DNA of 64,000 nt, taken from assembly GCF_988242995.1 (NCBI RefSeq), contig NZ_OZ547043.1; one strand, 5' to 3'. The notes below the pieces were generated by a model. That model did no database searches. It had not been told where the DNA came from and saw only the letters and a program-made list of their open reading frames with translations. Positions within the stretch are counted from its first letter, which is position 1. Each line of letters opens with the position of its first letter. This document shows, one piece after another, positions 1-64,000 of the stretch. The position numbers were made by a program, and so were the translations under genes.

Positions 1-109
1 GAAAACGGTCAATACTGTTCTTCTTTAATACTGTTTCATCGGTAATTACGCGATCTGCACCAACAATTTCCTTTAGCTGGTCGACAATCGCTGCGCGAGA
101 TAAAGACAT
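1..109 (-). CDS. ygcU: N-terminal part of FAD-linked oxidoreductase (gene continues beyond window start)
   Basis: Minus-strand translation from ATG (complement of 107-109) reads MSLSRAAIVDQLKEIVGADRVITDE...; position upstream of ygcW matches K-12 order. Truncated by window edge. Confidence 0.45.
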   Translation of the reverse strand, partial: MSLSRAAIVDQLKEIVGADRVITDETVLKKNSIDRF

Positions 110-178
110 AGTAATTCCTTCCTGATAATAAAAATGGAATAATCATTAATAAGAGAAAACAGAAACCACCGTTATGGA

Positions 179-964
179 TTAGCGCACTAAATAACCGCCA
201 TCAACCACTAATAAATGTCCGTTGACATAATTCGATGCCGGACTTGCGAGGAATACGGCTGCGCCCATTAAATCCTGAGTATCGCCCCAACGGTTTGCCG
301 GAATATGATCAAGAACGCGCTGGTTAGTTTCTGGATTACTACGGGTCGCCAGAGTGATATCGGTAGCGTAATATCCCGGAGCAATACCATTTACCTGAAT
401 ATTATATTGACCTAGTTCATCACAATAAGCTTTGGTGAACCCGGCAAGAGCATGTTTAGTGGCAGAATATGCAGGTGACCATTGTCCACCTAAGTAAGAG
501 AATAATGAACAGATATTAATGATTTTACCGCTTTTCTGCGGGATCATAATTTTTGCAGCTTCATAGCTTAACTCGAATGCGGCGGTCAGGTTCACATCAA
601 TCATCGGGTCCCAGTCGGCACGACCGAAGTCCAGCACCTTATTCAGCTTACAAATACCGGCATTGTTAATCAGAATATCGACGGTACCGAAACGTTCGCA
701 ACAGGCGGCGATTATCTTCTGCGGCGCGCCTTCTGCGGTGATATCCACCTGCATGAAGTCCACCTCAACACCCTGTTTTTCAATCATTTCCTTTGTTTCG
801 CCGTTATCTTTAACGAAGCTTGGAATAAAGATATTTGCGCCTGCTTTGGCCAGCGCCATGGCAAATGCCTGGCCTAAACCGCTATTCCCGCCGGTAACAA
901 TTGCGGTTTTACCTTTCAGGGAGAAAAAATCCATTGAGAACGCATTGAGAGATTCGATTGACAT
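179..964 (-). CDS. ygcW: Short-chain dehydrogenase/reductase family oxidoreductase
   Basis: ORF track 179..1039; start moved to internal Met (MSIESLNAF...) preceded by GGAG; TGxxxGxxG Rossmann motif (IVTGGNSGLG) and SDR catalytic Y-x3-K (YSATK). The 5' extension in the track translates a hairpin. Confidence 0.85.
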   Translation of the reverse strand: MSIESLNAFSMDFFSLKGKTAIVTGGNSGLGQAFAMALAKAGANIFIPSFVKDNGETKEMIEKQGVEVDFMQVDITAEGAPQKIIAACCERFGTVDILINNAGICKLNKVLDFGRADWDPMIDVNLTAAFELSYEAAKIMIPQKSGKIINICSLFSYLGGQWSPAYSATKHALAGFTKAYCDELGQYNIQVNGIAPGYYATDITLATRSNPETNQRVLDHIPANRWGDTQDLMGAAVFLASPASNYVNGHLLVVDGGYLVR

Positions 965-988
965 AGTTAGCTCCAATTTCCGTAAGGC

Positions 989-1035
989 AAAAAAAAAGAA
1001 AGGTAACTTCCCCCGCGAGAGGGAAGTTACCTTTC
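989..1035 (-). terminator. Perfect 15-bp inverted repeat (gaaaggtaacttccc / gggaagttacctttc, 8-nt loop) followed on the minus strand by a 9-T run; attenuator-like element in the ygcW 5' leader
   Basis: Read directly: arms 998-1012 and 1021-1035 are exact reverse complements; A9 run at 989-997 on + strand is a T9 run on minus strand, about 25 nt upstream of the ygcW start codon. Confidence 0.4.
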
Positions 1036-1088
1036 TCATTATCTCTGGTAACTGGAGATAATTTTTATCATAAGGGCATAATCGCTAA

Positions 1089-1104
1089 TGTGATCGTAAT
1101 CACA
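1089..1104. promoter_or_regulatory. Candidate cAMP-CRP binding site, TGTGA-N6-TCACA
   Basis: Sequence tgtgatcgtaatcaca matches both CRP half-sites with the canonical 6-bp spacer; lies between divergent ygcW and yqcE. Confidence 0.5.
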
Positions 1105-1282
1105 GTGTGATATTCGAATTGTCAAATAATTTTAAAAAGCAGAAGCGTGATTACTCTCACACAACACCACTACTTTCCATGTTATTTCTTATTGCAATTA
1201 CTAGAGACCTGAGAAAAGTAATCCACCTGAAAGGGCGGCTTACTTTTCTCTTTTTTTTGTCTATTACAAATGGGAATACGAT

Positions 1283-2560
1283 ATGCAACACAACTCATAT
1301 CGCCGTTGGATAACCCTCGCGATAATTAGTTTTAGCGGCGGCGTTAGTTTCGACCTGGCTTATTTACGTTATATTTATCAAATTCCCATGGCGAAATTTA
1401 TGGGATTCAGCAATACCGAGATAGGTTTAATAATGAGTACCTTTGGTATTGCGGCTATTATTCTTTATGCCCCCAGCGGCGTTATTGCCGATAAATTTTC
1501 ACACCGCAAAATGATTACTTCCGCGATGATCATTACCGGATTACTGGGTCTGTTAATGGCAACATATCCACCGCTGTGGGTAATGCTCTGTATTCAGGTC
1601 GCCTTTGCGATAACGACGATTTTAATGCTGTGGTCGGTGTCGATTAAAGCCGCCTCGTTGCTGGGCGATCATAGCGAGCAAGGGAAAATTATGGGCTGGA
1701 TGGAAGGGCTGCGCGGCGTCGGTGTAATGTCGCTGGCGGTGTTTACCATGTGGGTCTTTTCTCGCTTTGCACCGGATGACAGCGCCAGCCTGAAAACGGT
1801 CATTATTATCTATAGTGTGGTTTACATTCTGCTGGGCATTTTGTGTTGGTTTTTTGTTAGCAATAACAACAACCTGCGCAATACCAATAACGAAGAAAAA
1901 CAGTCATTCCAGCTTAGCGACATCCTGGCCGTTTTGCGCATCAGCACCACCTGGTATTGCAGCATGGTGATTTTTGGTGTCTTCACCATCTACGCCATTC
2001 TGAGTTACTCCACCAACTATCTGACCGAAATGTACGGCATGTCGCTGGTGGCGGCGAGCTACATGGGGATTGTGATCAACAAAATCTTCCGCGCACTGTG
2101 CGGACCACTTGGTGGCATTATCACCACCTACAGCAAAGTGAAATCCCCTACCCGCGTGATCCAAATCCTTTCCGTACTCGGCTTACTGGCGTTAACTGCC
2201 CTGCTCGTCACGAACTCTAACCCGCAATCGGTCGCGATGGGGATTGGCCTGATTTTACTGCTGGGATTCACCTGTTACGCCTCACGCGGGCTGTACTGGG
2301 CCTGCCCTGGCGAAGCGAGAACACCGTCTTACATTATGGGCACCACGGTAGGTATTTGTTCGGTGATTGGATTCCTGCCGGATGTCTTCGTTTACCCGAT
2401 TATCGGCTACTGGCAAGACACCCTGCCCGCTGCAGAAGCCTACCGCAATATGTGGCTGATGGGCATGGCGGCGCTTGCCATGGTGATCGTCTTTACCTTT
2501 TTGCTGTTCCAAAAAATTCGTACTGCTGATAGCGCCCCTGCTATGGCTAGCAGCAAGTAA
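1283..2560 (+). CDS. yqcE: MFS-family transporter, 12 predicted TM segments
   Basis: 425-aa ORF, highly hydrophobic, MFS-like; divergent from ygcW and followed by sugar kinase ygcE. Confidence 0.85.
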   Translation: MQHNSYRRWITLAIISFSGGVSFDLAYLRYIYQIPMAKFMGFSNTEIGLIMSTFGIAAIILYAPSGVIADKFSHRKMITSAMIITGLLGLLMATYPPLWVMLCIQVAFAITTILMLWSVSIKAASLLGDHSEQGKIMGWMEGLRGVGVMSLAVFTMWVFSRFAPDDSASLKTVIIIYSVVYILLGILCWFFVSNNNNLRNTNNEEKQSFQLSDILAVLRISTTWYCSMVIFGVFTIYAILSYSTNYLTEMYGMSLVAASYMGIVINKIFRALCGPLGGIITTYSKVKSPTRVIQILSVLGLLALTALLVTNSNPQSVAMGIGLILLLGFTCYASRGLYWACPGEARTPSYIMGTTVGICSVIGFLPDVFVYPIIGYWQDTLPAAEAYRNMWLMGMAALAMVIVFTFLLFQKIRTADSAPAMASSK

Positions 2561-2586
2561 GTCCAGAAAATTACAGGAGAAAAATC

Positions 2587-4065
2587 ATGTCGAAAAAATA
2601 CATCATAGGGATTGATGGTGGAAGTCAGAGCACAAAAGTGGTGATGTACGATCTGGAAGGTAATGTGGTTTGCGAAGGCAAAGGCTTATTGCAGCCGATG
2701 CACACGCCAGATGCCGATACCGCAGAACATCCTGACGACGATTTATGGGCATCATTATGCTTTGCCGGTCACGATTTGATGAGTCAGTTTGCCGGAAATA
2801 AAGAAGATATTGTCGGTATTGGTCTGGGATCCATCCGTTGCTGCCGTGCGTTATTGAAAGCCGATGGCACGCCAGCTGCGCCGTTGATTAGCTGGCAGGA
2901 TGCACGCGTTACACGCCCTTACGAACATACGAATCCTGACGTGGCATATGTCACCTCTTTTTCAGGTTATCTGACGCATCGCTTAACCGGCGAGTTTAAA
3001 GACAATATCGCCAACTATTTTGGTCAGTGGCCGGTGGATTATAAGACCTGGGCATGGAGTGAAGATGCCGCAGTCATGGAGAAGTTTAATATCCCCCGTC
3101 ATATGCTGTTTGATGTGCAAATGCCGGGCACTGTTCTTGGGCATATCACTCCTCAAGCCGCGCTGGCGACACATTTCCCGGCTGGGCTGCCGGTTGTTTG
3201 TACCACCAGTGATAAACCGGTTGAAGCACTGGGAGCTGGGTTACTGGATGATGAAACGGCGGTAATTTCTCTTGGCACTTACATCGCGCTGATGATGAAC
3301 GGCAAAGCACTGCCGAAAGATCCGCTGGCGTACTGGCCGATTATGTCTTCTATTCCGCAAACATTGCTGTATGAAGGTTACGGTATCCGCAAAGGCATGT
3401 GGACGGTGAGCTGGCTACGCGACATGCTAGGCGAGTCGTTAATTCAGGATGCCAAAGCACAGGATCTTTCACCGGAAGATTTACTCAACAAAAAAGCGTC
3501 TTGTGTGCCGCCAGGCTGTAATGGTCTGATGACGGTGCTGGACTGGCTGACCAATCCGTGGGAACCGTACAAACGCGGGATTATGATCGGCTTTGATTCC
3601 AGCATGGATTACGCATGGATATATCGTTCGATACTGGAAAGCGTGGCGCTGACGCTGAAGAACAATTTCGACAATATGTGTAATGAAATGAATCACTTTG
3701 CAAAGCATGTGATCATTACTGGCGGCGGTTCGAACAGCGATCTGTTTATGCAGATTTTTGCCGACGTGTTCAACCTTCCGGCACGCCGTAACGCCATTAA
3801 TGGTTGTGCAAGCCTGGGGGCAGCGATTAATACGGCGGTAGGTCTGGGGCTATACCCGGATTACGCAACGGCTGTCGACAAAATGGTTCGCGTGAAAGAT
3901 ATCTTTATGCCTGTTGAGAACAATGCCAAACGCTACGACGCGATGAATAAAGGCATTTTCAAGGAGTTAACCAAACATACTGATGTAATCCTGAAAAAAT
4001 CGTATGAAGTGATGCATGGGGAATTGGGGAATGCGGATTCGATCCAGAGCTGGTCGAATGCGTAA
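2587..4065 (+). CDS. ygcE: FGGY-family carbohydrate kinase
   Basis: 492-aa ORF; N-terminal IGIDGGSQSTK sugar-kinase fold motif; RBS aggaga 7 nt upstream. Confidence 0.85.
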   Translation: MSKKYIIGIDGGSQSTKVVMYDLEGNVVCEGKGLLQPMHTPDADTAEHPDDDLWASLCFAGHDLMSQFAGNKEDIVGIGLGSIRCCRALLKADGTPAAPLISWQDARVTRPYEHTNPDVAYVTSFSGYLTHRLTGEFKDNIANYFGQWPVDYKTWAWSEDAAVMEKFNIPRHMLFDVQMPGTVLGHITPQAALATHFPAGLPVVCTTSDKPVEALGAGLLDDETAVISLGTYIALMMNGKALPKDPLAYWPIMSSIPQTLLYEGYGIRKGMWTVSWLRDMLGESLIQDAKAQDLSPEDLLNKKASCVPPGCNGLMTVLDWLTNPWEPYKRGIMIGFDSSMDYAWIYRSILESVALTLKNNFDNMCNEMNHFAKHVIITGGGSNSDLFMQIFADVFNLPARRNAINGCASLGAAINTAVGLGLYPDYATAVDKMVRVKDIFMPVENNAKRYDAMNKGIFKELTKHTDVILKKSYEVMHGELGNADSIQSWSNA

Positions 4066-4111
4066 GTGAGGAAGACCGGGCGGGAAACTGCCCGGCCTGA
4101 ACATACCTGAA

Positions 4112-4249
4112 TGGTTATCCCCGCTGGCGCGGGGAACATAAGTTCGACAACTTAAAAAATGATAACAAGTCCGGTTTATCCCCGCTGATGCAGGGAACAT
4201 AATAAAAACTTTAACTAGTTCGGTTTATCCCTGTTTTTACAAGGAATAT
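4112..4249 (-). CRISPR. Degenerate short CRISPR locus: three decayed type I-E-like repeats
   Basis: Repeat-like units at 4112-4139, 4172-4200 and 4221-4249 resemble cggtttatccccgctggcgcggggaactc with increasing divergence; first spacing about 32 bp, second only 20 bp. Confidence 0.6.
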
Positions 4250-4700
4250 TAACTACACTCGATGTATTTAGAATAAAAGACAATACGAATCGCACTTTAT
4301 CAATTTTCACTTAAAGTATGAACTGGATATCTTTATTCATAAGAACTATTCATCAACAGCGTATAGAGGCGATTATGTAAAACCACTCATTAGCCTCAAA
4401 ACAAAGACAAATTTCCAGATTTATTACTTAATCAATGAATAACAAGCTTAAAAAATACACTGTTATTCTAAAGAAAAAATTAACAGGCATTAATTAATAT
4501 TAAAAAAATAATATGTTAAAATTTCTTAACGGTTTAAGGATTATACAAATAACACTTTGATTAAATTTTATTTTTTGTATCGATAATTGTGAACTTGTCA
4601 TATATGGAGAGCTATTTTGAACATGAGGTGTTACGTGGATATGTTGCTTAATACGAGTACTGCTAATATAAAAACTTGAGAAAGAGATAACGGGTTATAT
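4250..4700 (-). promoter_or_regulatory. AT-rich tract between the two CRISPR loci; positionally the leader of the degenerate array
   Basis: Strongly AT-rich non-coding stretch on the same side of the repeats as the leader of the main array. Confidence 0.35.
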
Positions 4701-4702
4701 GG

Positions 4703-5219
4703 TGGTTTATTCCCGCTGGTGCGGGGAACTCATCAGTGATATCCAACATTGCGGAGCTAAACGCGGTTTATCCCCGCTGGCGCGGGGAACTCAATTAGCC
4801 CGCCTCGCGCGGGTTTTTTTGTGCCGGTTTATCCCCGCTGGCGCGGGGAACTCTTTACTTATCTGCAAATATTTTTTGTCAGCTGCGGTTTATCCCCGCT
4901 GGCGCGGGGAACTCACGAACGCGGCACACCAGGGCGTCTCATCGTCCGGTTTATCCCCGCTGGCGCGGGGAACTCGAACACGACAGGAGTGATAAATGTA
5001 CGCACATCGGTTTATCCCCGCTGGCGCGGGGAACTCGGCTGATAGTGCTTCTGATTATTCGGCGCAAGCGGTTTATCCCCGCTGGCGCGGGGAACTCTAG
5101 GACCCAATATAAAACCGACTGGTTATTTTCGGTTTATCCCCGCTGGCGCGGGGAACTCTTTCAGTCTGGAACACAACGGCGTTAAATAACCGGTTTATCC
5201 CCGCTGGCGCGGGGAACTC
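4703..5219 (-). CRISPR. Type I-E CRISPR array, 9 repeats of 29 bp and 8 spacers of 32 bp; terminal repeat at 4703-4731 is degenerate
   Basis: Repeats start at 4703, 4764, 4825, 4886, 4947, 5008, 5069, 5130, 5191 with an exact 61-bp period; minus-strand repeat is GAGTTCCCCGCGCCAGCGGGGATAAACCG, the canonical E. coli I-E repeat. Confidence 0.95.
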
Positions 5220-5420
5220 ACTAAACATAACCTATTATTAATTATTGATTTTTTAAGTCAGTCACAATCTACCAACTTAACAGAAACACACAAACAACAC
5301 ATCCATTATGTTAAAGAGCACTTAATTCATTGATTGAAAAGCCAAATATTTAAAGTAATTCTATACCGACTAAAATCCACCAAACTCCGACGTAATAATT
5401 TTCACTCCAACGAAAAATTA
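5220..5420 (-). promoter_or_regulatory. CRISPR leader (AT-rich, adjacent to the newest repeat)
   Basis: AT-rich sequence abutting the intact repeat at 5191-5219, opposite the degenerate end; typical leader position. Extent is approximate. Confidence 0.55.
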
Positions 5421-5558
5421 ACGCCACAGAATTTGTAGATAATGACAATGATTAGTCCGGAATGGGCAAAATGGATGAGTTTTCAGAGGCGACAAAAAAT
5501 ATAAATGAGTGGAAGTCTTTACAGGTTCCACCCATTTATAACGCTTATAAATGTTTAA

Positions 5559-6230
5559 TCAGGCAATATTTAAATATTTATGTGTTTGCATCGACAAACG
5601 CCAGTTGCGCGCAATGCACGTATCGATACATAAACGAGTAGCATCTTCCTTTTGGCTAATCGGCTGCAGCGCAATGACTCGCGGTTTATCATCGGTCAGT
5701 GTTGCCAGTAGTTCATCCAGTGCTTCAATATCACGCACGCGTCCCACTGGATGCTTGATTTCGTTGGCTCGCTCCAGTGCCTGTGACAACACTTCATAGC
5801 CGCCGCGCATGTTCAGCTTTGGCGATACGGTAACCCAGGTATTCGGTGTGCAGCGTACTTCATGAGTACCACTGGTTTCGATCTGGCAGCTAAAACCGTT
5901 CTTTTCGAGCAGGTCAGTCAGTGGCAGCAAATCATGAATGCAAGGCTCACCACCCGTAATCACCACATGCCGCGCGGTGTATCCCTGGCGACCAATGACA
6001 GCCAGCAAGTCTTCACTGCTCGCCGCCCCCCACTTATCACTCTCTTTGGTCTTCGCCAGAATGCTGAAAAGGGAGACTTCCCGATCCTCAAGCTTTTCCC
6101 AGGTGTGTTTGGTGTCGCACCAGGCACAGCCAACCGGGCATCCCTGTAAACGAATAAAAATGGCGGGGACGCCGGTAAAGTAACCCTCACCTTGCAGGGT
6201 CTGGAACATCTCGTTAATCGGGTACTGCAT
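5559..6230 (-). CDS. queE: 7-carboxy-7-deazaguanine synthase (radical SAM, queuosine biosynthesis)
   Basis: 223-aa ORF with CxxxCxxC-type cluster motif region (LQGCPVGCAWCDTKH). Confidence 0.9.
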   Translation of the reverse strand: MQYPINEMFQTLQGEGYFTGVPAIFIRLQGCPVGCAWCDTKHTWEKLEDREVSLFSILAKTKESDKWGAASSEDLLAVIGRQGYTARHVVITGGEPCIHDLLPLTDLLEKNGFSCQIETSGTHEVRCTPNTWVTVSPKLNMRGGYEVLSQALERANEIKHPVGRVRDIEALDELLATLTDDKPRVIALQPISQKEDATRLCIDTCIARNWRLSMQTHKYLNIA

Positions 6231-6523
6231 AGCATTCTCTGTGAAGTGGATAATTGTTAATTATTGCAGATCCTGCCGCAACAATCATGTCTTATTAACA
6301 TTCTGTTACAGGCAGGTTTAAAGAAAAATGAGAAACAGATCGTTAATAATAAAAGGGAGTAACGTATTATGTCAGAAATAAATAAAGCAAATGGATTTAA
6401 TCATGTCAAAAACATTCACCAAAATTATACTTATTTTTTCTGTGTTCGTTTTTAATTATAACGAATCTCAAATTACCGATGTCGCCGTCAATTTATTTAT
6501 CCAGCTTTAATGGGACATTTATA

Positions 6524-7396
6524 ATGCGCTATTTCATACTAATATTCACATTCGTGAGTTCCTTTGTTGCAGCCCAACCAACTATTATCCCACAATTACA
6601 GCAACAAGTTACGGATCTTACGAGTAGCTTAAACTCACAAGAAAAGAAAGAACTGACGCGGAAGTTAGAATCTATTTTCAATAATACCCAAGTACAAATT
6701 GCTGTATTAATTATTCCCACAACCAAAGACGAGACAATTGAACAATATGCTACAAGGGTTTTTAACAATTGGCGTTTAGGAGATGCCAAACGCAATGATG
6801 GGATACTGATCATTGTTGCCTGGTCGGATCGTACTGTCCGCATCCAGGTAGGTTATGGGCTGGAAGAAAAGGTAACCGATGCTCTGGCTGGAGATATCAT
6901 CCGTAGCAACATGATACCCGCATTTAAACAACAAAAATTAGCTAAGGGATTAGAGTTAGCTATAATCGCTTTGAATAACCAACTCACTTCACAACACCAA
7001 TATTCGGCTAATCCTTCAGAAAGTGAATCAGCGTCTTCCAGCGATCATTACTACTTTGCTATTTTTTGGGTATTTGCAGTGATGTTCTTCCCTTTCTGGT
7101 TTTTTCATCAAGGCAGTAATTTTTGTCGCGCATGTAAAAGCAGTGTCTGTATTTCAGCAATCTATCTTTTAGATTTATTCCTGTTCTCCGATAAAACTTT
7201 TTCCATTGCTGTATTTTTCTTCTTTTTTACTTTCACCACCATTATGGTCTTTACCTGTTTATGTGTACTTCAGAAAAAAGCATCTGGTAGAAGTTATCAT
7301 TCAGACAACAGCGGTTCCGGTGGCGGCTCAAGTGGCGGCGGATTTAGCGGCGGGGGCGGTTCTTCTGGCGGTGGCGGCGCGTCCGGTCGCTGGTAA
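6524..7396 (+). CDS. ygcG: TPM-domain membrane protein with Gly/Ser-rich C-terminal tail
   Basis: ORF track 6479..7396; start moved to Met of [13 protein letters not shown] (signal-like); C-terminus is [28 protein letters not shown]. Confidence 0.8.
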
Positions 7397-7404
7397 CTCA
7401 ACCA

Positions 7405-7436
7405 TAAAAAATGCCAGCCCGAAGGCTGGCATTTTT
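7405..7436. terminator. Bidirectional intrinsic terminator between convergent ygcG and eno
   Basis: aaaaatgccagcc-cgaa-ggctggcattttt: 13-bp stem flanked by A-run and T-run on both strands. Confidence 0.75.
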
Positions 7437-7455
7437 AAATCAGATAAAGTCAGAC

Positions 7456-8769
<1,314 letters not shown>

Positions 8770-8841
8770 TCACTAGTTAAACTGAAACTCCAGACAAACA
8801 ACGCGTACCCAGGGTACGCGTTGCCGTTCTAACTTTTTTAC

Positions 8842-10494
<1,653 letters not shown>

Positions 10495-10706
10495 TTAGGT
10501 TGAAAAGACGATGGAATAACCAGGACGGGAAAGCAGTATACCCGAACATGACCTGTGCCACAAACTTTCATTATCCCTCCTCTTCGCCAGCGCACTATTG
10601 AAATCAGGAGTGAGAAAATAGCCCCTTTGGGGTAAATGTTTTTGACGCAAATCAAGCGCTTGTCATTTAAAAAATGACACAAATCGCGCTTGACCACGTA
10701 ATTCCC

Positions 10707-11498
10707 TTAGAGATCAATTTCCTGCCGTTTTACCTGTTGCCAGACTTCTTCCATTGTTTCGAGGTCAACACCTGTCATTTCCAGTCCACGCGCGGCAACA
10801 ATACGCTCCACTTCGCGAAAACGACGCTCGAATTTTTCATTGGCTTTTTGCAATGCGATTTCCGCTTTTGTCCCTAAATGACGAGCCAGATTGACCGTGG
10901 CAAACAGCAGGTCGCCCATTTCCTCCTCCAGTTTAGCCTGGTCGATAACAGCCTGCCGTGCCTCGTACATCACCTCGTCGATCTCTTCGTAGACTTTATC
11001 GACTACCGGACCAAGCGTCGTCCAGTCAAAACCAACGTTGGCGCAACGTTTCTGGATTTTTTGTGCACGCATTAATGCCGGTAAACTACGAGGAATATCG
11101 TCCAGCGCCGAATGCTGCGCTTTCTGCGCGCGCTCTTCGGTTTTGATTTGCTCCCAACGGGCAAGCACTTCACTACTGTTTTCGGCAGAACTGTCAGCAA
11201 AAACATGCGGATGGCGACGTTCTAATTTATCGCTGATCGCGGCGCAAATATCATTAAAGTCAAAGCGCCCTTCTTCCTGGGCCATTTGTGCGTAAAACAC
11301 CACCTGGAACAGCAGATCGCCCAGTTCACCGCGCAGATCGTCAAAATCTTCACGGGCGATGGCGTCCAGCACCTCGTAGGTTTCTTCAAGGGTGTAAGGC
11401 GCAATGGTGGCAAATGTCTGCTCTTTATCCCACGGGCAGCCGTTTTCCGGGTCGCGCAGGCGCTGCATGATGGTGAGCAAACGGTCGATTTGATTCAT
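10707..11498 (-). CDS. mazG: Nucleoside triphosphate pyrophosphohydrolase
   Basis: 263-aa ORF with tandem MazG-type domains (EEXXE motifs). Confidence 0.9.
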   Translation of the reverse strand: MNQIDRLLTIMQRLRDPENGCPWDKEQTFATIAPYTLEETYEVLDAIAREDFDDLRGELGDLLFQVVFYAQMAQEEGRFDFNDICAAISDKLERRHPHVFADSSAENSSEVLARWEQIKTEERAQKAQHSALDDIPRSLPALMRAQKIQKRCANVGFDWTTLGPVVDKVYEEIDEVMYEARQAVIDQAKLEEEMGDLLFATVNLARHLGTKAEIALQKANEKFERRFREVERIVAARGLEMTGVDLETMEEVWQQVKRQEIDL

Positions 11499-11556
11499 TG
11501 AATTGTCCTGAAAATTGCGGGTCTGTCAGGTGTAATACCTTCGAGTAAAAGATATC

Positions 11557-11584
11557 GCTGGATACGGCTGACGCCATATCCAGC
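11557..11584 (-). terminator. Hairpin directly after relA stop (gctggata-N12-tatccagc); possible relA terminator or attenuator
   Basis: 8-bp perfect inverted repeat read from sequence; followed on minus strand by a weak T-tract (gatatctttt). Confidence 0.3.
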
Positions 11585-11593
11585 TATGTAAGA

Positions 11594-13828
11594 CTAACTC
11601 CCGTGCAACCGACGCGCGTCGATAACATCCGGCACCTGGTTGAGTTTACCCAGCACGCGGCCCAGCACTTGCAGGTTGTAAATCTCAATGGTCATGTCGA
11701 TGGTCGCCAGTTGCTGTTTGGTGTCGCTACGGCTGGCAACGCCAAGCACGTTCACCTTCTCGTTGGCGAGAATGGTCGTGATATCACGTAACAACCCACT
11801 ACGATCATTAGCCACCACGCGGACCACCAGCGAATATCCGGCGGAGTAGCTCTCGCCCCATACCGCGTCAACAATGCGTTCTGGCGCATGGGAGCGCAGT
11901 TCCGCCAGTTGCTCACAGTCTGCACGATGCACTGAAATACCGCGTCCCTGGGTAATGAAGCCGACAATCTCATCTCCAGGAATCGGCTGGCAGCAGCGCG
12001 CGATGTGGTGCATCAGGTTACCGACACCTTCAACCACCACACGACCGTTATCTTTACTGCGGTTTTGCGGCGTGTAGCTTTTTTGCTGAAGTTGCTTCAG
12101 CGCGGCGGCGTCCTGCTCTTCGGCACTCGGCTTATTAAATTGCGATTGCAGGAAGTTCACCATCTGATTGAGACGGATATCCCCGCCACCAATCGCCGCC
12201 AGCAACTCGTCGACATCATTGAAGTTGTAACGCGGCAGCAGATGTTTTTCTGCTTCTTTCAGGCTGATCCCCAGATGTTCCAGCTCGTCGTCAAGGATTT
12301 GCCGCCCAGCCAGAATGTTTTTGTCACGGTCCTGTTTACGGAACCAGGCGTGAATTTTCGAACGCCCACGGCTGGTTGTGACGTAACCGAGGTTTGGGTT
12401 TAACCAGTCACGGCTGGGGTTCGGCTGTTTCTGGGTGATAATTTCAATCTGGTCGCCCATCTGCAGCTGGTAGGTGAACGGCACAATGCGCCCGCCAATT
12501 TTTGCCCCGATGCAGCGGTGTCCGACATCACTGTGGATGTGGTAAGCGAAGTCCAGCGGTGTTGATCCCGCAGGCAAATCAACGACATCACCTTTCGGCG
12601 TAAAGACGTACACCCGGTCGTCAAAGACCTGGCTACGTACTTCGTCGAGCATTTCGCCGGAATCAGCCATCTCTTCCTGCCACGCAATCAGTTTACGCAG
12701 CCAGGCAATCCGGTCTTCATGTCCCGAACGTGCGCCGCCAGCTGCCGCGCCCTCTTTATATTTCCAGTGCGCAGCAACACCCAACTCTGCATCTTCATGC
12801 ATCTGTTTAGTGCGGATTTGGATCTCAACGGTTTTGCCACCTGGTCCCAGAACCACGGTATGAATAGACTGATAACCGTTTGGTTTCGGGTTAGCGACGT
12901 AATCGTCAAACTCATCCGGCAGGTGGCGATAGTGAGTGTGCACTATCCCCAGTGCGGCATAACAATCCTGTAAACGCTCGGCGACAATACGTACCGCACG
13001 CACATCAAACAGCTCATCGAAGGCGAGGTTCTTTTTCTGCATTTTGCGCCAGATGCTGTAGATGTGTTTCGGACGACCATACACTTCAGCTTTAACGCCT
13101 TCAGCTTTCATCTCAGCGCGCAGATGGCCGACAAACTCTTCGATATAGTGTTCGCGGTCGAGACGGCGTTCATGCAGCAGTTTTGCGATGCGTTTGTATT
13201 CGGTCGGGTGGAGATAACGGAAGCAGTAATCTTCCAGCTCCCATTTCAGTTGTCCAATCCCAAGACGGTTCGCCAACGGCGCGTAGATATTGGTGCACTC
13301 TTTTGCCGCCAGTACGCGTTCATCTTCCGGCGCGTCTTTTACTTCGCGCAGATGAGCAATACGCTCTGCCAGTTTGATGACCACGCAGCGAAAATCATCG
13401 ACCATCGCCAATAACATCCGGCGAACGTTATCGACCTGTTCGGAGGAAACAGAATCGGTATGCGTCGCTTTCAGCTGGCGGATCGCCGCCATATCACGCA
13501 CGCCGTGAATAAGGTTAACGACCGACTTACCGACGCTCTCACGCAGCACATCTTCGCTGACTACGTTGGCATCCGCCAGAGGGAACAGCAGCGCCGCCCG
13601 CAGCGTGTCAATGTCCATACTTAATGTCGAGAGGATCTCCACCATCTCAACACCACGCCACAATAACAGACTGGCATCCGGATGCCCCTGCGTCTGTTGC
13701 AGACAATACGCCCAGGTTTCGGCTAAGCACTCACACGACTTCTGGCTGGTAATACCCAGACTTGCGATCCATTTTTCCGGATCAAATTCACCAGCCTTAT
13801 TGATATGTGCACTTCTTACCGCAACCAT
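11594..13828 (-). CDS. relA: GTP pyrophosphokinase, (p)ppGpp synthetase I
   Basis: 744-aa ORF with RelA/SpoT synthetase domain, TGS and ACT regions. Confidence 0.95.
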   Translation of the reverse strand: MVAVRSAHINKAGEFDPEKWIASLGITSQKSCECLAETWAYCLQQTQGHPDASLLLWRGVEMVEILSTLSMDIDTLRAALLFPLADANVVSEDVLRESVGKSVVNLIHGVRDMAAIRQLKATHTDSVSSEQVDNVRRMLLAMVDDFRCVVIKLAERIAHLREVKDAPEDERVLAAKECTNIYAPLANRLGIGQLKWELEDYCFRYLHPTEYKRIAKLLHERRLDREHYIEEFVGHLRAEMKAEGVKAEVYGRPKHIYSIWRKMQKKNLAFDELFDVRAVRIVAERLQDCYAALGIVHTHYRHLPDEFDDYVANPKPNGYQSIHTVVLGPGGKTVEIQIRTKQMHEDAELGVAAHWKYKEGAAAGGARSGHEDRIAWLRKLIAWQEEMADSGEMLDEVRSQVFDDRVYVFTPKGDVVDLPAGSTPLDFAYHIHSDVGHRCIGAKIGGRIVPFTYQLQMGDQIEIITQKQPNPSRDWLNPNLGYVTTSRGRSKIHAWFRKQDRDKNILAGRQILDDELEHLGISLKEAEKHLLPRYNFNDVDELLAAIGGGDIRLNQMVNFLQSQFNKPSAEEQDAAALKQLQQKSYTPQNRSKDNGRVVVEGVGNLMHHIARCCQPIPGDEIVGFITQGRGISVHRADCEQLAELRSHAPERIVDAVWGESYSAGYSLVVRVVANDRSGLLRDITTILANEKVNVLGVASRSDTKQQLATIDMTIEIYNLQVLGRVLGKLNQVPDVIDARRLHGS

Positions 13829-13875
13829 CGTCCTCTCCTTTAGGGACCAGACCTGCCGAAATCGGCAAATCGTAA

Positions 13876-15177
13876 CTATTTAACGCGCGAGAAAAGTACC
13901 ATCGATTCCAGATGTCCCGTGTGTGGGAACATATCCAGCATCGCCAGTCGCGCAATGGTATATCCTGCTTTTAATAACGCTTCGCTATCCCGAGCCAGCG
14001 TTGCAGGGTTACAGGATACATAAACTATACGAATAGGTTCCAGTTTTATAATTTGCTGCATAACACCTGCGGCACCTGCTCGCGCGGGGTCCAGCAACAC
14101 TTTATCGAAGCCGTTTTTCGCCCACGGCTGCTTTGTGACATCTTCTTCAAGATTTTCGTGATAAAACGTCACATTGTGTAAGTCATTAAGACGCGCATTC
14201 TGCTGGCCTTTTTCCACCAGCGCCGGAACACCTTCTACACCCACCACACTGGCAGCTTGTGTCGCCAATGGCAGTGTAAAGTTGCCCATACCGCAGAACA
14301 GATCCAGTACGCGATCTTCAGGTTGCACATCCAGCCATTCCAACGCACACGCTACCATTTTTTGGTTCACACCCGCATTGACCTGAATAAAATCGCGCGG
14401 GCTAAAAGTTAAGCGCAACCCGTTTGAGTCATACCAGGGCATCTCACCAGCGACGGTTTCGAGTATCTCACTATCGGGGGCGAGATACAGATCCAGGCCT
14501 TCAGAATGCGAAAAGCGTTCCAGTTTTTCGCGATCAGCCGAACTTAGCGGTGCGGTATGGCGCAAAATCATCAGCGTGCCGCTGGTTGCCTGTACCAGTT
14601 CAACATGACCAAGATGGCGCATAGCTTGTAAGCTGCCCAGGCATGCCCTGACTTTGGGCAGCAATGCTTCAAGTTGGGGCACTAAAATGGGGCATTGTTT
14701 AACGTCGACAATGTCACTGGAGCCCGCTTTGCGAAAGCCCATCTGAAGTTGCTGTGTTTTCGGTAAGTAGTTCAAACTTAAACGCGCGCGACGGCGATAG
14801 CCCCAGGGAACATCGGCGATCACTTCAGAGACCTCGTGTTTCATTAATCGGGCGAGTGCCGCACTTTTGCTTCGCTGCTGTAAATCCTCGCTGGCGTGTT
14901 GTTGCTGACAGCCGCCGCATACGCCAAAATGAGGGCAGCGTGGCGTTTCGCGTTCCGGGCTATCGCTTAACCGGCGCACGACTTTAGCGCGGGCGTATTG
15001 TTTTTTATCTTCAGTAACAGTAACTTCCGCGTTTTCCTGTGGCAATAATCCAGGAATAAATAACGCTTTGCCGTTATGTCGTGCCACGCCCTGACCAAAA
15101 GAGTCGAGGTCGTTGACTGAAACAGTTATGATCTGACGCGTCGTCGTGCGTCGTTTTGCAGAGTAGAATTGCGCCAT
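13876..15177 (-). CDS. rlmD: 23S rRNA (uracil1939-C5)-methyltransferase
   Basis: 433-aa ORF with TRAM domain, Fe-S cysteine cluster ([14 protein letters not shown]) and SAM-binding motif. Confidence 0.9.
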
Positions 15178-15233
15178 TGGCGAGACTTTCTCAATTTAAC
15201 AGTGTGACCTTAATTGTCCCATAACGGAACTCC

Positions 15234-17990
15234 ATGACCAACTACAGCCTGCGCGCACGCATGATGATTCTGATCCTGGCACCGACCGTCCTTATTGGTT
15301 TATTGCTGAGTATCTTTTTCGTTGTGCATCGCTATAACGATTTGCAGCGTCAACTGGAAGATGCCGGAGCCAGCATTATTGAGCCGCTTGCAGTTTCTAC
15401 TGAATATGGCATGAGCCTGCAAAATCGCGAATCTATCGGTCAGTTAATAAGCGTACTGCATCGTCGCCATTCCGATATTGTTCGCGCGATTTCGGTTTAT
15501 GATGAAAATAACCGACTCTTTGTCACCTCCAATTTTCATCTTGATCCCTCATCAATGCAGCTCGGCAGCAACGTGCCGTTTCCTCGCCAGCTCACTGTCA
15601 CTCGTGACGGCGATATTATGATCCTCCGCACACCGATTATTTCTGAGAGTTACTCCCCCGACGAATCGCCCAGTAGCGATGCCAAAAATAGTCAAAATAT
15701 GTTGGGATATATTGCGCTTGAGCTGGATCTTAAATCGGTTCGCTTGCAGCAATATAAAGAGATCTTTATTTCCAGCGTGATGATGCTGTTTTGTATCGGT
15801 ATTGCGCTTATTTTTGGCTGGCGCTTAATGCGCGATGTAACCGGTCCGATTCGCAATATGGTGAATACCGTCGACCGCATCCGTCGCGGGCAACTCGACA
15901 GCCGGGTGGAAGGATTTATGCTCGGCGAGCTGGATATGCTGAAAAACGGTATCAACTCGATGGCAATGTCGCTGGCTGCTTATCACGAAGAGATGCAGCA
16001 CAATATCGACCAGGCGACGTCCGATCTGCGTGAAACGCTGGAGCAGATGGAAATTCAGAACGTTGAGTTGGATCTGGCGAAAAAGCGTGCCCAGGAAGCG
16101 GCGCGTATTAAATCCGAGTTTCTGGCAAATATGTCACACGAGCTGCGTACACCACTGAATGGTGTTATTGGCTTTACTCGCCTGACGCTGAAAACAGAAT
16201 TAACACCAACGCAGCGCGATCACCTGAATACGATTGAACGTTCGGCAAATAATTTGCTGGCAATTATTAATGATGTTCTCGACTTCTCGAAACTGGAAGC
16301 AGGTAAGCTGATTCTGGAAAGTATTCCATTCCCACTACGCAGCACGCTGGATGAAGTCGTTACCCTGCTGGCACATTCTTCTCACGATAAAGGGCTGGAA
16401 CTGACGCTCAATATTAAGAGCGACGTGCCCGATAACGTAATTGGCGACCCACTGCGATTACAGCAAATCATCACTAACCTGGTAGGGAATGCAATTAAAT
16501 TCACCGAGAATGGCAACATTGATATTCTGGTAGAAAAACGTGCGCTGAGTAATACCAAAGTGCAGATTGAAGTGCAGATTCGGGATACCGGCATTGGTAT
16601 TCCTGAACGCGATCAATCGCGCTTATTCCAGGCCTTCCGACAGGCTGATGCCAGTATTTCCCGCCGTCATGGTGGCACCGGGCTGGGGCTGGTGATTACA
16701 CAAAAACTGGTTAATGAAATGGGCGGCGATATTTCGTTCCATAGCCAGCCGAATCGCGGTTCAACTTTCTGGTTCCACATTAATCTCGATCTGAACCCGA
16801 ACATTATTATCGAAGGGCCATCCACCCAGTGCCTAGCCGGCAAGCGCCTGGCCTATGTCGAACCAAACTCCGCAGCAGCGCAATGCACGCTGGATATTTT
16901 AAGTGAAACGCCGCTGGAAGTGGTTTATAGCCCAACGTTCTCCGCGCTGCCTCCCGCGCATTACGACATGATGTTGTTAGGCATCGCGGTGACCTTCCGC
17001 GAGCCGCTAACAATGCAACATGAGCGATTAGCGAAAGCGGTATCGATGACCGATTTTCTGATGCTGGCACTTCCTTGCCATGCACAAGTCAATGCTGAAA
17101 AACTTAAGCAAGATGGTATCGGCGCGTGTCTGCTGAAACCATTAACACCTACGCGCCTGTTACCTGCCCTGACGGAATTTTGTCATCACAAACAAAACAC
17201 GCTTTTGCCTGTAACCGATGAAAGTAAGCTGGCAATGACAGTCATGGCGGTTGATGACAACCCCGCTAACCTGAAACTTATCGGCGCATTGCTGGAAGAT
17301 ATGGTGCAACATGTGGAACTTTGCGATAGCGGGCATCAGGCGGTTGAACGGGCGAAACAAATGCCGTTCGATTTGATCTTAATGGATATTCAAATGCCGG
17401 ACATGGACGGCATTCGGGCCTGCGAGCTCATCCACCAGCTCCCCCATCAGCAACAAACGCCAGTTATCGCGGTAACGGCGCATGCAATGGCCGGGCAAAA
17501 AGAGAAGCTGCTTGGCGCAGGGATGAGCGATTATCTGGCGAAACCGATTGAAGAAGAGCGATTGCATAATTTGTTGTTGCGCTACAAGCCTGGCAGCGGT
17601 ATTTCCTCTCGCGTCGTGACGCCCGAAGTCAACGAAATTGTGGTGAACCCGAATGCGACCCTCGACTGGCAACTGGCACTACGCCAGGCAGCAGGAAAAA
17701 CCGATTTAGCGCGCGATATGCTGCAAATGTTACTCGATTTCCTGCCTGAAGTTCGCAACAAAGTTGAGGAACAGCTGGTTGGAGAAAACCCGGAAGGCCT
17801 GGTTGATTTGATTCATAAACTGCATGGCAGTTGCGGCTATAGCGGTGTGCCGCGTATGAAGAATCTCTGCCAACTGATCGAACAACAGCTACGTAGCGGT
17901 ACTAAAGAAGAAGATTTGGAGCCGGAGCTGCTGGAACTGTTAGACGAGATGGATAATGTAGCGCGCGAAGCCAGCAAAATTCTCGGGTAA
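15234..17990 (+). CDS. barA: Hybrid sensor histidine kinase of the BarA/UvrY two-component system
   Basis: 918-aa ORF with HAMP, HisKA (H-box SHELRTPLN), HATPase, receiver and HPt domains. Confidence 0.95.
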
Positions 17991-18121
17991 CGGACGTCTT
18001 GTCGAGTCAAAATAGGTTCCGTCCAATGCCAATGCTGGGAGCAGCACAGACAGTCCCCTCGCCCCTCCGGGGAGAGGGCGAGGGGGAAAACCGGCCCCGT
18101 AAACCACTTCGTCAGTAATCT

Positions 18122-18160
18122 CAAACCGACTTCTTATGAAGCCGGTTTTGGTTTTCTGTC
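18122..18160 (+). terminator. Probable barA intrinsic terminator
   Basis: Imperfect hairpin (aaaccgacttc-ttat-gaagccggttt) followed by ttttggttttc. Confidence 0.4.
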
Positions 18161-19501
18161 TTAACGCACCATGCACGGGCGCTTGTTATCAAACGTCCAG
18201 CCAGGAATCAGATACTGCATTCCCATCGCATCGTCTCGCGCACCAAGCCCATGTTTCTGATACAGCTCGTGGGCTTTCATCACCTGATCCATATCGATTT
18301 CTACGCCCAATCCTGGTTTTTGCGGCACCTGTACCAGCCCGCCTTTGATCTCAAACGGTTCTTTGGTCAGACGCTGATTGCCTTCCTGCCAGATCCAGTG
18401 CGTATCAATAGCAGTAATTTTACCCGGTGCAGCAGCGGCTACATGAGTAAACATCGCCAGGGAAATATCGAAGTGGTTGTTAGAGTGTGAACCCCAGGTC
18501 AGGCCAAATTCATGGCACATTTGCGCCACACGTACCGAACCTTGCATCGTCCAGAAATGCGGATCCGCCAGCGGGATATCAACGGATTGTAACGAGAGCG
18601 TATGGCCCATCTGCCGCCAGTCGGTGGCGATCATATTGGTTGCGGTCGGCAGGCCAGTCGCGCGACGGAACTCTGCCATCACTTCACGCCCGGAGAAACC
18701 TTGCTCCGCACCACACGGATCTTCTGCATAAGCCAGCGAACCTTTCAGGTATTTACCAATTTTAATCGCTTCGTTCAGCGACCAGGCACCGTTAGGATCG
18801 AGGGTAATACGCGCCTGTGGGAAGCGTTGCGCCAGTGCCACAATAGATTCTGCTTCTTCTTCCCCGGCCAGTACACCGCCCTTCAGTTTGAAATCGTTGA
18901 AGCCATATTTTTCATATGCCGCTTCCGCCAGGCGCACCACCGCATCCGGCGTCATCGCTTCTTCGTGACGCAGGCGATACCAGTCACATTTATCATCCGG
19001 CTGGCTTTGATACGGCAGCGGTGTGGCTTTGCGATTACCGACGAAGAACAGATAACCGAGCATTTCGACTTCGCTACGCTGTTGACCATCGCCCAGCAGC
19101 GATGCCACGTTAACCCCCAGATGCTGCCCCAGCAGATCCAGCATTGCCGCTTCTATCCCGGTAACCACATGAATAGTGGTCCGCAGGTCAAATGTCTGCA
19201 AACCGCGCCCGCCGGCATCACGATCGGCAAATGTATTACGCACCAGCGTCAGAACGTTTTTGTATTCACCCAGCGTTTTACCCACCACCAGCGGAATCGC
19301 ATCTTCCAGCGTTTTACGGATTTTCTCGCCGCCGGGAATTTCCCCTACCCCGGTGTGACCAGAATTATCTTTGATAATCACAATATTACGCGTGAAGAAC
19401 GGTGCGTGTGCACCACTCAGATTCATCAGCATACTGTCATGGCCCGCCACCGGGATGACCTGCATTTCAGTAACAACAGGCGTCGAAAATTGAGAACTCA
19501 T
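18161..19501 (-). CDS. gudD: Glucarate dehydratase
   Basis: ORF track 18161..19525; start moved to [20 protein letters not shown]; enolase-superfamily fold, paralogous to the upstream gene. Confidence 0.9.
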
Positions 19502-19521
19502 CTTTATGTCCTTTTTCAAAA

Positions 19522-20862
19522 TCAATGACGGCCGAAAACGGGACGTTTACAGTCAAAGGTCCAGCCGGGGATCAGGTACTGCATCGGGCCCGCGTCGTTA
19601 CGCGCACCCCCAGGCAGACGTTTATAGGCCTCATGCGCCTTTTGTACCTGCTCCCAGTCCAGTCCCACGCCCAGACCGGGCGCATCAGGAACGGCAATTT
19701 TTCCGTTTTTAATCTCCAGCGGATTTTTGGTCAGGCGACAATCGCCCTCCTGCCAAATCCAGTGGGTATCGATAGCGGTAGGATTACCCGGTGCCGCCGC
19801 ACCCACATGGGTAAACATCGCCAGAGAGATATCAAAGTGGTTATTGGAATGGCAGCCCCAGGTCAGCCCCCAGTCGTCGCAAAGTTGCGCCACGCGGACT
19901 GCACCGGAAAGCGTCCAGAAGTGCGGATCGGCAAGTGGAATATCTACCGCATTGAGCATCACCGCATGGCCCATTTCGCGCCAGTTGGTGGCGATCATGT
20001 TAGTCGCGACGGGCAAGCCGGTCGCCCGTCGAAACTCCGCCATCACTTCACGTCCGGAGAACCCCTGTTCTGCTCCGCATGGATCTTCAGCATAGGTAAG
20101 AACATCATTCAGCCCTTTGCACAGAGAAATGGCTTCATCAAGCAGCCATGCACCGTTGGGATCAACGGTAATCCGCGCATCCGGGAAGCGTTTCTTCAAT
20201 GCACGAACAGTGTCGATTTCTTGCTCGCCAGGTAACACGCCGCCCTTAAGTTTGAAATCTTTAAAGCCGTAGCGATCCTGTGAGGCTTCCGCCAGACGCA
20301 CAACGGCTTCGCTGTTCATCGCTTTCTGATGGCGCAACTGATACCACTCATGGTTGCCCGGCGTATTTTCCAGATAAGGAAGATCGGTTTTGGTCCGATC
20401 ACCGATATAAAACAGATAACCGAGGACGGTAATAGCCTCGCGTTGCTTGCCTGGCCCCAACAGTTCGCAGACCGGAACATTCAGCGCCTTACCTAGCAGG
20501 TCAAGCAAGGCGGCTTCCAGCGCCGCCACGGCATTAACGCGCAATTCAAAAGTCCAGGCACCTTTGCCGAAGGTATCAAAATCGGCTGCCTGATTACCTT
20601 TATGCACCTGCTGAACCACTTTATTCAGGCGCGCAACTTCCTGGCCCAACACCATCGGAATAGCATCGACCAGTGTCTGATAAATCACCTCTCCGCCTGG
20701 CGCTTCACCAATGCCGGTATGCCCGGCGTTATCGGTGAGTACCACAATATTGCGAGTGAAATATGCGTTATGCGCCCCACCAATATTAAGCAACATGCTA
20801 TCGTGCCCGGCGACCGGAATGACTTTCATATCAGTAATAACAGGACTGGATTGTGTCGTCAT
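19522..20862 (-). CDS. gudX: Glucarate dehydratase-related protein
   Basis: 446-aa ORF, paralogous to gudD with long identical peptide blocks ([25 protein letters not shown]). Confidence 0.9.
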
Positions 20863-20863
20863 C

Positions 20864-22216
20864 TTATTGCCCCGCGACAGGTTTCAGCTCGATACGCTTG
20901 ATATCGCCCACCAGCACCAGGTAGCTCAGTACCGCGATTAAGGCATGAACACCAACATAAATCAGCGCCCCATTAAAGGAGCCAGTCGTGCCAACGATAT
21001 AACCAATTGCGATTGGCGTGACGATGCCAGAAATGTTACCGAACATGTTGAACAGGCCACCGGAAAGACCGCTGATCTCTTTTGGCGCGGTATCAGCCAT
21101 TACTGCCCAACCCAGCGCCCCGATGCCCTTACCGAAGAAGGCCAGCGCCATAAAGCCGATGATCATCCACTCAACGTTGACGTAGTTGCAGAACACCATC
21201 ACCATCGACAGCAACATGCCCATTACGATCGGTGTTTTACGCGCAATGTTCAGCGATCCCGTGCGGCGCATCAGCCAGTCGGAAATAATCCCACCCAGCA
21301 CACCGCCGATAAAACCGCAAACCGCCGGAACGGAAGCCACAAAGCCCGCTTTCAGAATCGACATCCCACGCGCCTGCACCAGATAAACCGGAAACCAGGT
21401 AATGAAAAAGTAAGTCAGGGCGTTGATACAGTACTGACCGATATAAACGCCGATCATCATCCGTGACCCGAGCAGCTGTTTGATCTGCCCCCACTTCACG
21501 CTGAACGGCACTTTAACTTTGGTATTTTGCTGATCCATATTGATCAGCGCGCCACCCGCGGCGATGTACTCCAGCTCTTTCTGATTTACACCCGGATGTT
21601 GATTTGGCTCGTGGATGACTTTCAACCAGATAAAGCTGATGACAATGCCCAGACCGCCCATAAAGAAGAAGACGTGTGACCAGCCCACTTCATGCGTCAG
21701 CCAGCCCATAATCGGCGCGAAGATCACCGTTGCGAAGTATTGAGCGGAGTTAAAAATCGACACCGCCGTTCCCCTTTCCTGCGCCGGAAACCAGGCCGCA
21801 ACAATGCGACTGTTGCCGGGGAAAGATGGCGCTTCAGCAAGCCCGACCAGGAAGCGCAGCGTAAACAGGGCAACGATAATGCCGAATCCACTAAAAATAT
21901 CGACGAAGCCTTGCAGCAAGGTAAACATCGACCAGATAAAGATCGACCAGAAGTAGACGCGTTTTGAACCAAAACGATCCAGCAACCAGCCACCAGGGAT
22001 CTGCCCGATAACATAAGCCCATGAGAAAGCAGAGAACACATAGCCCATTCCCACAGGATCAAGGCCGATATCTTTGGCCATTTCCGAACCGGCGATAGAG
22101 AGCGTAGCGCGGTCGCCGTAGTTGAAGGATGTGACGATAAACAACATCACCACTATCCAGTAACGAGCATTCGTGCGTTTTTCCACACTGCTCGCAGCCT
22201 GACTTAAAGAACTCAT
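20864..22216 (-). CDS. gudP: Glucarate/galactarate MFS transporter
   Basis: 450-aa hydrophobic MFS ORF immediately upstream of gudX in the same orientation. Confidence 0.9.
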
Positions 22217-22670
22217 TGTTGCACTCCTGAAAATTCGCGTTAGCCACGCTCACTCTGGACTGCGACATCGCCAGGAAATCAGAGGTGACGTAGGGTGTTT
22301 TTTGCCGTTTTTATAGGTCGTTCGCCGAATACGGCGCGTGTTTATATCTGGCAATAGCAGTATAAAAAGCGCGCCATAGCGGCTCACCGTGCAACAACAC
22401 AACATTAATGCGTTCAATGAGGCCCAATTTTGGCATTAGCCCTGGACGGTGGAATCCACTTCACGGAAATGAAAACAAGAACAAGAAAGGAAGGGTTAAA
22501 ACGAAGAAATAAAGAAGAGTATGAAATGGATCGCTTGACTCCAGGCAAACGCCAGTAAAAATCCGCGCTATGAAGCAGTTTTTACTGGCATTTGCCTGAA
22601 AAGATTCGATTCAGCACCGCTAAAACGGCATTTACACCGCTAAAACGGCATTTACCGCTCGCTGAACGTA

Positions 22671-23120
22671 TCAGGACAACAGCGTGCCCCAATGTTCGAC
22701 CCACGGATTTGATTCCGTTTCCGGTTCCGGGTTCTCACTGGCGTCAATCAACAGCATTTCGCCAACCCGCTGAGCGCTCTGTTCCTGCAACAAGGCATCG
22801 AACTGTTTGCCACCATTGCAGAAATTCACATAACTACTGTCGCCGAGCGCAATCACGCCATAACGCAGATTCGGCTGGAAGCCCAGGGTATCTTTAATTC
22901 CCTGAAAGAGCGGCACAATGCTATCAGGAAGGTCGCCCTGCCCGGTCGTGGACGTAACCACCAGAACATACTTATCCTGATAGGGCAGCCAGTCGCTTAA
23001 TTCAGGATCTTCAAATACCGTTGCTTTGTGGCCCTGCGCGGTCAGAATTGCTTCCGCTTCTTCCGCCACTAACAGCGAATTTCCGTACATAGTGCCGACA
23101 AAAATACCAATTTCCGCCAT
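22671..23120 (-). CDS. yqcA: Flavodoxin-like protein
   Basis: 149-aa ORF with flavodoxin signature ([22 protein letters not shown]). Confidence 0.85.
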
Positions 23121-23137
23121 ACCATTTTCTCCCTGGA

Positions 23138-23920
23138 TTAGGAACTTATCTCTCCATCCTGACCCGATGGCGCACTGAACTCAACCCTTTCATTTTCAGG
23201 AAGCAGACCCCGCCAGCCAAATTGTGATAACGCCTGCATCCAGGTGTCGTCCAGGCCCGCGTGAATAGTCAGCGGCTCGCCAGTAAAAGGATGCGTCAAT
23301 GACAACTGACTGGCATGCAGCATTAACCGCTGAAGGCCAAAATGTTCAGCACCGCTGCGATTCTGGCGTAAATCACCATGTTTGCTGTCGCCAATAATCG
23401 GGTGGCGCAAATGGGCAAGATGGCGACGGAGCTGGTGCTTGCGTCCGGTTTTCGGCTCCAGTTCCACCAGGCCGTAGCGCGTGGTCGGGTAACGTCCGGT
23501 CGCTACCGGCATTTCTACGGTCGCCAGACCGCGATAATGCGTCACTGCTGGCTGTGGGCCTTTATCTTCGCGGGCAAATTTATCAGCGATTTTGTCCAGT
23601 TCTTCCACCAGTGGATAATCCAGAACTGCTTCTTCCATCAACCAGCCGCGCACAATCGCATGGTAACGTTTCTGGATTTGGTGCTGTTCAAACTGTTGTG
23701 CCAGCAGCCGTCCGGCCTCGCTGGATAATCCCATCAACAACACACCAGAAGTTGGTCGGTCCAGACGATGAGCAGTAAACACATGCTGGCCTATCTGGTC
23801 ACGCACGGTTTGCATGACCACTACTTTCTCGTCGCGATCCAGCCAGCTACGGTGAACCAGCCAGCCGGAGGGTTTATTTACCGCAACCAGCCATTCATCC
23901 TGATAGAGTATTTCCAGCAT
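23138..23920 (-). CDS. truC: tRNA pseudouridine(65) synthase
   Basis: 260-aa ORF with RluA-family catalytic motif ([12 protein letters not shown]). Confidence 0.9.
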
Positions 23921-24249
23921 TAGCTCGCATCATCCGCAAAAAGAGCATCCAGTTTTTCCAGCTCAGCCAGAATAAGCGCGCGTTGCGGGTGGTCCGTCGC
24001 CAGCGCCATTTCATAATAGGGAGCAACGGCAAAAGCGCCCGGTAACGGCTGGTTGTTTTCTAACAAATCGTGCATTCGCGGGATCAGCACCCACTGCAAC
24101 CACTCCAGTGGTTCCATGGTGTCCATAAAGAACGGTTGGGTACTATTAAATTGATGCGGCTGGGGTTCATCGTTTCGCCAGTGCTGATGTTCACGCAGTA
24201 ACGCTTCAAGCGCCTGCAACTGGAAACGAACGCGGTCATGAGTGGTCAT
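23920..24249 (-). CDS. yqcC: DUF446-family protein
   Basis: 109-aa ORF with start overlapping the truC stop. Confidence 0.8.
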   Translation of the reverse strand: MTTHDRVRFQLQALEALLREHQHWRNDEPQPHQFNSTQPFFMDTMEPLEWLQWVLIPRMHDLLENNQPLPGAFAVAPYYEMALATDHPQRALILAELEKLDALFADDAS

Positions 24250-24293
24250 AAAGCAACCTCAATAAGAAAAACTGCCGCGAAGGATAGCAGGAA

Positions 24294-24660
24294 TAAAAAA
24301 AGGGAGCACTGTATTCACAGTGCTCCCGGTTCGTTTCGCAGCATTCCAGCTACTTTTGTTGCTCCCTGCTCATCCTTGACAACTTTTCCTCTGGCCTTGC
24401 GGCCAATCGTTCATCCTGAACTATTGCTTCCTGCTCACACCACCCCGATGTGATACTTCATCCTGAAGTGTCCCTGGCCTTCCTGACCCACCGAATCATC
24501 CTGACCGGTTCTCATTCTCCATCCTGGAGGTGTCCTTTAACGCGTCCTGCGTCATCCTCTTCGCTTCATCCAGAAGCCTTTCCCTGAAACACCATCCTGG
24601 TGTGTCCTTCAGAAGTGTCATCATCCTGATGTTCACTTCGTTGTCTGACTCCCTGTCGAC
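24294..24660 (-). ncRNA. csrB: CsrB small RNA (CsrA-sequestering), with 3' intrinsic terminator
   Basis: Minus strand begins gtcgacagggagtc and carries many CAGGA(U/A)G repeats (seen as catcctg on the + strand); ends in hairpin gggagcactgtgaatacagtgctccc plus U-run (24294-24327). Confidence 0.9.
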
Positions 24661-24833
24661 GAAGATAGAATCGTCTTTTTCGCGAAGTCTTACAAGGCGC
24701 TTACAGACAATGCCTTAAGGAAAATTTCATATGAAAGTTAAGGATTAACAAGCAATATATTGATTTTAAATGAAAATAACGATTCTTATCTTTTTAAGTA
24801 TTCGCTTATTTCCTGGCGATCTCCTACAGAGTC

Positions 24834-24851
24834 TGTAAGAGATCTCTCACA
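24834..24851. promoter_or_regulatory. UvrY/SirA binding box upstream of csrB
   Basis: tgtaagagatctctcaca is the exact reverse complement of TGTGAGAGATCTCTTACA, about 175-190 bp upstream of the csrB 5' end. Confidence 0.75.
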
Positions 24852-24870
24852 ACCAGATGGGGTATTTGGA

Positions 24871-25416
24871 TTACAGAAGAGGCTTAAGTTGATTAAGGAA
24901 TTCCGCAAGATTTGAGGCTAAATGCGCCCGTTTACGTGTTCCCAGCGTCTCTTTACACACTTCACCGGAGAGATTACACACCGAGATCACCTCTAACTCT
25001 TCTTCCAGCGTCGCGATAAATAGCGTGGGCGGCAATTTTAGCCTTTTCTGAGTCACCAGATGACCAATCAGATTTTCCTGCACCCGACGGAAGTCGTCTT
25101 CACTCCAGGTTTGCAGCAATGTCAGTTTAATATCGCCAAACTGCGCGTGCATATCCCCGGCAAACTGAGTCGTATAAAAGGTATGAATTGTGGGTTGTAT
25201 CACAATATCAAAAGCGCGTTCAACCGCGTTTACATTTTGTTCCCCGGTAAACGGCTGGGGTTGCCAGTATACGGCGTCTTCGGTGGTTGAAATAATGCAC
25301 GGTGAAGGAACGCCGTACAGTTCCTCACTCAACGGCCAGCTTTTATGCTCTTCATGCCACGCATCGCAGTAGCGTGCAGTAAAATCTTTCAGGGCTTGTG
25401 CGGTCAAATCGTCCAC
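24871..25416 (-). CDS. syd: SecY-interacting protein Syd
   Basis: 181-aa ORF in the K-12 position between csrB and queF. Confidence 0.85.
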
Positions 25417-25483
25417 TAATTTCTCTCTTCACTTAAACCAGATACACTTGTCGTTTAGTTTATCTGGTTTATGACGGTGAAAC

Positions 25484-26332
25484 ATGTCTTCTTATGCAAA
25501 CCATCAGGCACTTGCGGGCCTGACTCTTGGAAAATCAACCGATTACCGGGATACCTATGACGCCAGCCTACTGCAAGGCGTTCCGCGTAGTCTGAATCGC
25601 GATCCGCTGGGTCTGAAAGCGGATAACCTGCCTTTTCACGGTACGGATATCTGGACGCTATATGAACTTTCCTGGCTGAATGCGAAAGGTTTGCCGCAGG
25701 TCGCCGTCGGTCATGTTGAACTTGATTACACCAGCGCAAATCTGATTGAGTCGAAGAGTTTTAAGCTCTATCTCAACAGTTTTAACCAGACGCGTTTTAA
25801 TAACTGGGATGAGGTGCGCCAGACGCTGGAGCGCGACTTAAGCACTTGCGCTCAGGGTAAGGTTAGCGTGGCGTTATATCGTCTTGATGAACTGGAAGGC
25901 CAACCGATAGGTCATTTCAATGGCACTTGCATTGATGACCAGGATATCACTATCGATAACTATGAATTCACTACTGACTATCTGGAGAATGCCACCAGTG
26001 GAGAAAAAGTAGTAGAAGAGACGCTCGTCAGCCACCTGCTGAAATCAAATTGCCTGATCACCCATCAACCAGATTGGGGATCGATCCAAATTCAGTATCG
26101 TGGACGCCAAATTGACAGAGAAAAACTGCTGCGTTACCTGGTTTCTTTCCGTCATCACAACGAGTTCCACGAACAGTGCGTGGAACGCATCTTTAATGAC
26201 CTGTTACGCTTCTGCCAGCCAGAGAAATTGAGCGTTTACGCACGTTATACCCGTCGTGGCGGTCTGGACATTAACCCGTGGCGCAGTAATAGCGATTTTG
26301 TCCCATCGACCACAAGACTGGTTCGGCAATAA
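25484..26332 (+). CDS. queF: NADPH-dependent 7-cyano-7-deazaguanine reductase
   Basis: 282-aa two-domain QueF-type ORF. Confidence 0.9.
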
Positions 26333-26443
26333 ATTTTTTCTCAATTTTGCGTGCTGGATTCACGCAGAAGGTTGTGAAAGGTCATCAGGCAGGGCTATTG
26401 TAATCAAAGGGAATGACGATATTCGTCCCATAAGGAGTTTTTC

Positions 26444-27808
26444 TTGATTACACATATTAGCCCGCTTGGCTCCATGGATATGTTGTCGCAGCTGGAAGTG
26501 GATATGCTTAAACGCACCGCCAGCAGCGACCTCTATCAACTGTTTCGCAACTGTTCACTTGCCGTACTGAACTCCGGTAGTTTGACCGATAACAGCAAAG
26601 AATTGCTGTCTCGTTTTGAAAATTTCGATATTAACGTCCTGCGCCGTGAACGCGGCGTAAAGCTGGAACTGATTAATCCCCCGGAAGAGGCTTTTGTCGA
26701 TGGGCGAATTATTCGCGCTTTGCAGGCCAACTTGTTCGCGGTTCTGCGTGACATTCTCTTCGTTTACGGGCAAATCCATAACACCGTTCGTTTTCCCAAC
26801 CTGAATCTCGACAACTCCGTCCACATCACTAACCTGGTCTTTTCCATCTTGCGTAACGCTCGCGCGCTGCATGTTGGTGAAGCGCCAAATATGGTGGTCT
26901 GCTGGGGCGGGCACTCAATTAACGAAAACGAGTATTTGTATGCCCGTCGCGTAGGGAATCAGCTGGGCCTGCGTGAGCTGAATATCTGCACCGGCTGTGG
27001 TCCGGGAGCGATGGAAGCGCCGATGAAAGGCGCTGCGGTCGGACACGCACAGCAGCGTTACAAAGACAGTCGTTTTATTGGTATGACAGAGCCGTCGATT
27101 ATCGCCGCTGAACCGCCTAACCCGCTGGTCAACGAATTGATCATCATGCCGGATATCGAAAAACGTCTGGAAGCGTTTGTCCGTATCGCTCACGGTATCA
27201 TTATCTTCCCTGGCGGTGTGGGTACGGCAGAAGAGTTGCTGTATTTGCTGGGAATTTTAATGAACCCGGCCAACAAAGATCAGGTTTTACCATTGATCCT
27301 CACCGGCCCGAAAGAGAGCGCCGACTACTTCCGCGTACTGGACGAGTTTGTCGTGCATACGTTGGGTGAAAACGCGCGCCGCCATTACCGCATCATCATT
27401 GATGACGCCGCTGAAGTCGCTCGTCAGATGAAAAAATCGATGCCGCTGGTGAAAGAAAATCGCCGCGACACAGGCGATGCCTACAGCTTTAACTGGTCAA
27501 TGCGCATTGCGCCAGATTTGCAAATGCCGTTTGAGCCGTCTCACGAGAATATGGCTAATCTGAAGCTTTACCCGGATCAACCCGTTGAAGTGCTGGCTGC
27601 CGACCTGCGCCGTGCGTTCTCCGGTATTGTGGCGGGTAACGTAAAAGAAGTCGGTATTCGCGCCATTGAAGAGTTTGGTCCTTATAAAATCAACGGCGAT
27701 AAAGAGATTATGCGTCGTATGGATGACCTGCTACAGGGTTTTGTTGCCCAGCATCGTATGAAGTTGCCAGGCTCAGCCTACATCCCTTGCTACGAAATCT
27801 GCACGTAA
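26444..27808 (+). CDS. ppnN: LOG-family nucleotide 5'-monophosphate nucleosidase
   Basis: 454-aa ORF with LOG motif region ([10 protein letters not shown]). Confidence 0.85.
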
Positions 27809-28364
27809 TCTCCCCTCCCCCGGTGACGTTTGTTGCCGGGTTTTCTCGTTTTTGGTCACTTACTCATCAACTCATTTCATTTGTTATATGAATGTTTCTT
27901 ACCACCCTCACGCAACAAATATCATCACAGTTAATATGTCATACAATTTATATTGCAACGCAAACGTTTCCCTATTTTCATAAACCACATTTTATCGCTA
28001 TGAAAAAGAAATTATCGCCATGATTAACTAAAAGTATTGATTTTTTCAGTTCAACCTACATATATTGCGCGCCCCGGAAGAAGTCAGATGTCGTTTAATG
28101 GGCAAATATTGCCCTTAAATTCTCTTTTACTTTTGATTTACAGAGTAAAGCGTTGGGATAATCTATCTTCCAAGTAGATTATTGTATTTGGGATCAAGAT
28201 CACTGATAGATACATAACTTGTGTGTATCTTTCCGCCCTCAAATTATTACGGCGGTAAATGATTAAGCCATCGCCGATAGACAGATTTCATTTTTACGGT
28301 CAGGCACCTTCCCGGGCTGAACTGGCTAAAAGCTGAATTATTTGCATTCCTCCAGGAGAAATAG

Positions 28365-29654
28365 ATGGAAACGACTCAAACCAGCACGATTGCGTCGAAA
28401 GACTCTCGTAGTGCCTGGCGCAAGACAGACACCATGTGGATGCTGGGCCTTTACGGCACGGCAATCGGCGCGGGCGTGCTGTTCCTGCCAATCAACGCCG
28501 GTGTTGGCGGTATGATCCCGCTGATCATCATGGCTATCCTTGCGTTCCCGATGACATTTTTTGCTCACCGCGGTCTGACTCGCTTCGTACTGTCTGGTAA
28601 AAACCCGGGCGAAGACATCACCGAGGTTGTAGAAGAACACTTTGGTATTGGCGCAGGTAAACTGATTACCCTGCTCTACTTCTTCGCTATCTACCCGATC
28701 CTGCTGGTTTATAGCGTGGCAATCACCAATACAGTTGAAAGCTTCATGTCTCACCAGCTGGGTATGACACCACCGCCGCGTGCGATTCTGTCGCTGATCC
28801 TGATCGTGGGTATGATGACCATCGTTCGCTTCGGTGAGCAGATGATCGTTAAAGCGATGAGTATTCTGGTATTCCCGTTTGTTGGCGTACTGATGCTGCT
28901 GGCTCTGTACCTGATCCCGCAGTGGAACGGCGCAGCACTGGAAACGCTGTCTCTGGACACTGCATCGGCAACCGGAAACGGTCTGTGGATGACCCTGTGG
29001 CTGGCAATTCCGGTAATGGTGTTCTCGTTCAACCACTCTCCGATCATCTCTTCTTTCGCTGTTGCGAAGCGTGAAGAGTACGGCGATATGGCAGAACAGA
29101 AATGCTCGAAGATCCTGGCATTCGCACACATCATGATGGTGTTGACCGTAATGTTCTTCGTATTCAGCTGCGTACTGAGCCTGACTCCAGCAGACCTGGC
29201 TGCGGCTAAAGAGCAGAACATCTCAATTCTGTCTTACCTGGCTAACCACTTTAACGCACCGGTTATCGCGTGGATGGCTCCGATTATCGCGATTATCGCT
29301 ATCACCAAATCCTTCCTCGGCCACTACCTGGGCGCACGTGAAGGCTTCAACGGTATGGTGATTAAATCTCTGCGTGGTAAAGGTAAGTCTATCGAAATCA
29401 ACAAGCTGAACCGTATCACTGCGCTGTTCATGCTGGTAACGACCTGGATTGTTGCCACCCTGAACCCGAGCATCCTGGGTATGATTGAAACCCTGGGCGG
29501 CCCAATCATCGCGATGATCCTGTTCCTGATGCCGATGTACGCAATTCAGAAAGTACCGGCAATGCGTAAGTACAGCGGTCACATCAGCAACGTATTCGTT
29601 GTCGTGATGGGTCTGATTGCAATCTCCGCAATCTTCTACTCTCTGTTCAGCTAA
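28365..29654 (+). CDS. sdaC: Serine:H+ symporter
   Basis: 429-aa hydrophobic ORF followed by L-serine dehydratase. Confidence 0.9.
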
Positions 29655-29662
29655 GTCCTTTC

Positions 29663-29700
29663 GCGCCGCTTTCGGGCGGCGCTTCCTCCGTTTTAACGCG
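29663..29700 (+). terminator. Hairpin plus T-tract between sdaC and sdaB
   Basis: gcgccgc-tttcgg-gcggcgc followed by ttcctccgtttt. Confidence 0.4.
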
Positions 29701-29711
29701 ATGTATTTCCT

Positions 29712-31945
<2,234 letters not shown>

Positions 31946-31949
31946 CGGC

Positions 31950-32035
31950 GTGCCGGATGCAAACGATTATCAACACATTGAATTTAATGAACTTATACGC
32001 CGGATAAGACGCAGCTAGCGTCGCATCCGGCATTA
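31950..32035. repeat. REP (repetitive extragenic palindromic) elements between xni and fucO
   Basis: gccggataagacgcagctagcgtcgcatccggca and a second gccggatgc unit. Confidence 0.7.
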
Positions 32036-32049
32036 TCACATCAGCGCAT

Positions 32050-33198
32050 TTACCAGGCGGTATGGTAAAGCTCTACAATATCCTCAAGCGTTGCTTCACG
32101 CGGGTTGCCACCGGTACAAACATCATCCAGTGCCGCCTGCGCCAGTGCCGGAATGTCTTCCTTGCGTACCCCAACATCACGCAAATGTGGCGGAATACCG
32201 ACATCACGGTTGAGAGCAAACACCGCTTCAACAGCGGCATTACGCGCCTCTTCCAGGCTCATACCTTCCACTTTCACGCCCATAACGCGCGCGATATCGC
32301 GGTACTTCTCACCGGTAAAGTCAGCGTTATAGCGCATGACATGCGGTAACAGGATGGCGTTCGCAACACCGTGTGGAGTGTTATAAAACGCGCCCAGTGG
32401 ATGCGCCATACCATGCACCAACCCTAACCCAACATTCGAGAAGCCCATACCCGCAACATACTGCCCGAGCGCCATTTCTTCTCCGGCATCCTTATCACCA
32501 GCAACCGATCCTCGCAGCGCCCCAGCAATGATTTCAATCGCTTTAATGTGCAGTGCATCGGTTAGCGCCCACGCGCCACGGGTAATATACCCCTCAATAG
32601 CATGAGTGAGCGCATCGACACCCGTCGCAGCTTTCAGCGCTGGAGGCATACCATCCATCATGTCAGCGTCAATAAACGCCACCTGCGGGATATCATGCGG
32701 ATCAACGCAAACAAACTTGCGCCGTTTCTCTTCGTCAGTGATCACGTAGTTAATGGTCACTTCTGCCGCAGTGCCTGCTGTGGTGGGGATTGCCAGAATC
32801 GGTACACTGGGTTTATTGGTCGGGGAAAGCCCTTCCAGGCTACGCACATCGGCAAACTCCGGGTTGTTGCTGATAATGCCAATCGCTTTACAAGTATCCT
32901 GTGGAGAACCACCACCAATAGCGATCAGGTAATCCGCGCCGCTATTCTGGAATACACCGAGCCCTTCTTTGACGACAGTAATTGTTGGGTTGGGCACTAC
33001 GCCGTCGTAAATCGCCCATGCCAGCCCTGCAGCATCCATCTTATCGGTCACTTTCGCCACCACGCCGCATTGCACCAGCGTTTTATCGGTGACGATCAGC
33101 GCCTTCTGATAACCACGGCGTTTCACCTCATCGGTTAAAGCCCCAACAGCACCCCGACCAAACCATGCCGTTTCGTTCAGAATCATTCTGTTAGCCAT
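32050..33198 (-). CDS. fucO: L-1,2-propanediol oxidoreductase (lactaldehyde reductase)
   Basis: Iron-containing alcohol dehydrogenase family ORF; start taken at the second Met (MANRMILNE). Confidence 0.9.
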   Translation of the reverse strand: MANRMILNETAWFGRGAVGALTDEVKRRGYQKALIVTDKTLVQCGVVAKVTDKMDAAGLAWAIYDGVVPNPTITVVKEGLGVFQNSGADYLIAIGGGSPQDTCKAIGIISNNPEFADVRSLEGLSPTNKPSVPILAIPTTAGTAAEVTINYVITDEEKRRKFVCVDPHDIPQVAFIDADMMDGMPPALKAATGVDALTHAIEGYITRGAWALTDALHIKAIEIIAGALRGSVAGDKDAGEEMALGQYVAGMGFSNVGLGLVHGMAHPLGAFYNTPHGVANAILLPHVMRYNADFTGEKYRDIARVMGVKVEGMSLEEARNAAVEAVFALNRDVGIPPHLRDVGVRKEDIPALAQAALDDVCTGGNPREATLEDIVELYHTAW

Positions 33199-33225
33199 CA
33201 TCCTTCTCCTTGTTGCTTTACGAAA

Positions 33226-33873
33226 TTACTCTTCAATCCGTAACCCATAGGTTTTGAATTTCTCCAGCACTACGGCAATCTCTTCATCGCTCAGCACTGG
33301 CACCGGGTCCGTAATCGCCAGGGTCGTCAGGTAAAGTTGCGCCAGCACTTCAACTTCATGCGCCAGCCATAACGCTTTTTCCAGATTCACCTCACAAGCG
33401 ATAAGCCCATGATGTTGTAACAAAGTTGCCTTACGATTTTTGAGAGCCAGCGCAACATGTTCAGAAAGTTCGCGTGTTCCAAAGGTCGCATAAGGCGCGC
33501 AAGGAATAGAATTACCGCCAGCCGCCGCAATCATGTAGTGAATAGCGGGGATCGGTCGGTTAAGAATGGAAACTGCTGTGCAATGAACGGCATGATTGTG
33601 AACAACCGCGTTGGCATCCGGTCTGCTTTGATAGGCCGCCATATGGAAACGCCATTCGCTTGAGGGGAGCTTTCCTTCCTCATGTTTACCGTTGCCATCA
33701 ATAAAGACAATATGCGACTCCGTCAGTTTTTCATATGGAATACCTGTAGGCGTAATCAGCATCCCATCCTGATAACGTACACTGACGTTACCCGCTGTCC
33801 CCTGGTTCAGTCCCAGGCGGGTCATTTCCAGGCAAGTGTCAATAATCTGACGAGCAAGTTTATTTCGTTCCAT
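33226..33873 (-). CDS. fucA: L-fuculose-phosphate aldolase
   Basis: 215-aa class II aldolase ORF. Confidence 0.95.
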   Translation of the reverse strand: MERNKLARQIIDTCLEMTRLGLNQGTAGNVSVRYQDGMLITPTGIPYEKLTESHIVFIDGNGKHEEGKLPSSEWRFHMAAYQSRPDANAVVHNHAVHCTAVSILNRPIPAIHYMIAAAGGNSIPCAPYATFGTRELSEHVALALKNRKATLLQHHGLIACEVNLEKALWLAHEVEVLAQLYLTTLAITDPVPVLSDEEIAVVLEKFKTYGLRIEE

Positions 33874-34059
33874 TAGCTACCTCTCTCTGATTCAAAACAG
33901 GGCAATAATGTTGTTCCTTTCACACTATTGAATTAGCCGTTTAATTACCCACCATCTTCTTCCTGATTAACCAGAAAGAAATTCACAAGCTTATATTTTG
34001 TGACCTGGTTCAACTAATCATAGTAAATAACTGCAAGTTCTCTTTTTATAACCCTATTA

Positions 34060-34101
34060 AAAATGACCGCTCTTAAAAATATTTATCAAAACGGTCATTT
34101 T
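34060..34101. promoter_or_regulatory. 10-bp inverted repeat in the fucAO / fucPIKUR divergent control region
   Basis: aaaatgaccg-N22-cggtcatttt read from sequence; related cggtca / gaccg half-sites recur nearby. Candidate FucR operator. Confidence 0.3.
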
Positions 34102-34419
34102 TCCATTCCCCCTCGCCAGAAATGCCCGTTTTCGGCACAAACAATTAATACGGTCATCGGGTTTGTGTTTTTTATGATTTATTTTCTGAAACGGGCATGA
34201 AATTTCGATTATTAAAGTGATGGTAGTCACATAAAGTCACCTCCCAGCTAATAAGTGTGACCGCCGTCATATTACAGAGCGTTTTTTATTTGAAAATGAA
34301 TCCATGAGTTCATTTCTGACAGGCAAATATTCACTGATATGAAGCCCGAACTCGCTGGTTTTGCACTTTTGAAAACATAACCGATTACGTGCTTAAGCTT
34401 CTGAACCTAAGAGGATGCT

Positions 34420-35736
34420 ATGGGAAACACATCAATACAAACGCAGAGTTACCGTGCGGTAGATAAAGATGCAGGGCAAAGCAGAAGTTACATTATTCCA
34501 TTCGCGCTGCTGTGCTCACTGTTTTTTCTTTGGGCGGTAGCCAATAACCTTAACGACATTTTATTACCTCAATTCCAGCAGGCTTTTACGCTGACAAATT
34601 TCCAGGCTGGCCTGATCCAATCGGCCTTTTACTTTGGTTATTTCATTATCCCAATCCCTGCTGGGATATTGATGAAAAAACTCAGTTATAAAGCAGGGAT
34701 TATTACCGGATTATTTTTATATGCCTTGGGCGCTGCATTATTCTGGCCCGCTGCAGAAATAATGAACTACACCTTATTTTTAGTTGGCCTATTTATTATT
34801 GCAGCCGGATTAGGTTGTCTGGAAACTGCCGCAAACCCTTTTGTTACGGTATTAGGGCCGGAAAGCAGTGGTCACTTCCGCTTAAATCTTGCGCAAACAT
34901 TTAACTCGTTTGGCGCAATTATCGCGGTTGTCTTTGGGCAAAGTCTTATTTTGTCTAACGTGCCACATCAATCGCAAGACGTTCTCGATAAAATGTCTCC
35001 AGAGCAATTGAGTGCGTATAAACACAGCCTGGTATTATCGGTACAGACACCTTATATGATCATCGTGGCTATCGTGTTACTGGTCGCCCTGCTGATCATG
35101 CTGACGAAATTCCCGGCATTGCAGAGTGATAATCACAGTGACGCCAAACAAGGATCGTTCTCCGCATCGCTTTCTCGTCTGGCGCGTATTCGTCACTGGC
35201 GCTGGGCGGTATTAGCGCAATTCTGCTATGTCGGCGCACAAACGGCCTGCTGGAGCTATTTGATTCGCTACGCTGTAGAAGAAATTCCAGGTATGACTGC
35301 AGGCTTTGCCGCTAACTATTTAACCGGAACCATGGTGTGCTTCTTTATTGGTCGTTTCACCGGTACCTGGCTCGTCAGTCGCTTCGCACCACACAAAGTC
35401 CTGGCCGCCTACGCATTAATCGCTATGGCACTGTGCCTGATCTCAGCCTTCGCTGGCGGTCATGTGGGCTTAATAGCCCTGACTTTATGCAGTGCCTTTA
35501 TGTCGATTCAGTACCCAACAATCTTCTCGCTGGGCATTAAAAATCTCGGCCAGGACACCAAATACGGTTCGTCCTTCATCGTTATGACCATTATTGGCGG
35601 CGGTATTGTCACTCCGGTCATGGGTTTTGTCAGTGACGCTGCGGGCAACATCCCCACTGCCGAACTGATCCCGGCACTCTGCTTCGCAGTCATCTTTATC
35701 TTTGCCCGTTTCCGTTCTCAAACGGCAACTAACTGA
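34420..35736 (+). CDS. fucP: L-fucose:H+ symporter
   Basis: 438-aa MFS ORF. Confidence 0.95.
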   Translation: MGNTSIQTQSYRAVDKDAGQSRSYIIPFALLCSLFFLWAVANNLNDILLPQFQQAFTLTNFQAGLIQSAFYFGYFIIPIPAGILMKKLSYKAGIITGLFLYALGAALFWPAAEIMNYTLFLVGLFIIAAGLGCLETAANPFVTVLGPESSGHFRLNLAQTFNSFGAIIAVVFGQSLILSNVPHQSQDVLDKMSPEQLSAYKHSLVLSVQTPYMIIVAIVLLVALLIMLTKFPALQSDNHSDAKQGSFSASLSRLARIRHWRWAVLAQFCYVGAQTACWSYLIRYAVEEIPGMTAGFAANYLTGTMVCFFIGRFTGTWLVSRFAPHKVLAAYALIAMALCLISAFAGGHVGLIALTLCSAFMSIQYPTIFSLGIKNLGQDTKYGSSFIVMTIIGGGIVTPVMGFVSDAAGNIPTAELIPALCFAVIFIFARFRSQTATN

Positions 35737-35768
35737 ACATATTTTCCGAATAAAGTGAGGAATCAGTA

Positions 35769-37544
35769 ATGAAAAAAATCAGCTTACCGAAAATTGGTAT
35801 CCGCCCGGTTATTGACGGTCGTCGCATGGGTGTTCGTGAGTCGCTTGAAGAACAAACAATGAATATGGCGAAAGCTACGGCCGCACTGCTGACCGAGAAA
35901 CTGCGCCATGCCTGCGGAGCTGCCGTCGAGTGTGTCATTTCCGATACCTGTATCGCGGGTATGGCTGAAGCCGCTGCTTGCGAAGAAAAATTCAGCAGCC
36001 AGAATGTAGGCCTCACCATTACGGTAACGCCTTGCTGGTGCTATGGCAGTGAAACCATCGACATGGATCCAACCCGCCCGAAAGCCATTTGGGGCTTTAA
36101 CGGCACTGAACGCCCCGGCGCTGTTTACCTGGCTGCGGCTCTGGCAGCTCACAGCCAGAAAGGCATCCCGGCATTCTCCATTTACGGTCATGACGTTCAG
36201 GATGCCGATGACACATCGATTCCTGCTGATGTTGAAGAAAAACTGCTGCGCTTTGCCCGCGCCGGTTTGGCCGTCGCCAGCATGAAAGGTAAAAGCTATC
36301 TGTCGCTGGGCGGCGTTTCGATGGGTATCGCCGGTTCCATTGTTGATCACAACTTCTTTGAATCCTGGCTGGGAATGAAAGTCCAGGCGGTGGATATGAC
36401 CGAACTGCGTCGCCGTATCGATCAGAAGATTTACGACGAAGCCGAACTGGAAATGGCGCTGGCCTGGGCTGATAAAAACTTCCGCTATGGCGAAGATGAA
36501 AATAACAAACAGTATCAACGTAATGCCGAGCAAAGCCGCGCTGTTCTGCGCGAAAGTTTACTGATGGCGATGTGTATCCGCGACATGATGCAAGGCAACA
36601 GCAAACTGGCCGATATTGGTCGCGTGGAAGAATCACTTGGCTACAACGCCATCGCTGCGGGCTTCCAGGGGCAACGTCACTGGACCGATCAATATCCCAA
36701 TGGCGACACCGCCGAAGCGATCCTTAACAGTTCATTTGACTGGAATGGCGTGCGCGAACCCTTTGTCGTGGCGACCGAAAACGACAGTCTTAACGGCGTG
36801 GCAATGCTAATGGGTCACCAGCTCACTGGTACCGCTCAGGTATTTGCCGATGTGCGTACCTACTGGTCACCAGAAGCAATTGAGCGTGTAACGGGGCATA
36901 AACTGGACGGACTGGCAGAACACGGCATCATCCATTTGATCAACTCCGGTTCTGCTGCGCTGGACGGTTCCTGTAAACAACGCGACAGCGAAGGTAACCC
37001 GACGATGAAGCCGCACTGGGAAATCTCTCAGCAAGAGGCTGACGCTTGCCTCGCCGCTACCGAATGGTGCCCGGCGATCCACGAATACTTCCGTGGCGGC
37101 GGTTACTCTTCTCGCTTCCTTACCGAAGGCGGCGTCCCGTTCACTATGACTCGAGTCAACATCATCAAAGGCCTGGGACCGGTACTGCAAATCGCGGAAG
37201 GCTGGAGCGTGGAATTGCCGAAGGATGTGCATGACATCCTCAACAAACGCACCAACTCAACCTGGCCAACCACCTGGTTTGCACCGCGCCTCACCGGTAA
37301 AGGGCCGTTTACGGATGTGTACTCGGTAATGGCGAACTGGGGCGCTAACCACGGGGTTCTGACCATCGGCCACGTTGGCGCAGACTTTATCACTCTTGCC
37401 TCCATGCTGCGTATCCCGGTATGTATGCACAACGTTGAAGAGACCAAAGTGTATCGTCCTTCTGCCTGGGCCGCGCACGGCATGGATATTGAAGGCCAGG
37501 ATTACCGCGCTTGCCAGAACTACGGCCCGTTGTACAAGCGTTAA
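35769..37544 (+). CDS. fucI: L-fucose isomerase
   Basis: 591-aa ORF. Confidence 0.95.
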
Positions 37545-37652
37545 TACATTACTCCCTGATGTGATGCCCGGTCGCTCCGGCTACCGGGCCTGAACAAGCA
37601 AGAGTGGTTAGCCGGATAAACAATGTTATCCGGCTATATTGCAGGAGCGATT

Positions 37653-39071
37653 ATGAAACAAGAAGTTATCCTGGTACTCGACTGTGGCGCGACCAATGTC
37701 AGGGCCATCGCGGTTAATCGGCAGGGAAAAATTGTTGCCCGCGCCTCAACGCCTAATGCCAGCGATATCGCGATGGAAAACAACACCTGGCACCAGTGGT
37801 CTTTAGACGCCATTTTGCAACGCTTTGCTGATTGCTGTCGGCAAATCAATAGTGAACTGACTGATTGCCACATCCGCGGTATCGCCGTCACCACCTTTGG
37901 TGTGGATGGCGCTCTGGTAGATAAGCAAGGCAATCTGCTCTATCCGATCATTAGCTGGAAATGTCCGCGAACAGCAGCGGTAATGGACAATATTGAACGG
38001 TTGATCTCCGCACAGCAGTTGCAGGCTATTTCTGGCGTCGGAGCCTTTAGTTTCAATACGTTATATAAGTTGGTATGGTTGAAAGAAAATCATCCACAAC
38101 TGCTGGAACGCGCGCACGCCTGGCTCTTTATTTCGTCGCTGATTAACCACCGTTTAACCGGCGAATTCACTACTGATATCACGATGGCCGGAACCAGCCA
38201 GATGCTGGATATCCAGCAACGCGATTTCAGTCCGCAAATTTTACAAGCCACCGGTATTCCACGCCGACTCTTCCCTCGTCTGGTGGAAGCGGGTGAACAG
38301 ATTGGTACGTTACAGAACAGCGCCGCAGCAATGCTCGGCTTACCCGTTGGCATACCGGTGATTTCCGCAGGTCACGATACCCAGTTCGCCCTTTTTGGCG
38401 CTGGTGCCGAACAAAATGAACCCGTGCTCTCTTCCGGTACATGGGAAATTTTAATGGTCCGTAGCGCCCAGGTTGATACTTCGCTGTTAAGTCAGTATGC
38501 CGGTTCCACCTGCGAACTGGATAGTCAGGCAGGGTTGTATAACCCAGGTATGCAATGGCTGGCATCCGGCGTGCTGGAGTGGGTGAGAAAACTGTTCTGG
38601 ACGGCAGAAACTCCCTGGCAAATGTTGATTGAAGAGGCTCGTCTGATCGCGCCTGGCGCGGATGGCGTGAAAATGCAGTGTGATTTATTGTCGTGTCAGA
38701 ACGCTGGCTGGCAAGGAGTGACGCTTAATACCACGCGGGGGCATTTCTATCGCGCGGCGCTGGAAGGGTTAACCGCGCAATTACAGCGCAATCTACAGAT
38801 GCTGGAAAAAATCGGGCACTTTAAAGCCTCTGAATTATTGTTAGTCGGCGGAGGAAGTCGCAACACATTGTGGAATCAGATTAAAGCCAATATGCTTGAT
38901 ATTCCGGTAAAAGTTCTCGACGACGCAGAAACGACCGTCGCAGGAGCTGCGCTGTTCGGTTGGTATGGCGTAGGGGAATTTAACAGCCCGGAAGAAGCCC
39001 GCGCACAGATTCATTATCAGTACCGTTATTTCTACCCGCAAACTGAACCTGAATTTATAGAGGAAGTGTGA
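37653..39071 (+). CDS. fucK: L-fuculokinase
   Basis: FGGY kinase; start taken at [15 protein letters not shown] with AGGAG 7 nt upstream (ORF track starts 30 nt earlier). Confidence 0.9.
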
Positions 39072-39072
39072 A

Positions 39073-39495
39073 ATGCTGAAAACAATTTCGCCGTTAATTT
39101 CTCCCGAACTATTGAAAGTGCTGGCAGAGATGGGGCATGGAGATGAAATTATTTTTTCCGATGCTCACTTTCCCGCCCATTCGATGGGACCGCAGGTGAT
39201 CCGCGCTGATGGCCTGTTGGTGAGCGACTTGCTCCAGGCGATTATCCCGTTATTTGAACTGGACAGTTATGCACCGCCGCTGGTGATGATGGCGGCGGTA
39301 GAAGGTGACACTCTCGATCCTGAAGTAGAACGACGTTATCGTAATGCGCTTTCACTACAAGCCCCCTGTCCTGACATCATCCGCATCAATCGTTTTGCGT
39401 TTTATGAACGGGCGCAAAAAGCCTTTGCGATCGTTATCACAGGCGAACGAGCGAAGTACGGGAATATTCTTTTAAAAAAAGGGGTAACACCGTAA
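39073..39495 (+). CDS. fucU: L-fucose mutarotase
   Basis: 140-aa RbsD/FucU-family ORF. Confidence 0.9.
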
Positions 39496-39552
39496 TCTCA
39501 TACCGGTACGCCCGCATGACGCGGGCGGTTATCGAATGATGGGGTGAAAAAT

Positions 39553-40284
39553 ATGAAAGCGGCACGCCAGCAAGCGATAGTCGACCTGCTGCTGAACCAT
39601 ACCAGCCTGACCACGGAAGCTCTCTCTGAACAGCTAAAGGTCAGTAAAGAAACCATTCGTCGCGATCTCAATGAATTACAGACGCAGGGTAAAATTCTGC
39701 GCAATCATGGGCGCGCTAAATATATCCACCGTCAAAATCAAGACAGTGGCGATCCCTTTCACATCCGGCTGAAAAGCCATTATGCGCATAAAGCAGATAT
39801 CGCGCGCGAGGCGCTCGCGTGGATTGAAGAAGGGATGGTAATAGCCTTAGACGCAAGTTCAACCTGCTGGTATCTGGCACGCCAGTTGCCTGACATCAAC
39901 ATCCAGGTCTTCACCAATAGCCATCCGATTTGCCATGAACTCGGTAAACGCGAACGCATTCAACTAATCAGTTCCGGCGGCACACTTGAGCGCAAATATG
40001 GCTGTTACGTCAATCCCTCGCTGATTTCCCAACTTAAATCGCTGGAAATCGATCTGTTTATTTTTTCTTGTGAAGGGATCGATAGCAGCGGCGCACTGTG
40101 GGACTCCAATGCCATCAACGCTGATTACAAATCAATGCTATTAAAACGTGCCGCGCAATCGTTGTTATTGATTGATAAAAGTAAATTTAATCGTTCAGGG
40201 GAAGCCCGCATCGGGCATCTGGATGAGGTAACGCACATTATTTCTGATGAGCGCCAGGTTGCAACTTCTTTGGTAACAGCCTGA
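39553..40284 (+). CDS. fucR: DeoR-family activator of the fucose regulon
   Basis: HTH plus sugar-binding domain; start taken at MKAARQQAIV. Confidence 0.9.
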   Translation: MKAARQQAIVDLLLNHTSLTTEALSEQLKVSKETIRRDLNELQTQGKILRNHGRAKYIHRQNQDSGDPFHIRLKSHYAHKADIAREALAWIEEGMVIALDASSTCWYLARQLPDINIQVFTNSHPICHELGKRERIQLISSGGTLERKYGCYVNPSLISQLKSLEIDLFIFSCEGIDSSGALWDSNAINADYKSMLLKRAAQSLLLIDKSKFNRSGEARIGHLDEVTHIISDERQVATSLVTA

Positions 40285-40327
40285 CGGAAAGGGTAGCAGG
40301 CCGGAGACGACGCCCCGGCCTTGCCTG

Positions 40328-41428
40328 TTATCGCTCGTCGCGACGACCACCCACCGCAGCCCAGATACGGCGGACGTGCACCGTCACTTCTTCGCGATCG
40401 TGATACAACTGCCGCGCCTGAATCTGAGCATTTATGCCATGTTCATCAAGCTGTGCCTGAATATACGCCAGATTGTGTGACACTTCTTCGTAGCGTTTTT
40501 TCATCGGCAGTTTGAGGTTGAAAATGGTTTCACGGCACCAGCCATTAACCAGCCACTGCGCCATCAATGCCGCAACTTTCGCCGGTTTTTCAACCATATC
40601 GCATACCATCCAGGAGATATTGCTGCGTGTCGGACGGAATTTGAAACCGTCTTCCCGCAGCCACGTCACCTGTCCGGTATCCATCAGACTTTGCGCCATC
40701 GGGCCGTTGTCGACGGAATAAACCCACATGTTGCGCTTCACCAGTTGGTAGGTCCAGCCGCCTGGGCAAGCGCCTAAATCCACCGCCCACATCCCGTTCG
40801 CCAGGCGTTCATCCCACTCATCCGCAGGAATAAACACATGAAATGCCTCTTCCAGTTTGAGCGTGGAACGACTCGGCGCATCTGCCGGAAATTTCAGGCG
40901 CGGAATGCCCATATAGAACGGCGAATTATTGTTGCTGTATGAGTAACCGGTATAGCAGCAGCCTGGTGCAATAAAGAATACATGCACAACCGGACGCTTC
41001 GGCGTTTCATAGTTCGCCAGCACACCCGCATCGCGCAAGGCAGCGCGTAGCGGCACGGTGAATTTACGGCAGAATTTCAGCAACTCTTTGCTTTCGTTGG
41101 TATCGGCAACTTCAACACGCAGTTCACCGCCCTTCTCTACTACACCCTGTAACATGCCGACAATGGGGGTAATACGATCTTCTGGCGGCAAATGCTGCAG
41201 GAGTTCCCCCACCACAAACCACTGGCGGGCAAAAATTAATGAACTGAACGGCAGCTCACGGATTAACTTATCGCCATCATCAGGTTGATAACATTCATAA
41301 ATGACATAACCCGCATTCTCTTTCACGCGGGCAAAACCGAAAATTTCCCGCTGGCCGGCTTTATCGGTAATTTCTGCGGCGCACTCTTTTTCAAAGCCCG
41401 GACGGCACAGCAATACAACCTTATTCAT
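40328..41428 (-). CDS. rlmM: 23S rRNA 2'-O-ribose C2498 methyltransferase
   Basis: 366-aa ORF. Confidence 0.85.
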
Positions 41429-41816
41429 GACTTACGCCCTTGCGCTTTAAACGGATAGCACCAACTAACATTAACGCCCAGCCCGCGAGGAAGCTCACGC
41501 CGCCAACCGGTGTGACAAATGCCCACAAACGCAGATGGGACAGCGCCAGGCAATAAAGGCTGCCGCTGAACAGCACCGTGCCTAACGCGAGGAAAACGCT
41601 ACTCCAGTAAAACCAGATACTGATGCGACGCTGCATTGCCACCGCCAGACCTAAGATCGCCAGCGTATGGAACGCCTGATATTCGAGACCGGTCTGGATC
41701 CAGCCCATCTCAACGGCCCCCATGGTTTTACTTAACACATGCGCGCCAAAAGCGCCCAGAGCCACAAAAATGAAGCCGCTAATGGCGGCGAAAATCAGCA
41801 TAAAACGGCTGGTCAT
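41421..41816 (-). CDS. ygdD: DUF423 inner-membrane protein
   Basis: 131-aa hydrophobic ORF overlapping the rlmM start by 8 nt. Confidence 0.8.
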
Positions 41817-41834
41817 GGTCGTACCCTACGTAAA

Positions 41835-42752
41835 TTATTGTTCATAACGAAAGCGGAATTTTTCTTGTTCAGCAGCGGCTTTCGCCAGGATCCATTGGCG
41901 AAAGGCGGCTATTTTACCCAGTTCTGCCTGGCTGTCATGACAAACCAGATAAAAAGCGTTTTTACTGACCAGTACATCATTAAACGGGCAAACAAGACGT
42001 CCGGCCTCAATTTCAGATTGCGCCATCACGTTATTTGCCAGCGCCACTCCCTGCCCGTGGATAGCCGCTTGCAGCACCATGGCGCTATGGCTAAAAATTG
42101 GCCCTTGCTGAACGTTGATATGATTTAACCCCAACTGTCGGGTATATGTCTGCCAGTCACGGCGCGACGCATCATGTAATAACGTATGTTTAGCCAGATC
42201 TTCCGGGGTCTTCAAGGGTTTTTCGCCAGTCAGTAGTAACGGCGAACACACCGGCAATAAATACTCGGCGTACAGTTTTTCCACCCGTAGCCCCGGCCAG
42301 TTGCCCCGACCATAAAATATCGCCACATCAACATCATCCGCCAGCTTATCTTCCTGACGATCAACCGCCTGGATTCGAACGTCAATTCCCGGATAAGCTG
42401 AATTAAAGCTGGAAAGTCGCGGAACCAACCAATGAATGGCGAAACTGGGGAGTAAACTGACCGTCAACGCCCCCTTGGCGCTACGGGCCTGGAGTTTACG
42501 CGTCGCTTCGGTTAATTGCGAAAATATCTCTTTGATATCGAGGAAATAGCTTTGACCTTCCTCGGTCAGCAGGAGTGAACGATTACGGCGGCGGAACAGT
42601 TTTAGCCCCAGAAAATCCTCAAGAGACTTGATTTGATGACTTACTGCGGCCTGGGTCACAAAAAGCTCTTCTGCTGCGCGAGTGAAACTTAAATGGCGTG
42701 CTGCGGCATCAAAAACTCGTAAGGCATTTAGCGGTGGTAATCGTTTAGACAT
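41835..42752 (-). CDS. gcvA: LysR-family regulator of the glycine cleavage system
   Basis: 305-aa LysR-type ORF, divergent from gcvB. Confidence 0.9.
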   Translation of the reverse strand: MSKRLPPLNALRVFDAAARHLSFTRAAEELFVTQAAVSHQIKSLEDFLGLKLFRRRNRSLLLTEEGQSYFLDIKEIFSQLTEATRKLQARSAKGALTVSLLPSFAIHWLVPRLSSFNSAYPGIDVRIQAVDRQEDKLADDVDVAIFYGRGNWPGLRVEKLYAEYLLPVCSPLLLTGEKPLKTPEDLAKHTLLHDASRRDWQTYTRQLGLNHINVQQGPIFSHSAMVLQAAIHGQGVALANNVMAQSEIEAGRLVCPFNDVLVSKNAFYLVCHDSQAELGKIAAFRQWILAKAAAEQEKFRFRYEQ

Positions 42753-42880
42753 GGCTTTTAAACTTTGATGTTAAATGAATTTAACAATTAGATCACACTG
42801 TGTAACCTATTAGTTTTTTTAATCTGAGCCATTATAAATTGTCCGTTGAGCTTCTACCAGCAAATACCTATAGTGGCGGC

Positions 42881-43086
42881 ACTTCCTGAGCCGGAACGAA
42901 AAGTTTTATCGGAATGCGTGTTCTGGTGAACTTTTGGCTTACGGTTGTGATGTTGTGTTGTTGTGTTTGCAATTGGTCTGCGATTCAGACCATGGTAGCA
43001 AAGCTACCTTTTTTCACTTCCTGTACATTTACCCTGTCTGTCCATAGTGATTAATGTAGCACCGCCTAATTGCGGTGCTTTTTTTT
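42881..43086 (+). ncRNA. gcvB: GcvB small RNA (Hfq-dependent)
   Basis: Begins acttcctgagccggaacgaaaag, contains the GU-rich gttgtgatgttgtgttgttgtgtttg region and ends in gcaccgcctaattgcggtgc plus U-run. Confidence 0.9.
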
Positions 43087-43102
43087 ACCTTGCGATCGCG
43101 AA

Positions 43103-43330
43103 TTACTGATCCAGTTCGACCATCTCTTTCACGTCAGTACGGTTGATCTGCTGTTTGTTGCCATTAGCGTCTTTATACGAAATCATACCGGTATCGTTAT
43201 CAGTCTGTGGTTTGCCGTCAGAGACGATGGTACGTCCGTCATTGGTGTGCATCACATAGTTCGAACCGGAACAGGCGCTCAGGGCAAAAGTCAGCATACA
43301 GGCAGAAATAATTGCGGCAGTCTTTTTCAT
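43103..43330 (-). CDS. ygdI: Small lipoprotein (DUF903)
   Basis: 75-aa ORF with lipobox LSACSG. Confidence 0.8.
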
Positions 43331-43521
43331 CATCTTCTCCTTAAAGCGATTAATAAATCTTAATAGTATTGATTAACAGGCTAAAATTAACGCCTAACAC
43401 TATTCAGCATATGTTACTGACGCGGCTTCGCCAGGATATCCAGATAATTCTGATGGTTAGCACTCTCCTTGTATCAAAGTGAATTTTGCGTCACGATCGG
43501 TGCATCAAGCCGAGGAGTACC

Positions 43522-44727
43522 ATGAACGTTTTTAATCCCGCGCAGTTTCGCGCCCAGTTTCCCGCGCTACAGGATGCGGGCGTCTATCTCGACAGCGCCG
43601 CGACCGCGCTTAAACCTGAAGCCGTGGTTGAAGCCACTCGACAGTTTTACAGCCTGAGCGCCGGAAACGTCCATCGCAGCCAGTTTGCCGAAGCCCAACG
43701 CCTGACCGCGCGTTATGAAGCTGCACGAGAGAAAGTGGCGCAATTACTGAATGCACCGGATGATAAAACTATCGTCTGGACGCGCGGCACCACTGAATCC
43801 ATCAACATGGTGGCACAATGCTATGCGCGTCCGCGTCTGCAACCGGGCGATGAGATTATTGTCAGCGTGGCAGAACACCACGCTAACCTCGTCCCCTGGC
43901 TGATGGTCGCCCAACAAACGGGAGCCAAAGTGGTGAAATTGCCGCTTAATGCGCAGCGATTGCCGGATGTCGATTTGTTGCCAGAACTGATCACACCTCG
44001 TAGTCGAATTCTTGCTCTGGGACAAATGTCGAACGTCACTGGCGGTTGCCCGGATCTGGCGCGAGCGATTACCTTTGCTCATTCAGCCGGGATGGTGGTG
44101 ATGGTTGATGGTGCTCAGGGGGCGGTGCATTTCCCTGCGGATGTTCAGCAACTGGATATTGATTTCTATGCTTTTTCAGGTCACAAACTGTATGGCCCGA
44201 CAGGTATCGGCGTGCTGTATGGCAAATCAGAACTGCTGGAAGCGATGTCACCCTGGCTGGGTGGCGGCAAAATGATTCACGAAGTGAGTTTTGACGGCTT
44301 CACGACTCAATCTGCGCCGTGGAAACTGGAAGCCGGAACGCCAAATGTCGCTGGTGTCATAGGATTAAGCGCGGCGCTGGAATGGCTGGCAGATTACGAT
44401 ATCAACCAGGCCGAAAACTGGAGCCGTAGCTTAGCAACGCTGGCGGAAGATGCGCTGGCGAAACGTCCAGGCTTTCGTTCATTCCGCTGCCAGGATTCCA
44501 GCCTGCTGGCCTTCGATTTTGCTGGCGTTCATCACAGCGATATGGTGACGCTGCTGGCGGAGTACGGTATTGCCCTGCGGGCCGGGCAACATTGCGCTCA
44601 GCCGCTACTGGCAGAATTAGGCGTAACCGGCACACTGCGCGCCTCTTTTGCGCCATATAATACAAAGAGTGATGTGGATGCGCTGGTGAATGCCGTTGAC
44701 CGCGCGCTGGAATTATTGGTGGATTAA
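43522..44727 (+). CDS. csdA: Cysteine sulfinate desulfinase / cysteine desulfurase
   Basis: Class V aminotransferase ORF; start taken at [10 protein letters not shown]. Confidence 0.9.
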
Positions 44728-45170
44728 TGACGAACCCGCAATTCGCCGGACATCCGTTCGGCACAACCGTAACCGCAGAAACGTTACGCAATACCTTCGC
44801 ACCGTTGACGCAATGGGAAGATAAATATCGCCAGTTGATCATGCTGGGGAAACAGCTTCCGGCTTTGCCAGACGAGTTAAAAGCGCAGGCTAAAGAGATT
44901 GCCGGATGCGAAAACCGCGTCTGGCTGGGATATACCGTGGCTGAAAACGGCAAGATGCATTTCTTTGGCGACAGCGAAGGACGCATTGTGCGCGGCCTGC
45001 TTGCGGTGTTGTTGACTGCCGTTGAGGGCAAAACCGCCGCCGAATTGCAGGCACAGTCGCCGCTGGCATTGTTTGATGAGCTGGGATTGCGTGCGCAACT
45101 TAGCGCCTCACGCAGCCAGGGGTTGAATGCGTTAAGCGAGGCGATTATCGCTGTGGCGAAGCAGGTTTAA
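44727..45170 (+). CDS. csdE: Sulfur acceptor protein (SufE-like)
   Basis: 147-aa ORF whose start overlaps the csdA stop. Confidence 0.85.
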
Positions 45171-45184
45171 GCACAGAACCAGGT

Positions 45185-45215
45185 CGGATAAGACGTTCGC
45201 GTCGCATCCGACCTG
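45185..45215. repeat. REP element between csdE and tcdA
   Basis: gtcggataagacgttcgcgtcgcatccgac palindromic unit. Confidence 0.6.
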
Positions 45216-45220
45216 ATTGT

Positions 45221-46027
45221 TTACCCCTGACGGGCCGCTTTCGCCATCATCTTCTTCAGCGCATGAGAAACCGCAACAAAACCAAAGGTGGCGGTCACCA
45301 TCGTCGCGGCACCAAATCCAGATGCACAATCCATCCGCTTTGGCCCTTCCGCCGTAGCTTTCATTGCACAGACCGTGCCATCTGACTGCGGGTACACCAG
45401 CGCTTCGGTAGAGAACACGCAATCCACGCCGAGCTTACCTTTGCTGTTTTTCACTACGCCAAAATCGCTTTTCAGGCGCTCGCGCAACTTCGCCGCCAGC
45501 GGGTCCTGAATCGTTTTCGCCAGATCGGTAACCTGAATCTGCGTCGGGTCAATCTGCCCACCCGCGCCACCGGTTGTGACCAGTGGAATTTTATTGCGCC
45601 GACAATAAGCAATCAGCGCCGCTTTGGGCCGTACACTATCAATGGCATCAATCACGTACGAATAACCCACGCTCATATACTGCGCTACGTTATCCGGCGT
45701 CACGAAATCATCCACCACCGTTACACGGCACTCCGGGTTAATCTGGCGAATACGCTCCGCCATAACTTCCGCTTTTGCCAGCCCAACGTTATCGCGCAGG
45801 GCATGAATTTGCCGATTGGTATTGGTGACGCACACATCATCCATATCGATAAGCGTGATTGCGCCAATCCCCGTGCGCGCCAGCGCTTCCGCCGCCCAGG
45901 AACCGACCCCCCCAATACCCACCACACAAATATGTGCATCGGCAAACAGTTGCAGCGCTTTTTCACCATACAGACGCGCAGTACCACCAAAACGCTGACG
46001 CCATGCATCACTAATTACCACAGACAT
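45221..46027 (-). CDS. tcdA: tRNA threonylcarbamoyladenosine dehydratase (E1-like)
   Basis: 268-aa ThiF/MoeB-family ORF with GxGxxG nucleotide-binding motif. Confidence 0.85.
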   Translation of the reverse strand: MSVVISDAWRQRFGGTARLYGEKALQLFADAHICVVGIGGVGSWAAEALARTGIGAITLIDMDDVCVTNTNRQIHALRDNVGLAKAEVMAERIRQINPECRVTVVDDFVTPDNVAQYMSVGYSYVIDAIDSVRPKAALIAYCRRNKIPLVTTGGAGGQIDPTQIQVTDLAKTIQDPLAAKLRERLKSDFGVVKNSKGKLGVDCVFSTEALVYPQSDGTVCAMKATAEGPKRMDCASGFGAATMVTATFGFVAVSHALKKMMAKAARQG

Positions 46028-46039
46028 AGCACCTCAGAA

Positions 46040-46250
46040 TTAAAAAGGGCGAGGTTATCCCTCACCCTAAACGCATAAATGCCTGATGCGCTACGCTTAT
46101 CAGGCCTACATAACTCCTGCAATATTTTGGATTTGCATGATTTGTAGGCCGGATAAGGCGTTCACGCCGCATCCGGCATGAACAACGCGCACTTAGTCAA
46201 TAATCAGGATGTGAGGTTACCCCTCACCCTGTCATATCCGTAAAAACGGC
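46040..46250. repeat. Composite REP cluster flanked by near-identical GGTGAGGG-type hairpin units
   Basis: REP units gcctgatgcgctacgcttatcaggcctaca and gtaggccggataaggcgttcacgccgcatccggca; flanking repeats gaggttatccctcaccct (46052-46069) and gaggttacccctcaccct (46215-46232). Confidence 0.7.
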
Positions 46251-46265
46251 ATACAGAATATCACA

Positions 46266-47363
46266 TCAGCCGCTAAAGACGTTACCTGCGCCCGGAGCCG
46301 TTTTCAGCACCCAGACACGTCCATAGTGGTTGTACCAACCTGCGCGGTGCCCGGCTTCCGGCCCGATCCCTTGATAGATATCGAAGTGTTGGCCTTTGAT
46401 TGCGCCACCGACATCCAGCGCCACCATCAGACGCAATTCGTACTGACCGTTAAATTTGCCGTTATTATCCAGCAGCGGCACTTCTGCCAGCAAGGTAGTA
46501 CCTGGCGGAATAATTGAACGATCGGAGGCAACAGAAGCACGGCCAACCAGCGGCACCGCACTTGCCCCTTTCACCGGTGCAAAAGATTGCGGTTTAAAGA
46601 AGACGAAAGACGGGTTCTGTTCCAGCAGCTCGCGAACCTCGGCTTCACTGTGTGTTTCGCCCCAGTGACGAATCGCCTGCATCGACATATCTTCTTTTTT
46701 CACTTCGCCACGGTCGATCAGCACCTTACCAATGCTGCGATAGGCATGACCGTTTTTCCCTGCATAGCTGAAAAAGTTAAGCGGACTGCCATCACCAAAG
46801 TCGATATACCCACTACCCTGCACATCCATAATGAAGTTATCCATCAGGGAGTTACTGTAAGCGAGAATATATTTATCACTCAATGCCCCCGCGTAGATCT
46901 CCGCACGAGACGGCAGACGACCACGTTTTGGCGGCATACGGTAAATCGGATACTGGAACTCGCCCTGGCGGGTATGGCGCGCCTGAATTACCGGCGTGTA
47001 ATAGCCTGTAAACTGCACGTTACCATAGTTGTCGGCACCTTCCATCTGCCAGGCATCAATGCCGAACTGGCGCATATTGCGGGTATCACCGCCTGCGCGC
47101 AGCCACTCTTGCACCGCGTTATAAACATTACTCTGGTTGCCATACAGACGCGGTGACGAATTACGGATATGGTTAATTTGCTCGGCAAAATCACCGGCGT
47201 TAATCGGCGCGCCAACGGCATCTGGCTGGTTCACCAGAGAGAAAGGCTGGGTAAATTTCCCGTCTTTATATTGCTGTCCGCGATCGGTTGGTTTGGAAGA
47301 GCAGGCGGCAAGCATTGCCACAACCGTGCCCATAAGAAGGTACTTTACCCAACGTCCTTTCAT
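46266..47363 (-). CDS. mltA: Membrane-bound lytic murein transglycosylase A
   Basis: ORF track extends to 47645 across the tRNA genes; start moved to MKGRWVKYLLMGTVVAMLAACSS (lipoprotein signal), 365 aa. Confidence 0.9.
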   Translation of the reverse strand: MKGRWVKYLLMGTVVAMLAACSSKPTDRGQQYKDGKFTQPFSLVNQPDAVGAPINAGDFAEQINHIRNSSPRLYGNQSNVYNAVQEWLRAGGDTRNMRQFGIDAWQMEGADNYGNVQFTGYYTPVIQARHTRQGEFQYPIYRMPPKRGRLPSRAEIYAGALSDKYILAYSNSLMDNFIMDVQGSGYIDFGDGSPLNFFSYAGKNGHAYRSIGKVLIDRGEVKKEDMSMQAIRHWGETHSEAEVRELLEQNPSFVFFKPQSFAPVKGASAVPLVGRASVASDRSIIPPGTTLLAEVPLLDNNGKFNGQYELRLMVALDVGGAIKGQHFDIYQGIGPEAGHRAGWYNHYGRVWVLKTAPGAGNVFSG

Positions 47364-47530
47364 TGTTCTCTTCTTCAGGTTAAAAAATAAGGCGCAACGA
47401 AGATAACAAACCGCCGCGTTTAATGAAATGAGCAGCCTCTCCCTGACGCAAATTTTGCACAAAAAATAGGCTTTAGTGATTTGTTTTTGTTCAAAATCAT
47501 GCCAGATCCGTGATCGGGGTAAAAAAAAGG

Positions 47531-47559
47531 TTGCATGAAAACGCGAGCGGAGTATAGTG
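47531..47559 (+). promoter_or_regulatory. Sigma-70 promoter of the initiator tRNA cluster
   Basis: TTGCAT -35, 16-bp spacer, TATAGT -10, then GC-rich discriminator, just upstream of the first tRNA. Confidence 0.6.
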
Positions 47560-47571
47560 CGCATCCACGGA

Positions 47572-47648
<77 letters not shown>

Positions 47649-47681
47649 ATTAAAATTTGATGAAGTAAAGCAGTACGGTGA

Positions 47682-47758
<77 letters not shown>

Positions 47759-47792
47759 ATCAAAATTTGATGAAGTAATAGCAGTACGGTGA

Positions 47793-47869
<77 letters not shown>

Positions 47870-47877
47870 ATTATTGA

Positions 47878-47900
47878 ACACCCTAACGGGTGTTTTTTTG
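47878..47900 (+). terminator. Intrinsic terminator of the tRNA-fMet operon
   Basis: acaccc-taac-gggtgt hairpin followed by a T-run. Confidence 0.7.
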
Positions 47901-47943
47901 TTTCTGCTCTCCCATAAAAAAAGCGCCATTCAGCGCCTTTTTA

Positions 47944-49197
47944 TCATCCCCTTCTCGCCAGCGTCGCCCCATCGGCAAAATACGCTTTAATCCCCGCAAG
48001 AATAGACTCCGCAACTTCCTGCTGGAAGGTCGCCGTTTTCAGTTTACGCTCTTCCTCAACGTTACTGATAAACGCCGTTTCGACCAGAATGGAGGGAATA
48101 TCAGGCGCTTTCAGCACGGCAAACCCGGCCTGTTCAACCTGATTTTTATGCAGCTTGTTGATTTTACCGAGCTTATTCAGCACCGCTTTACCAAACTTAA
48201 GGCTGTCGGCAATGGTCAGCGACTGCACCATATCGAACATGGTGTGGTCGACATAGCGGTCACCGCTTTTGCTCACGCCACCAATCAAGTCCGAGGCGTT
48301 CTGGGTTTGTGCCAGATATTTTGCCGCAGTACTGGTTGCACCTTTGGTTGAGAGCGCAAACACAGAGGAACCGCTCGGCTGACGACTGGTAAAGGCGTCG
48401 GCATGGATAGAGACAAACAGGTCAGCACGCTGTTTCTGGGCTTTTGCTACGCGCACTTGCAACGGAATGAAGATGTCTTCATTGCGCGTCATGTACACCT
48501 TCATATTGCCCTCTTTCTCGATCAGAGAGCGCAAACGGCGAGCTATTTGCAATACCACGTCTTTTTCGCGCGTTTTGTATTTCCCCACCGCACCGGAGTC
48601 TTCGCCACCGTGGCCAGGGTCAAGCATAATGACAATCGGACGATCGCGCCCTGCTTTACCTGGTTGTGGACCACTTTGCGCTGGCGGCACCTGCTTTTCG
48701 AGGTCGCCTTTGTTGTAATCCTCCAGCAGCGCCAGCAGCGGGTCCTGCATATCCTGTGCATTGGCCGGATAGAGGTCCATCACCAGACGCTCTTTAAACC
48801 CGGCGACCGGCGCAAGGGCAAACAGCTGCGGTTTTACGTTTTGCTTTAATTCAAAAACCATGCGTACGGTTTGCGGGTCAAATTGCCCGACGCGCGCCGA
48901 CTTGATGAACGGGTCGTCTGCACGAATTTGTGCCGCCATCCCCTTGAGTACCGAGTTCAGGTTTACATCTTCGATATCCACCACCACGCGTTCCGGGTTA
49001 CTCAACGCGAACTGCTTATATTTCAGCTGACGATTTGATTCTACCGTCACGCGGGTGTAGCTGGACGCAGGCCAGACGCGCACCGCCACGACCTGGCTGA
49101 CCGCAGCCAGACTGACCTGACTTACGCTCAATAGCCACATGGCACCCGCGCCTTGCAGTAAACGACGACGGCTGATTGCAGTGTTGGATCCTGACAT
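47944..49197 (-). CDS. amiC: N-acetylmuramoyl-L-alanine amidase (Tat-exported)
   Basis: Start taken at [19 protein letters not shown] (twin-arginine signal); AMIN and amidase_3 domains; 417 aa. Confidence 0.9.
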
Positions 49198-49429
49198 GCC
49201 TCTCCCGAGCAAAAGAAATCTAAGCTGTGTAACAAGTAAACGACTAATTTGACCGGAAACTTTAGCGAAAGACGCATAATCTGTCATCTAATAAACGGTA
49301 AACATTCTTTTTATATTCACGGCATTACTGATAAAAAAAGTCGCTCTCGCATAAAATTTACACTTGCACCCTGCGAAAAAACAGAATAAAAATACACTAA
49401 TTTCGAATAATCATGCAAAGAGGTGTGCC

Positions 49430-50761
49430 GTGGTAAAGGAACGTAAAACCGAGCTGGTCGAGGGATTCCGCCATTCGGTTCCCTATATCAATACCCACCG
49501 GGGAAAAACGTTTGTCATCATGCTCGGCGGTGAAGCCATTGAGCATGAGAATTTCTCCAGTATCGTTAATGATATCGGGTTGTTGCACAGCCTCGGCATC
49601 CGTCTGGTGGTAGTCTATGGCGCACGTCCGCAGATCGACGCAAATCTGGCTGCGCATCACCACGAACCGCTGTATCACAAGAATATACGTGTGACCGACG
49701 CCAAAACATTGGAACTGGTGAAGCAGGCTGCGGGAACATTGCAACTGGATATTACTGCTCGCCTGTCGATGAGTCTCAATAACACGCCGCTGCAGGGCGC
49801 GCATATCAACGTCGTTAGTGGCAATTTTATTATTGCCCAGCCGCTGGGCGTCGATGACGGCGTGGATTACTGCCATAGCGGGCGTATCCGGCGGATTGAT
49901 GAAGACGCGATCCATCGTCAACTGGACAGCGGTGCAATAGTGCTAATGGGGCCGGTCGCTGTTTCAGTCACTGGCGAGAGCTTTAATCTGACCTCGGAAG
50001 AGATTGCCACTCAACTGGCCATCAAACTGAAAGCTGAAAAGATGATTGGTTTTTGCTCTTCCCAGGGCGTCACTAATGACGACGGTGATATTGTCTCCGA
50101 ACTTTTCCCTAACGAAGCGCAAGCACGGGTAGAAGCCCAGGAAGAGAAAGGTGATTACAACTCCGGTACGGTGCGCTTTTTGCGTGGCGCAGTGAAAGCC
50201 TGCCGCAGCGGCGTGCGTCGCTGTCATTTAATCAGTTATCAGGAAGATGGCTCGCTGTTGCAAGAGTTGTTCTCACGCGACGGTATCGGTACGCAGATTG
50301 TGATGGAAAGCGCCGAGCAGATTCGTCGCGCAACAATCAATGATATTGGCGGTATTCTGGAGTTGATTCGCCCGCTGGAGCAGCAAGGTATTCTGGTGCG
50401 CCGTTCTCGCGAGCAGCTGGAGATGGAAATCGACAAATTCACCATTATTCAGCGCGATAACACGACTATTGCCTGCGCCGCGCTCTATCCGTTCCCGGAA
50501 GAGAAGATTGGGGAAATGGCCTGTGTGGCAGTTCACCCGGATTACCGCAGTTCATCACGGGGCGAGGTTCTGCTGGAACGCATTGCCGCTCAGGCGAAGC
50601 AGAGCGGCTTAAGCAAATTATTTGTGCTGACCACGCGCAGTATTCACTGGTTCCAGGAACGTGGATTTACCCCAGTGGATATTGATTTACTGCCCGAGAG
50701 CAAAAAGCAGTTGTACAACTACCAGCGTAAATCCAAAGTGTTGATGGCGGATTTGGGGTAA
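49430..50761 (+). CDS. argA: N-acetylglutamate synthase, GTG start
   Basis: Start taken at GTG ([26 protein letters not shown]), 443 aa; ORF track begins at an upstream ATG. Confidence 0.85.
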
Positions 50762-50769
50762 GCGATGAA

Positions 50770-50815
50770 AATCGCCGGATGCGACATGCGTAACACCCGT
50801 GCGTCGCATCCGGCA
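50770..50815. repeat. REP element between convergent argA and recD
   Basis: gccggatgcgacatgcgtaacacccgtgcgtcgcatccggca palindrome. Confidence 0.7.
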
Positions 50816-50822
50816 ATTACGT

Positions 50823-52649
50823 TTATTCCCGCGAACTAAACAATGCCGCCAGACCACTGCGCCGCTCAGTACGCGTGGCGATTGCCGCACTCAAAATACG
50901 CTCATCGGCATACAGCGACAAACGTCGACGCGCGCGGGTTACCGCAGTGTAAACCAGCTCTCGTGTTACTACCGGCGTGCGTTGGCTCGGTAAAATCAAC
51001 GCCGCATGGTCGAACTCCGATCCCTGCGATTTATGTACCGTCATCGCCCACGTAGTTTCGTGCTCTGGCAAGCGACTCGGTTGCACAGACTTAATATTGC
51101 CGTCCGGCATCGCAAACCAGACGCGCGTCCCCTGCCCACGATCCAGAGCGATACCGATATCGCCATTAAACAACCCAAGCGCGCTGTCATTACGGGCAAT
51201 CATCACCGGTCGGCCTTCGTACCAACGAGAGTGCGGATTACGATGAATTTTGCGCTTCTGTTGCATAAACTGCTCAATTCGCTCATTCAGTCCAGCCACG
51301 CCAAACGGCCCTTCCCGCAGGGCGCACAAAAGTTGGTACTCATTGAACGCCTGAATGATTAAATCCGGCTCGGCACGCGCTTGCAGCAGATCCAGATAAC
51401 GTCCATAACCCGCAAGAGCTTCCTCAAGCATCGCAATATAATCTTCGCCGCTCTGTAAAAGCCGTTTTTCGATATCAGAAAAATCCTGCTGAAAAACGGT
51501 TTTCACTGCCGTTTTATCACCACGGTTGATCGCCGCAGCTAACTGACCAATGCCAGAATCGCTGCCGAAACGATAGCTTTTTTGCAGCAGGCAGAGACTG
51601 TCGCGCAAAGATGCCGCTTCTGTGCCAGTTCCTGCCGGAACGTGAGTTCCCGTCAGGCGGCTTAGCTGCCCGGCACGCTCGGCGGTAAAGCCGGCATTGG
51701 CATAAGCACAAATATCGCCCAGCACAGCCCCAGCCTCAACCGAGGCCAGTTGATCACGATCGCCGAGAAAGATCACTCGCGCATGATCGGGCAAGGCGTC
51801 GATCAGTCTCGACATCATAGGCAGATCGATCATTGACGCTTCATCTACCACCAGCACATCAAGATGCAGCGGGTTACCGGCATGATGACGTAAACGCTGG
51901 CTACCCGGCTGTGCACCCAGCAATCGATGCAAAGTACTGGCATCTTCCGGAATGCGTTCCTTTTGTTCATCGGTCAGCGGTAACTGTCGCAAAGCCTTGC
52001 CGAGAGATTCGGTTAAGCGCGCGGCAGCTTTACCCGTTGGTGCAGCCAAACGGATACGGCAGCGTTCGCCGTCGGCCATTTGAATTAACGCTGCCAGCAA
52101 CTTCGCTACGGTGGTCGTTTTACCGGTGCCAGGGCCGCCGGAAATCACCGAGATCCGCCGCGTCAGCGCCACTGCCGCCGCAACTTTTTGCCAGTTAATT
52201 TCATCGCTTACTGGAAAAAGTTTGTCCAGGGTTTGCGCCAGTAGAGCTTCATCAACCTCAATGGCATGATTCACTTCGTTGAAAAAGCGTGCCACTGTGC
52301 GCTCGTTACACCACATGCGATTCAAATAAAGACGATCGCCACAGAGGATCATCGGCGTTGGTTCATCTCCCCGGCTGACCGCTTGTGAAGCCAGCAAGCA
52401 TTCTTCCCAATTTTGTAGCTCACCGATTTCACTGACACAGGTCGCCAACAGCGGATGCGATGCCTCGTTATTTTCCAGTCGTGAAAGCGGCAAACAAACG
52501 TGTCCCTCTCCGGCATCATGACTTAACAGTGCCGCCGCGAGGGTGACGGCAGGATGTTCATCTCCCGCCACGGTCAGGGCAAACTGCACGTCCAGCGGGC
52601 GTAGCTGTTTGTGCTCCACAGCTTCCAGTAATTGCTTTTGCAATTTCAT
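50823..52649 (-). CDS. recD: RecBCD helicase/nuclease subunit RecD
   Basis: 608-aa ORF with Walker A (GGPGTGKTT). Confidence 0.95.
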
Positions 52650-55600
52650 TACGCCTCCTCCAGGGTCATACCGGCAAACATCTCATCCATCAGGTCAATC
52701 AACCCGGCGTTGGGTCGGGTTGTGTAAATCCCTTGTTGCGGTTGTTCTTTATCAACGCCACGCAGGAACAGATAGATAACGCCGCCAAAGTGACGATCAT
52801 AGTCGTAATCAGCAATGCGATGGCGCAGATAACGGTGCAGCGCCAGGGTATAAAGCTGATATTGCAGATCATAGCGGTGTGCCTGCATCGCCGCTGCCAT
52901 AGCCTGTTGGGTGTAAGCCGAACTGTCTTCACCCAGCCAGTTGGATTTATAGTCGAGCAGGTAATAACGCCCTTCGTGGCGGAATACCAGGTCGATAAAG
53001 CCTTTTAACATGCCGCGTACCTGCATGAACTCCAGCGGCGGGCAGCCAGCGGATAGCGGATCAAACTGGCGAATTAGTGCATCAAGCTGGCTGGCGATGA
53101 GCGGTTCACTAATCGGCAGGTAAAACTCCATCTCCACCTGTTTATCGCGGTCGGAAAGCTGACTCAGGCTAACACCCGTTTCATTGAGAGGTGCCTGGAG
53201 GACTGCCGTGATCCACTCGGTCAACACCGGTTCCCACTGCGATTCAAAGCCGCCGAGTTCCAGTTTTTCCTGTACCCAGTTCGGGTCAACCGGCTGGGTA
53301 AAATCGAGGTCTTCAAACAAACTGTGCAAGAATGTCCCCGGTGACGCACCGCGCGGGAACTGATGCGGTGTTAACGTCGGTTCTTCAACGACGCTGACCA
53401 CGCCTGCGGCATCAACATCCAGCCGTGGCATCAGATCCTGAGCGATACCGTGACCACGCTGCTGCAAACCGGAGTAGCTGGTGACACGCCAGTTATCGCC
53501 GGGCAATCGTTGTAGTGTCCTCGCATTCAGTTCTGCAGTTATAGCATCATTAACCTGCCAGGGCTGGTTATCACCCGTTTGTGCCGTTTGCCAGGCAATA
53601 TCATCATCGCATAACGCTTCAATACAGGTGCGAAGCCCTGCCGCATCTTGCGGTTCCCCTTTTTGCAGCAAACGCCCGAGCGCACTTTGGTGGACGTCGG
53701 TGTCACCTTTTTTATCGCCACGACGGCGCACCAGCGGTGCAACGCCGAGACTGCAATGCCAAACCGAACGCGTCAGCGCCACGTAAAGCAAACGCAGATC
53801 TTCCGCCAGACGTTCGGCCTCCGCGAGATCGACACTTTCTGGCGCAGCGTTAAGATCCAGAACAGCCTCAAACGAGTGGCGATCGTGATAGAACGCCTGA
53901 TCCTGGACGCGGAAATTGGTAATAAATGGCAACCAAACCAGCGGATATTCCAGCCCTTTTGATTTATGGATCGTGACAATCTGCACCAGATGTTTATCAC
54001 TTTCGAGGCGCATTTGTTGGCTGGAGGCATTACTGTCTGGCTCGAGGATATGTTGCGATAACCAGCGTACCAGCGCATGTTCACTTTCCAGCTGCGTTCC
54101 GGCTTCTTGTAGCAGTTCGCTGATATGCAAGATATCGGTAAGACGCCGCTCACCGCCTGCCGTTGCCAGCAAGTTTTCTGCAATCTTACGCGCCGACATC
54201 AGCGCCCGCAGCATCGGCATAACGCCACGTTTGCGCCAGATTTGCCGATAACCATCGAACTCTTCGACTACCGCATCCCACGCATGTTCGTCATTGTTCA
54301 GCGTTTCGATATCCAGCGCGTTCAGCCCCATCATTGACGTTGCCAGCGCACTACGCAGGGTGTTCTCACGTTCGGGCGTCATCACCGCCTGCAACAACCA
54401 AAGCATTTCCTGCGCTTCCAGAGTTTCAAAAACACTGTCGCGGTTCGAAAGGTAAACGGAAGGGATTTCCAGCAACGTTAAGGCGTCGCGCACCTGGGCG
54501 GCCTCCTGGCGGCTGCGCACCAGCACACTGATGTCCGAAGCACGCACCGGACGCACGTCGTCGCCGTTCATCAGCAACGCTTCGCCCCGCTGTCCGGCTT
54601 GTAGCCAGTCGCGGATTTGCGCAGCACATACCTGCGCCATGGTACTTTGATAGTCGCCAACGCCGCAGCTTTCGCCTTCCATCAGCCACATTTTCATCGC
54701 AGGCTGCGTTTCACCTTTAAACACAAAACGTAACGCCTGATTTTTCCCGGCTGATTTCACTGGAATAAAAGGAATTTCGCGAAACATGAACGCGTCATCA
54801 GTCTGACTGAAAAGCTTATTCACGCTGTTCACCATTCCTGGTGCGGAGCGCCAGTTGGTATCTAAAGTGTAGTGGGCGTGAACTTCGCTACGCGCCTTCA
54901 TATAAGTGAAGATATCCGCACCCCGGAATGCATATATGGCCTGTTTCGGGTCGCCAATCAGCAACAATGCGGTTTCCGGCTGATGGTGCCAGATACGGCG
55001 AAAAATTCGGTACTGCTGGGGGTCGGTATCCTGAAATTCATCGATCATTGCCACCGGGAATCGCGTACGGATCGCCGCTGCCAACACCTCGCCGCTTTCG
55101 CTACGCAGCGCGGAATCGAGCCGACTTAACATGTCATCAAAACCCAATTCGCCACGGCGGCGTTTTTCACGCGCTACTGTTTCGCGGATCTCAGCCAATG
55201 CGCGGGTGATCACCAGATCGCGGATCGACAATGGTTCTGCAAGCAGTTGATCGATCGCCTCAAACAGTGGATGTCGCGGGGTTTCCCCCCCGGCTTTCGT
55301 GCGATCTTCTAAGAAACGCTGAGAGAATTTTTCCAGCGACTCTGGCAACTGATAACTGTTGGTCTCTTCTTCTGCCCAGGCGCTGATCTTGTCGATCCAT
55401 TTAGCCTGATTGCTACGGTTAAACTTGCGTCGATCAATACCAGAAGATTCGATCAGCGCATCCAGTTCACCCACTGCGTCGCGCCACTGCTGTTTTACGG
55501 CGTCGATACGCGCCACAATTTGCGCGTGGCGGGAAGCCAGCGTTTCATCATCGGGCGGCGGTGCTTTGATAACCGGTGCTTCGCCTTGCAGATAACGATT

Positions 55601-56191
55601 AATATCGCGCAGCAACGCCTGCGGCCCTTTCCAGGTTTCAAAGACCACCTGGGCAATTTCACGCGGCAGCGGGTAGCAGTGGCGACGCCAGAAATCGGCG
55701 CAGGCCTGGTAGCGTAGCAGAGACTCATCTTCAATCAGCTGCTGCTCAAACAGCATGCCGGATTCAAAGGCATTCAGGTTGAGCATGCGCTGGCAAAAAC
55801 CGTGAATAGTAAAGACTGCCGCTTCATCCATCTGCCGTTCGGCTAACAACAACCACTGCGCGGCTTGCGCTTTATCGTCGATCTCTTCCAGCAGGCGTTC
55901 GTACAGTGGATTGTCGGTGGTTTCACGCAGACAGGCGATGCGCAACTCATGGATATTGCTACGGATACGACCGCGCAATTCTGCCGTGGCAGCCTCGGTA
56001 AAGGTGACCACCAGCAGTTCTTCAACGGTCAGCGGGCGGGGAAAGGCGGCAGAACCGCCTAGTCCAAGTAACAGGCGCAAATAGAGCGCCGCAATCGTAA
56101 AGGTTTTGCCTGTGCCGGCAGAGGCTTCAATCAGGCGCTCGCCCTGTAAGGGCAAGCGCAAAGGATCTAGTGTCTCGGCGACATCACTCAT
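52649..56191 (-). CDS. recB: RecBCD helicase/nuclease subunit RecB
   Basis: Start taken at [15 protein letters not shown] (1180 aa); UvrD-type helicase motifs and C-terminal nuclease domain; stop overlaps the recD start. Confidence 0.95.
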
Positions 56192-59072
56192 TCTTTTCAC
56201 TCATCAGGGGCATTGTTTGCTGCAACGCGCTGACGTTCTCCCACACTTTCCAGCCTTCAGGATGCACATATTCGGCTTTCCCGTTCTGGCTGCCGGAAAT
56301 CTGCGACAGAATAGCCATGCCTTGCGGCTCGACCACCGCCTGATGGAAGAAATCAGCAAGTTTTTGCGGCGTCAGCAGTTTTATCTGGGCCACGATTTTA
56401 TCACGCGAATCGAAGCGCATATTGCCGCGATCGAAATCTTTACTTAACTTCGATGCTTCTTCGCCGAGCGTTTGCGGTGCCTGCAGCATCTGGGTAATTA
56501 CCGCCTGCTGGATTTGCGCAAACTCTTCTGGCTTCATCGTCCGCAATTTTGCCTCTGCGGTTGGGAAAAACGCCTTGTAACGCTCCCACAAGAATGAAGG
56601 CTGTTTATCATTGCTTTGCAACAGGAAGCCCATGCCCCACTGACGTCCCACGCTCATTGGAAACGCAAACACGGCATAGCCCAACTGTTCTTCGGTACGC
56701 AACTGATTGTAGAACCACGGCTGTACGATCTGCCCCAACAGAGAGCTATAGGCTGAGCTGGTGTATTCATCGTAGCCAGTCGGTACAAATACCGCTGCCA
56801 GGGCGGAGTCGGTGCTGTTACCGGCTTTTTCAAAGATGACAGATTGTTTTTTATCAACCACGACATCTTTGTTACGACACCACTCCGAACCATCAGCGCC
56901 CAACTGTTTTTGCACATCGCGTGCCAGCGTTGTTGCCTGGGCTTCGGTCATGTTGCCAATAACCATAAACTCTGGTCGAGCCCCTGATTTTAAGGCGTCG
57001 CGATAGGCCAGCACCTCTTTCAAAGTGATTGAAGGCAAAATTTTGCGCCGTTCATCTCGCGAGAAGTACGGCACTTGCGAGAGCATCTGCGCGGGCATAA
57101 TCGCCTGCTCGAACGCTTTGCCCTTTTCTGCGGAATCCATCATCTGGTTATACCAGGACTTCGCCTGCTCAAGCTGATCTTCCGTAGCGGTATAGCTAAA
57201 GTAGCCCTCCAGCAGAGCCTGGAACAGCTGCGGCAGGCGCTGGGTGTAACCATTGGCATTAACCATAAGGCCGTTGTTAGCATTGGTGGAAAAACTTATG
57301 CCACCAACCGACGCCTGGTTGCTTAACTGATCAAGCGCCAGCCCTGCGAGATAATCATTGAGCGCAAACATCACCTGATTGCGGGCGCTATCCATGGCTT
57401 TCGGATTACGCAAAATCAGGCTGACATCAGCTTTGGGTTCGCTGGAAAAATAACGGCTTGGCGCATAGACCACACGCAGATTCGACTCATCAACAATAAG
57501 CTCTGGATGGTCATATTTCTTCTCTGACTTAATCAGCGAGAAATCGTCAGGAATATAGGGGTTAAGCTCTGGCAAAGAGAGCGCAATGTCGGCGGCTTTT
57601 TTCTGCCAGTCAGCGAAAGTTTGTGCGCTAATTTTATCGACCTGATACGGCGCATCGACAAAGTAAGCCGTTTTGTTGTGCGGCTCTTTCGGGCTGATAT
57701 ACCAGATACGCGCATTCTGCGGCGTCATCATCGCCAGGCGTTCTTTTACTGCTTTAGCGTCGTACCGATCGGCAATATTGACTGCATCCAGCGTATGCTC
57801 AACAGGAACGCGAATCATGGTATCTGCCAGCCATTCGACGTAATCCATATCACGGGTGATTGACGGATAACGAAAGTCGATATCCAGCACATTCGCCAGT
57901 TCATCGAAGTATTGTTTATCAATCCCTTTTTCGCGTAACAGATTGAGGTAGCTAAAAATGGCCGCCACAACCTGATCGCGATTCGCCAGACCTTTATCGG
58001 TTAAAGACGCAGAGATCGCTAATACGCCGCTGTTGCCGTTGACGATAGGATCGGAATTGGCGCTAATGCCCTCAACTAATCCCTGCTTTTGCAGCCAGTC
58101 AGAAAGTGTACCTGGGCTGCGATTACCGATCAGATAGGTAATCAATTCATCCGTTTTACTACGGAACTTCGCTGAATTGTTATCGATGCGAAACTCAACG
58201 CGCAGAACTTTACGCGGCAGCGCCGGGACGTAATGAATGATAATGCCCTTTTGCGCGTCGGTGACTACCGGCACGGTGATTTCCGGTTTTTTGCTCTCTT
58301 TGTTCGGCACGCGACCAAAGGTGTCCGCCGCCATTTTTGCCAACTCCGGCAGCGGTTTATTGCTGTAAATAACCGCCTTCATCAGATTGGCGGAATAGTA
58401 CTTCTCGTGGAAATCTTTCAGCGCCTGCTGTACCGGATTTCCGGGTTTGTCGCTTAAAGTTTCGAGGTTACCACCAGAAAACTTTGAACCGGGGTGTGCC
58501 GGGTTAATGGTTTCTGCGCTGACCTGTGCCATGCGCATCCCGTCACGCGTACGCGCCATGGTTAATTCGGCATTCACTGCATTACGTTCACGTTCGGCGT
58601 ATTTCTTGTCGAGCAAGGGTTCTGCAATAGCGTCCGCCAGGCGGTCTACCGCACCGGGCAAGGCGTCGTTCTCAACTTCCAGATAGAAAGCCGTGCGATA
58701 CGGTGCCGTGCTGGCATTGTGACTGCCGCCGTGCATTTTGAGATATTCGGCCAGACTGTCAGCCTGCGGGTACTTTTTCGACCCCATCAGACTCATATGT
58801 TCAAGGTAATGTGCCAGCCCCTGGTACGCCTCGGGATCTTCCAGCGACCCAACGGGCACCACCAGCGCCGAGAGCGATTTAACCGCCTGCGGATCAGAAA
58901 CCAGCAAGACCACCATACCGTTATCCAGACGTATAGCCTGATACTGGCGGTTATCTTTATCACTTTTACGGATGGTTTCCTGAATCGGCTGCCATCCCGT
59001 TTCTGCCTGACTTAAGGGTGCCCAAAGGGCAACAAACAACAATAATGCTTTGAACCAGGTGCTGCGGGGCAT
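56184..59072 (-). CDS. ptrA: Protease III (pitrilysin), periplasmic M16 metalloprotease
   Basis: 962-aa ORF with signal peptide and inverted zinc motif HYLEH; stop overlaps the recB start by 8 nt. Confidence 0.95.
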   Translation of the reverse strand: MPRSTWFKALLLFVALWAPLSQAETGWQPIQETIRKSDKDNRQYQAIRLDNGMVVLLVSDPQAVKSLSALVVPVGSLEDPEAYQGLAHYLEHMSLMGSKKYPQADSLAEYLKMHGGSHNASTAPYRTAFYLEVENDALPGAVDRLADAIAEPLLDKKYAERERNAVNAELTMARTRDGMRMAQVSAETINPAHPGSKFSGGNLETLSDKPGNPVQQALKDFHEKYYSANLMKAVIYSNKPLPELAKMAADTFGRVPNKESKKPEITVPVVTDAQKGIIIHYVPALPRKVLRVEFRIDNNSAKFRSKTDELITYLIGNRSPGTLSDWLQKQGLVEGISANSDPIVNGNSGVLAISASLTDKGLANRDQVVAAIFSYLNLLREKGIDKQYFDELANVLDIDFRYPSITRDMDYVEWLADTMIRVPVEHTLDAVNIADRYDAKAVKERLAMMTPQNARIWYISPKEPHNKTAYFVDAPYQVDKISAQTFADWQKKAADIALSLPELNPYIPDDFSLIKSEKKYDHPELIVDESNLRVVYAPSRYFSSEPKADVSLILRNPKAMDSARNQVMFALNDYLAGLALDQLSNQASVGGISFSTNANNGLMVNANGYTQRLPQLFQALLEGYFSYTATEDQLEQAKSWYNQMMDSAEKGKAFEQAIMPAQMLSQVPYFSRDERRKILPSITLKEVLAYRDALKSGARPEFMVIGNMTEAQATTLARDVQKQLGADGSEWCRNKDVVVDKKQSVIFEKAGNSTDSALAAVFVPTGYDEYTSSAYSSLLGQIVQPWFYNQLRTEEQLGYAVFAFPMSVGRQWGMGFLLQSNDKQPSFLWERYKAFFPTAEAKLRTMKPEEFAQIQQAVITQMLQAPQTLGEEASKLSKDFDRGNMRFDSRDKIVAQIKLLTPQKLADFFHQAVVEPQGMAILSQISGSQNGKAEYVHPEGWKVWENVSALQQTMPLMSEKNE

Positions 59073-59247
59073 TCACGGACCTCATAATCAACTTTATTTT
59101 CTGGCCAGATTCAACAGGTTAACGCAAATCATCTGCCAGAATTTAATCTTGTGCTGCACGAGTCAGCCTATGTCTATATATCCATCAGTCCGTGACTGGT
59201 GCGCATCATAAAGCAAGCAGATATATTGCGCAATTTTTATACAGCAC

Positions 59248-62200
59248 TCATGACTGATTAAAGCGAAACAGCGGTAACAGGAAACGTTGCGACTGTTCAA
59301 CGATGGCCTCCATTGTCTCTGGTGTTAATTGCCGCCAGAGCCGTTGATACCAGACATCATCACCTTCGCCACGCACCATCATGTTGCCTTCGTAAGCCTG
59401 AAGGAATTTCGTACGGGCTTTTTGTAACGTGGAATCGTCATCCAGCATGGCATCGTTTTGCGCGTCGTAACAGGTTTTTAGCCACGCGCCGCCACTTTCA
59501 GGTAACACCAGCAATGGCGCGGACATTCCTTCACGATACCCCTCAATCAGTTGTGAGAGGTAATGCAAAGCCTGTTCGGCTGCAAGCGGCGGAAAACGCC
59601 ACTCGCCGTCTTTGCGTAGAAAAAGGCGACTTTCACCATTACCACCGCTGGCACAGTAGACAAGGTGTTCCAGCCAAAGTTGCATTCCCTGCGCCACACT
59701 TAATAAAGAGGGACGCCAGCGCAACAGGCCATCCGGCTGCACCTGCGGCAACCAGCCAGTTATCTGCACACCGTTGCAGGCGAGATCAATTTCCATACTC
59801 TGCCCCGGCTGGCGACAGGCAATGACTCTGTCGGCAAGCTGCTGCATCTCCTGGCACTGTGTTTCCCAGAAAATTTCACCAAAAGCGCCATACGGTAAAT
59901 CCCCTGCCGCCCGGAAGCGGCGGAACAAGCGTTCGGCATCATCCTGCTCAACCAGTGCATTCAATAACTGCTGATTGATTTGATAACGGCTAAGCCCTTC
60001 CAGAATAAATGGCTCGGTGTCGGGGATTTCGCTGTCTTCAGTACGGAAGTTCACCTGCAAACGCATCTGGAAGAACGCCCGTACCGGATGTGCCCAGAAT
60101 CGTTGTAGCGTTTCCAGCGGCACGGTTTCCGGTAAGGTAAACGGCAGCGGCTGAACAAATTCAGAATGTGCTTTACCAGCCTGGCTGGCCGCAGGTAGCC
60201 ATTCACGAGCATAGCTTTGTCGTTCGCCTGGCTGGTAGTTTTGCGGATCAAACGGCATCCGGGTATGGAGGCAAGTAAGATGCGCTTTTACCCTTGCCTC
60301 GCTTTCATCACAGTTGAGCGCTTCATCGCCCGGTAGATAATGGCTTTGCCCGATGTAGTCGATCAGTTCCTGCACCAGTACCGACGGGAAACGTTCACTG
60401 TTATCCTGAATAGAACGCCCGATATAGCTGATATAGAGTTTTTGCTGCGCGGAAATTAACGCTTCCAGGAACAGATAGCGGTCGTCATCGCGACGGCTAC
60501 GGTCGCCACGCTTCGGTTTCTGGCTCATCAGGTCAAAGCCCAATGGCGCAAGCTGGCGTGGATAAACGCCGTCGTTCATTCCCAGCAGGCAAACCACTTT
60601 GAATGGGATGGAACGCATTGGCATCAGAGTACAAATGTTGACCGGGCCTGCGAGAAAACGCTGGCTGATACGTTCCTGATCCAGGCGCTGTGCCAGTTCA
60701 TCACGCAATAGTGACAGCGGCACCGCGTCGCCATACTGCGCACCTAAACCTTCGGCGATAATCGCCTGCCATTGTTGTTCGATCAGCGTCATCGCCGCTT
60801 CGGTTTCCGCATCCGGCAGGAAGAAGGCGTTGAGCATATCGCGACAAACCGGCAACCACTCTTCCAGCGGACGCTCCTGCGCCAGCCCGCGACGCCAGAT
60901 GTTTAGCTGCATTAGCAGTGAAGCCAGATGCCCCACCAGTTCTGCAATTAAGCCGCTCGATTCATCATAAGGTAGAACCGATTGCCACTCGCCCTGCGCG
61001 CTCTCCATCGCGTAGCCCAGCAACATACGCGTCAGGCCAAATCGCCAGGTGTGTTGTCCGGTGGCGGGGAGTTCCAGCTCGCGAACGTTGTCGTCATCTA
61101 TCCCCCAACGAATGCCGGATTCGTTGACCCACTGGCGTAAATAACGCAGCCCTTCTTCGGTGATGTCAAACCGCGCCGCCAGCACCGGCACATCCAGCAG
61201 CGCCAGCACATCCTCTGACACAAAGCGACTGTCAGGCAGTGATAACAGGCTGATAAACGCTTCCAATACCGGATGTGACTGCCGCGCCCGACGGTCGGAA
61301 ATGGCGTAAGGTAGGTAACGATCCGCAGGTGCGCTACCAAACACTGCCTGAATAAACGGACTGTAGCTGTCGATATCAGCCACCATCACGATGATGTCGC
61401 GCGGAGTCAGTGTCGGGTCTTCCTCCAGCATTGCCAGCAGGCGATCGTGTAAAACTTCAACTTCGCGCTGCGGGCTATGGCAAACGTGGAAGGTGATACT
61501 GCTATCCAGTGGATCAAGCGGGCGTTTGTTATCGCTACGGGAAAACTCTTCGATGTTTACACCAGCAACGGCGCGGTTTTCCAGTTCCAGAATGTCAGAC
61601 TGAATGTTATGCAGCAGGTTATCTGGCGTAACATCGACAAAAGCATCCAGCTCCTGGCTGCTCTCCAGATCAGAAAGGAGATAAATGTAGTCGCGCCCAA
61701 GCTTGCCCCATGAGGCCAGCAGCGGGTTGCCGACATCCTGTTCACCATCGCTGTTAAAGAGCTGCCCGGCATTTTCGCTGTCGCGAAATAGCGGTAATTC
61801 TCGATCTTCAAAACTGTGTCGGCGCTGGCGAGTCAGTAGTTTCGCCAGATAAGCAGGATCTTTAATGTCGCCCCAGTAATAACGGCAGGGGTTGGTAAAC
61901 AGGAGATGGATTTCAATATGTTTACCCAGCGCCTGGAGTGCCTGGAGATAAACAGGCGGTAACGCGGAAATACCGCATATAAAGACGCGCGAAGGTAACC
62001 CCGGCGGGCAGGTCGTCGCGGACTCCAGCGTTTCGATAAAGCGCTGATAGAGATTGGCGCGGTGCCAGCGCGGTTGCCCGAGTTCATGGGTATATTCCAC
62101 CAGCGCCTTCCACAATGGCGCTTGCCAGGCCTGCGCCTCTCCAAGTCCTTCTACCAGATTCCCGGCTTCCCACTGTGCCAGCCAGTCCGGGCGATAGACC

Positions 62201-62616
62201 AGATACTGGTCAAACAGGTCCGCCGCTTTTGAGGAAAGCTGGAACAGTTTTCGCTTGTCGCTATCGTCAGTCAGATAATGCCGCAACAGGGTAAAGTCTT
62301 CGCGATCCAGCAATTGCGGCAACAGAGTCATCAGTTTCCAGCTCATGCTCTGTTTGTTAAAGGCGCTCTCTTTGGGGATCTCCGGTAACACCCGGACGAA
62401 CATATCCCAGATAAAGCTCGCAGGCAGCGGAAAATCAATGTTTGCCGCAATACCAAACTTTTGCGACAGGGTCATTTGCAGCCACTGCGCCATACCGGTA
62501 CTTTGCACCAGAATCATTTCTGGTTCGAAAGGATCGTCCAGCCGTTCGCGTTCGACGATAAACTCCATCAACGCTTCCAGCACGTCCAGACGATTGGAAT
62601 GGTAGACCCTTAACAT
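59248..62616 (-). CDS. recC: RecBCD subunit RecC
   Basis: 1122-aa ORF beginning MLRVYHSNRLDVLEAL. Confidence 0.95.
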   Translation of the reverse strand: MLRVYHSNRLDVLEALMEFIVERERLDDPFEPEMILVQSTGMAQWLQMTLSQKFGIAANIDFPLPASFIWDMFVRVLPEIPKESAFNKQSMSWKLMTLLPQLLDREDFTLLRHYLTDDSDKRKLFQLSSKAADLFDQYLVYRPDWLAQWEAGNLVEGLGEAQAWQAPLWKALVEYTHELGQPRWHRANLYQRFIETLESATTCPPGLPSRVFICGISALPPVYLQALQALGKHIEIHLLFTNPCRYYWGDIKDPAYLAKLLTRQRRHSFEDRELPLFRDSENAGQLFNSDGEQDVGNPLLASWGKLGRDYIYLLSDLESSQELDAFVDVTPDNLLHNIQSDILELENRAVAGVNIEEFSRSDNKRPLDPLDSSITFHVCHSPQREVEVLHDRLLAMLEEDPTLTPRDIIVMVADIDSYSPFIQAVFGSAPADRYLPYAISDRRARQSHPVLEAFISLLSLPDSRFVSEDVLALLDVPVLAARFDITEEGLRYLRQWVNESGIRWGIDDDNVRELELPATGQHTWRFGLTRMLLGYAMESAQGEWQSVLPYDESSGLIAELVGHLASLLMQLNIWRRGLAQERPLEEWLPVCRDMLNAFFLPDAETEAAMTLIEQQWQAIIAEGLGAQYGDAVPLSLLRDELAQRLDQERISQRFLAGPVNICTLMPMRSIPFKVVCLLGMNDGVYPRQLAPLGFDLMSQKPKRGDRSRRDDDRYLFLEALISAQQKLYISYIGRSIQDNSERFPSVLVQELIDYIGQSHYLPGDEALNCDESEARVKAHLTCLHTRMPFDPQNYQPGERQSYAREWLPAASQAGKAHSEFVQPLPFTLPETVPLETLQRFWAHPVRAFFQMRLQVNFRTEDSEIPDTEPFILEGLSRYQINQQLLNALVEQDDAERLFRRFRAAGDLPYGAFGEIFWETQCQEMQQLADRVIACRQPGQSMEIDLACNGVQITGWLPQVQPDGLLRWRPSLLSVAQGMQLWLEHLVYCASGGNGESRLFLRKDGEWRFPPLAAEQALHYLSQLIEGYREGMSAPLLVLPESGGAWLKTCYDAQNDAMLDDDSTLQKARTKFLQAYEGNMMVRGEGDDVWYQRLWRQLTPETMEAIVEQSQRFLLPLFRFNQS

Positions 62617-62628
62617 AGCGGCTCCTGA

Positions 62629-62952
62629 CTACTGACGATTCGGGCAATGCAGGCGGGTCATCTCGCCTTCTCTGCCCCCGGGTGAAACTAGCGTAACGCT
62701 GATGCTGACACATCCCGCCTGCGATGTCTGCATTCGGTTGACCTGCCAGTTAGCAGGTGGCGAAATCGCGTGCAGTTGCGTTTGCTGCCAGCCATGCCGC
62801 CAGAGCTGTTGGTACTGGTTTCTGCTGGCAAGACTGTTCATTAATGTTCGCTGGAAACCCGATAACGCAGTGACAATCATCACCATCAACACCATCGCCA
62901 ACATTACCTCCGGCAGACTAAAGCCTTGTTGATTCTTCAGGGAAGCTGACAT
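62629..62952 (-). CDS. ppdC: Prepilin-like protein (cryptic type IV pseudopilin operon)
   Basis: Start taken at [25 protein letters not shown] (prepilin leader plus hydrophobic helix). Confidence 0.7.
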
Positions 62953-63344
62953 AACGCCCTCTCTTTCAGCGGACAAAAATCGCTCCAGCCGCGTGGCGAA
63001 AAAACAATGTTTCCATCGATGACTTCGCCTGTTCGCCACAACGAAACGCCTTCATAACCGGCAATCAATAAGGCTTCATTATCTGCCAATAAACGCAGAC
63101 AAACCCGGGCACCGGTGGCAGCGTACAGTAAGCACTGAACTGCGGGCTGCGTCTGCCAGGAGTGCATTTTTCCCCACTCCAGCGCCGACTGAACGATGGC
63201 CTGGCGGCGCAATGACTGACTTTCCATGCTCACGCGAGAGGCAAAACTGCGATCCTGTTGGCTCATTCCTTGTAATAGCAAGCTACCCAAAACCAGCAGC
63301 ATAAGGACCAGAGCCAGTGACGAAACACCCTTTTCGCGGTTCAC
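62937..63344 (-). CDS. ygdB: Uncharacterised protein of the ppd cluster
   Basis: 135-aa ORF with N-terminal hydrophobic segment. Confidence 0.7.
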
Positions 63345-63904
63345 AGGTTGGATCCTGCCACGCTATAGCTGGCATCCACCACGGTTTGCGGATCAGCCTT
63401 GCTGGCAGCGTGCATATTAACCGTCAACACCGGCGAGAAACCGCTGACCTCCTGTCGGGTAACCTGAAAAGTGTCGATAATGATGGCATCCGGATTAGTG
63501 ACTTTATCCCAGCCCTTACCTTCACAGGATGTCGCACCGCGTAGCGTTTCCAGCACATGCTCCTTCAGACGAAATCCAATCTGGTCGGACTCTTTTACCG
63601 GTTCGCGATCCCAGATACCGTTACTGTTCGCATCCCACTGCACAATGATACAGTCACCCTGTCCGACAATTTCCAGCCCTTCGCCGGTACAGATGCCATG
63701 ACAATAACCCGCCCTCTGGAGATGCTTCGCGACGGTAAATACCCGCAGCCAGATTTCATCTTCCAGCGCTAGCTTACGGGTGCTCGTTAAACTGTCACGC
63801 TGTAACGCAGGCAGAAAGCGTGCAGCCCCCAGCAACAATACGCTACTGATCGCCATAGCAATCAACACTTCCAGCAGAGAAAAACCTTGCTCTTTTACAG
63901 GCAT
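63341..63904 (-). CDS. ppdB: Prepilin-like protein
   Basis: Start taken at [26 protein letters not shown] (prepilin peptidase-type N-terminus). Confidence 0.75.
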
Positions 63905-64000
63905 CCTTCTGTTTCTCCTTGCTGACAAAGCCGGAGTCTTCCCCACGGCGAAACCACCAGCCACCACTCGCCCGTTGAGTTTTTGAAGCGAATATGCCCG
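63895..64000 (-). CDS. ppdA: C-terminal fragment of a prepilin-like gene running off the window end
   Basis: Inferred from K-12 gene order only; an open minus-strand frame reaches the window edge, but frame and stop position are uncertain. Confidence 0.3.

What the first reader, a model, noticed from the sequence alone, without database searches (positions are those of the whole stretch)
1..4065. Uncharacterised catabolic module ygcU-ygcW / yqcE-ygcE with a consensus CRP site
A FAD-linked oxidoreductase and an SDR dehydrogenase (minus strand) diverge from an MFS transporter and an FGGY sugar kinase (plus strand). The shared control region holds a textbook CRP site (tgtgatcgtaatcaca, 1089-1104) and a second 7-bp inverted repeat (ttatctc-N9-gagataa, 1038-1060). 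This is the signature of a cAMP-dependent sugar or polyol utilisation locus whose substrate, to my knowledge, is not established.
Basis: partly seen in the sequence, partly recalled or inferred. Interest (0 to 1): 0.5.

Follow-up and report, generated by a model that had tools for sequence, protein, structure and literature searches.

The report
Terminator-gated divergent ygc catabolic operons
The region between two uncharacterised E. coli catabolic operons has two cAMP-CRP sites, not one. Each mRNA leader also carries a conserved transcription stop signal that the neighbouring GlpP-like protein YgcP probably overrides when the unknown substrate is present; this is a known kind of switch, not yet described for this locus.

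Summary
The window starts in the E. coli ygc locus: ygcU 5' end, ygcW (SDR), yqcE (MFS) and ygcE (FGGY kinase). TGTGATCGTAATCACA sits at 1089-1104 and is the only perfect CRP core in 64 kb.

That site is already published: predicted in 2007, ChIP-bound in ETEC, and bound in vitro with Kd 1.7 nM.

- **Second CRP site.** A near-consensus site lies at 1146-1161. In 49 enterobacterial orthologues each promoter has its own site, 41.5-44.5 nt upstream of its leader.
- **Leader terminators.** Both leaders end in a strong intrinsic terminator about 25 nt before the start codon. The published 73-nt and 63-nt "sRNAs" ecr2774 and ecr2775 map to these promoter-to-terminator segments.
- **The "second inverted repeat".** It is not conserved as a repeat. 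Half of it belongs to a conserved RNA hairpin (AGTTACY, loop AGAGA..GAGAAA, RGTAACT) that competes with the terminator and shows compensatory changes.

The motif travels with ygcP, a full-length GlpP-family antiterminator gene about 5 kb outside the window, in Enterobacterales, Vibrio, Listeria, Bacilli and Clostridia.

Best reading: dual control by CRP and by YgcP antitermination. The YgcP step is inferred, and the substrate remains unknown.

The parts
1..109 (-). 5' end of ygcU (FAD-linked oxidase of the GlcD / alkyl-DHAP-synthase type); second gene of the ygcW operon
   Evidence: RefSeq annotation of the 99.4%-identical genome; NCBIfam GlcD-like hit at 1.5e-41, below the curated cut-off
179..964 (-). 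ygcW, an SDR oxidoreductase that falls just short of a KduD model (350 bits against a cut-off of 369)
988..1037 (-). ygcW leader intrinsic terminator: hairpin 1037->998, then a U9 tract 997->989. It ends 24 nt before the ygcW ATG.
   Evidence: (z = -6.6). The published ecr2774 3' end maps to about 984.
1025..1053 (-). ygcW leader antiterminator hairpin: AGTTACC (1053->1047), loop AGAGATAATGAGAAA (1046->1032), GGTAACT (1031->1025). Its 3' strand lies inside the terminator's 5' arm.
1038..1062 (.). Only the 1038-1054 part is conserved, as leader RNA. The other arm overlaps the transcription start and the promoter's start-proximal region.
1062..1070 (-). Predicted extended -10 element (TGaTAAAAA) of the ygcW promoter. 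The published 5' end is at about 1057; promoter geometry predicts 1054-1055.
   Evidence: TGnTA lies at -15 to -17 from the helix start in all 49 distinct orthologous sequences; ecr2774 coordinates
1089..1104 (.). CRP site 1 (perfect core), centred 43.5 nt upstream of the ygcW leader helix; it serves the ygcW promoter
   Evidence: published binding
1146..1161 (.). CRP site 2 (CGTGATTACTCTCACA, one mismatch), centred 42.5 nt upstream of the mapped yqcE leader 5' end; it serves the yqcE promoter
1180..1188 (+). Predicted extended -10 element (TGtTATTTC) of the yqcE promoter
   Evidence: TGnTA at -16 in 40 of 46 distinct orthologous sequences
1196..1223 (+). yqcE leader antiterminator hairpin: AATTACT (1196-1202), loop AGAGACCTGAGAAA (1203-1216), AGTAAT(C) (1217-1223). 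Position 1196 is the published 5' end of ecr2775.
1211..1259 (+). yqcE leader intrinsic terminator: hairpin 1211-1250, then a U8 tract 1251-1258. It ends 24 nt before the yqcE ATG.
   Evidence: (z = -4.4). The ecr2775 3' end is at 1259, and the RNA was northern-verified.
1283..2560 (+). yqcE, an MFS transporter with weak similarity to the anion:cation symporter group (D-galactonate transporter / PgtP models)
2587..4065 (+). ygcE, an FGGY-family kinase. Its best models are XylB, LsrK, GntK and GlpK, all far below their cut-offs.

Best explanation
The 318-bp ygcW-yqcE spacer holds two back-to-back CRP-dependent promoters of class-II geometry. Each has its own CRP site and an extended -10 element.

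Each promoter makes a 63-73-nt leader. By default the leader folds into a strong intrinsic terminator and transcription stops about 25 nt before the start codon. These short products are the published 'sRNAs' ecr2774 and ecr2775.

The first 28-29 nt of each leader can instead form a weak hairpin: AGTTACY paired with RGTAACT, with a conserved loop AGAGAY-N2-4-GAGAAA. This hairpin uses up part of the terminator's 5' arm.

I propose that YgcP binds and stabilises this hairpin when loaded with a phosphorylated pathway intermediate, most simply the product of the FGGY kinase YgcE, by analogy with glycerol-3-phosphate and B. subtilis GlpP. YgcP is the PF04309 (GlpP-family) protein encoded about 5 kb away, outside the window. 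RNA polymerase would then read through into ygcW-ygcU(-ygcSRQ) and yqcE-ygcE. Expression would thus need both carbon limitation (cAMP-CRP) and the specific substrate.

Shown: the sequence elements, their conservation and covariation, their co-occurrence with ygcP, and, from published data, CRP binding and short terminated transcripts.
Inferred: that YgcP binds this RNA, the identity of the ligand, and the substrate of the pathway.
For: 1. Terminators. Both leaders have a hairpin plus U8-9 tract 24 nt before the ATG. The same arrangement is present on both sides in every enterobacterial orthologue examined. That gap leaves no room for another promoter, so the genes can be expressed only by reading through the terminator.

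2. In vivo transcripts. Romero et al. 2014 (PMC4681348, Table S5) list ecr2774 (73 nt, minus strand) and ecr2775 (63 nt, plus strand, northern-verified) in this spacer. After calibrating the coordinate offset on GcvB (+1978) they map to window 984-1057 and 1196-1259. That is from the predicted start to the U-tract in each case.

3. Antiterminator helix.
- It is the minimum-energy fold of the nascent RNA (-6.7 and -1.4 kcal/mol), but far weaker than the terminator (-34.2 and -21.6).
- Compensatory changes: G-C 66 / A-T 26 at position 2, T-A 67 / C-G 23 at position 7, and A-T to G-C at position 5. Listeria also shows GTTGC/GCGAC.
- 84.5% of cells are paired, against 16-54% when the partner strand is slid; the covariation score exceeds all 500 shuffles.

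4. Regulator. YgcP matches Pfam G3P_antiterm over its full length (E = 1.6e-62) and the Listeria 'glycerol uptake operon antiterminator' structure 3kts (1e-27).

5. Co-occurrence.
- Protein-first search: 64 ygcP loci. Every locus that extends beyond ygcP into its neighbouring operons also carries the motif. In all but two Clostridia loci (L065, L066) the neighbours are SDR, FGGY and FAD-oxidase genes; in those two the weak hits sit beside glycerol-3-phosphate-oxidase-like genes.
- Loci not used to build the model also hit: Vibrio at 67 and 61 bits, Clostridium at 63 and 58 bits, Fodinisporobacter at 37 and 25 bits.
- RNA-first metagenome scan: 59 of 80 pattern matches lie beside ygc-type genes.

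6. Copy number. The covariance model finds exactly two forward-strand copies in the 64-kb window and two in 20 kb of K-12. Both are in this spacer.

7. CRP. Two sites in all 49 orthologues, each 41.5-44.5 nt from its own leader, while the distance between sites varies 36-173 bp. TGnTA lies 15-17 nt upstream of the leader helix in all 49 ygcW-side and 45 of 46 yqcE-side sequences.
Against: - There is no experiment on YgcP, and the paper library has no functional paper.
- Independent compensatory events are few, about 4-5, and one change is uncompensated (C-A in 4 Rahnella/Ewingella-type sequences). The sequences are related, so the shuffle control overstates significance.
- The yqcE antiterminator helix is very weak (-1.4 to -1.7 kcal/mol).
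- ecr2774's published 5' end (about 1057) is 2-4 nt upstream of where the promoter geometry puts the start. That would place CRP site 1 at -39.5 rather than -41.5.
- Only CRP site 1 has reported binding. Site 2 is a prediction.
- I could not retrieve the B. subtilis glpD/glpFK leader sequences, so identity with the authentic GlpP target is untested.
- One full-length motif (L129 = L078) has no GlpP-family gene within about 6 kb.
Confidence: 0.6

Rival explanations
1. One reading: one shared CRP site activates both divergent promoters, the 7-8-bp inverted repeat is the operator of a DNA-binding specific regulator, and no RNA-level control is involved.
For: The perfect CRP site is real and is bound in vivo and in vitro. 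The inverted repeat is exact in this window and is not expected by chance.
Against: The repeat is not conserved as a palindrome: 8/8 in only 3 of 49 sequences, and 6/8 even in some E. coli. No DNA-binding regulator gene is conserved in the cluster; the only conserved regulator is the PF04309 protein. Two CRP sites, each at a fixed distance from its own promoter, fit the data better than one shared site. The model ignores terminators that demonstrably produce short RNAs.
Confidence: 0.08
2. The leaders are protein-independent riboswitches. The small conserved hairpin-loop binds the inducing metabolite directly and prevents terminator formation. YgcP would have another role, for example an enzymatic one, since PF04309 has a phosphate-binding-barrel-like fold.
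For: The alternative antiterminator/terminator folds and the conserved purine-rich loop have the architecture of a transcriptional 'ON' riboswitch. One full-length motif lies in a locus with no GlpP gene nearby (L129).
Against: The candidate aptamer is only about 29 nt, a 7-bp AU-rich stem plus a 14-18-nt loop, with no further conserved structure. It co-occurs with PF04309 genes across Enterobacterales, Vibrio, Bacilli and Clostridia. In B. subtilis the protein family is an experimentally shown RNA-binding antiterminator (literature summarised). Rfam has no matching family.
Confidence: 0.1
3. The short transcripts are genuine trans-acting small RNAs (ecr2774, ecr2775), as first catalogued. Their terminators are constitutive, and the downstream genes are essentially cryptic in E. 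coli.
For: They accumulate enough to be seen by RNA-seq, and ecr2775 by northern blot, in LB and/or M9-glucose. The module's substrate is unknown, and no inducing condition appeared in the papers I searched.
Against: The same element sits directly in front of the first gene of SDR, FGGY, FAD-oxidase or transporter operons in distant phyla, in either orientation. That pattern is typical of a cis-acting leader. Conservation is concentrated in the antiterminator/terminator switch, not in a single-stranded seed region. The coding genes are intact and conserved in 5054-5395 of 5426 E. coli genomes. A dual role is not excluded.
Confidence: 0.1
4. Read-through of the leader terminators is controlled by something other than YgcP, such as a leader peptide with ribosome-mediated attenuation, a general antitermination factor, or temperature.
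For: An AUG at 1039 is in frame with ygcW through the terminator. B. subtilis glp leaders also act as RNA thermometers.
Against: The AUG is not conserved: the yqcE-side and many other leaders have CUG, CAG or AAG at that position, and there is no conserved ORF. Nothing else explains why the motif co-occurs specifically with ygcP.
Confidence: 0.05

Closest known systems
Bacillus subtilis GlpP antitermination of glpD, glpFK and glpTQ (Holmberg & Rutberg 1991/1992; Glatz et al. 1996/1998; Darbon et al. 2002, as cited in PMC9604022 and PMC10573289)
   Same: A PF04309 regulator. Target operons with an intrinsic terminator in the 5' UTR just downstream of the promoter. The regulated genes encode an FGGY kinase, an FAD-dependent dehydrogenase and a transporter, paralleling GlpK, GlpD and GlpF/T. 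Catabolite control is layered on top (CcpA there, CRP here). Weak model hits with the same AGAGA..GAG loop lie between glpP and glycerol-3-P-oxidase-like genes in two Clostridia.
   Different: The host is a Gram-negative bacterium, in which no GlpP-type system has been studied as far as I could find. The enzymes are not glycerol enzymes: the FAD enzyme is GlcD / alkyl-DHAP-synthase-like rather than GlpD, and there is an SDR plus, in E. coli, an ETF/ETF-QO set. The two targets are divergent and share one spacer. The ligand is unknown. RNA binding by YgcP is untested, and I could not compare sequences with the B. subtilis leaders.
E. coli BglG / B. subtilis SacY-LicT antitermination at RAT elements
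   Same: A weak protein-stabilised hairpin at the 5' end of the leader overlaps the 5' arm of an intrinsic terminator. The operon is catabolic and also CRP-dependent in E. coli. This comparison rests on established knowledge, not on a test here.
   Different: The protein family is unrelated (CAT-PRD, controlled by PTS phosphorylation) and the RNA consensus differs. Here control would be by a small-molecule ligand.
Class II CRP-dependent promoters (galP1 type) in divergent catabolic regions
   Same: The CRP site centre lies about 41.5-42.5 nt upstream of the start and overlaps the -35 position, with an extended -10 TGn element. Binding is documented for site 1.
   Different: There are two separate sites 57 bp apart, one per promoter, rather than one shared site. 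CRP activation is necessary but probably not sufficient, because of the leader terminators.
ecr2774 / ecr2775 'potential novel sRNAs' (Romero et al. 2014, PMC4681348)
   Same: They are the same transcripts: their coordinates coincide with the two leaders.
   Different: [quoted passage not shown] Here they are read as attenuated leader transcripts of a conditional terminator.

Membership tests
GlpP-type (PF04309) antitermination system | A regulator protein of the G3P_antiterm family encoded with the regulated genes | tested here: met
   YgcP matches PF04309 at 1.6e-62 over positions 1-173 of 173 and PDB 3kts at 1e-27. It is clustered with ygcU/W, yqcE and ygcE in the Enterobacterales loci that reach them, and with the SDR, FGGY-kinase and FAD-oxidase genes in Vibrio, Listeria, Bacilli and Clostridium. 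The gene lies outside the window, about 5 kb upstream of position 1.
GlpP-type (PF04309) antitermination system | An intrinsic terminator in the 5' UTR of each target operon, between promoter and start codon | tested here: met
   Hairpin plus U8-9 tract 24 nt before each ATG; conserved with covariation; short terminated RNAs published
GlpP-type (PF04309) antitermination system | The protein binds the leader RNA and suppresses termination | not testable with these tools
   There is only indirect support: a conserved alternative hairpin with compensatory changes and co-occurrence with the protein gene.
GlpP-type (PF04309) antitermination system | Activity depends on a phosphorylated inducer (glycerol-3-phosphate in B. 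subtilis) | not testable with these tools
   An FGGY kinase gene is always in the module. Whether the ligand is G3P or another phosphate ester is unknown.
GlpP-type (PF04309) antitermination system | The RNA target resembles the authentic B. subtilis glpD/glpFK/glpTQ leader site | not tested
   Those sequences are not held; the paper's figure is an image. The only proxy is weak model hits next to glycerol-3-P-oxidase-like genes in two Clostridia.
CRP regulon, class II promoter | A match to the CRP consensus TGTGA-N6-TCACA | tested here: met
   Site 1 is perfect. Site 2 has one mismatch. Both are conserved in 49 orthologous spacers.
CRP regulon, class II promoter | CRP binding to the site | tested here: inconclusive
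   Not testable here. The literature reports ChIP in ETEC and in vitro Kd 1.7 nM for site 1. There are no separate data for site 2.
CRP regulon, class II promoter | Site centred near -41.5 relative to the transcription start | tested here: met
   Site 2 is at -42.5 from the published ecr2775 5' end. Site 1 is at -39.5 from the published ecr2774 end, or -41.5/-42.5 from the start predicted by the -10 element.
CRP regulon, class II promoter | Transcription depends on cAMP-CRP | not testable with these tools
   yqcE-ygcE is listed under 'Crp activation' in PMC8085971. I did not examine the basis for that listing.
Rfam RNA families | A match to any curated covariance model | tested here: not met
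   Only sub-threshold chance hits in 1-5000 at E <= 1

The most novel reading that the evidence does not exclude
The two leaders carry the recognition element of a cross-phylum class of GlpP-family riboregulation: a roughly 29-nt hairpin, AGTTACY - AGAGA..GAGAAA - RGTAACT, overlapping a terminator. In E. coli, YgcP would then be a second ligand- or protein-dependent catabolic antiterminator besides BglG. It would sense a phosphorylated intermediate other than glycerol-3-phosphate and so gate an undiscovered pathway. The appearance of the same leader in front of betaine/choline-type ABC transporter and MttB-family genes in anaerobes hints that the substrate is not an ordinary sugar.
Probability: 0.45. 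Interest if true: 0.65.

Novelty: new member of a known kind. Interest (0 to 1): 0.5.

Why it matters
The ygc cluster is among the E. coli K-12 genes that still lack a known function. If the leaders are YgcP-controlled conditional terminators, two things follow.

- **Why no inducing condition has turned up.** In the papers I searched, no condition inducing these genes was reported. This model would explain that: CRP activation alone yields only 63-73-nt RNAs.
- **A direct way to find the substrate.** A leader-reporter fusion becomes a biosensor that can be screened against compound arrays, and purified YgcP plus a 30-nt RNA gives a ligand-binding assay.

It would also give a sequence and structure consensus for the RNA target of the GlpP family, extend that mechanism to Gram-negative bacteria, and re-classify two catalogued 'sRNAs' as attenuation products. 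If YgcP proves irrelevant, what remains is an ordinary, already published CRP target.

Tried and rejected
- **Rfam scan of 1-5000 at E <= 1.** Nothing relevant.
- **Leader-peptide attenuation.** The in-frame AUG at 1039 is not conserved, and there is no conserved small ORF.
- **The inverted repeat as a conserved operator.** Rejected on conservation.
- **A third copy of the motif upstream of ygcN-ygcO-ygcP or elsewhere in the window.** None. The model finds only the two leaders, plus reverse-strand echoes of the symmetrical terminator stems.
- **Comparison with the B. subtilis glpD leader.** The sequence is available only as an image in the held paper, and the 2025 review of RNA-binding antiterminators does not mention GlpP.
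- **Literature search on ygcU/ygcE/ygcS/ygcN.** Mostly noise from unrelated strings. The only functional item is that YgcS overexpression helps NMN production, which says nothing about the natural substrate.
- **P0090 look-up.** Failed.
- **Metagenome pattern scan.**
  - 21 of 80 matches had no ygc-type gene nearby.
  - I tested 20 of them with the model. 18 lacked a terminator and model hit, so I treat them as chance matches; the other two, L078 and L129, are the same sequence.
  - L073 was not tested.
- **Substrate from family models.** Every enzyme falls below every curated equivalog cut-off.

Full report
**What is there**

The first 4.1 kb of the window is the E. coli ygc locus. Megablast finds the stretch in 5395 of 5426 complete E. 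coli genomes, mostly at 95-99% identity and at best 99.4%.
- RefSeq annotation of the best match gives ygcU (FAD-binding oxidoreductase), ygcW (SDR), yqcE (MFS transporter) and ygcE (FGGY kinase).
- In window coordinates these are 1-109 (-), 179-964 (-), 1283-2560 (+) and 2587-4065 (+).
- NCBIfam places each protein in the expected superfamily but below every curated enzyme cut-off. YgcW comes closest, at 350 bits against 369 for a KduD model.

The paper library holds no functional study.

**The CRP site**

TGTGATCGTAATCACA is at exactly 1089-1104 and is the only perfect TGTGA-N6-TCACA in 64 kb, against 0.01 expected. It is not new:
- PhyloScan ranked ygcW/yqcE among its top CRP predictions in 2007.
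- CRP ChIP in ETEC H10407 found the site.
- A 2026 Footprint-seq preprint gives an in vitro Kd of 1.7 nM.
- yqcE-ygcE is listed as Crp-activated.

I fetched 64 loci through a ygcP protein search of one genome per species, mapped the genes by tblastn, and extracted 49 orthologous ygcW-yqcE spacers. Each spacer has two CRP-like sites. Each site lies 41.5-44.5 nt upstream of the conserved start of its own leader, while the distance between the two sites ranges from 36 to 173 bp. A TGnTA extended -10 element lies 15-17 nt upstream of the leader helix in all 49 ygcW-side and 45 of 46 yqcE-side sequences. This is the geometry of two independent class-II CRP promoters, not one shared site.

**The leaders**

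On each strand, between promoter and start codon, there is a long hairpin followed by a U-tract that ends 24 nt before the ATG.
- Minus strand: hairpin 1037->998, then U9 at 997->989.
- Plus strand: hairpin 1211-1250, then U8 at 1251-1258.
- The folds are far more stable than shuffled sequence, with z = -6.6 and -4.4.
- The same arrangement occurs on both sides in every enterobacterial orthologue.

An alignment of 94 distinct elements (A1) gives a terminator consensus with compensatory pairs. A covariance model built from it (R1) finds exactly two forward-strand copies in the whole window, at 83 and 81 bits, and two in 20 kb of K-12. None lies upstream of ygcN.

With only 24 nt between U-tract and ATG there is no room for a further promoter. 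The genes can therefore be expressed only by reading through the terminator.

**Published transcripts**

Romero et al. 2014 (PMC4681348) catalogued two 'potential novel sRNAs' in this spacer: ecr2774 (2898315-2898388, minus, 73 nt) and ecr2775 (2898527-2898590, plus, 63 nt, confirmed by northern blot). They classed both as simple stem-loops.

I calibrated their coordinate system against NC_000913.3 using GcvB, which gives an offset of +1978. The RNAs then map to window 984-1057 (-) and 1196-1259 (+).
- The plus-strand RNA starts on the first base of the conserved leader and ends at the last U of the tract. This puts CRP site 2 at -42.5.
- The minus-strand RNA runs from 2-4 nt upstream of the start predicted by the -10 element to a few bases past the U-tract.

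So both promoters fire and both terminators work in cells grown in LB and/or M9-glucose.

**The switch**

Upstream of each terminator the alignment shows an invariant GAG and GAGAAA in a purine-rich stretch, flanked by AGTTACY on the 5' side and RGTAACT on the 3' side. RGTAACT is part of the terminator's 5' arm, so pairing it with AGTTACY excludes the terminator.
- **Covariation.** Position 2 is G-C in 66 sequences and A-T in 26, with 2 mismatches. Position 7 is T-A in 67 and C-G in 23, with 4 C-A mismatches. Position 5 is A-T in 92 and G-C in 2. Listeria, Bacillus and Fodinisporobacter use GTTGC with GCGAC or GC(G)AAC.
- **Formal count.** 84.5% of cells pair, against 16-54% when the partner strand is slid. 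Three of the seven pairs show double-sided changes, and the covariation score exceeds all 500 shuffles.
- **Caveat.** The sequences are related, and I estimate only 4-5 independent compensatory events plus one uncompensated change.
- **Energetics.** The hairpin is the minimum-energy fold of the nascent RNA before the terminator's 3' arm is made (-6.7 and -1.4 kcal/mol). It is no match for the full terminator (-34.2 and -21.6). Such an antiterminator needs a stabilising factor.

The repeat exists, with 7-bp arms at 1039-1045 and 1055-1061, one base off the coordinates given. Its right half on the minus strand, together with the spacer, is the conserved CAGTTACCAGAGATAAT of the leader RNA. The other arm is not conserved: complementarity is 8/8 in only 3 Escherichia sequences, 6-7/8 in other Escherichia, and 1-5/8 in most other genera. 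That arm also overlaps the transcription start. It is a lineage-specific coincidence built on a conserved RNA motif, not an operator.

**The likely factor**

About 5 kb upstream of the window start, in all close relatives, lies ygcP. It matches Pfam G3P_antiterm over its full length (E = 1.6e-62) and the Listeria 'glycerol uptake operon antiterminator' structure 3kts.

B. subtilis GlpP, loaded with glycerol-3-phosphate, overrides terminators in the 5' UTRs of glpD, glpFK and glpTQ. Those promoters are described as -35/-10, GlpP site, then terminator.

The association between gene and motif holds in both directions.
- **Protein-first.**
  - ygcP is clustered with the SDR, FGGY-kinase and FAD-oxidase genes in Enterobacterales, five Listeria species, Bacillus and Thalassobacillus. 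YgcW is 70-77% identical, and YgcU 61-67% identical, between E. coli and these Firmicutes.
  - The same holds in Vibrio hannami, Clostridium sediminicola and Fodinisporobacter.
  - In each of these, R1 hits sit directly upstream of module operons. Scores reach 67 bits in sequences that were not used to build the model.
- **RNA-first.**
  - A pattern scan of metagenome contigs returned 80 loci, of which 59 carry ygc-type genes beside the match.
  - Of the other 21, I tested 20 with R1. Eighteen had no hit and I treat them as chance pattern matches. One (L073) was not tested.
  - The remaining two, L078 and L129, are the same sequence. They hold a full-length motif in front of an MttB-family / betaine-type ABC operon, with no GlpP gene within about 6 kb.
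- **Glycerol-type loci.** Two Clostridia with glycerol-type neighbourhoods show weak hits with the same AGAGA..GAG loop between glpP and a glycerol-3-P-oxidase-like gene. The loop may therefore be a general PF04309 recognition element.

**Mechanism proposed**

cAMP-CRP at two class-II sites starts transcription in both directions, and by default both transcripts terminate after 63-73 nt. When YgcP is loaded with a phosphorylated intermediate, most simply the YgcE product by analogy with GlpK and GlpP, it would stabilise the 5' hairpin, block the terminator, and allow ygcW-ygcU(-ygcSRQ) and yqcE-ygcE to be expressed.

The module parallels the glp regulon: FGGY kinase, FAD-dependent dehydrogenase, transporter and antiterminator. 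It adds an SDR and, in E. coli, an ETF/ETF-QO set. The steps 'YgcP binds this RNA' and 'the ligand is the kinase product' are inferences.

**Rivals**

Each is less well supported, for the reasons given in their entries, but none is excluded by computation alone.

**Verdict**

The finding as written is a correct description of a known CRP target next to genes of unknown function. Its mechanistic reading is incomplete. What is really there is a pair of CRP-dependent promoters gated by conserved conditional terminators, most likely under the GlpP-like antiterminator YgcP. That makes it a new member of a known kind of system, not previously described for this locus and absent from Rfam. It gives a practical route to finding the substrate.

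Noticed in passing
window 4112-4250 and 4704-5217: Directly after ygcE there is a degenerate remnant of 2-3 type I-E CRISPR repeats. About 450 bp further on there is an intact-looking array of 9 repeats at a 61-bp period (GGTTTATCCCCGCTGGCGCGGGGAAC).
   Followed up: partly
window 10707-13828: mazG (10707-11498, -) and relA (11594-13828, -) are adjacent with a 95-nt gap. The mazE-mazF toxin-antitoxin pair, which I recall lying between them in K-12 (not checked here), is absent in this lineage, as in strain GMF054.
   Followed up: partly
window 34216-34231, 34256-34271, 39426-39441, 25189-25204: Four further one-mismatch CRP cores. Two lie 40 bp apart near 34.2 kb. The one at 39426 (TGCGATCGTTATCACA) is identical to the published fucU/fucR site. 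Six such sites were found in the window against 2.0 expected.
   Followed up: no
L129 6223-6294 (= L078 5561-5632); L131 1416-1487; L070 12773-16053; L068 8715-10286: The same leader motif (58-62 bits) precedes betaine/choline-family ABC transporter genes and an MttB-family methyltransferase operon in anaerobe metagenome contigs. Fodinisporobacter has OpuA-like ABC genes in the SDR-FGGY operon, and Vibrio has a BCCT transporter gene next to ygcP. This is a lead that the substrate is taken up by quaternary-amine-type transporters in other phyla.
   Followed up: partly
L065 2983-3067; L066 5453-5530: In two Clostridia whose glpP homologue sits next to a type-2 glycerol-3-phosphate-oxidase-like gene, weak model hits (33 and 23.5 bits) with the same AGAGA..GAG loop and a terminator lie between the two genes. 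The loop may be a general recognition element of PF04309 proteins.
   Followed up: partly
L011 about 16322-16470; L012 about 12668-12816: In Citrobacter youngae and Klebsiella spallanzanii about 127 bp are inserted between the yqcE leader terminator and the yqcE start codon, so the distance is about 156 nt instead of about 32. I did not examine the nature of the insert.
   Followed up: no
L033 13855-13986: In Limnobaculum eriocheiris the ygcW-yqcE spacer is only 130 bp. It holds a single symmetrical hairpin with A- and T-runs on both sides, and no antiterminator motif or CRP sites. It looks like a collapsed or rearranged control region.
   Followed up: no
L002 4658-8556 and loci L034-L056: The ETF-type genes (ygcN, O, Q, R) are absent from 14 of the Serratia, Pantoea, Erwinia, Ewingella and related loci, and ygcS is absent or relocated there. 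ygcN and ygcO are also missing from all the Firmicutes loci examined, and ETF-like ygcQ/R genes from most of them. By contrast ygcP-ygcU-ygcW-ygcE is the constant core, usually with a transporter gene. ygcQ/R/N/O are also much more divergent between genera (40-78% identity) than ygcP/U/W (85-97%).
   Followed up: partly

What the first reader, a model, noticed from the sequence alone, without database searches (positions are those of the whole stretch)
4112..4700. Second, decayed CRISPR locus with its own AT-rich leader-like region
Three repeat-like units at 4112-4249 become progressively more divergent from the I-E consensus (the last is cggtttatccctgtttttacaaggaatat) and one spacing is only 20 bp. 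The 450-bp AT-rich tract at 4250-4700 sits where a leader would be. Two adjacent arrays in different states of decay record array birth and death at one locus.
Basis: partly seen in the sequence, partly recalled or inferred. Interest (0 to 1): 0.35.

Follow-up and report, generated by a model that had tools for sequence, protein, structure and literature searches.

The report
Known mini CRISPR array, frozen not decaying
This is the already described three-repeat "CRISPR2.2" mini-array of E. coli and the AT-rich, H-NS-bound DNA that separates it from the main array; it is not a separate array with its own leader, and the degenerate repeats are fixed and unusually conserved across the species rather than still decaying.

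Summary
Three type I-E repeat-derived units lie at 4112-4139, 4172-4200 and 4221-4249, with 4, 5 and 11 differences from consensus. Their spacings are 32 and 20 nt, and a 453-nt tract of 17-33% GC follows.

This is the published CRISPR2.2 mini-array of the E. coli CRISPR-II (ygcE-queE) locus. The tract is the known 0.5-kb AT-rich sequence that splits it from CRISPR2.3. In K-12 it is catalogued as an H-NS-bound, nearly silent "promoter island".

The "own leader" reading holds only for position:
- The tract shows no homology to I-E leaders in tests with working positive controls.
- The two spacers never vary.
- Unit 1 is the ancestral terminal repeat of a single array, as seen in E. albertii, E. 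whittamii and tract-less E. coli.

The "ongoing decay" reading fails. In about 4,100 genomes the degenerate units are fixed. A 240-nt core (4128-4367) varies far less than synonymous sites, queE or the working CRISPR2.3 leader. Substitutions in units 2 and 3 spare the RNA hairpin and the Cas6e cleavage site and 5' handle.

It is a frozen, apparently constrained relic. What the constraint serves (fixed crRNAs or a DNA element) is untested.

The parts
4073..4098 (.). GC-rich hairpin shared by the convergent genes ygcE and queE. It is the ancestral intergenic terminator-like element. A - strand transcript through the mini-array would end here.
   Evidence: It forms in the centroid fold of the - strand RNA. 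The same hairpin lies between queE and ygcE in Citrobacter and in the Escherichia outgroups.
4112..4139 (-). U1: a 28-nt repeat, transcribed form ATGTTCCCCGCGCCAGCGGGGAT-AACCA. It is the homologue of the terminal (leader-distal) repeat of the single CRISPR-II array in other Escherichia.
   Evidence: The same 1-nt deletion and the flank TTCAGGTATGTTCAGG occur in L002, L003, L007, L008 and L098-L100. Its only variable sites among 12 strains are 4127 (loop) and 4113 (post-cleavage tail).
4140..4171 (-). Spacer 1: 32 nt, GACTTGTTATCATTTTTTAAGTTGTCGAACTT. It is invariant across the species.
   Evidence: It is 100% identical in 4048 of 4062 genomes, with no second site. No credible protospacer was found in phages, plasmids or the window.
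4172..4200 (-). U2: a 29-nt repeat with 5 differences from consensus. The stem is kept through a U-G wobble, and the last 16 nt are intact.
   Evidence: There were 0 variable sites among 12 strains.
4201..4220 (-). Spacer 2: 20 nt, AACTAGTTAAAGTTTTTATT. It weakly resembles the first 20 nt of spacer 1.
   Evidence: The in-register identity is 12/20, shuffle p = 0.02. There were 0 variable sites.
4221..4249 (-). U3: a 29-nt repeat with 11 differences (ten G/C to A/T, plus one A to T). All 7 stem pairs are kept in - strand RNA, through 2 compensatory changes and 1 wobble. The last 11 nt, GGGATAAACCG, are intact.
   Evidence: Simulation of random decay: P(stem kept) = 0.06, P(last 11 nt intact) = 9e-4, both = 5e-5. 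There were 0 variable sites.
4128..4367 (.). Conserved core (diversity valley). It spans the 3' half of U1, both spacers, U2, U3 and the first 118 nt of the tract.
   Evidence: Only 1 variable site (4266, private to the window's lineage) among 12 diverse strains. Pi is 0.003 or less, against 0.03-0.10 in both flanks and 0.066 at ygcE third codon positions. Fisher p = 1e-5 to 1e-13. Population-wide identity bands agree.
4294..4322 (-). Candidate extended -10 promoter, TTCATA-17-(TGa)TAAAGT, pointing at U3. The -10 ends 45 nt upstream of U3. This is a prediction only.
   Evidence: Relaxed consensus scan. It lies inside the invariant core. No TSS was reported here in the one K-12 map I could query.
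4250..4702 (.). AT-rich tract of 453 nt that separates CRISPR2.2 from CRISPR2.3. It is single-copy and specific to E. coli.
   Evidence: GC is 17-33%. It is present in 4128 of 5426 complete E. coli genomes, always at this locus. It is absent from every non-E. coli locus fetched and has no plasmid or phage homologue. It has no terminal inverted repeats.
4338..4683 (.). Equivalent of the K-12 'promoter island' ygcE/queE (U00096.2 coordinates 2901670-2902016).
   Evidence: PMC3661553, Table 1 and supplement: listed as H-NS-bound in all ChIP studies, and, as reported for promoter islands as a class, RNA polymerase-bound with very low transcription. I mapped the coordinates through L087.
4441..4640 (.). 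Middle part of the tract, which varies at about the neutral rate.
   Evidence: 34 of 200 sites vary, plus indels, and pi = 0.074. It is 90-95% identical to the window in 3487 of 4158 genomes.
4703..5219 (-). CRISPR2.3, the main array of 9 repeats and 8 spacers. Its degenerate terminal repeat is at 4703-4731.
   Evidence: RefSeq annotates it as 'CRISPR' in near-identical strains.
5220..5558 (-). The true leader of CRISPR2.3, with conserved I-E leader motifs in 5221-5279.
   Evidence: The foreign-leader profile hits 5279-5221 at E = 7e-4. Junction-anchored alignments give z = 2.9-5.8. A class I reverse-strand TSS in K-12 maps 171 nt upstream of the first repeat.

Best explanation
The feature is the CRISPR2.2 mini-array of the E. 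coli CRISPR-II locus, plus the 0.45-kb AT-rich DNA that splits it from CRISPR2.3.

Shown:
- CRISPR-II is an Escherichia insertion between the convergent genes queE and ygcE.
- In E. albertii, E. whittamii and tract-less E. coli it is one array that ends in the U1-type terminal repeat.
- In 76% of E. coli genomes a block made of spacer 1, U2, spacer 2, U3 and the AT-rich tract sits between that terminal repeat and the rest of the array.
- The tract is not an I-E leader by homology.
- The mini-array never gains or loses spacers, apart from occasional repeat-mediated or IS1 deletions.
- The degenerate repeats are fixed species-wide, and a 240-nt core (4128-4367) is under much stronger constraint than neutral sites, queE or the active leader.

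From the literature: the tract is an H-NS-bound 'promoter island' with almost no transcriptional output in K-12.

Inferred:
- The block entered an ancestral E. coli array by recombination at repeats.
- Adaptation at U3 is dead, because the leader-repeat junction and the first three repeat bases are changed.
- The core is kept by purifying selection. My best guess, at roughly 30%, is that it still yields Cas6e-processable fixed crRNA-like RNAs from the - strand. The three canonical hairpins, the intact cleavage site and 5' handle in U2 and U3, and the terminator hairpin after U1 fit this.
- Otherwise the core acts as a DNA or RNA structural element between convergent transcription units.
For: Identity:
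- Flanking genes ygcE and queE, and RefSeq 'CRISPR' annotation.

Ancestry:
- queE and ygcE are about 45 bp apart with no CRISPR in many genera.
- U1 homologues end single arrays in outgroups and in tract-less E. coli.
- The tract is absent outside E. coli and single-copy in 4128 of 5426 genomes.

Not a leader: with working positive controls.

H-NS-bound promoter island.

Constraint:
- 0 variable sites from spacer 1 to U3, and 1 in 240 nt, against 16-21% at ygcE third codon positions, 17% in the mid-tract and 10% in the proximal 118 nt of the true leader.
- The same pattern holds in about 4,100 genomes.

crRNA-compatible pattern:
- Canonical hairpins form only in - strand RNA.
- The substitution pattern is non-random.
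- The three hairpins and the terminator all appear in the centroid fold, z = -4.3.
- The variable sites in U1 fall only in the loop and the post-cleavage tail.
Against: - Polarity rests on parsimony with only two Escherichia outgroup species. Repeat-mediated loss of the tract is easy: strain 115 lost spacer 1 plus U2, and L098 has a hybrid repeat. The outgroups could therefore have lost the tract.
- One character I first used to argue that the single array is ancestral (the loop T in U1) turned out to be uninformative.
- There is no direct evidence that the mini-array is transcribed. The K-12 TSS map I could query reports no start in this interval, although it does detect the CRISPR2.3 leader and queE starts. 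Promoter islands are reported as nearly silent.
- No target was found for either spacer.
- Hairpin retention alone is only p of about 0.06-0.13.
- The 12 strains were partly chosen for divergence in the tract, which inflates mid-tract diversity. It does not inflate the gene or leader controls.
Confidence: 0.75

Rival explanations
1. CRISPR2.2 is an independent second array that arose with its own leader (the tract). It later stopped adapting, and both array and leader are decaying neutrally towards AT-rich sequence.
For: - The tract is on the correct (leader) side of U3 given the repeat orientation.
- U1, U2 and U3 share an 'AT' start that CRISPR2.3 repeats lack, as if copied from one another.
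- By eye, the tract has AAATTGATAAAGTG at -57, where real leaders have AAGTTGGTAGATTGTG at -59, differing by G-to-A changes like those in U3 (sequences).
- The U3 substitutions are almost all G/C to A/T.
Against: - There is no significant similarity to any of 8 real leaders by local, junction-anchored or profile tests, while the controls succeed.
- U1 is the terminal repeat of the single array in outgroups.
- The literature assigns no leader here.
- The region is not decaying now: it has 0-1 variable sites where neutral sites show 16-21%.
- Degeneracy increases towards the supposed leader, the reverse of normal arrays.
Confidence: 0.12
2. The conserved core is a DNA-level or transcription-insulating element and has no CRISPR function. 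Three tandem hairpins plus the terminator and the adjacent H-NS-coated AT-rich DNA would stop read-through between the convergent ygcE and CRISPR2.3/queE units, or would anchor an H-NS filament. Selection would act on that role.
For: - The tract is an H-NS-bound promoter island with very low output.
- The unit lies between convergent transcription units.
- There is strong predicted structure.
- No spacer target was found.
- No TSS was detected inside it.
Against: - A terminator or insulator role does not require nucleotide-level invariance of both spacers, or of the 8-nt handle sequence.
- The part of the tract catalogued as the H-NS-bound island (about 4338-4683) is largely the variable part, not the invariant core.
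- The wobble and compensatory changes keep the hairpins only in - strand RNA.
Confidence: 0.3
3. The low diversity is not selection. A single 240-bp haplotype spread recently through E. coli by gene conversion or hitch-hiking, or the segment simply has a low mutation rate.
For: - E. coli recombines in short tracts.
- Diversity comparisons across 12 strains are not phylogenetically independent tests.
Against: - Both immediate flanks (4066-4127 and 4368-4640) carry old, phylogenetically structured haplotypes at neutral levels.
- The valley holds in about 4,100 genomes of all tract-bearing lineages.
- Spread of one short haplotype species-wide would itself imply selection.
- Rare variants occur only at low frequency.
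Confidence: 0.1

Closest known systems
CRISPR2.2 of the E. coli CRISPR-II (ygcE-ygcF/queE) locus (Diez-Villasenor et al. 2010, as cited in PMC4489801, PMC3903273, PMC3737337 and PMC10910852)
   Same: Same locus, same flanking genes, three repeats, two invariable spacers, and about 0.5 kb of AT-rich DNA between it and CRISPR2.3. This is that element, in a strain whose CRISPR2.3 has 9 repeats.
   Different: Nothing structural differs. Three points shown here are not in the papers I could read: U1 is the ancestral terminal repeat; the core is more conserved than neutral sites and than the active leader; and the substitutions spare the hairpin and handle. I could not read the original 2010 paper, so it may already cover some of this.
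Type I-E CRISPR leader (E. coli leader2.1 and leader2.3 and enterobacterial homologues)
   Same: AT-rich and placed immediately upstream of the first repeat in the direction of transcription.
   Different: It lacks the conserved leader motifs (the GTTGGTAG box near -55 and the TTTAGA junction), fails the profile and alignment tests, and has never supported a spacer gain in about 4,100 genomes.
Promoter islands / H-NS-silenced xenogeneic AT-rich DNA (Panyukov and Ozoline 2013, PMC3661553)
   Same: The K-12 orthologue of 4338-4683 is one of the 78 catalogued islands, listed as H-NS-bound; the islands as a class bind RNA polymerase and are almost silent. It is lineage-specific DNA.
   Different: It sits inside a CRISPR array rather than beside acquired protein genes. 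Its array-proximal 118 nt lies mostly outside the catalogued island and is invariant.
Degenerate terminal repeats of CRISPR arrays
   Same: U1 and the repeat at 4703-4731 are typical leader-distal degenerate repeats.
   Different: U2 and especially U3 are degenerate at the end facing the AT-rich tract, and their changes preserve structure.
Conserved orphan CRISPR-like RNAs with non-immune roles, such as Listeria RliB-CRISPR (from memory, not checked here)
   Same: A short array with fixed content, far from cas genes and conserved across a species.
   Different: No transcript, processing or phenotype has been shown for CRISPR2.2.

Membership tests
Type I-E CRISPR array | Two or more direct repeats homologous to the I-E repeat consensus | tested here: met
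   U1, U2 and U3 have 4, 5 and 11 differences from consensus. U3 is 18/29 identical, against a maximum of 12/29 elsewhere in the tract.
Type I-E CRISPR array | Regular 61-nt period (29-nt repeat plus 32-nt spacer) | tested here: inconclusive
   U1 to U2 is 61 nt. U2 to U3 is 49 nt because the spacer is 20 nt.
Type I-E CRISPR array | Repeat RNA forms the 7-bp stem with 4-nt loop, followed by the 8-nt handle AUAAACCG | tested here: met
   All three units fold canonically as - strand RNA. The handle is intact in U2 and U3 and altered in U1, where it is not needed.
Type I-E CRISPR array | Spacer content varies between strains, as evidence of acquisition | tested here: not met
   Spacer 1 is identical in 4048 of 4062 genomes. 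Spacer 1 to U3 is at least 99% identical in 3965 of 4157. Only deletions were seen.
Type I-E CRISPR array | Spacers match mobile elements | tested here: not met
   There were no matches above chance in 50,697 phage and 72,556 plasmid records or in E. coli genomes. Spacer 2 was searched only in the window, because it is too short for BLAST.
Type I-E CRISPR array | Processed by Cas6e and loaded into Cascade | not testable with these tools
   Needs RNA and protein experiments.
Type I-E CRISPR leader | AT-rich sequence directly upstream of the first repeat in the transcribed orientation | tested here: met
   The tract 4250-4702 has 17-33% GC and lies on the leader side of U3.
Type I-E CRISPR leader | Conserved leader sequence motifs in the repeat-proximal 60-70 nt | tested here: not met
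   Junction-anchored alignments give z = -1.0 to 1.6, against 2.9-5.8 for real leaders. The profile finds the true leader at E = 7e-4 and nothing next to U3.
Type I-E CRISPR leader | IHF site at the proper distance from the repeat | tested here: inconclusive
   The only exact WATCAANNNNTTR match in the tract is at 4550-4562, about 300 nt from U3. A consensus scan is weak evidence either way.
Type I-E CRISPR leader | Contains the promoter of the array | tested here: inconclusive
   There is a candidate extended -10 promoter at 4322-4294. The higher-scoring site at 4593-4565 has a polymorphic -10. No TSS was reported in a K-12 map.
Type I-E CRISPR leader | Directs integration of new spacers at the leader-repeat junction | tested here: not met
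   No expansion was seen in about 4,100 genomes. The first three bases of U3 and the junction differ from functional ones. A direct assay was not possible.
Promoter island / H-NS-silenced acquired DNA | Listed in the K-12 catalogue as a dense cluster of promoter-like sites bound by RNA polymerase and H-NS with low output | tested here: met
   Met by literature look-up and coordinate mapping. PMC3661553, Table 1 and supplement, give 2901670-2902016 (U00096.2), which maps to window positions of about 4338-4683, with H-NS binding in all studies. My simple scan found 7 promoter-like sites in 4000-5600, against 4.3 expected.
Promoter island / H-NS-silenced acquired DNA | Lineage-specific, AT-rich relative to the genome | tested here: met
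   It is absent from all 80 non-E. coli queE loci and present in 76% of E. coli. GC is 17-33%.

The most novel reading that the evidence does not exclude
CRISPR2.2 is not a fossil. It is a selectively maintained, adaptation-dead unit with two fixed guides. The 240-nt core would supply a promoter (or use read-through), three Cas6e-competent hairpins, and two fixed crRNAs with 32-nt and 20-nt guides. E. coli would keep these for a non-immune or very old conserved target, which would make it a domesticated crRNA locus.
Probability: 0.25. Interest if true: 0.65.

Novelty: already known. Interest (0 to 1): 0.3.

Why it matters
As an object, this is textbook E. coli CRISPR anatomy, so the finding as written adds nothing new. 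The useful outcome is a correction and a lead.

The correction: the mini-array is not a second array dying next to the first. It is the old end of one array, cut off by E. coli-specific AT-rich DNA.

The lead: its degenerate repeats have been frozen since before the species diversified, and they are more tightly conserved than the working leader next door. If that constraint reflects fixed crRNAs, it bears on a long-standing question. That question is why the E. coli I-E system, silent and slow to adapt in nature, is retained at all. The idea can be tested directly with a Northern blot and a Cascade pull-down.

Tried and rejected
- Rfam scan of 3500-6000 gave only two sub-threshold chance hits.
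- Local alignment of the whole tract to leader2.3 and to K-12 leader2.1 was not above shuffles, but that test had a weak positive control. I replaced it with junction-anchored and profile tests.
- Source of the tract: no plasmid or phage homologue. The three 'plasmid' hits are mislabelled 4.8-4.9 Mb chromosomes. There is no paralogue in E. coli and no terminal inverted repeats or transposon signature.
- Protospacers: nothing above chance for spacer 1. The single viral contigs exact hit (L093) is the same chromosomal locus.
- Small ORFs in the core: a 20-aa + strand ORF (4318-4380) has non-synonymous polymorphism. The - strand ORFs that start at the ATG of U1 or U2 lack a ribosome-binding site and run antisense into ygcE. 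All rejected.
- The best-scoring promoter-like site (4593-4565) has three alleles inside its -10.
- I argued that the loop T in the U1 homologue of L003 proves the single array is ancestral, then withdrew it: K-12-type U1 has the same T.
- The idea that spacer 2 and U3 are a diverged duplicate of spacer 1 and U2 is only weakly supported (12/20, p = 0.02; controls reach 10/20).
- The L009-type arrangement with no CRISPR is absent from complete E. coli genomes.
- TSS evidence: one paper's supplement held nothing useful. The other shows no start in the interval.
- The original descriptions (Diez-Villasenor 2010; Pougach 2010) are not held.

Full report
**What is in the sequence.**
The window begins in the E. 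coli ygcW-yqcE-ygcE region. ygcE runs 2587-4065 on the + strand and queE runs 6230-5559 on the - strand. Near-identical RefSeq genomes annotate the same genes and a 'CRISPR' feature between them.

Nine repeats at 4703-5219 match the reverse complement of the type I-E repeat with 0-3 mismatches. No such match is expected by chance. The array is therefore transcribed from the - strand, and its leader is at 5220 onward, next to queE.

Three further repeat-derived units lie at 4112-4139, 4172-4200 and 4221-4249. They have 4, 5 and 11 differences from consensus and are separated by 32 and 20 nt. U3 is 18/29 identical to consensus, while no other 29-mer in the neighbouring tract exceeds 12/29. A 453-nt stretch of 17-33% GC lies between U3 and the main array.

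**It is a known element.**
The literature names the arrays between ygcE and ygcF/queE as CRISPR2.2 and CRISPR2.3.
- The two arrays are 'separated by 0.5 kb', some strains have a single 'CRISPR2.2-3' array, and leaders are described only next to CRISPR2.1 and CRISPR2.3 (PMC3903273 and PMC3737337).
- The K-12 orthologue of window positions of about 4338-4683 is one of 78 catalogued 'promoter islands'. These are dense clusters of promoter-like sites that bind RNA polymerase, give almost no transcript, and are covered by H-NS. This one is scored as H-NS-bound in all ChIP studies (PMC3661553, Table 1 and supplement).

**Is the tract a leader?**
Position and AT content fit. Homology does not.
- A first local-alignment test was negative but had a weak positive control.
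- I then anchored alignments at the leader-repeat junction. The proximal 60 nt of seven real I-E leaders align with E. coli leader2.3 at z = 2.9-5.8. These were K-12 CRISPR2.1, Klebsiella spallanzanii, Pseudocitrobacter, two Phytobacter, Pluralibacter and an unnamed enterobacterium. The 60 nt next to U3 aligns with none of the eight real leaders, leader2.3 included (z = -1.0 to 1.6).
- A profile built only from the seven foreign leaders finds the true leader at 5279-5221 as its top hit (E = 7e-4). It finds nothing at the U3-proximal tract, even when scoring is forced.
- By eye there is a faint resemblance: AAATTGATAAAGTG at -57 against AAGTTGGTAGATTGTG at -59. It does not reach significance.

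**Evolutionary history.**
A scan of species-representative genomes with QueE returned 80 loci.
- In many genera queE and ygcE are convergent neighbours about 45 bp apart. They share one GC-rich hairpin and have no CRISPR between them.
- E. whittamii has leader2.3 followed by one repeat, GAGTTCCCCGCGTCAGCGGGGAT-AACCA, then TTCAGGTATGTTCAGG and the hairpin. E. albertii has the leader and three repeats, the last of the same kind.
- That repeat, with its 1-nt deletion and its flank, is U1.
- E. coli strains without the tract have the same layout.
- No non-E. coli locus has any homologue of the tract. Within E. coli it is single-copy, always at this locus, and present in 4128 of 5426 complete genomes. 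It has no plasmid or phage relative and no transposon-like ends.

The simplest reading is that U1 is the old terminal repeat of one array, and that spacer 1, U2, spacer 2, U3 and the tract entered as a block in an E. coli ancestor, probably by recombination at repeats. This polarity rests on parsimony with two outgroup species. Repeat-mediated deletions clearly occur: strain 115 lacks spacer 1 plus U2, L098 has a hybrid single repeat, and IS1 truncations exist. Loss in the outgroups therefore cannot be excluded.

**Not decaying but frozen.**
I aligned 12 tract-bearing strains chosen across the identity range, including K-12, O157:H7 and this window's lineage.
- From 4128 to 4367 (240 nt) only one site varies, and it is private to the window's lineage. 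Spacer 1, U2, spacer 2 and U3 have no variable site.
- In the same strains the variable fractions are: 16% at ygcE third codon positions (pi = 0.066), 13% at queE third positions, 17% in the 46 nt between ygcE and U1, 17% in the mid-tract 4441-4640, and 10% in the proximal 118 nt of the functional leader2.3.
- Fisher tests give p from 1e-5 to 1e-13.
- Population-wide identity bands agree. Positions 4140-4265 are at least 99% identical to the window in 3965 of 4157 genomes. Positions 4140-4440 sit near 98.7%. Positions 4441-4700 are at 90-95% in 3487 of 4158. Spacer 1 is identical in 4048 of 4062.
- No genome has intact repeats at U2 or U3.
- Rare variants exist at low frequency and hit stem, handle and loop positions.

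Both flanks carry old, structured haplotypes. A recent sweep of only this 240 bp is unlikely without selection.

**What the constraint might protect.**
- As - strand RNA, U1, U2 and U3 each fold into the canonical 7-bp stem with 4-nt loop. As + strand RNA, U2 and U3 do not.
- U3 keeps all seven pairs through two compensatory changes and one wobble. None of its 11 substitutions falls in the last 11 nt, GGGATAAACCG, which hold the Cas6e cleavage site and the 8-nt 5' handle. Under random decay the chance of keeping the stem is 0.06, the last 11 nt 9e-4, and both 5e-5.
- The two variable sites in U1 are in the loop and in the tail beyond the cleavage site.
- A - strand RNA from 4290 to 4066 is predicted to form the three hairpins and the terminal hairpin (z = -4.3).
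- A candidate extended -10 promoter (4322-4294) lies wholly in the invariant core.

These features are what a unit that still makes two fixed crRNAs would need. From memory, not checked here: a 20-nt guide is 32 minus 12, in phase with the 6-nt periodicity of shortened-spacer Cascade complexes.

Against this reading:
- No target was found for the spacers.
- The one K-12 start-site map I could query (U00096.2 coordinates) reports reverse-strand starts in the CRISPR2.3 leader and before queE, but none in the mini-array or tract.
- Promoter islands are reported as nearly silent.

I therefore hold the crRNA reading at about 25-30%. The alternative is a structural or insulating DNA/RNA element between convergent units.

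**Verdict.**
The feature is real and already known. It is wrong on two points: the tract is not a leader homologue, and the array is not in progressive decay. The modest new lead is the strength and the pattern of conservation in the core.

Noticed in passing
window 4793-4824: One CRISPR2.3 spacer (aattagcccgcctcgcgcgggtttttttgtgc on the + strand) is itself a terminator-like GC hairpin followed by a T run. It was probably captured from the end of a gene in a mobile element.
   Followed up: no
L101-L105, L107 (positions 4173-4257): Some E. coli genomes encode the identical QueE, followed after 85 bp by a LacI-family regulator, a glycoside hydrolase family 32 enzyme and a PTS gene (a sucrose-type locus). 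They have no ygcE and no CRISPR-II at all. This third arrangement probably accounts for many of the roughly 890 genomes with no match.
   Followed up: partly
L002 (AH04), L089 (RM9245), L096 (WS3294A): One lineage has a large deletion that joins queD to a truncated ygcE (ygcN to yqcE are lost). Within this arrangement both the split array (RM9245, WS3294A) and a single array (AH04) occur, which shows recent gain or loss of the tract block by recombination.
   Followed up: partly
L008 7071-7099 (E. albertii): The middle repeat of the E. albertii array has an aberrant G-rich 5' end (GGGGGGCCCCGCGTTAGC...) and a 60-nt period. All its repeats carry GCGTTAGC in the loop region.
   Followed up: no
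window 4580-4588: TCGATAATT lies in an invariant stretch inside the otherwise variable mid-tract. It closely resembles the high-affinity H-NS nucleation motif tCGATAAATT (motif recalled from memory).
   Followed up: no
L004 (ES9) and L112 (MSB1_1D): IS1 insertions have removed ygcE and part or all of CRISPR2.2. In MSB1_1D only U3 and the tract remain. In ES9 only about the last 25 nt of the tract remain.
   Followed up: partly
K-12 L087 about 3579, equivalent to window about 5390: A class I reverse-strand transcription start in K-12 (U00096.2 coordinate 2902602, Romero et al. 2014 supplement) maps 171 nt upstream of the first CRISPR2.3 repeat, further out than the conserved proximal leader motifs.
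   Followed up: partly
L009 6665-6815: A genome labelled E. coli (SCPM-O-B-8794), which is a species-level representative in the genome collection, has a different 145-bp queE-ygcE spacer with no CRISPR. That spacer occurs in none of 5,426 complete E. coli genomes, so the strain probably belongs to a cryptic Escherichia lineage.
   Followed up: partly
window 4703-4731 versus L099/L100/L106 4511-4539: This strain's CRISPR2.3 terminal repeat carries GCACCAGC. The leader-proximal repeat of the two-repeat single arrays carries the same change. K-12's terminal repeat does not.
   Followed up: no

What the first reader, a model, noticed from the sequence alone, without database searches (positions are those of the whole stretch)
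4703..5420. Intact type I-E CRISPR array with leader, but no cas genes anywhere in the 64 kb
Nine 29-bp repeats at an exact 61-bp period separate eight 32-bp spacers; the repeat distal to the AT-rich leader is degenerate, so the polarity is clear (leader at 5220 onward, minus-strand transcription). The minus-strand repeat is the canonical E. coli I-E repeat. This is the only part of the window carrying strain-specific, horizontally acquired information, and the spacers record past invaders. Whether the array is functional depends on a cas operon located outside this window.
Basis: partly seen in the sequence, partly recalled or inferred. Interest (0 to 1): 0.55.

Follow-up and report, generated by a model that had tools for sequence, protein, structure and literature searches.

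The report
Ordinary E. coli CRISPR-II array
This is the well-known second CRISPR array of Escherichia coli (between ygcE and queE); its cas genes normally lie about 17 kb away, just beyond the left edge of the window, so their absence from the window is expected.

Summary
Nine 29-bp repeats lie at 4703-5219 with an exact 61-bp period. Eight are identical and the leader-distal one has 3 mismatches. They separate eight 32-bp spacers, and an AT-rich leader follows at 5220-5558. The window contains no cas gene.

The locus is the classical E. coli CRISPR-II locus (ygcE-queE/ygcF intergenic region). Flanks and leader are 96% and 90.5% identical to K-12.

In K-12, in MEI003 and in strain MEW, a complete type I-E operon plus the CRISPR-I array lies between cysH and iap, about 17 kb beyond ygcE. 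MEW is the only one of 5,426 complete E. coli genomes with the same eight spacers. By synteny, cas3 would start about 12.3 kb left of window position 1.

Three spacers have protospacers with the canonical AWG PAM. Spacer 1 matches 32/32 (ATG) in a P2-family prophage endolysin gene. Spacer 6 matches 32/32 (AAG) in a prophage tail gene. Spacer 5 matches 30/32 (AAG) in an Aeromonas phage. Spacers 2, 3, 4 and 8 have no match. There is no self-target in the window.

Verdict: already known and ordinary.

The parts
2587..4065 (+). ygcE (FGGY-family sugar kinase), left flank of the CRISPR-II locus
   Evidence: ORF. FGGY kinase families. Annotated ygcE under the match in E. coli genomes.
4111..4249 (-). 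CRISPR2.2 remnant: three degenerate repeats (4111-4139, 4172-4200, 4221-4249), one 32-bp spacer (4140-4171) and one 20-bp spacer (4201-4220)
   Evidence: Repeat family D1/D2. Repeats 4172 and 4221 are identical to the K-12 copies. All three still fold into the 7-bp hairpin.
4250..4702 (.). AT-rich (27% GC) 0.45-kb stretch separating CRISPR2.2 from CRISPR2.3
   Evidence: Window 4066-4702 is 96.4% identical to K-12 over 638 bp. GC content. No ORF of 50 aa or more. PMC3903273 describes CRISPR2.2 and 2.3 as separated by 0.5 kb.
4703..5219 (-). CRISPR2.3 (CRISPR-II) array: 9 repeats of 29 bp and 8 spacers of 32 bp, transcribed from the minus strand
   Evidence: The repeat folds into a 7-bp stem with a 4-nt loop, -15.1 kcal/mol, z = -3.6.
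4703..4731 (-). Leader-distal degenerate repeat (3 mismatches, weakened hairpin)
   Evidence: Folds at -9.8 against -15.1 kcal/mol.
5159..5190 (-). Spacer 1 (leader-proximal, newest): GTTATTTAACGCCGTTGTGTTCCAGACTGAAA
   Evidence: 32/32 protospacer with ATG PAM in the M15 endolysin gene of a P2-family prophage of E. coli 40EC. The same match occurs in at least 7 other genomes.
5098..5129 (-). Spacer 2
   Evidence: No protospacer in phages, plasmids, E. coli genomes or IMG/VR. One SNP relative to MEW.
5037..5068 (-). Spacer 3
   Evidence: No protospacer found.
4976..5007 (-). Spacer 4
   Evidence: No protospacer found.
4915..4946 (-). Spacer 5: old spacer shared by many E. coli CRISPR-II arrays
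   Evidence: 30/32 with AAG PAM in a lysis-cassette gene of Aeromonas phage phiARM81ld. In the E. coli arrays listed it lies adjacent to spacer 8.
4854..4885 (-). Spacer 6: CAGCTGACAAAAAATATTTGCAGATAAGTAAA
   Evidence: 32/32 with AAG PAM in a prophage tail protein gene of E. coli GF43. 31/32 in prophages of many other genomes, ST131 among them (most of the 437 matching genomes), and in phage vB_EcoM-569R10, where the PAM is AGG.
4793..4824 (-). Spacer 7: terminator-like hairpin sequence
   Evidence: Terminator-like site on the + strand. Only weak hits (27/28) to intergenic terminators of Drexlerviridae phages, with the non-canonical CAG at the PAM position.
4732..4763 (-). Spacer 8 (oldest, leader-distal anchor spacer)
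   Evidence: Found only inside CRISPR arrays of other E. coli genomes. No protospacer.
5220..5558 (-). Leader 2.3 (AT-rich, 31% GC), expected to carry the array promoter and the integration signals
   Evidence: 90.5% identical to the K-12 CRISPR-II leader with no gaps. The ~115 nt next to the first repeat are nearly invariant among window, MEW, MEI003 and K-12. A promoter-like site lies at 5261->5234 on the minus strand, a weak 9/12 match.
5559..6230 (-). queE (= ygcF), right flank of the CRISPR-II locus
   Evidence: TIGR04322 rSAM_QueE_Ecoli, 368.8 bits against a cut-off of 200. Annotated queE.

Best explanation
This is the CRISPR-II locus of Escherichia coli, made of the CRISPR2.3 array, its leader and the degenerate CRISPR2.2 remnant, in its invariant chromosomal position between ygcE and queE (ygcF). 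It is one of the two arrays served in trans by the single type I-E cas operon (cas3-casABCDE-cas1-cas2). That operon sits next to the other array (CRISPR-I) between cysH and iap, about 17 kb beyond ygcE and so about 12 kb outside the left edge of the window. The expected mechanism is the established I-E pathway, inferred here rather than shown. The leader promoter drives minus-strand transcription of a pre-crRNA. Cas6e cuts at the base of each repeat hairpin to give 61-nt crRNAs (8-nt AUAAACCG 5' handle, 32-nt spacer, 21-nt 3' hairpin). Cascade loaded with these guides binds protospacers flanked by an AWG PAM and recruits Cas3. Cas1-Cas2 adds new spacers at the leader-proximal repeat. The spacers are a record of past encounters, at least partly with P2-like and other myovirus-type temperate phages. 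As in other E. coli, the system is probably largely silenced by H-NS under ordinary conditions. The apparent lack of cas genes results from where the window begins.
For: Shown directly:
- Nine repeats and eight spacers at a 61-bp period, none expected by chance.
- The flanking genes are ygcE and queE.
- The region 4066-4702, including the CRISPR2.2 remnant, is 96.4% identical to K-12. The leader is 90.5% identical to the K-12 CRISPR-II leader.
- The repeat folds into the 7-bp Cas6e-type hairpin.
- No Cas homologue occurs in the window.

By comparison:
- In K-12, MEI003 and MEW, a complete I-E operon plus a CRISPR-I array lies between cysH and iap.
- MEW shares all eight spacers and is 99.0-99.3% identical over at least 60 kb of the window. 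Its cas3 starts 17.0 kb from the array's distal repeat, which is 12.3 kb beyond the point equivalent to window position 1.
- Strain 50579417, which shares spacers 5 and 8, also has the full operon about 18.5 kb from its array.
- 2,419 of 5,426 complete genomes carry at least 80% of this operon variant.

Spacer origin:
- Protospacers with canonical PAMs exist for spacer 1 (32/32, ATG), spacer 6 (32/32, AAG) and spacer 5 (30/32, AAG) in phage or prophage genes.
- This matches the CWT (= AWG) acquisition motif reported for the non-K-12 I-E variant (PMC3737337, abstract).

Literature:
- PMC3903273 describes this exact locus layout and the conserved leader 2.3.
- PMC4782391 summarises H-NS repression and LeuO relief.
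Against: The cas operon itself is not in the window, so its presence and integrity in this genome are inferred from relatives only. Some E. coli lineages lack cas-E or have it disrupted by IS elements (PMC3903273). Only about 45% of complete genomes carry at least 80% of the variant found in MEW. K-12-type carriers were not counted. Transcription, processing and interference were not and cannot be tested here. The promoter-like match in the leader is weak (9/12) and such matches are not enriched over shuffles. Four of the eight spacers (2, 3, 4, 8) have no identifiable target.
Confidence: 0.9

Rival explanations
1. It is a true orphan array. The genome this window comes from has lost its type I-E cas genes, for example by IS-mediated deletion at the iap-cysH locus. 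The CRISPR-II array would then be an inert fossil that is neither processed nor extended.
For: No cas gene in 64 kb. PMC3903273 reports E. coli lineages without cas-E that still keep a conserved leader 2.3. Only 2,419 of 5,426 genomes carry at least 80% of the MEW-type operon, while 3,504 of 5,426 match the array query through its repeats.
Against: The only genome with the same spacers, which is also 99% identical over at least 60 kb, has a complete uninterrupted operon. Eight of nine repeats are perfect and the leader is intact. The three traceable spacers have correct PAMs. The expected position of cas lies outside the window, so its absence from the window carries no weight.
Confidence: 0.08
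2. The array and cas genes are both present and are naturally active in this lineage, not merely a silenced relic. Spacer 1 would give current immunity against a P2-family temperate phage, and the lineage would still be acquiring spacers.
For: Leader-proximal spacer 1 has perfect 32/32 protospacers with an ATG PAM in prophages of present-day E. coli. The sister strain MEW has one extra unique leader-proximal spacer. No self-target was seen in the window, and MEW has no match to spacers 1-4, 6 or 7 outside its own array.
Against: The MEW difference also includes a duplicated spacer 1, which points to repeat recombination rather than clean acquisition. It could equally be a two-unit deletion in the window's strain. 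The extra MEW spacer has no identifiable protospacer. No other spacer maps within 12 kb of the spacer 1 protospacer, so there is no sign of priming. E. coli I-E is generally H-NS-silenced and a defence role is not evident (PMC3903273, PMC4782391).
Confidence: 0.2
3. The repeats are not a CRISPR array but another kind of interspersed repeat (REP/BIME-like) or a chance periodicity.
For: Tandem Repeats Finder did not list it and Rfam returned no CRISPR family at gathering threshold.
Against: Eight exact 29-bp copies at an exact 61-bp period, with none expected by chance. Unique 32-bp spacers, three of them with phage protospacers and PAMs. Annotated as CRISPR in thousands of RefSeq genomes. TRF misses it because the unrelated spacers lower the unit-to-unit identity.
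Confidence: 0

Closest known systems
E. coli K-12 MG1655 CRISPR-II locus (CRISPR2.2 + CRISPR2.3, ygcE-ygcF/queE intergenic region)
   Same: Same chromosomal position and flanking genes. Same degenerate CRISPR2.2 remnant, with two repeats identical. The same ~0.45-kb AT-rich separator, at 96.4% identity over window 4066-4702. The same leader (90.5%), the same orientation, and the same 29-bp repeat and 32-bp spacer geometry.
   Different: The spacers are entirely different (8 here, 6 in K-12). Most K-12 CRISPR-II repeats begin GTG... in crRNA sense, whereas here they begin GAG... as in K-12 CRISPR-I. The likely partner cas operon is the common non-K-12 variant, whose Cascade and Cas3 proteins are only 21-35% identical to K-12's.
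CRISPR-II array of E. coli strain MEW (NZ_CM192120.1, ivory gull, Poland)
   Same: All eight spacers in the same order, an identical leader and 99.3% identical flanks. It is the only such genome among 5,426.
   Different: MEW has one SNP in spacer 2, a duplicated spacer 1 and one additional unique leader-proximal spacer, giving 11 repeats against 9.
Unsplit CRISPR2.2-3 arrays, e.g. E. coli MEI003
   Same: Same locus and leader. queE-pyrG flank 100% identical.
   Different: MEI003 has one continuous array of about 19 repeats running from the ygcE side to the leader. Its repeats carry a variant (CGCTCGCGCG), it has no AT-rich separator, and none of its spacers is shared.
Genuine orphan CRISPR arrays (e.g. 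the CRISPR4.1-2 remnants of E. coli strains without cas-F genes; PMC3903273)
   Same: No cas gene is adjacent to the array.
   Different: Here the distance to cas is a fixed feature of a two-array system served by one operon. The array has a conserved leader and perfect repeats, and the cas operon is expected about 17 kb away.

Membership tests
Type I-E CRISPR array (E. coli type 2 repeats) | Direct repeats of 29 bp matching GAGTTCCCCGCGCCAGCGGGGATAAACCG, regularly spaced | tested here: met
   Eight exact copies and one with 3 mismatches at a 61-bp period, none expected by chance. Identical to the K-12 CRISPR-I repeat.
Type I-E CRISPR array (E. coli type 2 repeats) | Unique spacers of about 32 nt between repeats | tested here: met
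   Eight different 32-bp spacers.
Type I-E CRISPR array (E. coli type 2 repeats) | The repeat RNA forms the stable stem-loop recognised by Cas6e | tested here: met
   Predicted 7-bp stem and 4-nt loop, -15.1 kcal/mol, z = -3.6. This is a prediction only; cleavage was not tested.
Type I-E CRISPR array (E. coli type 2 repeats) | Protospacers flanked by the I-E PAM (AAG/ATG on the crRNA-like strand) | tested here: met
   Spacer 1 ATG (32/32), spacer 6 AAG (32/32), spacer 5 AAG (30/32). Spacer 7 is ambiguous. Spacers 2, 3, 4 and 8 have no target.
Type I-E CRISPR array (E. coli type 2 repeats) | Cognate type I-E cas genes in the same genome | not testable with these tools
   None in the window. They are present about 17 kb from the array in MEW, MEI003, K-12 and 50579417. 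The source genome outside the window is not available.
Type I-E CRISPR array (E. coli type 2 repeats) | Transcription from the leader and processing into 61-nt crRNAs | not testable with these tools
   Only a weak promoter-like match in the leader. This needs RNA data.
E. coli CRISPR-II locus (CRISPR2.2/CRISPR2.3) | Located between ygcE and ygcF (queE) | tested here: met
   ygcE at 2587-4065 and queE at 5559-6230. Definition taken from PMC3903273.
E. coli CRISPR-II locus (CRISPR2.2/CRISPR2.3) | Conserved leader 2.3 adjoining the array on the queE side | tested here: met
   90.5% identical to K-12 over 338 bp with no gaps. The repeat-proximal ~115 nt are nearly invariant in 4 strains.
E. coli CRISPR-II locus (CRISPR2.2/CRISPR2.3) | Short CRISPR2.2 array about 0.5 kb from CRISPR2.3 on the ygcE side | tested here: met
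   Three degenerate repeats at 4111-4249, the same as in K-12.

The most novel reading that the evidence does not exclude
The lineage represented by this window and by gull isolate MEW has a naturally active I-E system. On this reading the newest spacer, a perfect match with an ATG PAM to a P2-family prophage endolysin gene circulating in present-day E. coli, gives real immunity. The extra leader-proximal spacer in MEW would be a recent natural acquisition event. This would be one of the few documented cases of ongoing CRISPR adaptation in wild E. coli.
Probability: 0.2. Interest if true: 0.35.

Novelty: already known. Interest (0 to 1): 0.07.

Why it matters
It matters little beyond correct annotation. 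The locus is a textbook feature of E. coli genomes, and the missing cas genes follow from where the window begins. The spacer set is rare: the full set occurs in 1 of 5,426 complete genomes. It could serve as a strain-typing marker. It also records contact with P2-like and other myovirus-type temperate phages, including a prophage family widespread in ST131. The comparison with strain MEW gives a small, testable hint of recent array turnover at the leader end.

Tried and rejected
- Rfam at gathering thresholds found CsrB, GcvB, three tRNA-Met genes and ES036, but no CRISPR repeat family. This is uninformative.
- Tandem Repeats Finder did not list the array. That is expected, because the spacers are unrelated.
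- Self-targets: no second copy of any spacer with 9 or fewer mismatches anywhere in the 64 kb.
- Spacers 2, 3, 4 and 8 had no hits in INPHARED phages or PLSDB plasmids, apart from a mis-filed chromosome's own array. E. coli genomes gave hits only inside CRISPR arrays. IMG/VR patterns with N at every sixth position also found nothing.
- Spacer 7 gave only terminator-like partial hits with a non-canonical CAG at the PAM position. I do not count it as a protospacer.
- Priming signature: no other spacer, and not the extra MEW spacer, maps within the 12 kb around the spacer 1 protospacer or the 6 kb around the spacer 6 protospacer.
- The extra MEW spacer has no match in E. coli genomes outside MEW's own array.
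- IHF consensus WATCAANNNNTTR: one exact match lies in the leader (5323-5335, minus strand) and one in the separator (4550-4562). Seven matches in the window against 2.8 expected is not significant.
- Similarity between leader 2.3 and the AT-rich 4250-4702 stretch, tested as a possible degenerate second leader: nothing beyond chance.

Full report
**1. Checking the observation**

The sequence at 4703-5219 contains nine copies of a 29-bp repeat. A search for CGGTTTATCCCCGCTGGCGCGGGGAACTC with up to three mismatches finds them at 4703, 4764, 4825, 4886, 4947, 5008, 5069, 5130 and 5191. Eight are exact and the copy at 4703 has three mismatches. No match occurred in 100 dinucleotide-preserving shuffles.

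The period is exactly 61 bp. The reverse complement, GAGTTCCCCGCGCCAGCGGGGATAAACCG, is identical to the repeat of the K-12 CRISPR-I array. As RNA it folds into a 7-bp stem with a 4-nt loop (-15.1 kcal/mol, z = -3.6). The degenerate distal copy folds more weakly, at -9.8 kcal/mol.

The stretch 5220-5558 is 31% GC against 51% for the whole window.

**2. Identifying the locus**

The array lies between a FGGY-family kinase gene (2587-4065, +) and queE (5559-6230, -; TIGR04322, 368.8 bits against a cut-off of 200). RefSeq E. coli genomes annotate the matching region as ygcE | CRISPR | queE, and 5,424 of 5,426 complete genomes match the 1.7-kb query. The queE-pyrG flank is 100% identical to E. coli MEI003, and is at least 95% identical in all 5,425 genomes that match it. 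The organism is therefore E. coli.

Compared with K-12 MG1655:
- Window 4066-4702 aligns to the K-12 ygcE-queE intergenic region at 96.4% over 638 bp.
- The leader 5220-5558 aligns at 90.5% without gaps.
- The ~115 nt nearest the first repeat are almost invariant among the window, MEW, MEI003 and K-12.

Two of them are identical to the K-12 copies, and all three keep the hairpin. This is the CRISPR2.2 remnant. It is separated from the main array (CRISPR2.3) by a 453-bp stretch of 27% GC.

This layout is exactly the one described in the literature. The CRISPR-II locus lies between ygcE and ygcF, with CRISPR2.2 and CRISPR2.3 separated by 0.5 kb and a conserved leader next to CRISPR2.3. The eight cas-E genes and CRISPR2.1 form the CRISPR-I locus between iap and cysH (PMC3903273).

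**3. Locating the cas genes**

tblastn of sixteen Cas proteins against the window gives no hit better than E = 0.048. The queries were the full I-E sets of MEW and of K-12, which are two very different variants: 21-35% identity for Cas3 and four Cascade subunits, CasB not alignable (E = 4.9), and 84% for Cas1 and Cas2. The window is colinear at 99.0-99.3% with MEW from ygcW to recC, and no cas gene is annotated in that stretch. So the window has no cas gene.

The genomes that could be inspected show where cas lies:
- In MEW, a complete cas3-casA-casB-cas7e-cas5e-cas6e-cas1e-cas2e operon followed by a second array lies between cysH/hok and iap.
- MEI003 and K-12 have the same arrangement.
- In MEW, cas3 starts 17.0 kb from the distal repeat of the CRISPR-II array. 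That is 12.3 kb beyond the position equivalent to window base 1.
- Strain 50579417, which shares spacers 5 and 8, also has the whole operon about 18.5 kb from its array.
- 2,419 of 5,426 complete genomes carry at least 80% of this operon variant.

The lack of cas in the window is therefore what the known architecture predicts for a window that begins in ygcW. It is not evidence for an orphan array.

**4. Spacer content**

I number the spacers from the leader, in crRNA (minus-strand) sense.

Sharing with other genomes:
- Only one of 5,426 complete genomes, strain MEW (ivory gull, Poland), has the full set, at 99.8% identity.
- MEW differs by one SNP in spacer 2, a duplicated spacer 1 and one extra unique leader-proximal spacer.
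- Spacers 5 and 8 are old anchor spacers. In the genomes listed, they sit next to each other without spacers 6 and 7 (771 genomes match at least one spacer). This fits the literature statement that shared spacers lie at the leader-distal end (PMC3903273).

Protospacers:
- Spacer 1 matches 32/32 with an ATG PAM in the M15-family endolysin gene of a P2-family prophage in E. coli 40EC, and in at least seven other genomes.
- Spacer 6 matches 32/32 with an AAG PAM in a prophage tail protein gene of strain GF43.
- Spacer 6 also matches 31/32 in prophages of many other genomes, ST131 among them (most of the 437 matching genomes), and in phage vB_EcoM-569R10, where the PAM reads AGG.
- Spacer 5 matches 30/32 with an AAG PAM in a lysis-cassette gene of Aeromonas phage phiARM81ld.
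- Spacer 7 is itself a terminator-like hairpin. It gives only partial matches to phage intergenic terminators, without a canonical PAM.
- Spacers 2, 3, 4 and 8 have no protospacer in INPHARED, PLSDB, the E. coli genomes or IMG/VR.
- No spacer has a second copy in the window, so there is no self-target here.

The ATG/AAG PAMs agree with the CWT (= AWG) acquisition motif reported for the non-K-12 I-E variant (PMC3737337, abstract). That is the variant MEW carries.

**5. Mechanism**

What is shown is the anatomy: repeats, hairpin, leader, polarity, PAM-flanked protospacers and the syntenic position of cas.

What is inferred comes from the established I-E pathway. The leader promoter drives minus-strand transcription. 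Cas6e cleaves at the hairpin base to give 61-nt crRNAs. Cascade recognises targets with an AWG PAM and Cas3 degrades them. Cas1-Cas2 integrates new spacers at the leader-proximal repeat.

In K-12, transcription of Cascade, Cas1-Cas2 and CRISPR is repressed by H-NS and relieved by LeuO (PMC4782391 and references there). A defensive role in natural E. coli is described as not evident (PMC3903273). The most likely state is therefore a competent but largely silent system.

**6. Rivals**

A genuinely orphan array cannot be excluded from the window, because cas-less lineages do exist. I put it at about 8%. The nearest relative has an intact operon, and the repeats and leader are pristine.

A naturally active, currently adapting system is possible, at about 20%. 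The support is a perfect PAM-flanked target for the newest spacer and one extra leader-proximal spacer in MEW. However, the MEW difference includes a duplication typical of repeat recombination. The extra spacer has no identifiable source, and there is no priming signature.

A non-CRISPR explanation is excluded.

**7. Novelty and verdict**

Every feature matches a locus described in detail years ago. Only the particular spacer set is rare. This is an already known, ordinary element.

Two corrections apply. The absence of cas reflects where the window starts. The locus also includes the CRISPR2.2 remnant at 4111-4249.

Interest is low.

Noticed in passing
window 4111-4249: Three degenerate CRISPR repeats (the CRISPR2.2 remnant) lie 0.45 kb from the main array. 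Their sequence has drifted, but each still folds into the 7-bp hairpin, partly through paired changes such as CCUUGU/ACAGGG.
   Followed up: yes
L005 36428-37554 (E. coli MEI003): The strain with the most similar queE-pyrG flank (100%) has a completely different, unsplit array of about 19 repeats. It runs from ygcE to the leader, and most of its repeats carry a single-base variant (CGCTCGCGCG instead of CGCTGGCGCG). Array content is thus decoupled from flank similarity.
   Followed up: partly
window ~10480-13830 (mazG-relA interval): By synteny with MEW, mazG and relA are separated by only about 95 bp. A K-12 MazF sequence recalled from memory gives no tblastn hit in the window. The mazEF toxin-antitoxin pair of K-12 therefore seems to be absent here.
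   Followed up: partly
window 46068-46213: This is the only break in the otherwise colinear 99% alignment with strain MEW. It is about 145 bp long and overlaps the Rfam hit to the ES036 (CssrF) sRNA at 46102-46144 on the minus strand.
   Followed up: no
window 4699-4992 and 4821-5042 (+ strand): Open reading frames of 97 and 73 codons run through the CRISPR repeats. They are artefacts of the repeat sequence, and a gene caller could mis-annotate them.
   Followed up: no
window 47570-47871; 24292-24651; 42881-43086: There are three tandem identical initiator-type tRNA-Met genes in a 110-bp unit, and the CsrB and GcvB small RNA genes. All are standard core-genome features of this E. coli region.
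   Followed up: no
L008 6001-6032 (E. coli GF43) and many ST131 genomes: The spacer 6 target lies in a prophage tail gene. With one mismatch at spacer position 1, it is present in most of the 437 E. coli genomes that matched, including the ST131 clone.
   Followed up: partly

What the first reader, a model, noticed from the sequence alone, without database searches (positions are those of the whole stretch)
4793..4824. One spacer looks like a captured intrinsic terminator
The spacer aattagcccgcctcgcgcgggtttttttgtgc contains a GC-rich hairpin (cccgc...gcggg) immediately followed by a T7 run, which is the architecture of a rho-independent terminator. That suggests the protospacer came from the 3' end of a transcription unit in a phage or plasmid.
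Basis: seen in the sequence. Interest (0 to 1): 0.3.

Follow-up and report, generated by a model that had tools for sequence, protein, structure and literature searches.

The report
CRISPR spacer copied from phage terminator
One 32-base memory unit in an E. coli CRISPR array is a copy of a transcription stop signal of the kind found between phage genes, which is an expected and ordinary by-product of how CRISPR samples invader DNA.

Summary
Window 4793-4824 is exactly one 32-nt spacer of an E. coli type I-E CRISPR array (4703-5219, ygcE-queE locus, transcribed on the minus strand). On the plus strand it carries a 7-pair hairpin with 5 G-C pairs and a 5-nt loop, followed directly by T7. About 5 in a million random 32-mers have this architecture, so it is not chance.

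No exact protospacer was found in any collection searched: phages, plasmids, 5,426 E. coli genomes, IMG/VR, metagenome contigs and GTDB genomes.

The best near matches are 29/32. Every near match whose surroundings were examined lies between genes, just downstream of a phage or plasmid gene and in the sense orientation. They include:
- the site starting at the first base after the stop codon of the tail-assembly gene in T1-like Sertoctavirus phages;
- sites after cI-like repressor genes;
- sites downstream of a Q-antiterminator region in lambdoid elements.

The specific donor cannot be named, because this terminator shape (CCCGC-loop-GCGGG-T7-GTGCC) recurs in many unrelated phages.

In the array the T-run is antisense to the pre-crRNA, so it should not truncate array transcription. 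This is an ordinary spacer of low interest.

The parts
4703..5219 (-). Type I-E CRISPR array of the ygcE-queE locus: 9 repeats, 8 spacers, 61-nt period
   Evidence: Repeat family D1 and sequence. The same locus is annotated 'CRISPR' between ygcE and queE in E. coli strain MEW.
4793..4824 (-). The spacer in question (32 nt), second oldest in the array. The crRNA-sense sequence is GCACAAAAAAACCCGCGCGAGGCGGGCUAAUU.
   Evidence: It is present in only 1 of 5,426 complete E. coli genomes (strain MEW), where it sits in the homologous array.
4797..4815 (+). Hairpin of the captured terminator: 7 pairs (5 G-C, core CCCGC/GCGGG), loop CTCGC at 4804-4808
   Evidence: strand folding gives -10.9 kcal/mol. 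The terminator-like scan lists it on the plus strand only.
4814..4820 (+). T7 run directly after the stem. On the pre-crRNA (minus) strand it is an A7 run that precedes the hairpin.
   Evidence: Sequence. No terminator-like site is found on the minus strand of the spacer.
4764..4792 (-). Flanking repeat on the leader-distal side of the spacer
4825..4853 (-). Flanking repeat on the leader-proximal side. Its first plus-strand base, C4825, is the position that in type I-E derives from the G of the PAM.
   Evidence: The origin of that repeat base in the PAM is established knowledge of E. coli I-E adaptation, not tested here.
4703..4731 (-). Degenerate terminal repeat (TGGTTTATTCCCGCTGGTGCGGGGAACTC), marking the leader-distal end of the array
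   Evidence: (84% identity to the reference copy)
5220..5400 (-). AT-rich leader, with a promoter-like site at 5261-5234 reading into the array. The far boundary is approximate.
   Evidence: Sequence and promoter scan. Strain MEW has two extra repeat-spacer units on this side, which is where new spacers are added.

Best explanation
The element is an ordinary spacer of an E. coli type I-E CRISPR array. Cas1-Cas2 captured it from a 33-bp stretch of foreign DNA, most likely a phage or prophage, that happened to span a complete rho-independent terminator between two genes.

The array is transcribed on the minus strand from the leader at about 5220 onward. The pre-crRNA therefore carries the reverse complement of the terminator: an A7 run, then the hairpin, then CUAAUU. 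With no U-tract after the hairpin, transcription of the array should not stop there.

Inferred from established knowledge of type I-E systems, not tested here: Cas6e would cut the flanking repeats, Cascade would carry the 61-nt crRNA, and the guide would pair with the sense strand of the phage terminator next to a PAM, recruiting Cas3.

The terminator architecture is a passenger property of the donor DNA, not a designed feature of the array. The donor cannot be named. The candidates are the terminator between the tail-assembly and J-like tail-tip genes of a T1-like (Drexlerviridae) phage, a terminator after a cI-like repressor gene, or a terminator in the Q-region of a lambdoid phage.
For: Shown here:
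- Spacer length, periodicity and repeats are exact.
- The locus is annotated CRISPR between ygcE and queE in strain MEW, which shares all 8 spacers and has an intact cas3-casABCDE-cas1-cas2 operon with no pseudogene flags.
- Orientation is supported by the degenerate repeat at the left end, the AT-rich leader on the right, and MEW's extra units on the right.
- The terminator architecture is far beyond chance: about 5e-6 of random 32-mers.
- Sertoctavirus phages match 29/32, starting at the first base after a stop codon and in the sense orientation. The three differences lie in the loop and after the T-run, where a terminator is least constrained.
- The same intergenic hairpin plus T-run is kept across six Drexlerviridae genera and an unclassified Klebsiella phage. 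Two stem pairs show compensatory changes, and a conserved TATAAT follows.
- Some homologues of that site have the spacer's exact T7-GTGC tail (SLUR29 and contig L029).
- Other 28-29/32 matches all lie after phage genes.
- The flanking trinucleotides at these sites give PAMs CAG, TAG and AAG. The literature places CAG and TAG in the interfering group and among the non-AAG PAMs most used in naive adaptation; AAG is the consensus PAM (PMC6568314).
- No chromosomal copy exists in 5,426 E. coli genomes.
- The expected rate fits. In phage BrunoManser, 0.25% of all 32-mers contain a whole strict terminator, 0.1% of AAG-flanked ones do, and about 1.6% do by the loose rule. Such spacers should therefore turn up now and then.
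- The predicted pre-crRNA fold keeps both flanking repeat hairpins intact.
Against: - No exact protospacer was found in INPHARED phages, PLSDB plasmids, E. coli genomes, IMG/VR, JGI/ENA metagenome contigs or GTDB representative genomes.
- The 26-nt core occurs in at least 8 unrelated phage contexts.
- A sister terminator with a TTCG loop occurs in 56 IMG/VR contigs with 39 different upstream flanks. Matches of 26-29/32 therefore say little about the donor.
- In the Sertoctavirus match, two of the three mismatches fall at crRNA seed positions 3 and 4. Those particular phages would probably escape direct interference.
- cas genes lie outside the window, so they could not be checked for the window strain itself.
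- Whether the system is expressed is unknown. E. coli I-E is H-NS-silenced in laboratory strains (established knowledge).
Confidence: 0.85

Rival explanations
1. The donor was a conjugative plasmid rather than a phage: the spacer derives from a terminator in the transfer region of an IncI2-type plasmid.
For: About 60-kb E. coli, Salmonella and Shigella plasmids carry AGCCCGCCTCGTGCGGGTTTTCTTTTGC in the gap between an EexN-family lipoprotein gene and the next gene. This is 25/28 in BLAST and 26/32 over the full length, with PAM CAG. A Pantoea megaplasmid has a 29/33 match, but in a prophage-like cI/cII region.
Against: The IncI2 match is weaker than at least ten phage matches. It also breaks the T-run and has a mismatch at seed position 4 and at position 7. 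Because this terminator shape is generic, a 26/32 match is no evidence of descent.
Confidence: 0.08
2. The hairpin plus T-run is a coincidence in a spacer taken from coding or otherwise non-terminator DNA.
For: The hairpin energy alone is not exceptional for this composition (z = -1.5). A few distant BLAST hits in Pseudomonas, Serratia and Synechococcus phages overlap 'hypothetical protein' annotations.
Against: The strict architecture occurs in about 5e-6 of random 32-mers. Every close match whose context was inspected is intergenic and downstream of a gene in the sense orientation. The hairpin and T-run are conserved, with compensatory changes, at the homologous phage site.
Confidence: 0.03
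3. The spacer was taken from the host's own chromosome, from a terminator of a bacterial gene (a self-derived spacer).
For: CCCGC/GCGGG stems followed by a T-run are common in enterobacterial terminators. The exact 26-nt core is found in an Enterobacter mori chromosome scaffold.
Against: In 5,426 complete E. coli genomes the only chromosomal hit is the CRISPR array of strain MEW. The Enterobacter copy has the same flanks as the lambdoid Q-region contigs, so it is a prophage.
Confidence: 0.02
4. Beyond being a guide, the captured terminator has a local effect. On the plus strand it stops transcription that enters the array from the ygcE side, antisense to the pre-crRNA, and so shields the array from convergent transcription.
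For: In the 3500-6500 region scanned, the hairpin-plus-T7 at 4797-4820 is the first canonical plus-strand terminator-like site downstream of ygcE. The hairpin just after the ygcE stop codon (about 4079-4098) has no T-run.
Against: There are no transcript data. Thousands of E. coli genomes carry this array without this spacer, so no such function is needed. The orientation is simply what the PAM dictated. This is pure inference.
Confidence: 0.05

Closest known systems
Spacers of the E. coli type I-E CRISPR array at the ygcE-ygcF(queE) locus (CRISPR-II / CRISPR2.3)
   Same: It has the same 29-nt repeat, 32-nt spacer length, 61-nt period, genomic position, degenerate distal repeat and AT-rich leader. 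The oldest spacer is shared with many other E. coli genomes.
   Different: This particular spacer is rare: 1 of 5,426 complete genomes. Its content is a complete terminator rather than coding sequence. That is a difference of content, not of kind.
Intrinsic terminator between the tail-assembly (gpI-like) and J-like tail-tip genes of Drexlerviridae (T1-like) phages, e.g. Sertoctavirus BrunoManser and SRT8
   Same: 29 of 32 positions match, including the six bases before the stem (AATTAG), the whole stem and T7. It begins at the first base after the stop codon, in the sense orientation, and the phages infect E. coli. Homologues in Warwickvirus SLUR29 and contig L029 carry the spacer's exact T7-GTGC tail.
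   Different: No sampled phage combines the 5' part and the 3' part. The loop is CTTGC, not CTCGC. The PAM at the site is CAG (AAT in SLUR29), not AAG. Mismatches at crRNA positions 3 and 4 fall in the seed.
Terminators in lambdoid prophages: after a cI-like repressor gene (IMG/VR contig L022; Pantoea megaplasmid) and in the region downstream of Q (L018, L021, L033, L034; Enterobacter mori)
   Same: The match is 26-27 contiguous bases from the PAM-proximal end, including the CTCGC loop and GTGC tail, giving 28-29/32 overall. PAMs are TAG, CAG or, in L034, the consensus AAG. All mismatches are PAM-distal (crRNA positions 27-32). The Pantoea copy has the AATTAG 5' flank.
   Different: Apart from the Pantoea copy, the 5' six bases differ. 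The Pantoea copy has three loop or stem changes and a 1-nt insertion. None of these elements occurs in the 5,426 E. coli genomes.

Membership tests
Type I-E CRISPR array spacer (E. coli) | Flanked by direct repeats matching the E. coli I-E consensus, with a regular 61-nt period | tested here: met
   There are nine repeats. Eight are identical (CGGTTTATCCCCGCTGGCGCGGGGAACTC, the reverse complement of the canonical repeat) and one distal repeat is degenerate. Spacing is 61 nt throughout.
Type I-E CRISPR array spacer (E. coli) | Spacer length of 32 nt | tested here: met
   4793-4824 is 32 nt, and all 8 spacers are 32 nt.
Type I-E CRISPR array spacer (E. coli) | Leader at one end, degenerate repeat at the other, and growth at the leader end | tested here: met
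   The AT-rich region with a promoter-like site lies at 5220-5261. The degenerate repeat is at 4703-4731. Strain MEW has two more units at the leader end.
Type I-E CRISPR array spacer (E. coli) | Cognate cas genes (cas3, casA-E, cas1, cas2) in the genome | tested here: inconclusive
   They are not in the window: the window starts in ygcU and the cas operon lies about 16 kb further out. In strain MEW, whose flanks are 99.35% identical and which has the same 8 spacers, a complete I-E operon is annotated without pseudogene flags.
Type I-E CRISPR array spacer (E. coli) | A matching protospacer with a PAM in a mobile element | tested here: inconclusive
   No exact match was found anywhere. The best matches are 29/32, with PAMs CAG or TAG. 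A 28/32 match has AAG.
Rho-independent (intrinsic) terminator | G+C-rich stem-loop | tested here: met
   7 pairs, 5 of them G-C, with a 5-nt loop, at -10.9 kcal/mol.
Rho-independent (intrinsic) terminator | U/T-tract immediately 3' of the stem | tested here: met
   T7 at 4814-4820, of which the first two bases can extend the stem.
Rho-independent (intrinsic) terminator | Located downstream of a gene's stop codon, on the sense strand, in the donor | tested here: met
   This was tested on the nearest relatives only. The distance from the upstream ORF's stop codon is 0 nt (Sertoctavirus) and 13-23 nt in four other phage contexts. In the lambdoid Q-region it is about 370 nt, behind another hairpin. 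The site is always in the sense orientation.
Rho-independent (intrinsic) terminator | Structure conserved in homologues, with compensatory changes | tested here: met
   Eight Drexlerviridae I-J sites give a consensus 7-pair stem. Two pairs show changes on both sides, and the T-run is invariant. The sample is small and covariation is modest.
Rho-independent (intrinsic) terminator | Actually terminates transcription | not testable with these tools
   This needs a reporter assay or Term-seq.
Drexlerviridae tail-assembly/J intergenic terminator as the specific donor | Exact or near-exact (at least 31/32) identity with a usable PAM | tested here: not met
   The best match is 29/32 with PAM CAG. The 5' and 3' halves of the spacer are matched by different members of the family.

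The most novel reading that the evidence does not exclude
Because the spacer copies a generic terminator cassette rather than a gene, one crRNA could recognise several unrelated phages. The 26 PAM-proximal bases are identical in at least four unrelated phage or prophage contexts that carry interference-proficient PAMs: AAG in L034, TAG in L022, and CAG in L018, L020, L021, L033 and the Enterobacter mori prophage. Their only mismatches are at PAM-distal positions 27-32, which type I-E generally tolerates. T1-like phages, with seed mismatches, could still trigger priming. Retention of this spacer might then reflect unusually broad, cross-family coverage. A related unexplained point is why the loop and the GTGCC(TG) tail of such terminators recur in so many unrelated phages.
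Probability: 0.2. Interest if true: 0.4.

Novelty: already known. Interest (0 to 1): 0.15.

Why it matters
It matters little. The finding confirms that CRISPR adaptation samples intergenic regulatory DNA as well as genes, at about the rate expected from how much of a phage genome terminators occupy (0.1-1.6% of candidate 32-mers).

Two small practical lessons follow:
- A spacer that is a terminator cannot be used to name its donor. This terminator shape recurs in unrelated phages, so host-virus links drawn from matches of 26-29/32 would be unreliable.
- The orientation in which such a spacer is inserted decides whether it would truncate the pre-crRNA. Here it is the harmless orientation.

Tried and rejected
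- BLAST of the spacer against phages, plasmids and E. coli genomes gave no exact protospacer. The low-complexity filter also hid some relevant hits: SLUR29, at 27/32, was not listed. I therefore added exact-pattern scans.
- IMG/VR, scanned with the first 28 bases (loop position as C or T), gave only phage SRT8 itself.
- Metagenome contigs, scanned with the full 32-mer and three free positions, gave only one more Sertoctavirus-like contig carrying the same three differences.
- GTDB genomes, scanned with the 26-nt core, gave three hits, none with the right 5' flank.
- Rfam gave nothing at gathering threshold across 3900-5600, so it gave no independent check of repeat orientation.
- I considered that the 'spacer' might be a decayed repeat, because its CCCGC...GCGCGGG resembles the repeat palindrome CCCGCTGGCGCGGGG. 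I rejected this: the unit length is exact, and the phage matches extend through the non-palindromic flanks.
- I considered that the spacer hairpin might misfold the pre-crRNA. The predicted fold keeps both neighbouring repeat hairpins, so there is no support for this.
- I tried to use the neighbouring spacer as a clean PAM control. It matches a phage tail-fibre gene at 31/32, but with PAM AGG and a mismatch at position 1. It supports the orientation only loosely.
- A second control terminator from BrunoManser (GGAGCC...) had no IMG/VR hits. Recurrence is therefore a property of the CCCGC-type terminators, not of all terminators.

Full report
**What is at the coordinates.** Window 4793-4824 reads aattagcccgcctcgcgcgggtttttttgtgc. 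It lies between two copies of the 29-nt repeat CGGTTTATCCCCGCTGGCGCGGGGAACTC (4764-4792 and 4825-4853). These belong to a run of nine repeats with a strict 61-nt period spanning 4703-5219. The repeat is the reverse complement of the canonical E. coli type I-E repeat (my own knowledge of the family).

The leftmost repeat (4703-4731) is degenerate. The right flank (5220 onward) is AT-rich, with a promoter-like site at 5261-5234 on the minus strand. The nearest sequenced relative has two further repeat-spacer units on the right side. The array is therefore read right to left, on the minus strand, and the spacer in question is the second oldest of eight.

That nearest relative is E. coli strain MEW, isolated from an ivory gull. 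There the locus is annotated 'CRISPR' between ygcE and queE, and a complete I-E cas operon (cas3, casA, casB, cas7e, cas5e, cas6e, cas1e, cas2e) lies about 16 kb away with no pseudogene flags. The window is not MEW itself: the flanks are 99.35% identical and the array is two units shorter. The cas genes lie outside the window.

**Is the terminator look real?** Folded as plus-strand RNA, the spacer forms a 7-pair stem (4797-4803 with 4809-4815; 5 G-C pairs, core CCCGC/GCGGG) with loop CTCGC at -10.9 kcal/mol, followed by T7 at 4814-4820. The energy alone is not unusual for this base composition (z = -1.5). The architecture is unusual. Among 200,000 random 32-mers, a stem with 5 G-C pairs followed at once by at least 7 T in 8 occurred at about 5e-6 at 50% G+C, counting either strand. 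The scanner's loose rule matched about 0.7%.

**Search for the donor.** No exact protospacer exists in any of these:
- 50,697 phage records;
- 72,556 plasmids;
- 5,426 complete E. coli genomes, where the only chromosomal hit is the MEW array;
- IMG/VR;
- 241 million metagenome records;
- 100,044 GTDB representative genomes.

The best full-length matches are 29/32. The most telling one is in the T1-like Sertoctavirus phages BrunoManser, SRT8 and IME-JL8, and in a human-gut contig. The match starts at the first base after the TAA stop codon of the tail-assembly gene. It runs in the sense direction and lies 77 nt before the J-like tail-tip gene. The three differences are one loop base and two bases just after the T-run, the positions a terminator constrains least.

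The homologous intergenic site in six Drexlerviridae genera and an unclassified Klebsiella phage keeps the hairpin, an invariant T-run and a TATAAT box just downstream. Two stem pairs show compensatory changes. Some of these homologues (Warwickvirus SLUR29, contig L029) have exactly the spacer's T7-GTGC tail. The spacer thus looks like a mosaic of variants seen at this one site.

**Why the donor still cannot be named.** The 26-nt core CCCGCCT[C/T]GCGCGGGTTTTTTTGTGC occurs in 21 IMG/VR contigs, in at least eight unrelated contexts:
- the T1-like I-J site;
- upstream of the T1-like terminase genes;
- in a lambdoid Q-antiterminator region, between a phrog_4350 ORF and a DNA methyltransferase gene;
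- 16 nt after a cI-like repressor gene;
- 20 nt after a tail-terminator gene;
- and others.

Several of these reach 28-29/32 with all mismatches at the PAM-distal end. A Pantoea megaplasmid has AATTAGCCCGCCATGTGCGGGCTTTTTTTGTGC-CTG 14 nt after a cI-type HTH gene in a cI/cII region. As a control, a sister terminator from BrunoManser with a TTCG loop (CCCGCTTCGGCGGGTTTTTTTGTGCC) is present in 56 IMG/VR contigs with 39 different upstream flanks and G+C from 0.42 to 0.67. A control with a different stem had no hits. This shape of terminator is therefore generic, whether by convergence or by spread. Matches of 26-29/32 show the class of the donor site, not the donor.

**PAM.** In the crRNA sense, the trinucleotide before the protospacer is:
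- CAG at the Sertoctavirus site and most lambdoid sites;
- TAG at L022 and L014;
- AAG at L034;
- AAT at SLUR29.

A systematic study reports that fewer than half of naively acquired E. coli spacers come from AAG protospacers. It also reports that CAG, GAG, TAG, AGG and ATG are the next most used, and that all belong to the interfering group (PMC6568314). A CAG or TAG flank is therefore compatible with both capture and interference.

**How it most likely works.** Shown here: it is a regular spacer in a regular I-E array, and a close relative has intact cas genes. Inferred from established knowledge of type I-E: Cas6e cuts the repeats, Cascade carries the crRNA GCACAAAAAAACCCGCGCGAGGCGGGCUAAUU, and the guide pairs with the sense strand of the phage terminator next to the PAM, recruiting Cas3.

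The T-run is on the strand opposite to the pre-crRNA. The transcript therefore has A7 before the hairpin and CUAAUU after it, and no minus-strand terminator-like site is detected. Array transcription should not be truncated, and the last spacer (4732-4763) should still be expressed. The predicted fold of the surrounding pre-crRNA keeps both neighbouring repeat hairpins. Against the sampled Sertoctavirus phages, the mismatches at crRNA positions 3 and 4 (seed) would probably prevent direct interference, though priming remains possible.

**Expected frequency.** In phage BrunoManser I count 15 strict terminators. Of all 32-mers, 0.25% contain a whole one. The figure is 0.1% for AAG-flanked 32-mers and about 1.6% by the loose rule. 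A spacer of this kind is therefore expected occasionally among the thousands of known E. coli spacers, and nothing suggests preferential capture.

**Rivals.**
- Plasmid donor (IncI2, 26/32): weaker than the phage matches.
- Chance hairpin in coding DNA: excluded by the statistics and by the context of every inspected match.
- Self-derived spacer: there is no chromosomal copy in E. coli.
- Local role as a plus-strand terminator protecting the array from transcription coming from ygcE: it cannot be excluded, but it has no support beyond position.

**Verdict.** This is an ordinary, already understood phenomenon. The only mildly interesting residue is that the spacer targets a terminator cassette shared by unrelated phages, which could give one guide unusually broad reach.

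Noticed in passing
IMG/VR loci L014-L034 and L042-L097; BrunoManser L036 at 14356, 16498 and 49249: Terminators of the form (A)A-CCCGC-loop-GCGGG-T7-GTGCC(TG) recur with identical loop and tail in many unrelated phage contigs. One form is in 21 contigs across at least 8 contexts. The TTCG-loop form is in 56 contigs with 39 different upstream flanks and G+C from 0.42 to 0.67. The bases after the T-run (GTGCC, often followed by TG) are not needed for a terminator, so their recurrence is unexplained.
   Followed up: partly
L001 2501-2545 and alignment A1: In Drexlerviridae the terminator after the tail-assembly gene is followed within about 10 nt by a conserved TATAAT (ccTGTATAATg) ahead of the J-like tail-tip gene. 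This is a conserved terminator-promoter pair inside the tail gene block.
   Followed up: no
window 4854-4885: The neighbouring spacer matches a tail-fibre gene of Escherichia phages vB_EcoM-569R10, 720R5, 705R4 and 783R5 at 31/32. The mismatch is at crRNA position 1 and the flank gives PAM AGG.
   Followed up: partly
window 4108-4249: Three decayed I-E-like repeats (about 4111-4139, 4172-4200 and 4221-4249) lie just after ygcE. A roughly 450-bp AT-rich stretch (4250-4700) separates them from the main array. They look like the remnant of a second small array with its own former leader.
   Followed up: no
window 4703-5219 versus L003 5911-6549: Strain MEW shares all eight spacers. One differs by a single base (window 5098 TAGG..., MEW TCGG...). 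MEW also has the leader-proximal spacer TTTCAGTCTGG... duplicated, plus one further new spacer.
   Followed up: partly
window 4732-4824: The oldest spacer (4732-4763) is shared with many complete E. coli genomes, but the next one, the terminator spacer, is found only in strain MEW among 5,426 genomes. This lineage's array diverged from the common type right after the first spacer.
   Followed up: partly
window 4066-4100: The hairpin just after the ygcE stop codon (ccgggcgggaaactgcccgg) has no T-run. In the 3500-6500 scan, the first canonical plus-strand terminator-like site downstream of ygcE is the captured spacer itself.
   Followed up: no

Follow-up and report, generated by a model that had tools for sequence, protein, structure and literature searches.

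The window analysed here, a 64,000-nucleotide stretch of DNA, belongs to Escherichia coli and carries, in this order, a CRISPR array, queE on the minus strand, two short overlapping open reading frames (ORF1 and ORF2), ygcG and, again on the minus strand, eno. The array lies beyond queE, at about 4600–5219, where a direct_repeat is annotated in an identical strain, and repeats of the type "...VYPRWRGEL..." appear in the ORF translations. The coordinates of the features around the two ORFs are collected in Table 1. Both frames were found as an earlier note had drawn them, with the ATG of ORF1 (6369–6371) placed 9 nt downstream of an AAGGGAG motif and a second ATG, at 6403, opening a hydrophobic peptide of 35 amino acids; the distance from the stop of ORF2 to the ygcG ATG is 13 nt, one less than the 14 nt given there. 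The frame of ORF2 is open over 6391–6510, and the longest ORF in it, starting from an ATG at 6391, has 39 amino acids (MDLIMSK...). As 58 ORFs of at least 20 amino acids fall wholly or partly within the surrounding 4 kb, ORFs of such length are common by chance, and what goes beyond chance here is the strength of the Shine-Dalgarno sequence (SD) of ATG 6369, together with the alignment of the interval to the annotated yqcG gene. The predicted pairing of this SD with the 3' end of the 16S rRNA amounts to −7.9 kcal/mol, a value that 28 of the 2,076 ATGs of the window attain (1.35%, that is the top 1.4%) and that exceeds the one obtained for eno (−6.2 kcal/mol). The corresponding values are −3.1 kcal/mol for ATG 6403 and −3.9 kcal/mol for ygcG, whose SD is thus weak. 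For ATG 6403, pairing reaches −5.1 kcal/mol in most alleles with the same run of five As (A5) and −5.4 kcal/mol for lemA; the sequence upstream of this start is AAATGGA in the window, a minority allele found in 37 genomes, and AAAGGGA in most A5 alleles. The ORF1 product is not hydrophobic (GRAVY −0.46), and that of ORF2 has a hydrophobic core of 11 residues.

Table 1. Features of the queE-ygcG region, in positions of the window
Feature	Position	Strand	Remarks
queE	5559..6230	-	Divergent; its 300-bp upstream segment (6231-6530) spans the whole yqcG locus
AT-rich divergent haplotype block	6322..6763	.	Holds yqcG and the first ~80 ygcG codons
Shine-Dalgarno of the first ATG (AAGGGAG)	6353..6359	+	Same in K-12; long (lemA) haplotypes without it
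yqcG locus, A5 split allele	6369..6510	+	Frameshifted pseudogene in RefSeq
ORF1, 28 aa	6369..6455	+	YqcG codons 1-14, then 14 out-of-frame codons
ORF2, 35 aa, hydrophobic	6403..6510	+	Starts at the old lemA start codon
Relic of lemA codons 1-30	6403..6492	+	Lipoprotein signal-peptide region, lipobox lost
A5 run	6408..6412	+	One base longer than the K-12 A4 run; separates the frames
Deletion junction and tail	6493..6523	+	Last 5 ORF2 codons, stop, 13-nt spacer to ygcG
ygcG, TPM-domain protein, 290 aa	6524..7396	+	PF04536, E=6e-36; ortholog of TPM3 in the long haplotype

Judged by its position and its alignment, the segment 6369–6510 is the known E. coli gene yqcG in the A5 allelic form, and not a pair of new genes. 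In the annotations of strain MEW and of the K-12-type strain KLY, yqcG occupies the same place, between the divergent queE and the co-directional ygcG. The window and the K-12-type sequence are identical in 96% of 191 aligned columns, flanks included, and the SD AAGGGAG, the ATG and the TAA of yqcG are in register between them. The K-12-type gene is 141 nt long and encodes a 46-amino-acid product, MSEENKENGFNHVKTFTKIIFIFSVLVFNDNEYKITDAAVNLFIQI, while the locus has 142 nt here; the only length difference is GTCAAAAAC in the window versus GTCAAAAC in K-12. This single extra A, which makes a run of five As out of one of four (A4), splits yqcG into the two frames of ORF1 and ORF2. As a result the window has no uninterrupted 46-codon frame, only ORFs of 28 and 35 (or 39) amino acids, and ORF2 corresponds to YqcG codons 14–46, the last 33 codons of the gene, read from an internal ATG. 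The conceptual product obtained after correction of the frame differs from K-12 YqcG at 9 amino acids. Compared with K-12 YqcG, the locus is therefore alike in position, SD, start, stop and hydrophobic core, but its extra A breaks the 46-codon frame into the 28- and 35-amino-acid ORFs. The suggestion that these are independent genes that fell below an annotation size cut-off did not hold, as ORF1 holds the N-terminal and ORF2 the C-terminal part of yqcG. The proposal of a small membrane protein fared better on one side: the gene at this locus is known to encode a small protein with a hydrophobic core, although neither ORF is a new gene in its own right.

The locus is thus already on record, yqcG having been catalogued since 2008 and the A5 allele being flagged in RefSeq. 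YqcG was first reported in K-12 by Hemm et al. (2008), with its product detected, according to the citation of that work in PMC5821084. In strain MEW, whose sequence is 100% identical, the RefSeq/PGAP annotation of 6369–6510 (L001, 1770–1911) is a "hypothetical protein, frameshifted" pseudogene, and the "frameshifted" label is also carried by four other A5 strains. The RefSeq product name of the gene is "cell envelope stress response protein YqcG" (WP_001288228.1). The link to envelope stress, which comes from this product name in RefSeq and UniRef, is known for K-12 only. The exact ORF1 sequence had no match in the protein collection searched; the exact 35-amino-acid sequence of ORF2 occurs on 609 contigs in public databases, UniRef included, where it is deposited as a YqcG variant, under the name "Small protein involved in the cell envelope stress response" in some sources. 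The 39-amino-acid form of this frame has likewise been deposited. Searches of Pfam and NCBIfam returned no family for YqcG, ORF1 or ORF2.

To place the A5 allele among E. coli strains, 5,426 complete genomes were surveyed with allele-specific probes whose 28-nt megablast seeds all had to span the A-run. The short A5 form of the window was present in 1,162 of the 5,426 genomes (about 21%) and the short A4 form of K-12 in 2,723. A long form of the locus, carrying lemA and TPM genes and counted by means of the segment deleted from the other two, accounted for 1,455 of the 5,426 genomes (27%). The genomes with A5 make up a clade that shares many linked SNPs. A homopolymer error in the sequencing or assembly of the window genome has a negligible probability: a one-base difference in an A-run is the typical error of this kind, yet the presence of A5 in 1,162 complete genomes together with clade-specific linked SNPs refutes it. 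Both frames (ORF1 with 28 amino acids, ORF2 with 35) were kept in all six distinct A5 alleles sampled, and nine of the ten different short-haplotype alleles examined kept the strong SD with its ATG, the exception being AAAGGAAG in M160133 and AJ5. Exceptions to the split state exist. On the background of the A5 clade we found in-frame forms of 46 and 47 amino acids (P0050, P0085), the 47-amino-acid one with a compensating indel, which suggests that the indel state changed more than once, or was recombined, or that some of these sequences are assembly errors. Other discordant forms are rare and comprise a K-12-like allele split at a T-run as well as mosaics, and in some alleles (P0085, P0159) further indels lie in homopolymers elsewhere. 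Phase variation of the A-run was considered and appears unlikely, since the run has only 4–5 nt and its length shows tight linkage to SNPs specific to each clade.

Some strains show other lesions in the neighbourhood. In O103 ML775 (L006) and SMN152SH1 (L013), ygcG is a pseudogene, by an internal stop and a frameshift, and the 46-codon yqcG ORF is intact; in SMN152SH1 two indels that compensate each other give the hydrophobic core a new sequence (KIPTKLYLFF) but leave the length at 46 codons. IS1 insertions break the queE-ygcG locus in some strains, in both short and long forms (H12, H104).

The origin of yqcG emerged from the comparison with the long form. Between queE and eno, E. coli shows a structural polymorphism with three states, namely the long form of the approximately 1,455 genomes and the two short forms; the long form consists of lemA and three tandem TPM/YgcG paralogs and has truncated sub-forms (L008, 539–2947; L016; L018). 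In its full form, represented by the long locus L008, by O157:H7 and by Nissle 1917, the gene order is queE, lemA, TPM1, TPM2, TPM3 and eno, and the lemA product is a 200-amino-acid protein with a LemA domain (PF04011, E=1.5e-48 in L008). In O157:H7 EC4115, the PGAP start of lemA (L016, 802–1422) lies 18 nt further upstream and gives 206 amino acids versus 200. By blastn, window positions 6200–6472 match L008 336–608 (80%, E=2e-65) and positions 6522–7460 match L008 2951–3889 (87%), the latter segment also matching TPM3 of Nissle 1917 (EcN); L008 609–2950, about 2.3 kb, is missing from the window. It follows from this mapping that ygcG is the ortholog of TPM3. The short haplotype thus lacks everything from about codon 30 of lemA to the beginning of TPM3. 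The upstream sequences of TPM2 and TPM3 in L008 (2030–2050 and 2935–2955) contain an identical stretch of 18 nt, TCCGGCCGTTGGTGATCG, and both starts lie a few nt from the stop of the preceding gene, an arrangement that fits tandem duplication and a tight coupling of translation within the operon.

ATG 6403 lines up with the start codon of lemA in four of five long haplotypes; the fifth, O157:H7, has ACG in this place. Positions 6403–6492 can be aligned ungapped with lemA codons 1–30 of four long haplotypes with 53–54 identical nucleotides out of 90 (59–60%); shuffled sequences gave a mean of 26 identities (sd 4, max 42), so that the match lies about 6.8 sd above them. At the protein level, BLASTP aligned YqcG with LemA at E=4e-4, TFTKIIFIFSVLVFNDNEYKITDAAVN pairing with TFIVIIFIFNLSGCGYNDIQTYDEQVN. 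The LemA segment encoded by codons 1–30 reads as a lipoprotein signal peptide with the lipobox LSGC, of which the relic keeps the hydrophobic core, the cysteine and the lipobox being lost. These alignments identify yqcG as the leftover of a deletion of about 2.3 kb that removed most of lemA. The LemA domain itself (residues ~32–193, about 150 residues) found no Pfam match in YqcG or ORF2, and as only signal-peptide codons survive, neither is a member of the LemA family. Compared with the LemA proteins of O157:H7, Nissle 1917 and a15 (PF04011), ORF2 shares the start codon, the signal region and the position relative to queE, but the domain is wholly missing, LSGC is lost and Pfam gives no match. 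Upstream of this relic, the ATG of ORF1 also exists in the long haplotypes, where it is followed by TTT TAA and opens a mini-ORF of 2–6 codons in the 5' UTR of lemA, with AATGATG or AATGAAG in the place of the SD AAGGGAG of the short forms. For the other end of the locus, 6493–6523, we found no convincing match in the 2.3 kb deleted relative to L008, the best local score being reached by 8 of 300 shuffles; it has a weak resemblance to the 3' end of TPM2.

The short and long forms differ over a sharply delimited block of 27–39% GC (6322–6763), in which they diverge by 20–47% between near-identical flanks. The window is identical to the a15-type long locus (L003) up to about 6321; relative to L008 and EcN, identity is 52–67% over 6524–6703, 77–80% over 6704–6763 and at least 90% after 6764. 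The sharpness of these boundaries suggests an old or imported haplotype. Because of the 20–47% divergence within the block, the deletion must have happened long ago or in another donor lineage. A profile search with YqcG variants retrieved 158 relatives, all from E. coli or Shigella, at most 77 amino acids long and with no Pfam domain; it yielded neither a full-length LemA with a closer N-terminus nor a donor. A scan of genome contigs with YgcG for an outgroup species or donor returned only one E. coli locus and one 413-nt contig. The latter (L009, NZ_RAWK01000597.1), of low coverage and from a Corallococcus aberystwythensis assembly, encodes an E. coli YgcG with 94% identity and has almost certainly entered that assembly as an E. 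coli contaminant.

The long haplotypes also inform on the direction of the one-base change. We compared the variants of a15, SCPM-O-B-8794, O157:H7 EC4115, strain 3045 and Nissle: all five have CATG, six nucleotides and ACATTCA, which is the A5 length, and the gap occurs only in the A4 clade. As the A5 spacing is common to all five long variants, parsimony makes the split form ancestral and the 46-amino-acid ORF of K-12 a derived fusion; the comparison is one within E. coli, between two very divergent haplotypes. The split A5 form is thus most likely the ancestral one, and K-12 YqcG would have arisen by a 1-nt deletion that fused ORF1 to ORF2. The in-frame 46- and 47-amino-acid forms on the A5 background weaken this argument, insofar as it assumes a single event. 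The opposite polarity, in which a working 46-amino-acid yqcG was hit by the insertion of one A and survives in the window as a dead pseudogene, is what the PGAP "frameshifted" annotation implies. It would agree with the weak SD of ORF2 in the window allele and with the fact that the K-12 46-amino-acid ORF is the form with experimental support (Hemm et al. 2008, as cited in PMC5821084). We nevertheless regard such a recent loss of function as unlikely, because the A5 spacing is common to all five long-haplotype outgroups, a clade of 1,162 genomes, marked by many linked SNPs, is fixed for A5, and both ORFs are open in six out of six distinct A5 alleles sampled.

On this polarity, the three forms of the locus could be read as the stepwise birth of a small-protein gene that persists as a living polymorphism, with the window in the state preceding the fusion, a scenario for which we consider the chances evenly balanced. 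The deletion of 2.3 kb would have left the lemA start and its signal-peptide codons as a 35-codon ORF abutting ygcG. In the old lemA 5' UTR, the start of the mini-ORF would then have come under a strong SD and, its stops having disappeared, would have opened an overlapping ORF of 28 codons, and the loss of one A in the clade that includes K-12 would finally have fused ORF1 and ORF2 into the 46-amino-acid YqcG. If this is true, the "frameshifted pseudogene" annotation of more than 1,100 RefSeq genomes reverses the actual polarity, and in A5 strains the place of YqcG is taken by two different peptides or by a single one. Which peptides they make can be inferred from the initiation signals. Ribosomes would load efficiently at 6369, where the ribosome-binding site is that of K-12 yqcG, whose product was detected, and would produce a 28-amino-acid peptide ending at 6455. 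The signal-peptide-like ORF2 would probably be made poorly in the window strain, as its SD is weakened (AAATGGA).

Selection on these peptides was assessed by pN/pS (Nei-Gojobori). Over the 32 shared codons of yqcG, pN/pS was 2.0 between the A5 and A4 clades and 0.76 within each clade, values that rest on few substitutions (some 8 differences in 96 nt); for ygcG, codons 1–58 gave 0.37 between the clades. In the 13 N-terminal codons of yqcG every difference is non-synonymous. Within the limits of these small counts, no purifying selection on the yqcG peptide was detected by pN/pS, and the many frameshift variants agree with this result. Since neither peptide is under detectable constraint, a function of the locus, if any, is likelier to be exerted in cis than through peptide activity. 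Such a residual cis role could concern the ribosome traffic toward the weakly SD-equipped ygcG start, or the upstream region of queE, which is bound by H-NS and PhoP. Taken together, we propose with good confidence that the locus is an A5 allele of yqcG and a relic of lemA, that its split state is likely ancestral, and that its role is likelier in cis than a specific peptide activity.

A leader peptide for ygcG, as put forward in the earlier note, or an upstream ORF acting by attenuation or by coupling across the 13-nt stop-to-start gap, would be one way for the locus to act on its neighbour. The 13-nt spacing hints at a possible translational coupling of ORF2 and ygcG: a gap of the same length separates lemA from TPM1 in the a15-type long locus (L003), enterobacterial intergenic small ORFs often end near a downstream start (PMC11188072), and the ygcG SD, at −3.9 kcal/mol, is weak. 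The arrangement thus resembles a coupled upstream ORF in its near stop and weak downstream SD, the spacing of 13 nt fitting only loosely. The strongly initiated ORF1, however, stops 69 nt upstream of ygcG, so that coupling would rest on the weakly initiated ORF2. As for attenuation, the segment 6150–6650 holds no terminator-like site, local folding energies range from −0.6 to −3.7 kcal/mol, and without a terminator-like or alternative structure between the ORFs and ygcG this mechanism is unsupported. Conserved regulatory codons are lacking as well, the peptide being variable (pN/pS 0.76–2.0) with multiple frameshift variants, and its sequence is not conserved. We therefore consider control of ygcG by a leader or upstream ORF quite improbable. 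A search of Rfam over 5200–7600 returned nothing at the yqcG locus; it gave two sub-threshold sRNA matches near eno, to STnc370 (29 bits versus a gathering threshold of 54) and STnc430, at 7400–7498 on the minus strand in the ygcG-eno gap and eno leader, which are probably chance or weak relatives. No stop interrupts the ygcG frame from 6401 onward, and initiation at an in-frame ATG at 6479 would lengthen the protein to 305 amino acids; the PGAP start at 6524 is the beginning of a typical signal peptide.

Recoding at the A-run could in principle restore full-length YqcG in A5 strains, either by programmed +1 frameshifting or by transcriptional slippage. The Lys-tRNA on AAA (6408–6410) can indeed re-pair one base further on, which would yield the ...HVK-TFTK... 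of K-12. Against this, the next codon, AAC, is common and neither a stop nor rare, and we found no stimulator, with neither an SD-like element 3 nt upstream nor a downstream structure. Five As are too few for efficient slippage of the RNA polymerase, and the homopolymer indels of other alleles fit drift rather than a maintained recoding site. Such recoding is thus very improbable. A −1 frameshift into the ygcG frame, open from 6401, was rejected as well, because C-AAA-AAC is not an X-XXY-YYZ heptamer.

The remaining alternative is that the ORFs are incidental and that this DNA matters as the upstream regulatory region of queE, which we hold possible rather than probable and which is compatible with the main explanation. 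In K-12, phosphorylated PhoP binds within the 300 bp upstream of queE, which correspond to window positions 6231–6530, and deletion of yqcG in an mgrB mutant raises queE transcription (PMC4974570). The queE-yqcG spacer has also been described as carrying H-NS and constitutive promoters in both directions (PMC3946193). To these reports of PhoP-P binding, H-NS and divergent promoters (PMC4974570, PMC3946193) can be added a promoter-like site directed toward queE on the minus strand (6375–6346) and the lack of visible selection on the peptide. On the other side, the DNA is not specially conserved, as the divergence of yqcG between the clades is 8.5% versus 4–4.5% in the neighbouring spacer and the 5' end of ygcG. 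A purely DNA-level role would also leave unexplained why the SD and ATG are kept in nine of ten short alleles, and the deletion phenotype in K-12 may stem from the replacement cassette. Two PhoP-box-like sites, at 6304–6320 on the plus strand and at 6398–6414 on the minus strand, lie in the segment bound by PhoP-P, each with 2 mismatches to KGTTTA-N5-KGTTTA; the latter spans the A-run, so that the A5/A4 difference alters its half-site spacing. This pattern is too noisy to be of use, with 188 matches in the window versus 130 expected at up to 3 mismatches. As the region is the upstream DNA of queE, with its PhoP-P binding, H-NS and promoters, a cis role for the relic is favoured: we thus favour the reading of yqcG as a relic of lemA whose residual role, if any, would be in cis.

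A survey of Enterobacteriaceae has described intergenic small ORFs that are AT-rich and end beside the downstream gene (PMC11188072). Like these, yqcG is AT-rich (27% GC), hydrophobic, restricted to E. coli and Shigella and fast-evolving, with its stop near the next start. Unlike them, it did not arise entirely de novo: the 5' end of an older gene supplied two thirds of its coding sequence, and only its N-terminal 13–14 codons derive from formerly untranslated sequence.

Neither the origin of yqcG as a lemA relic nor the derived state of the K-12 form was found in the literature searched, and we consider the two inferences modest, testable side results. About 21% of complete E. coli genomes are labelled frameshifted relative to K-12 at this locus, though comparison with the lemA strains indicates that it is K-12 that is derived. 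As the A5 and long loci differ from that of K-12, results obtained on K-12 YqcG cannot be transferred to A5 strains or to the 27% of genomes with lemA. In K-12, YqcG is a small protein on record as translated, with a sequence derived from the signal peptide of a deleted gene and from former 5' UTR, and it evolves under no detectable constraint, a caution that a small protein that is detected need not have a function at the level of the peptide. The long locus and the A5 and A4 forms offer a tractable natural series for studies of how small-protein genes arise.
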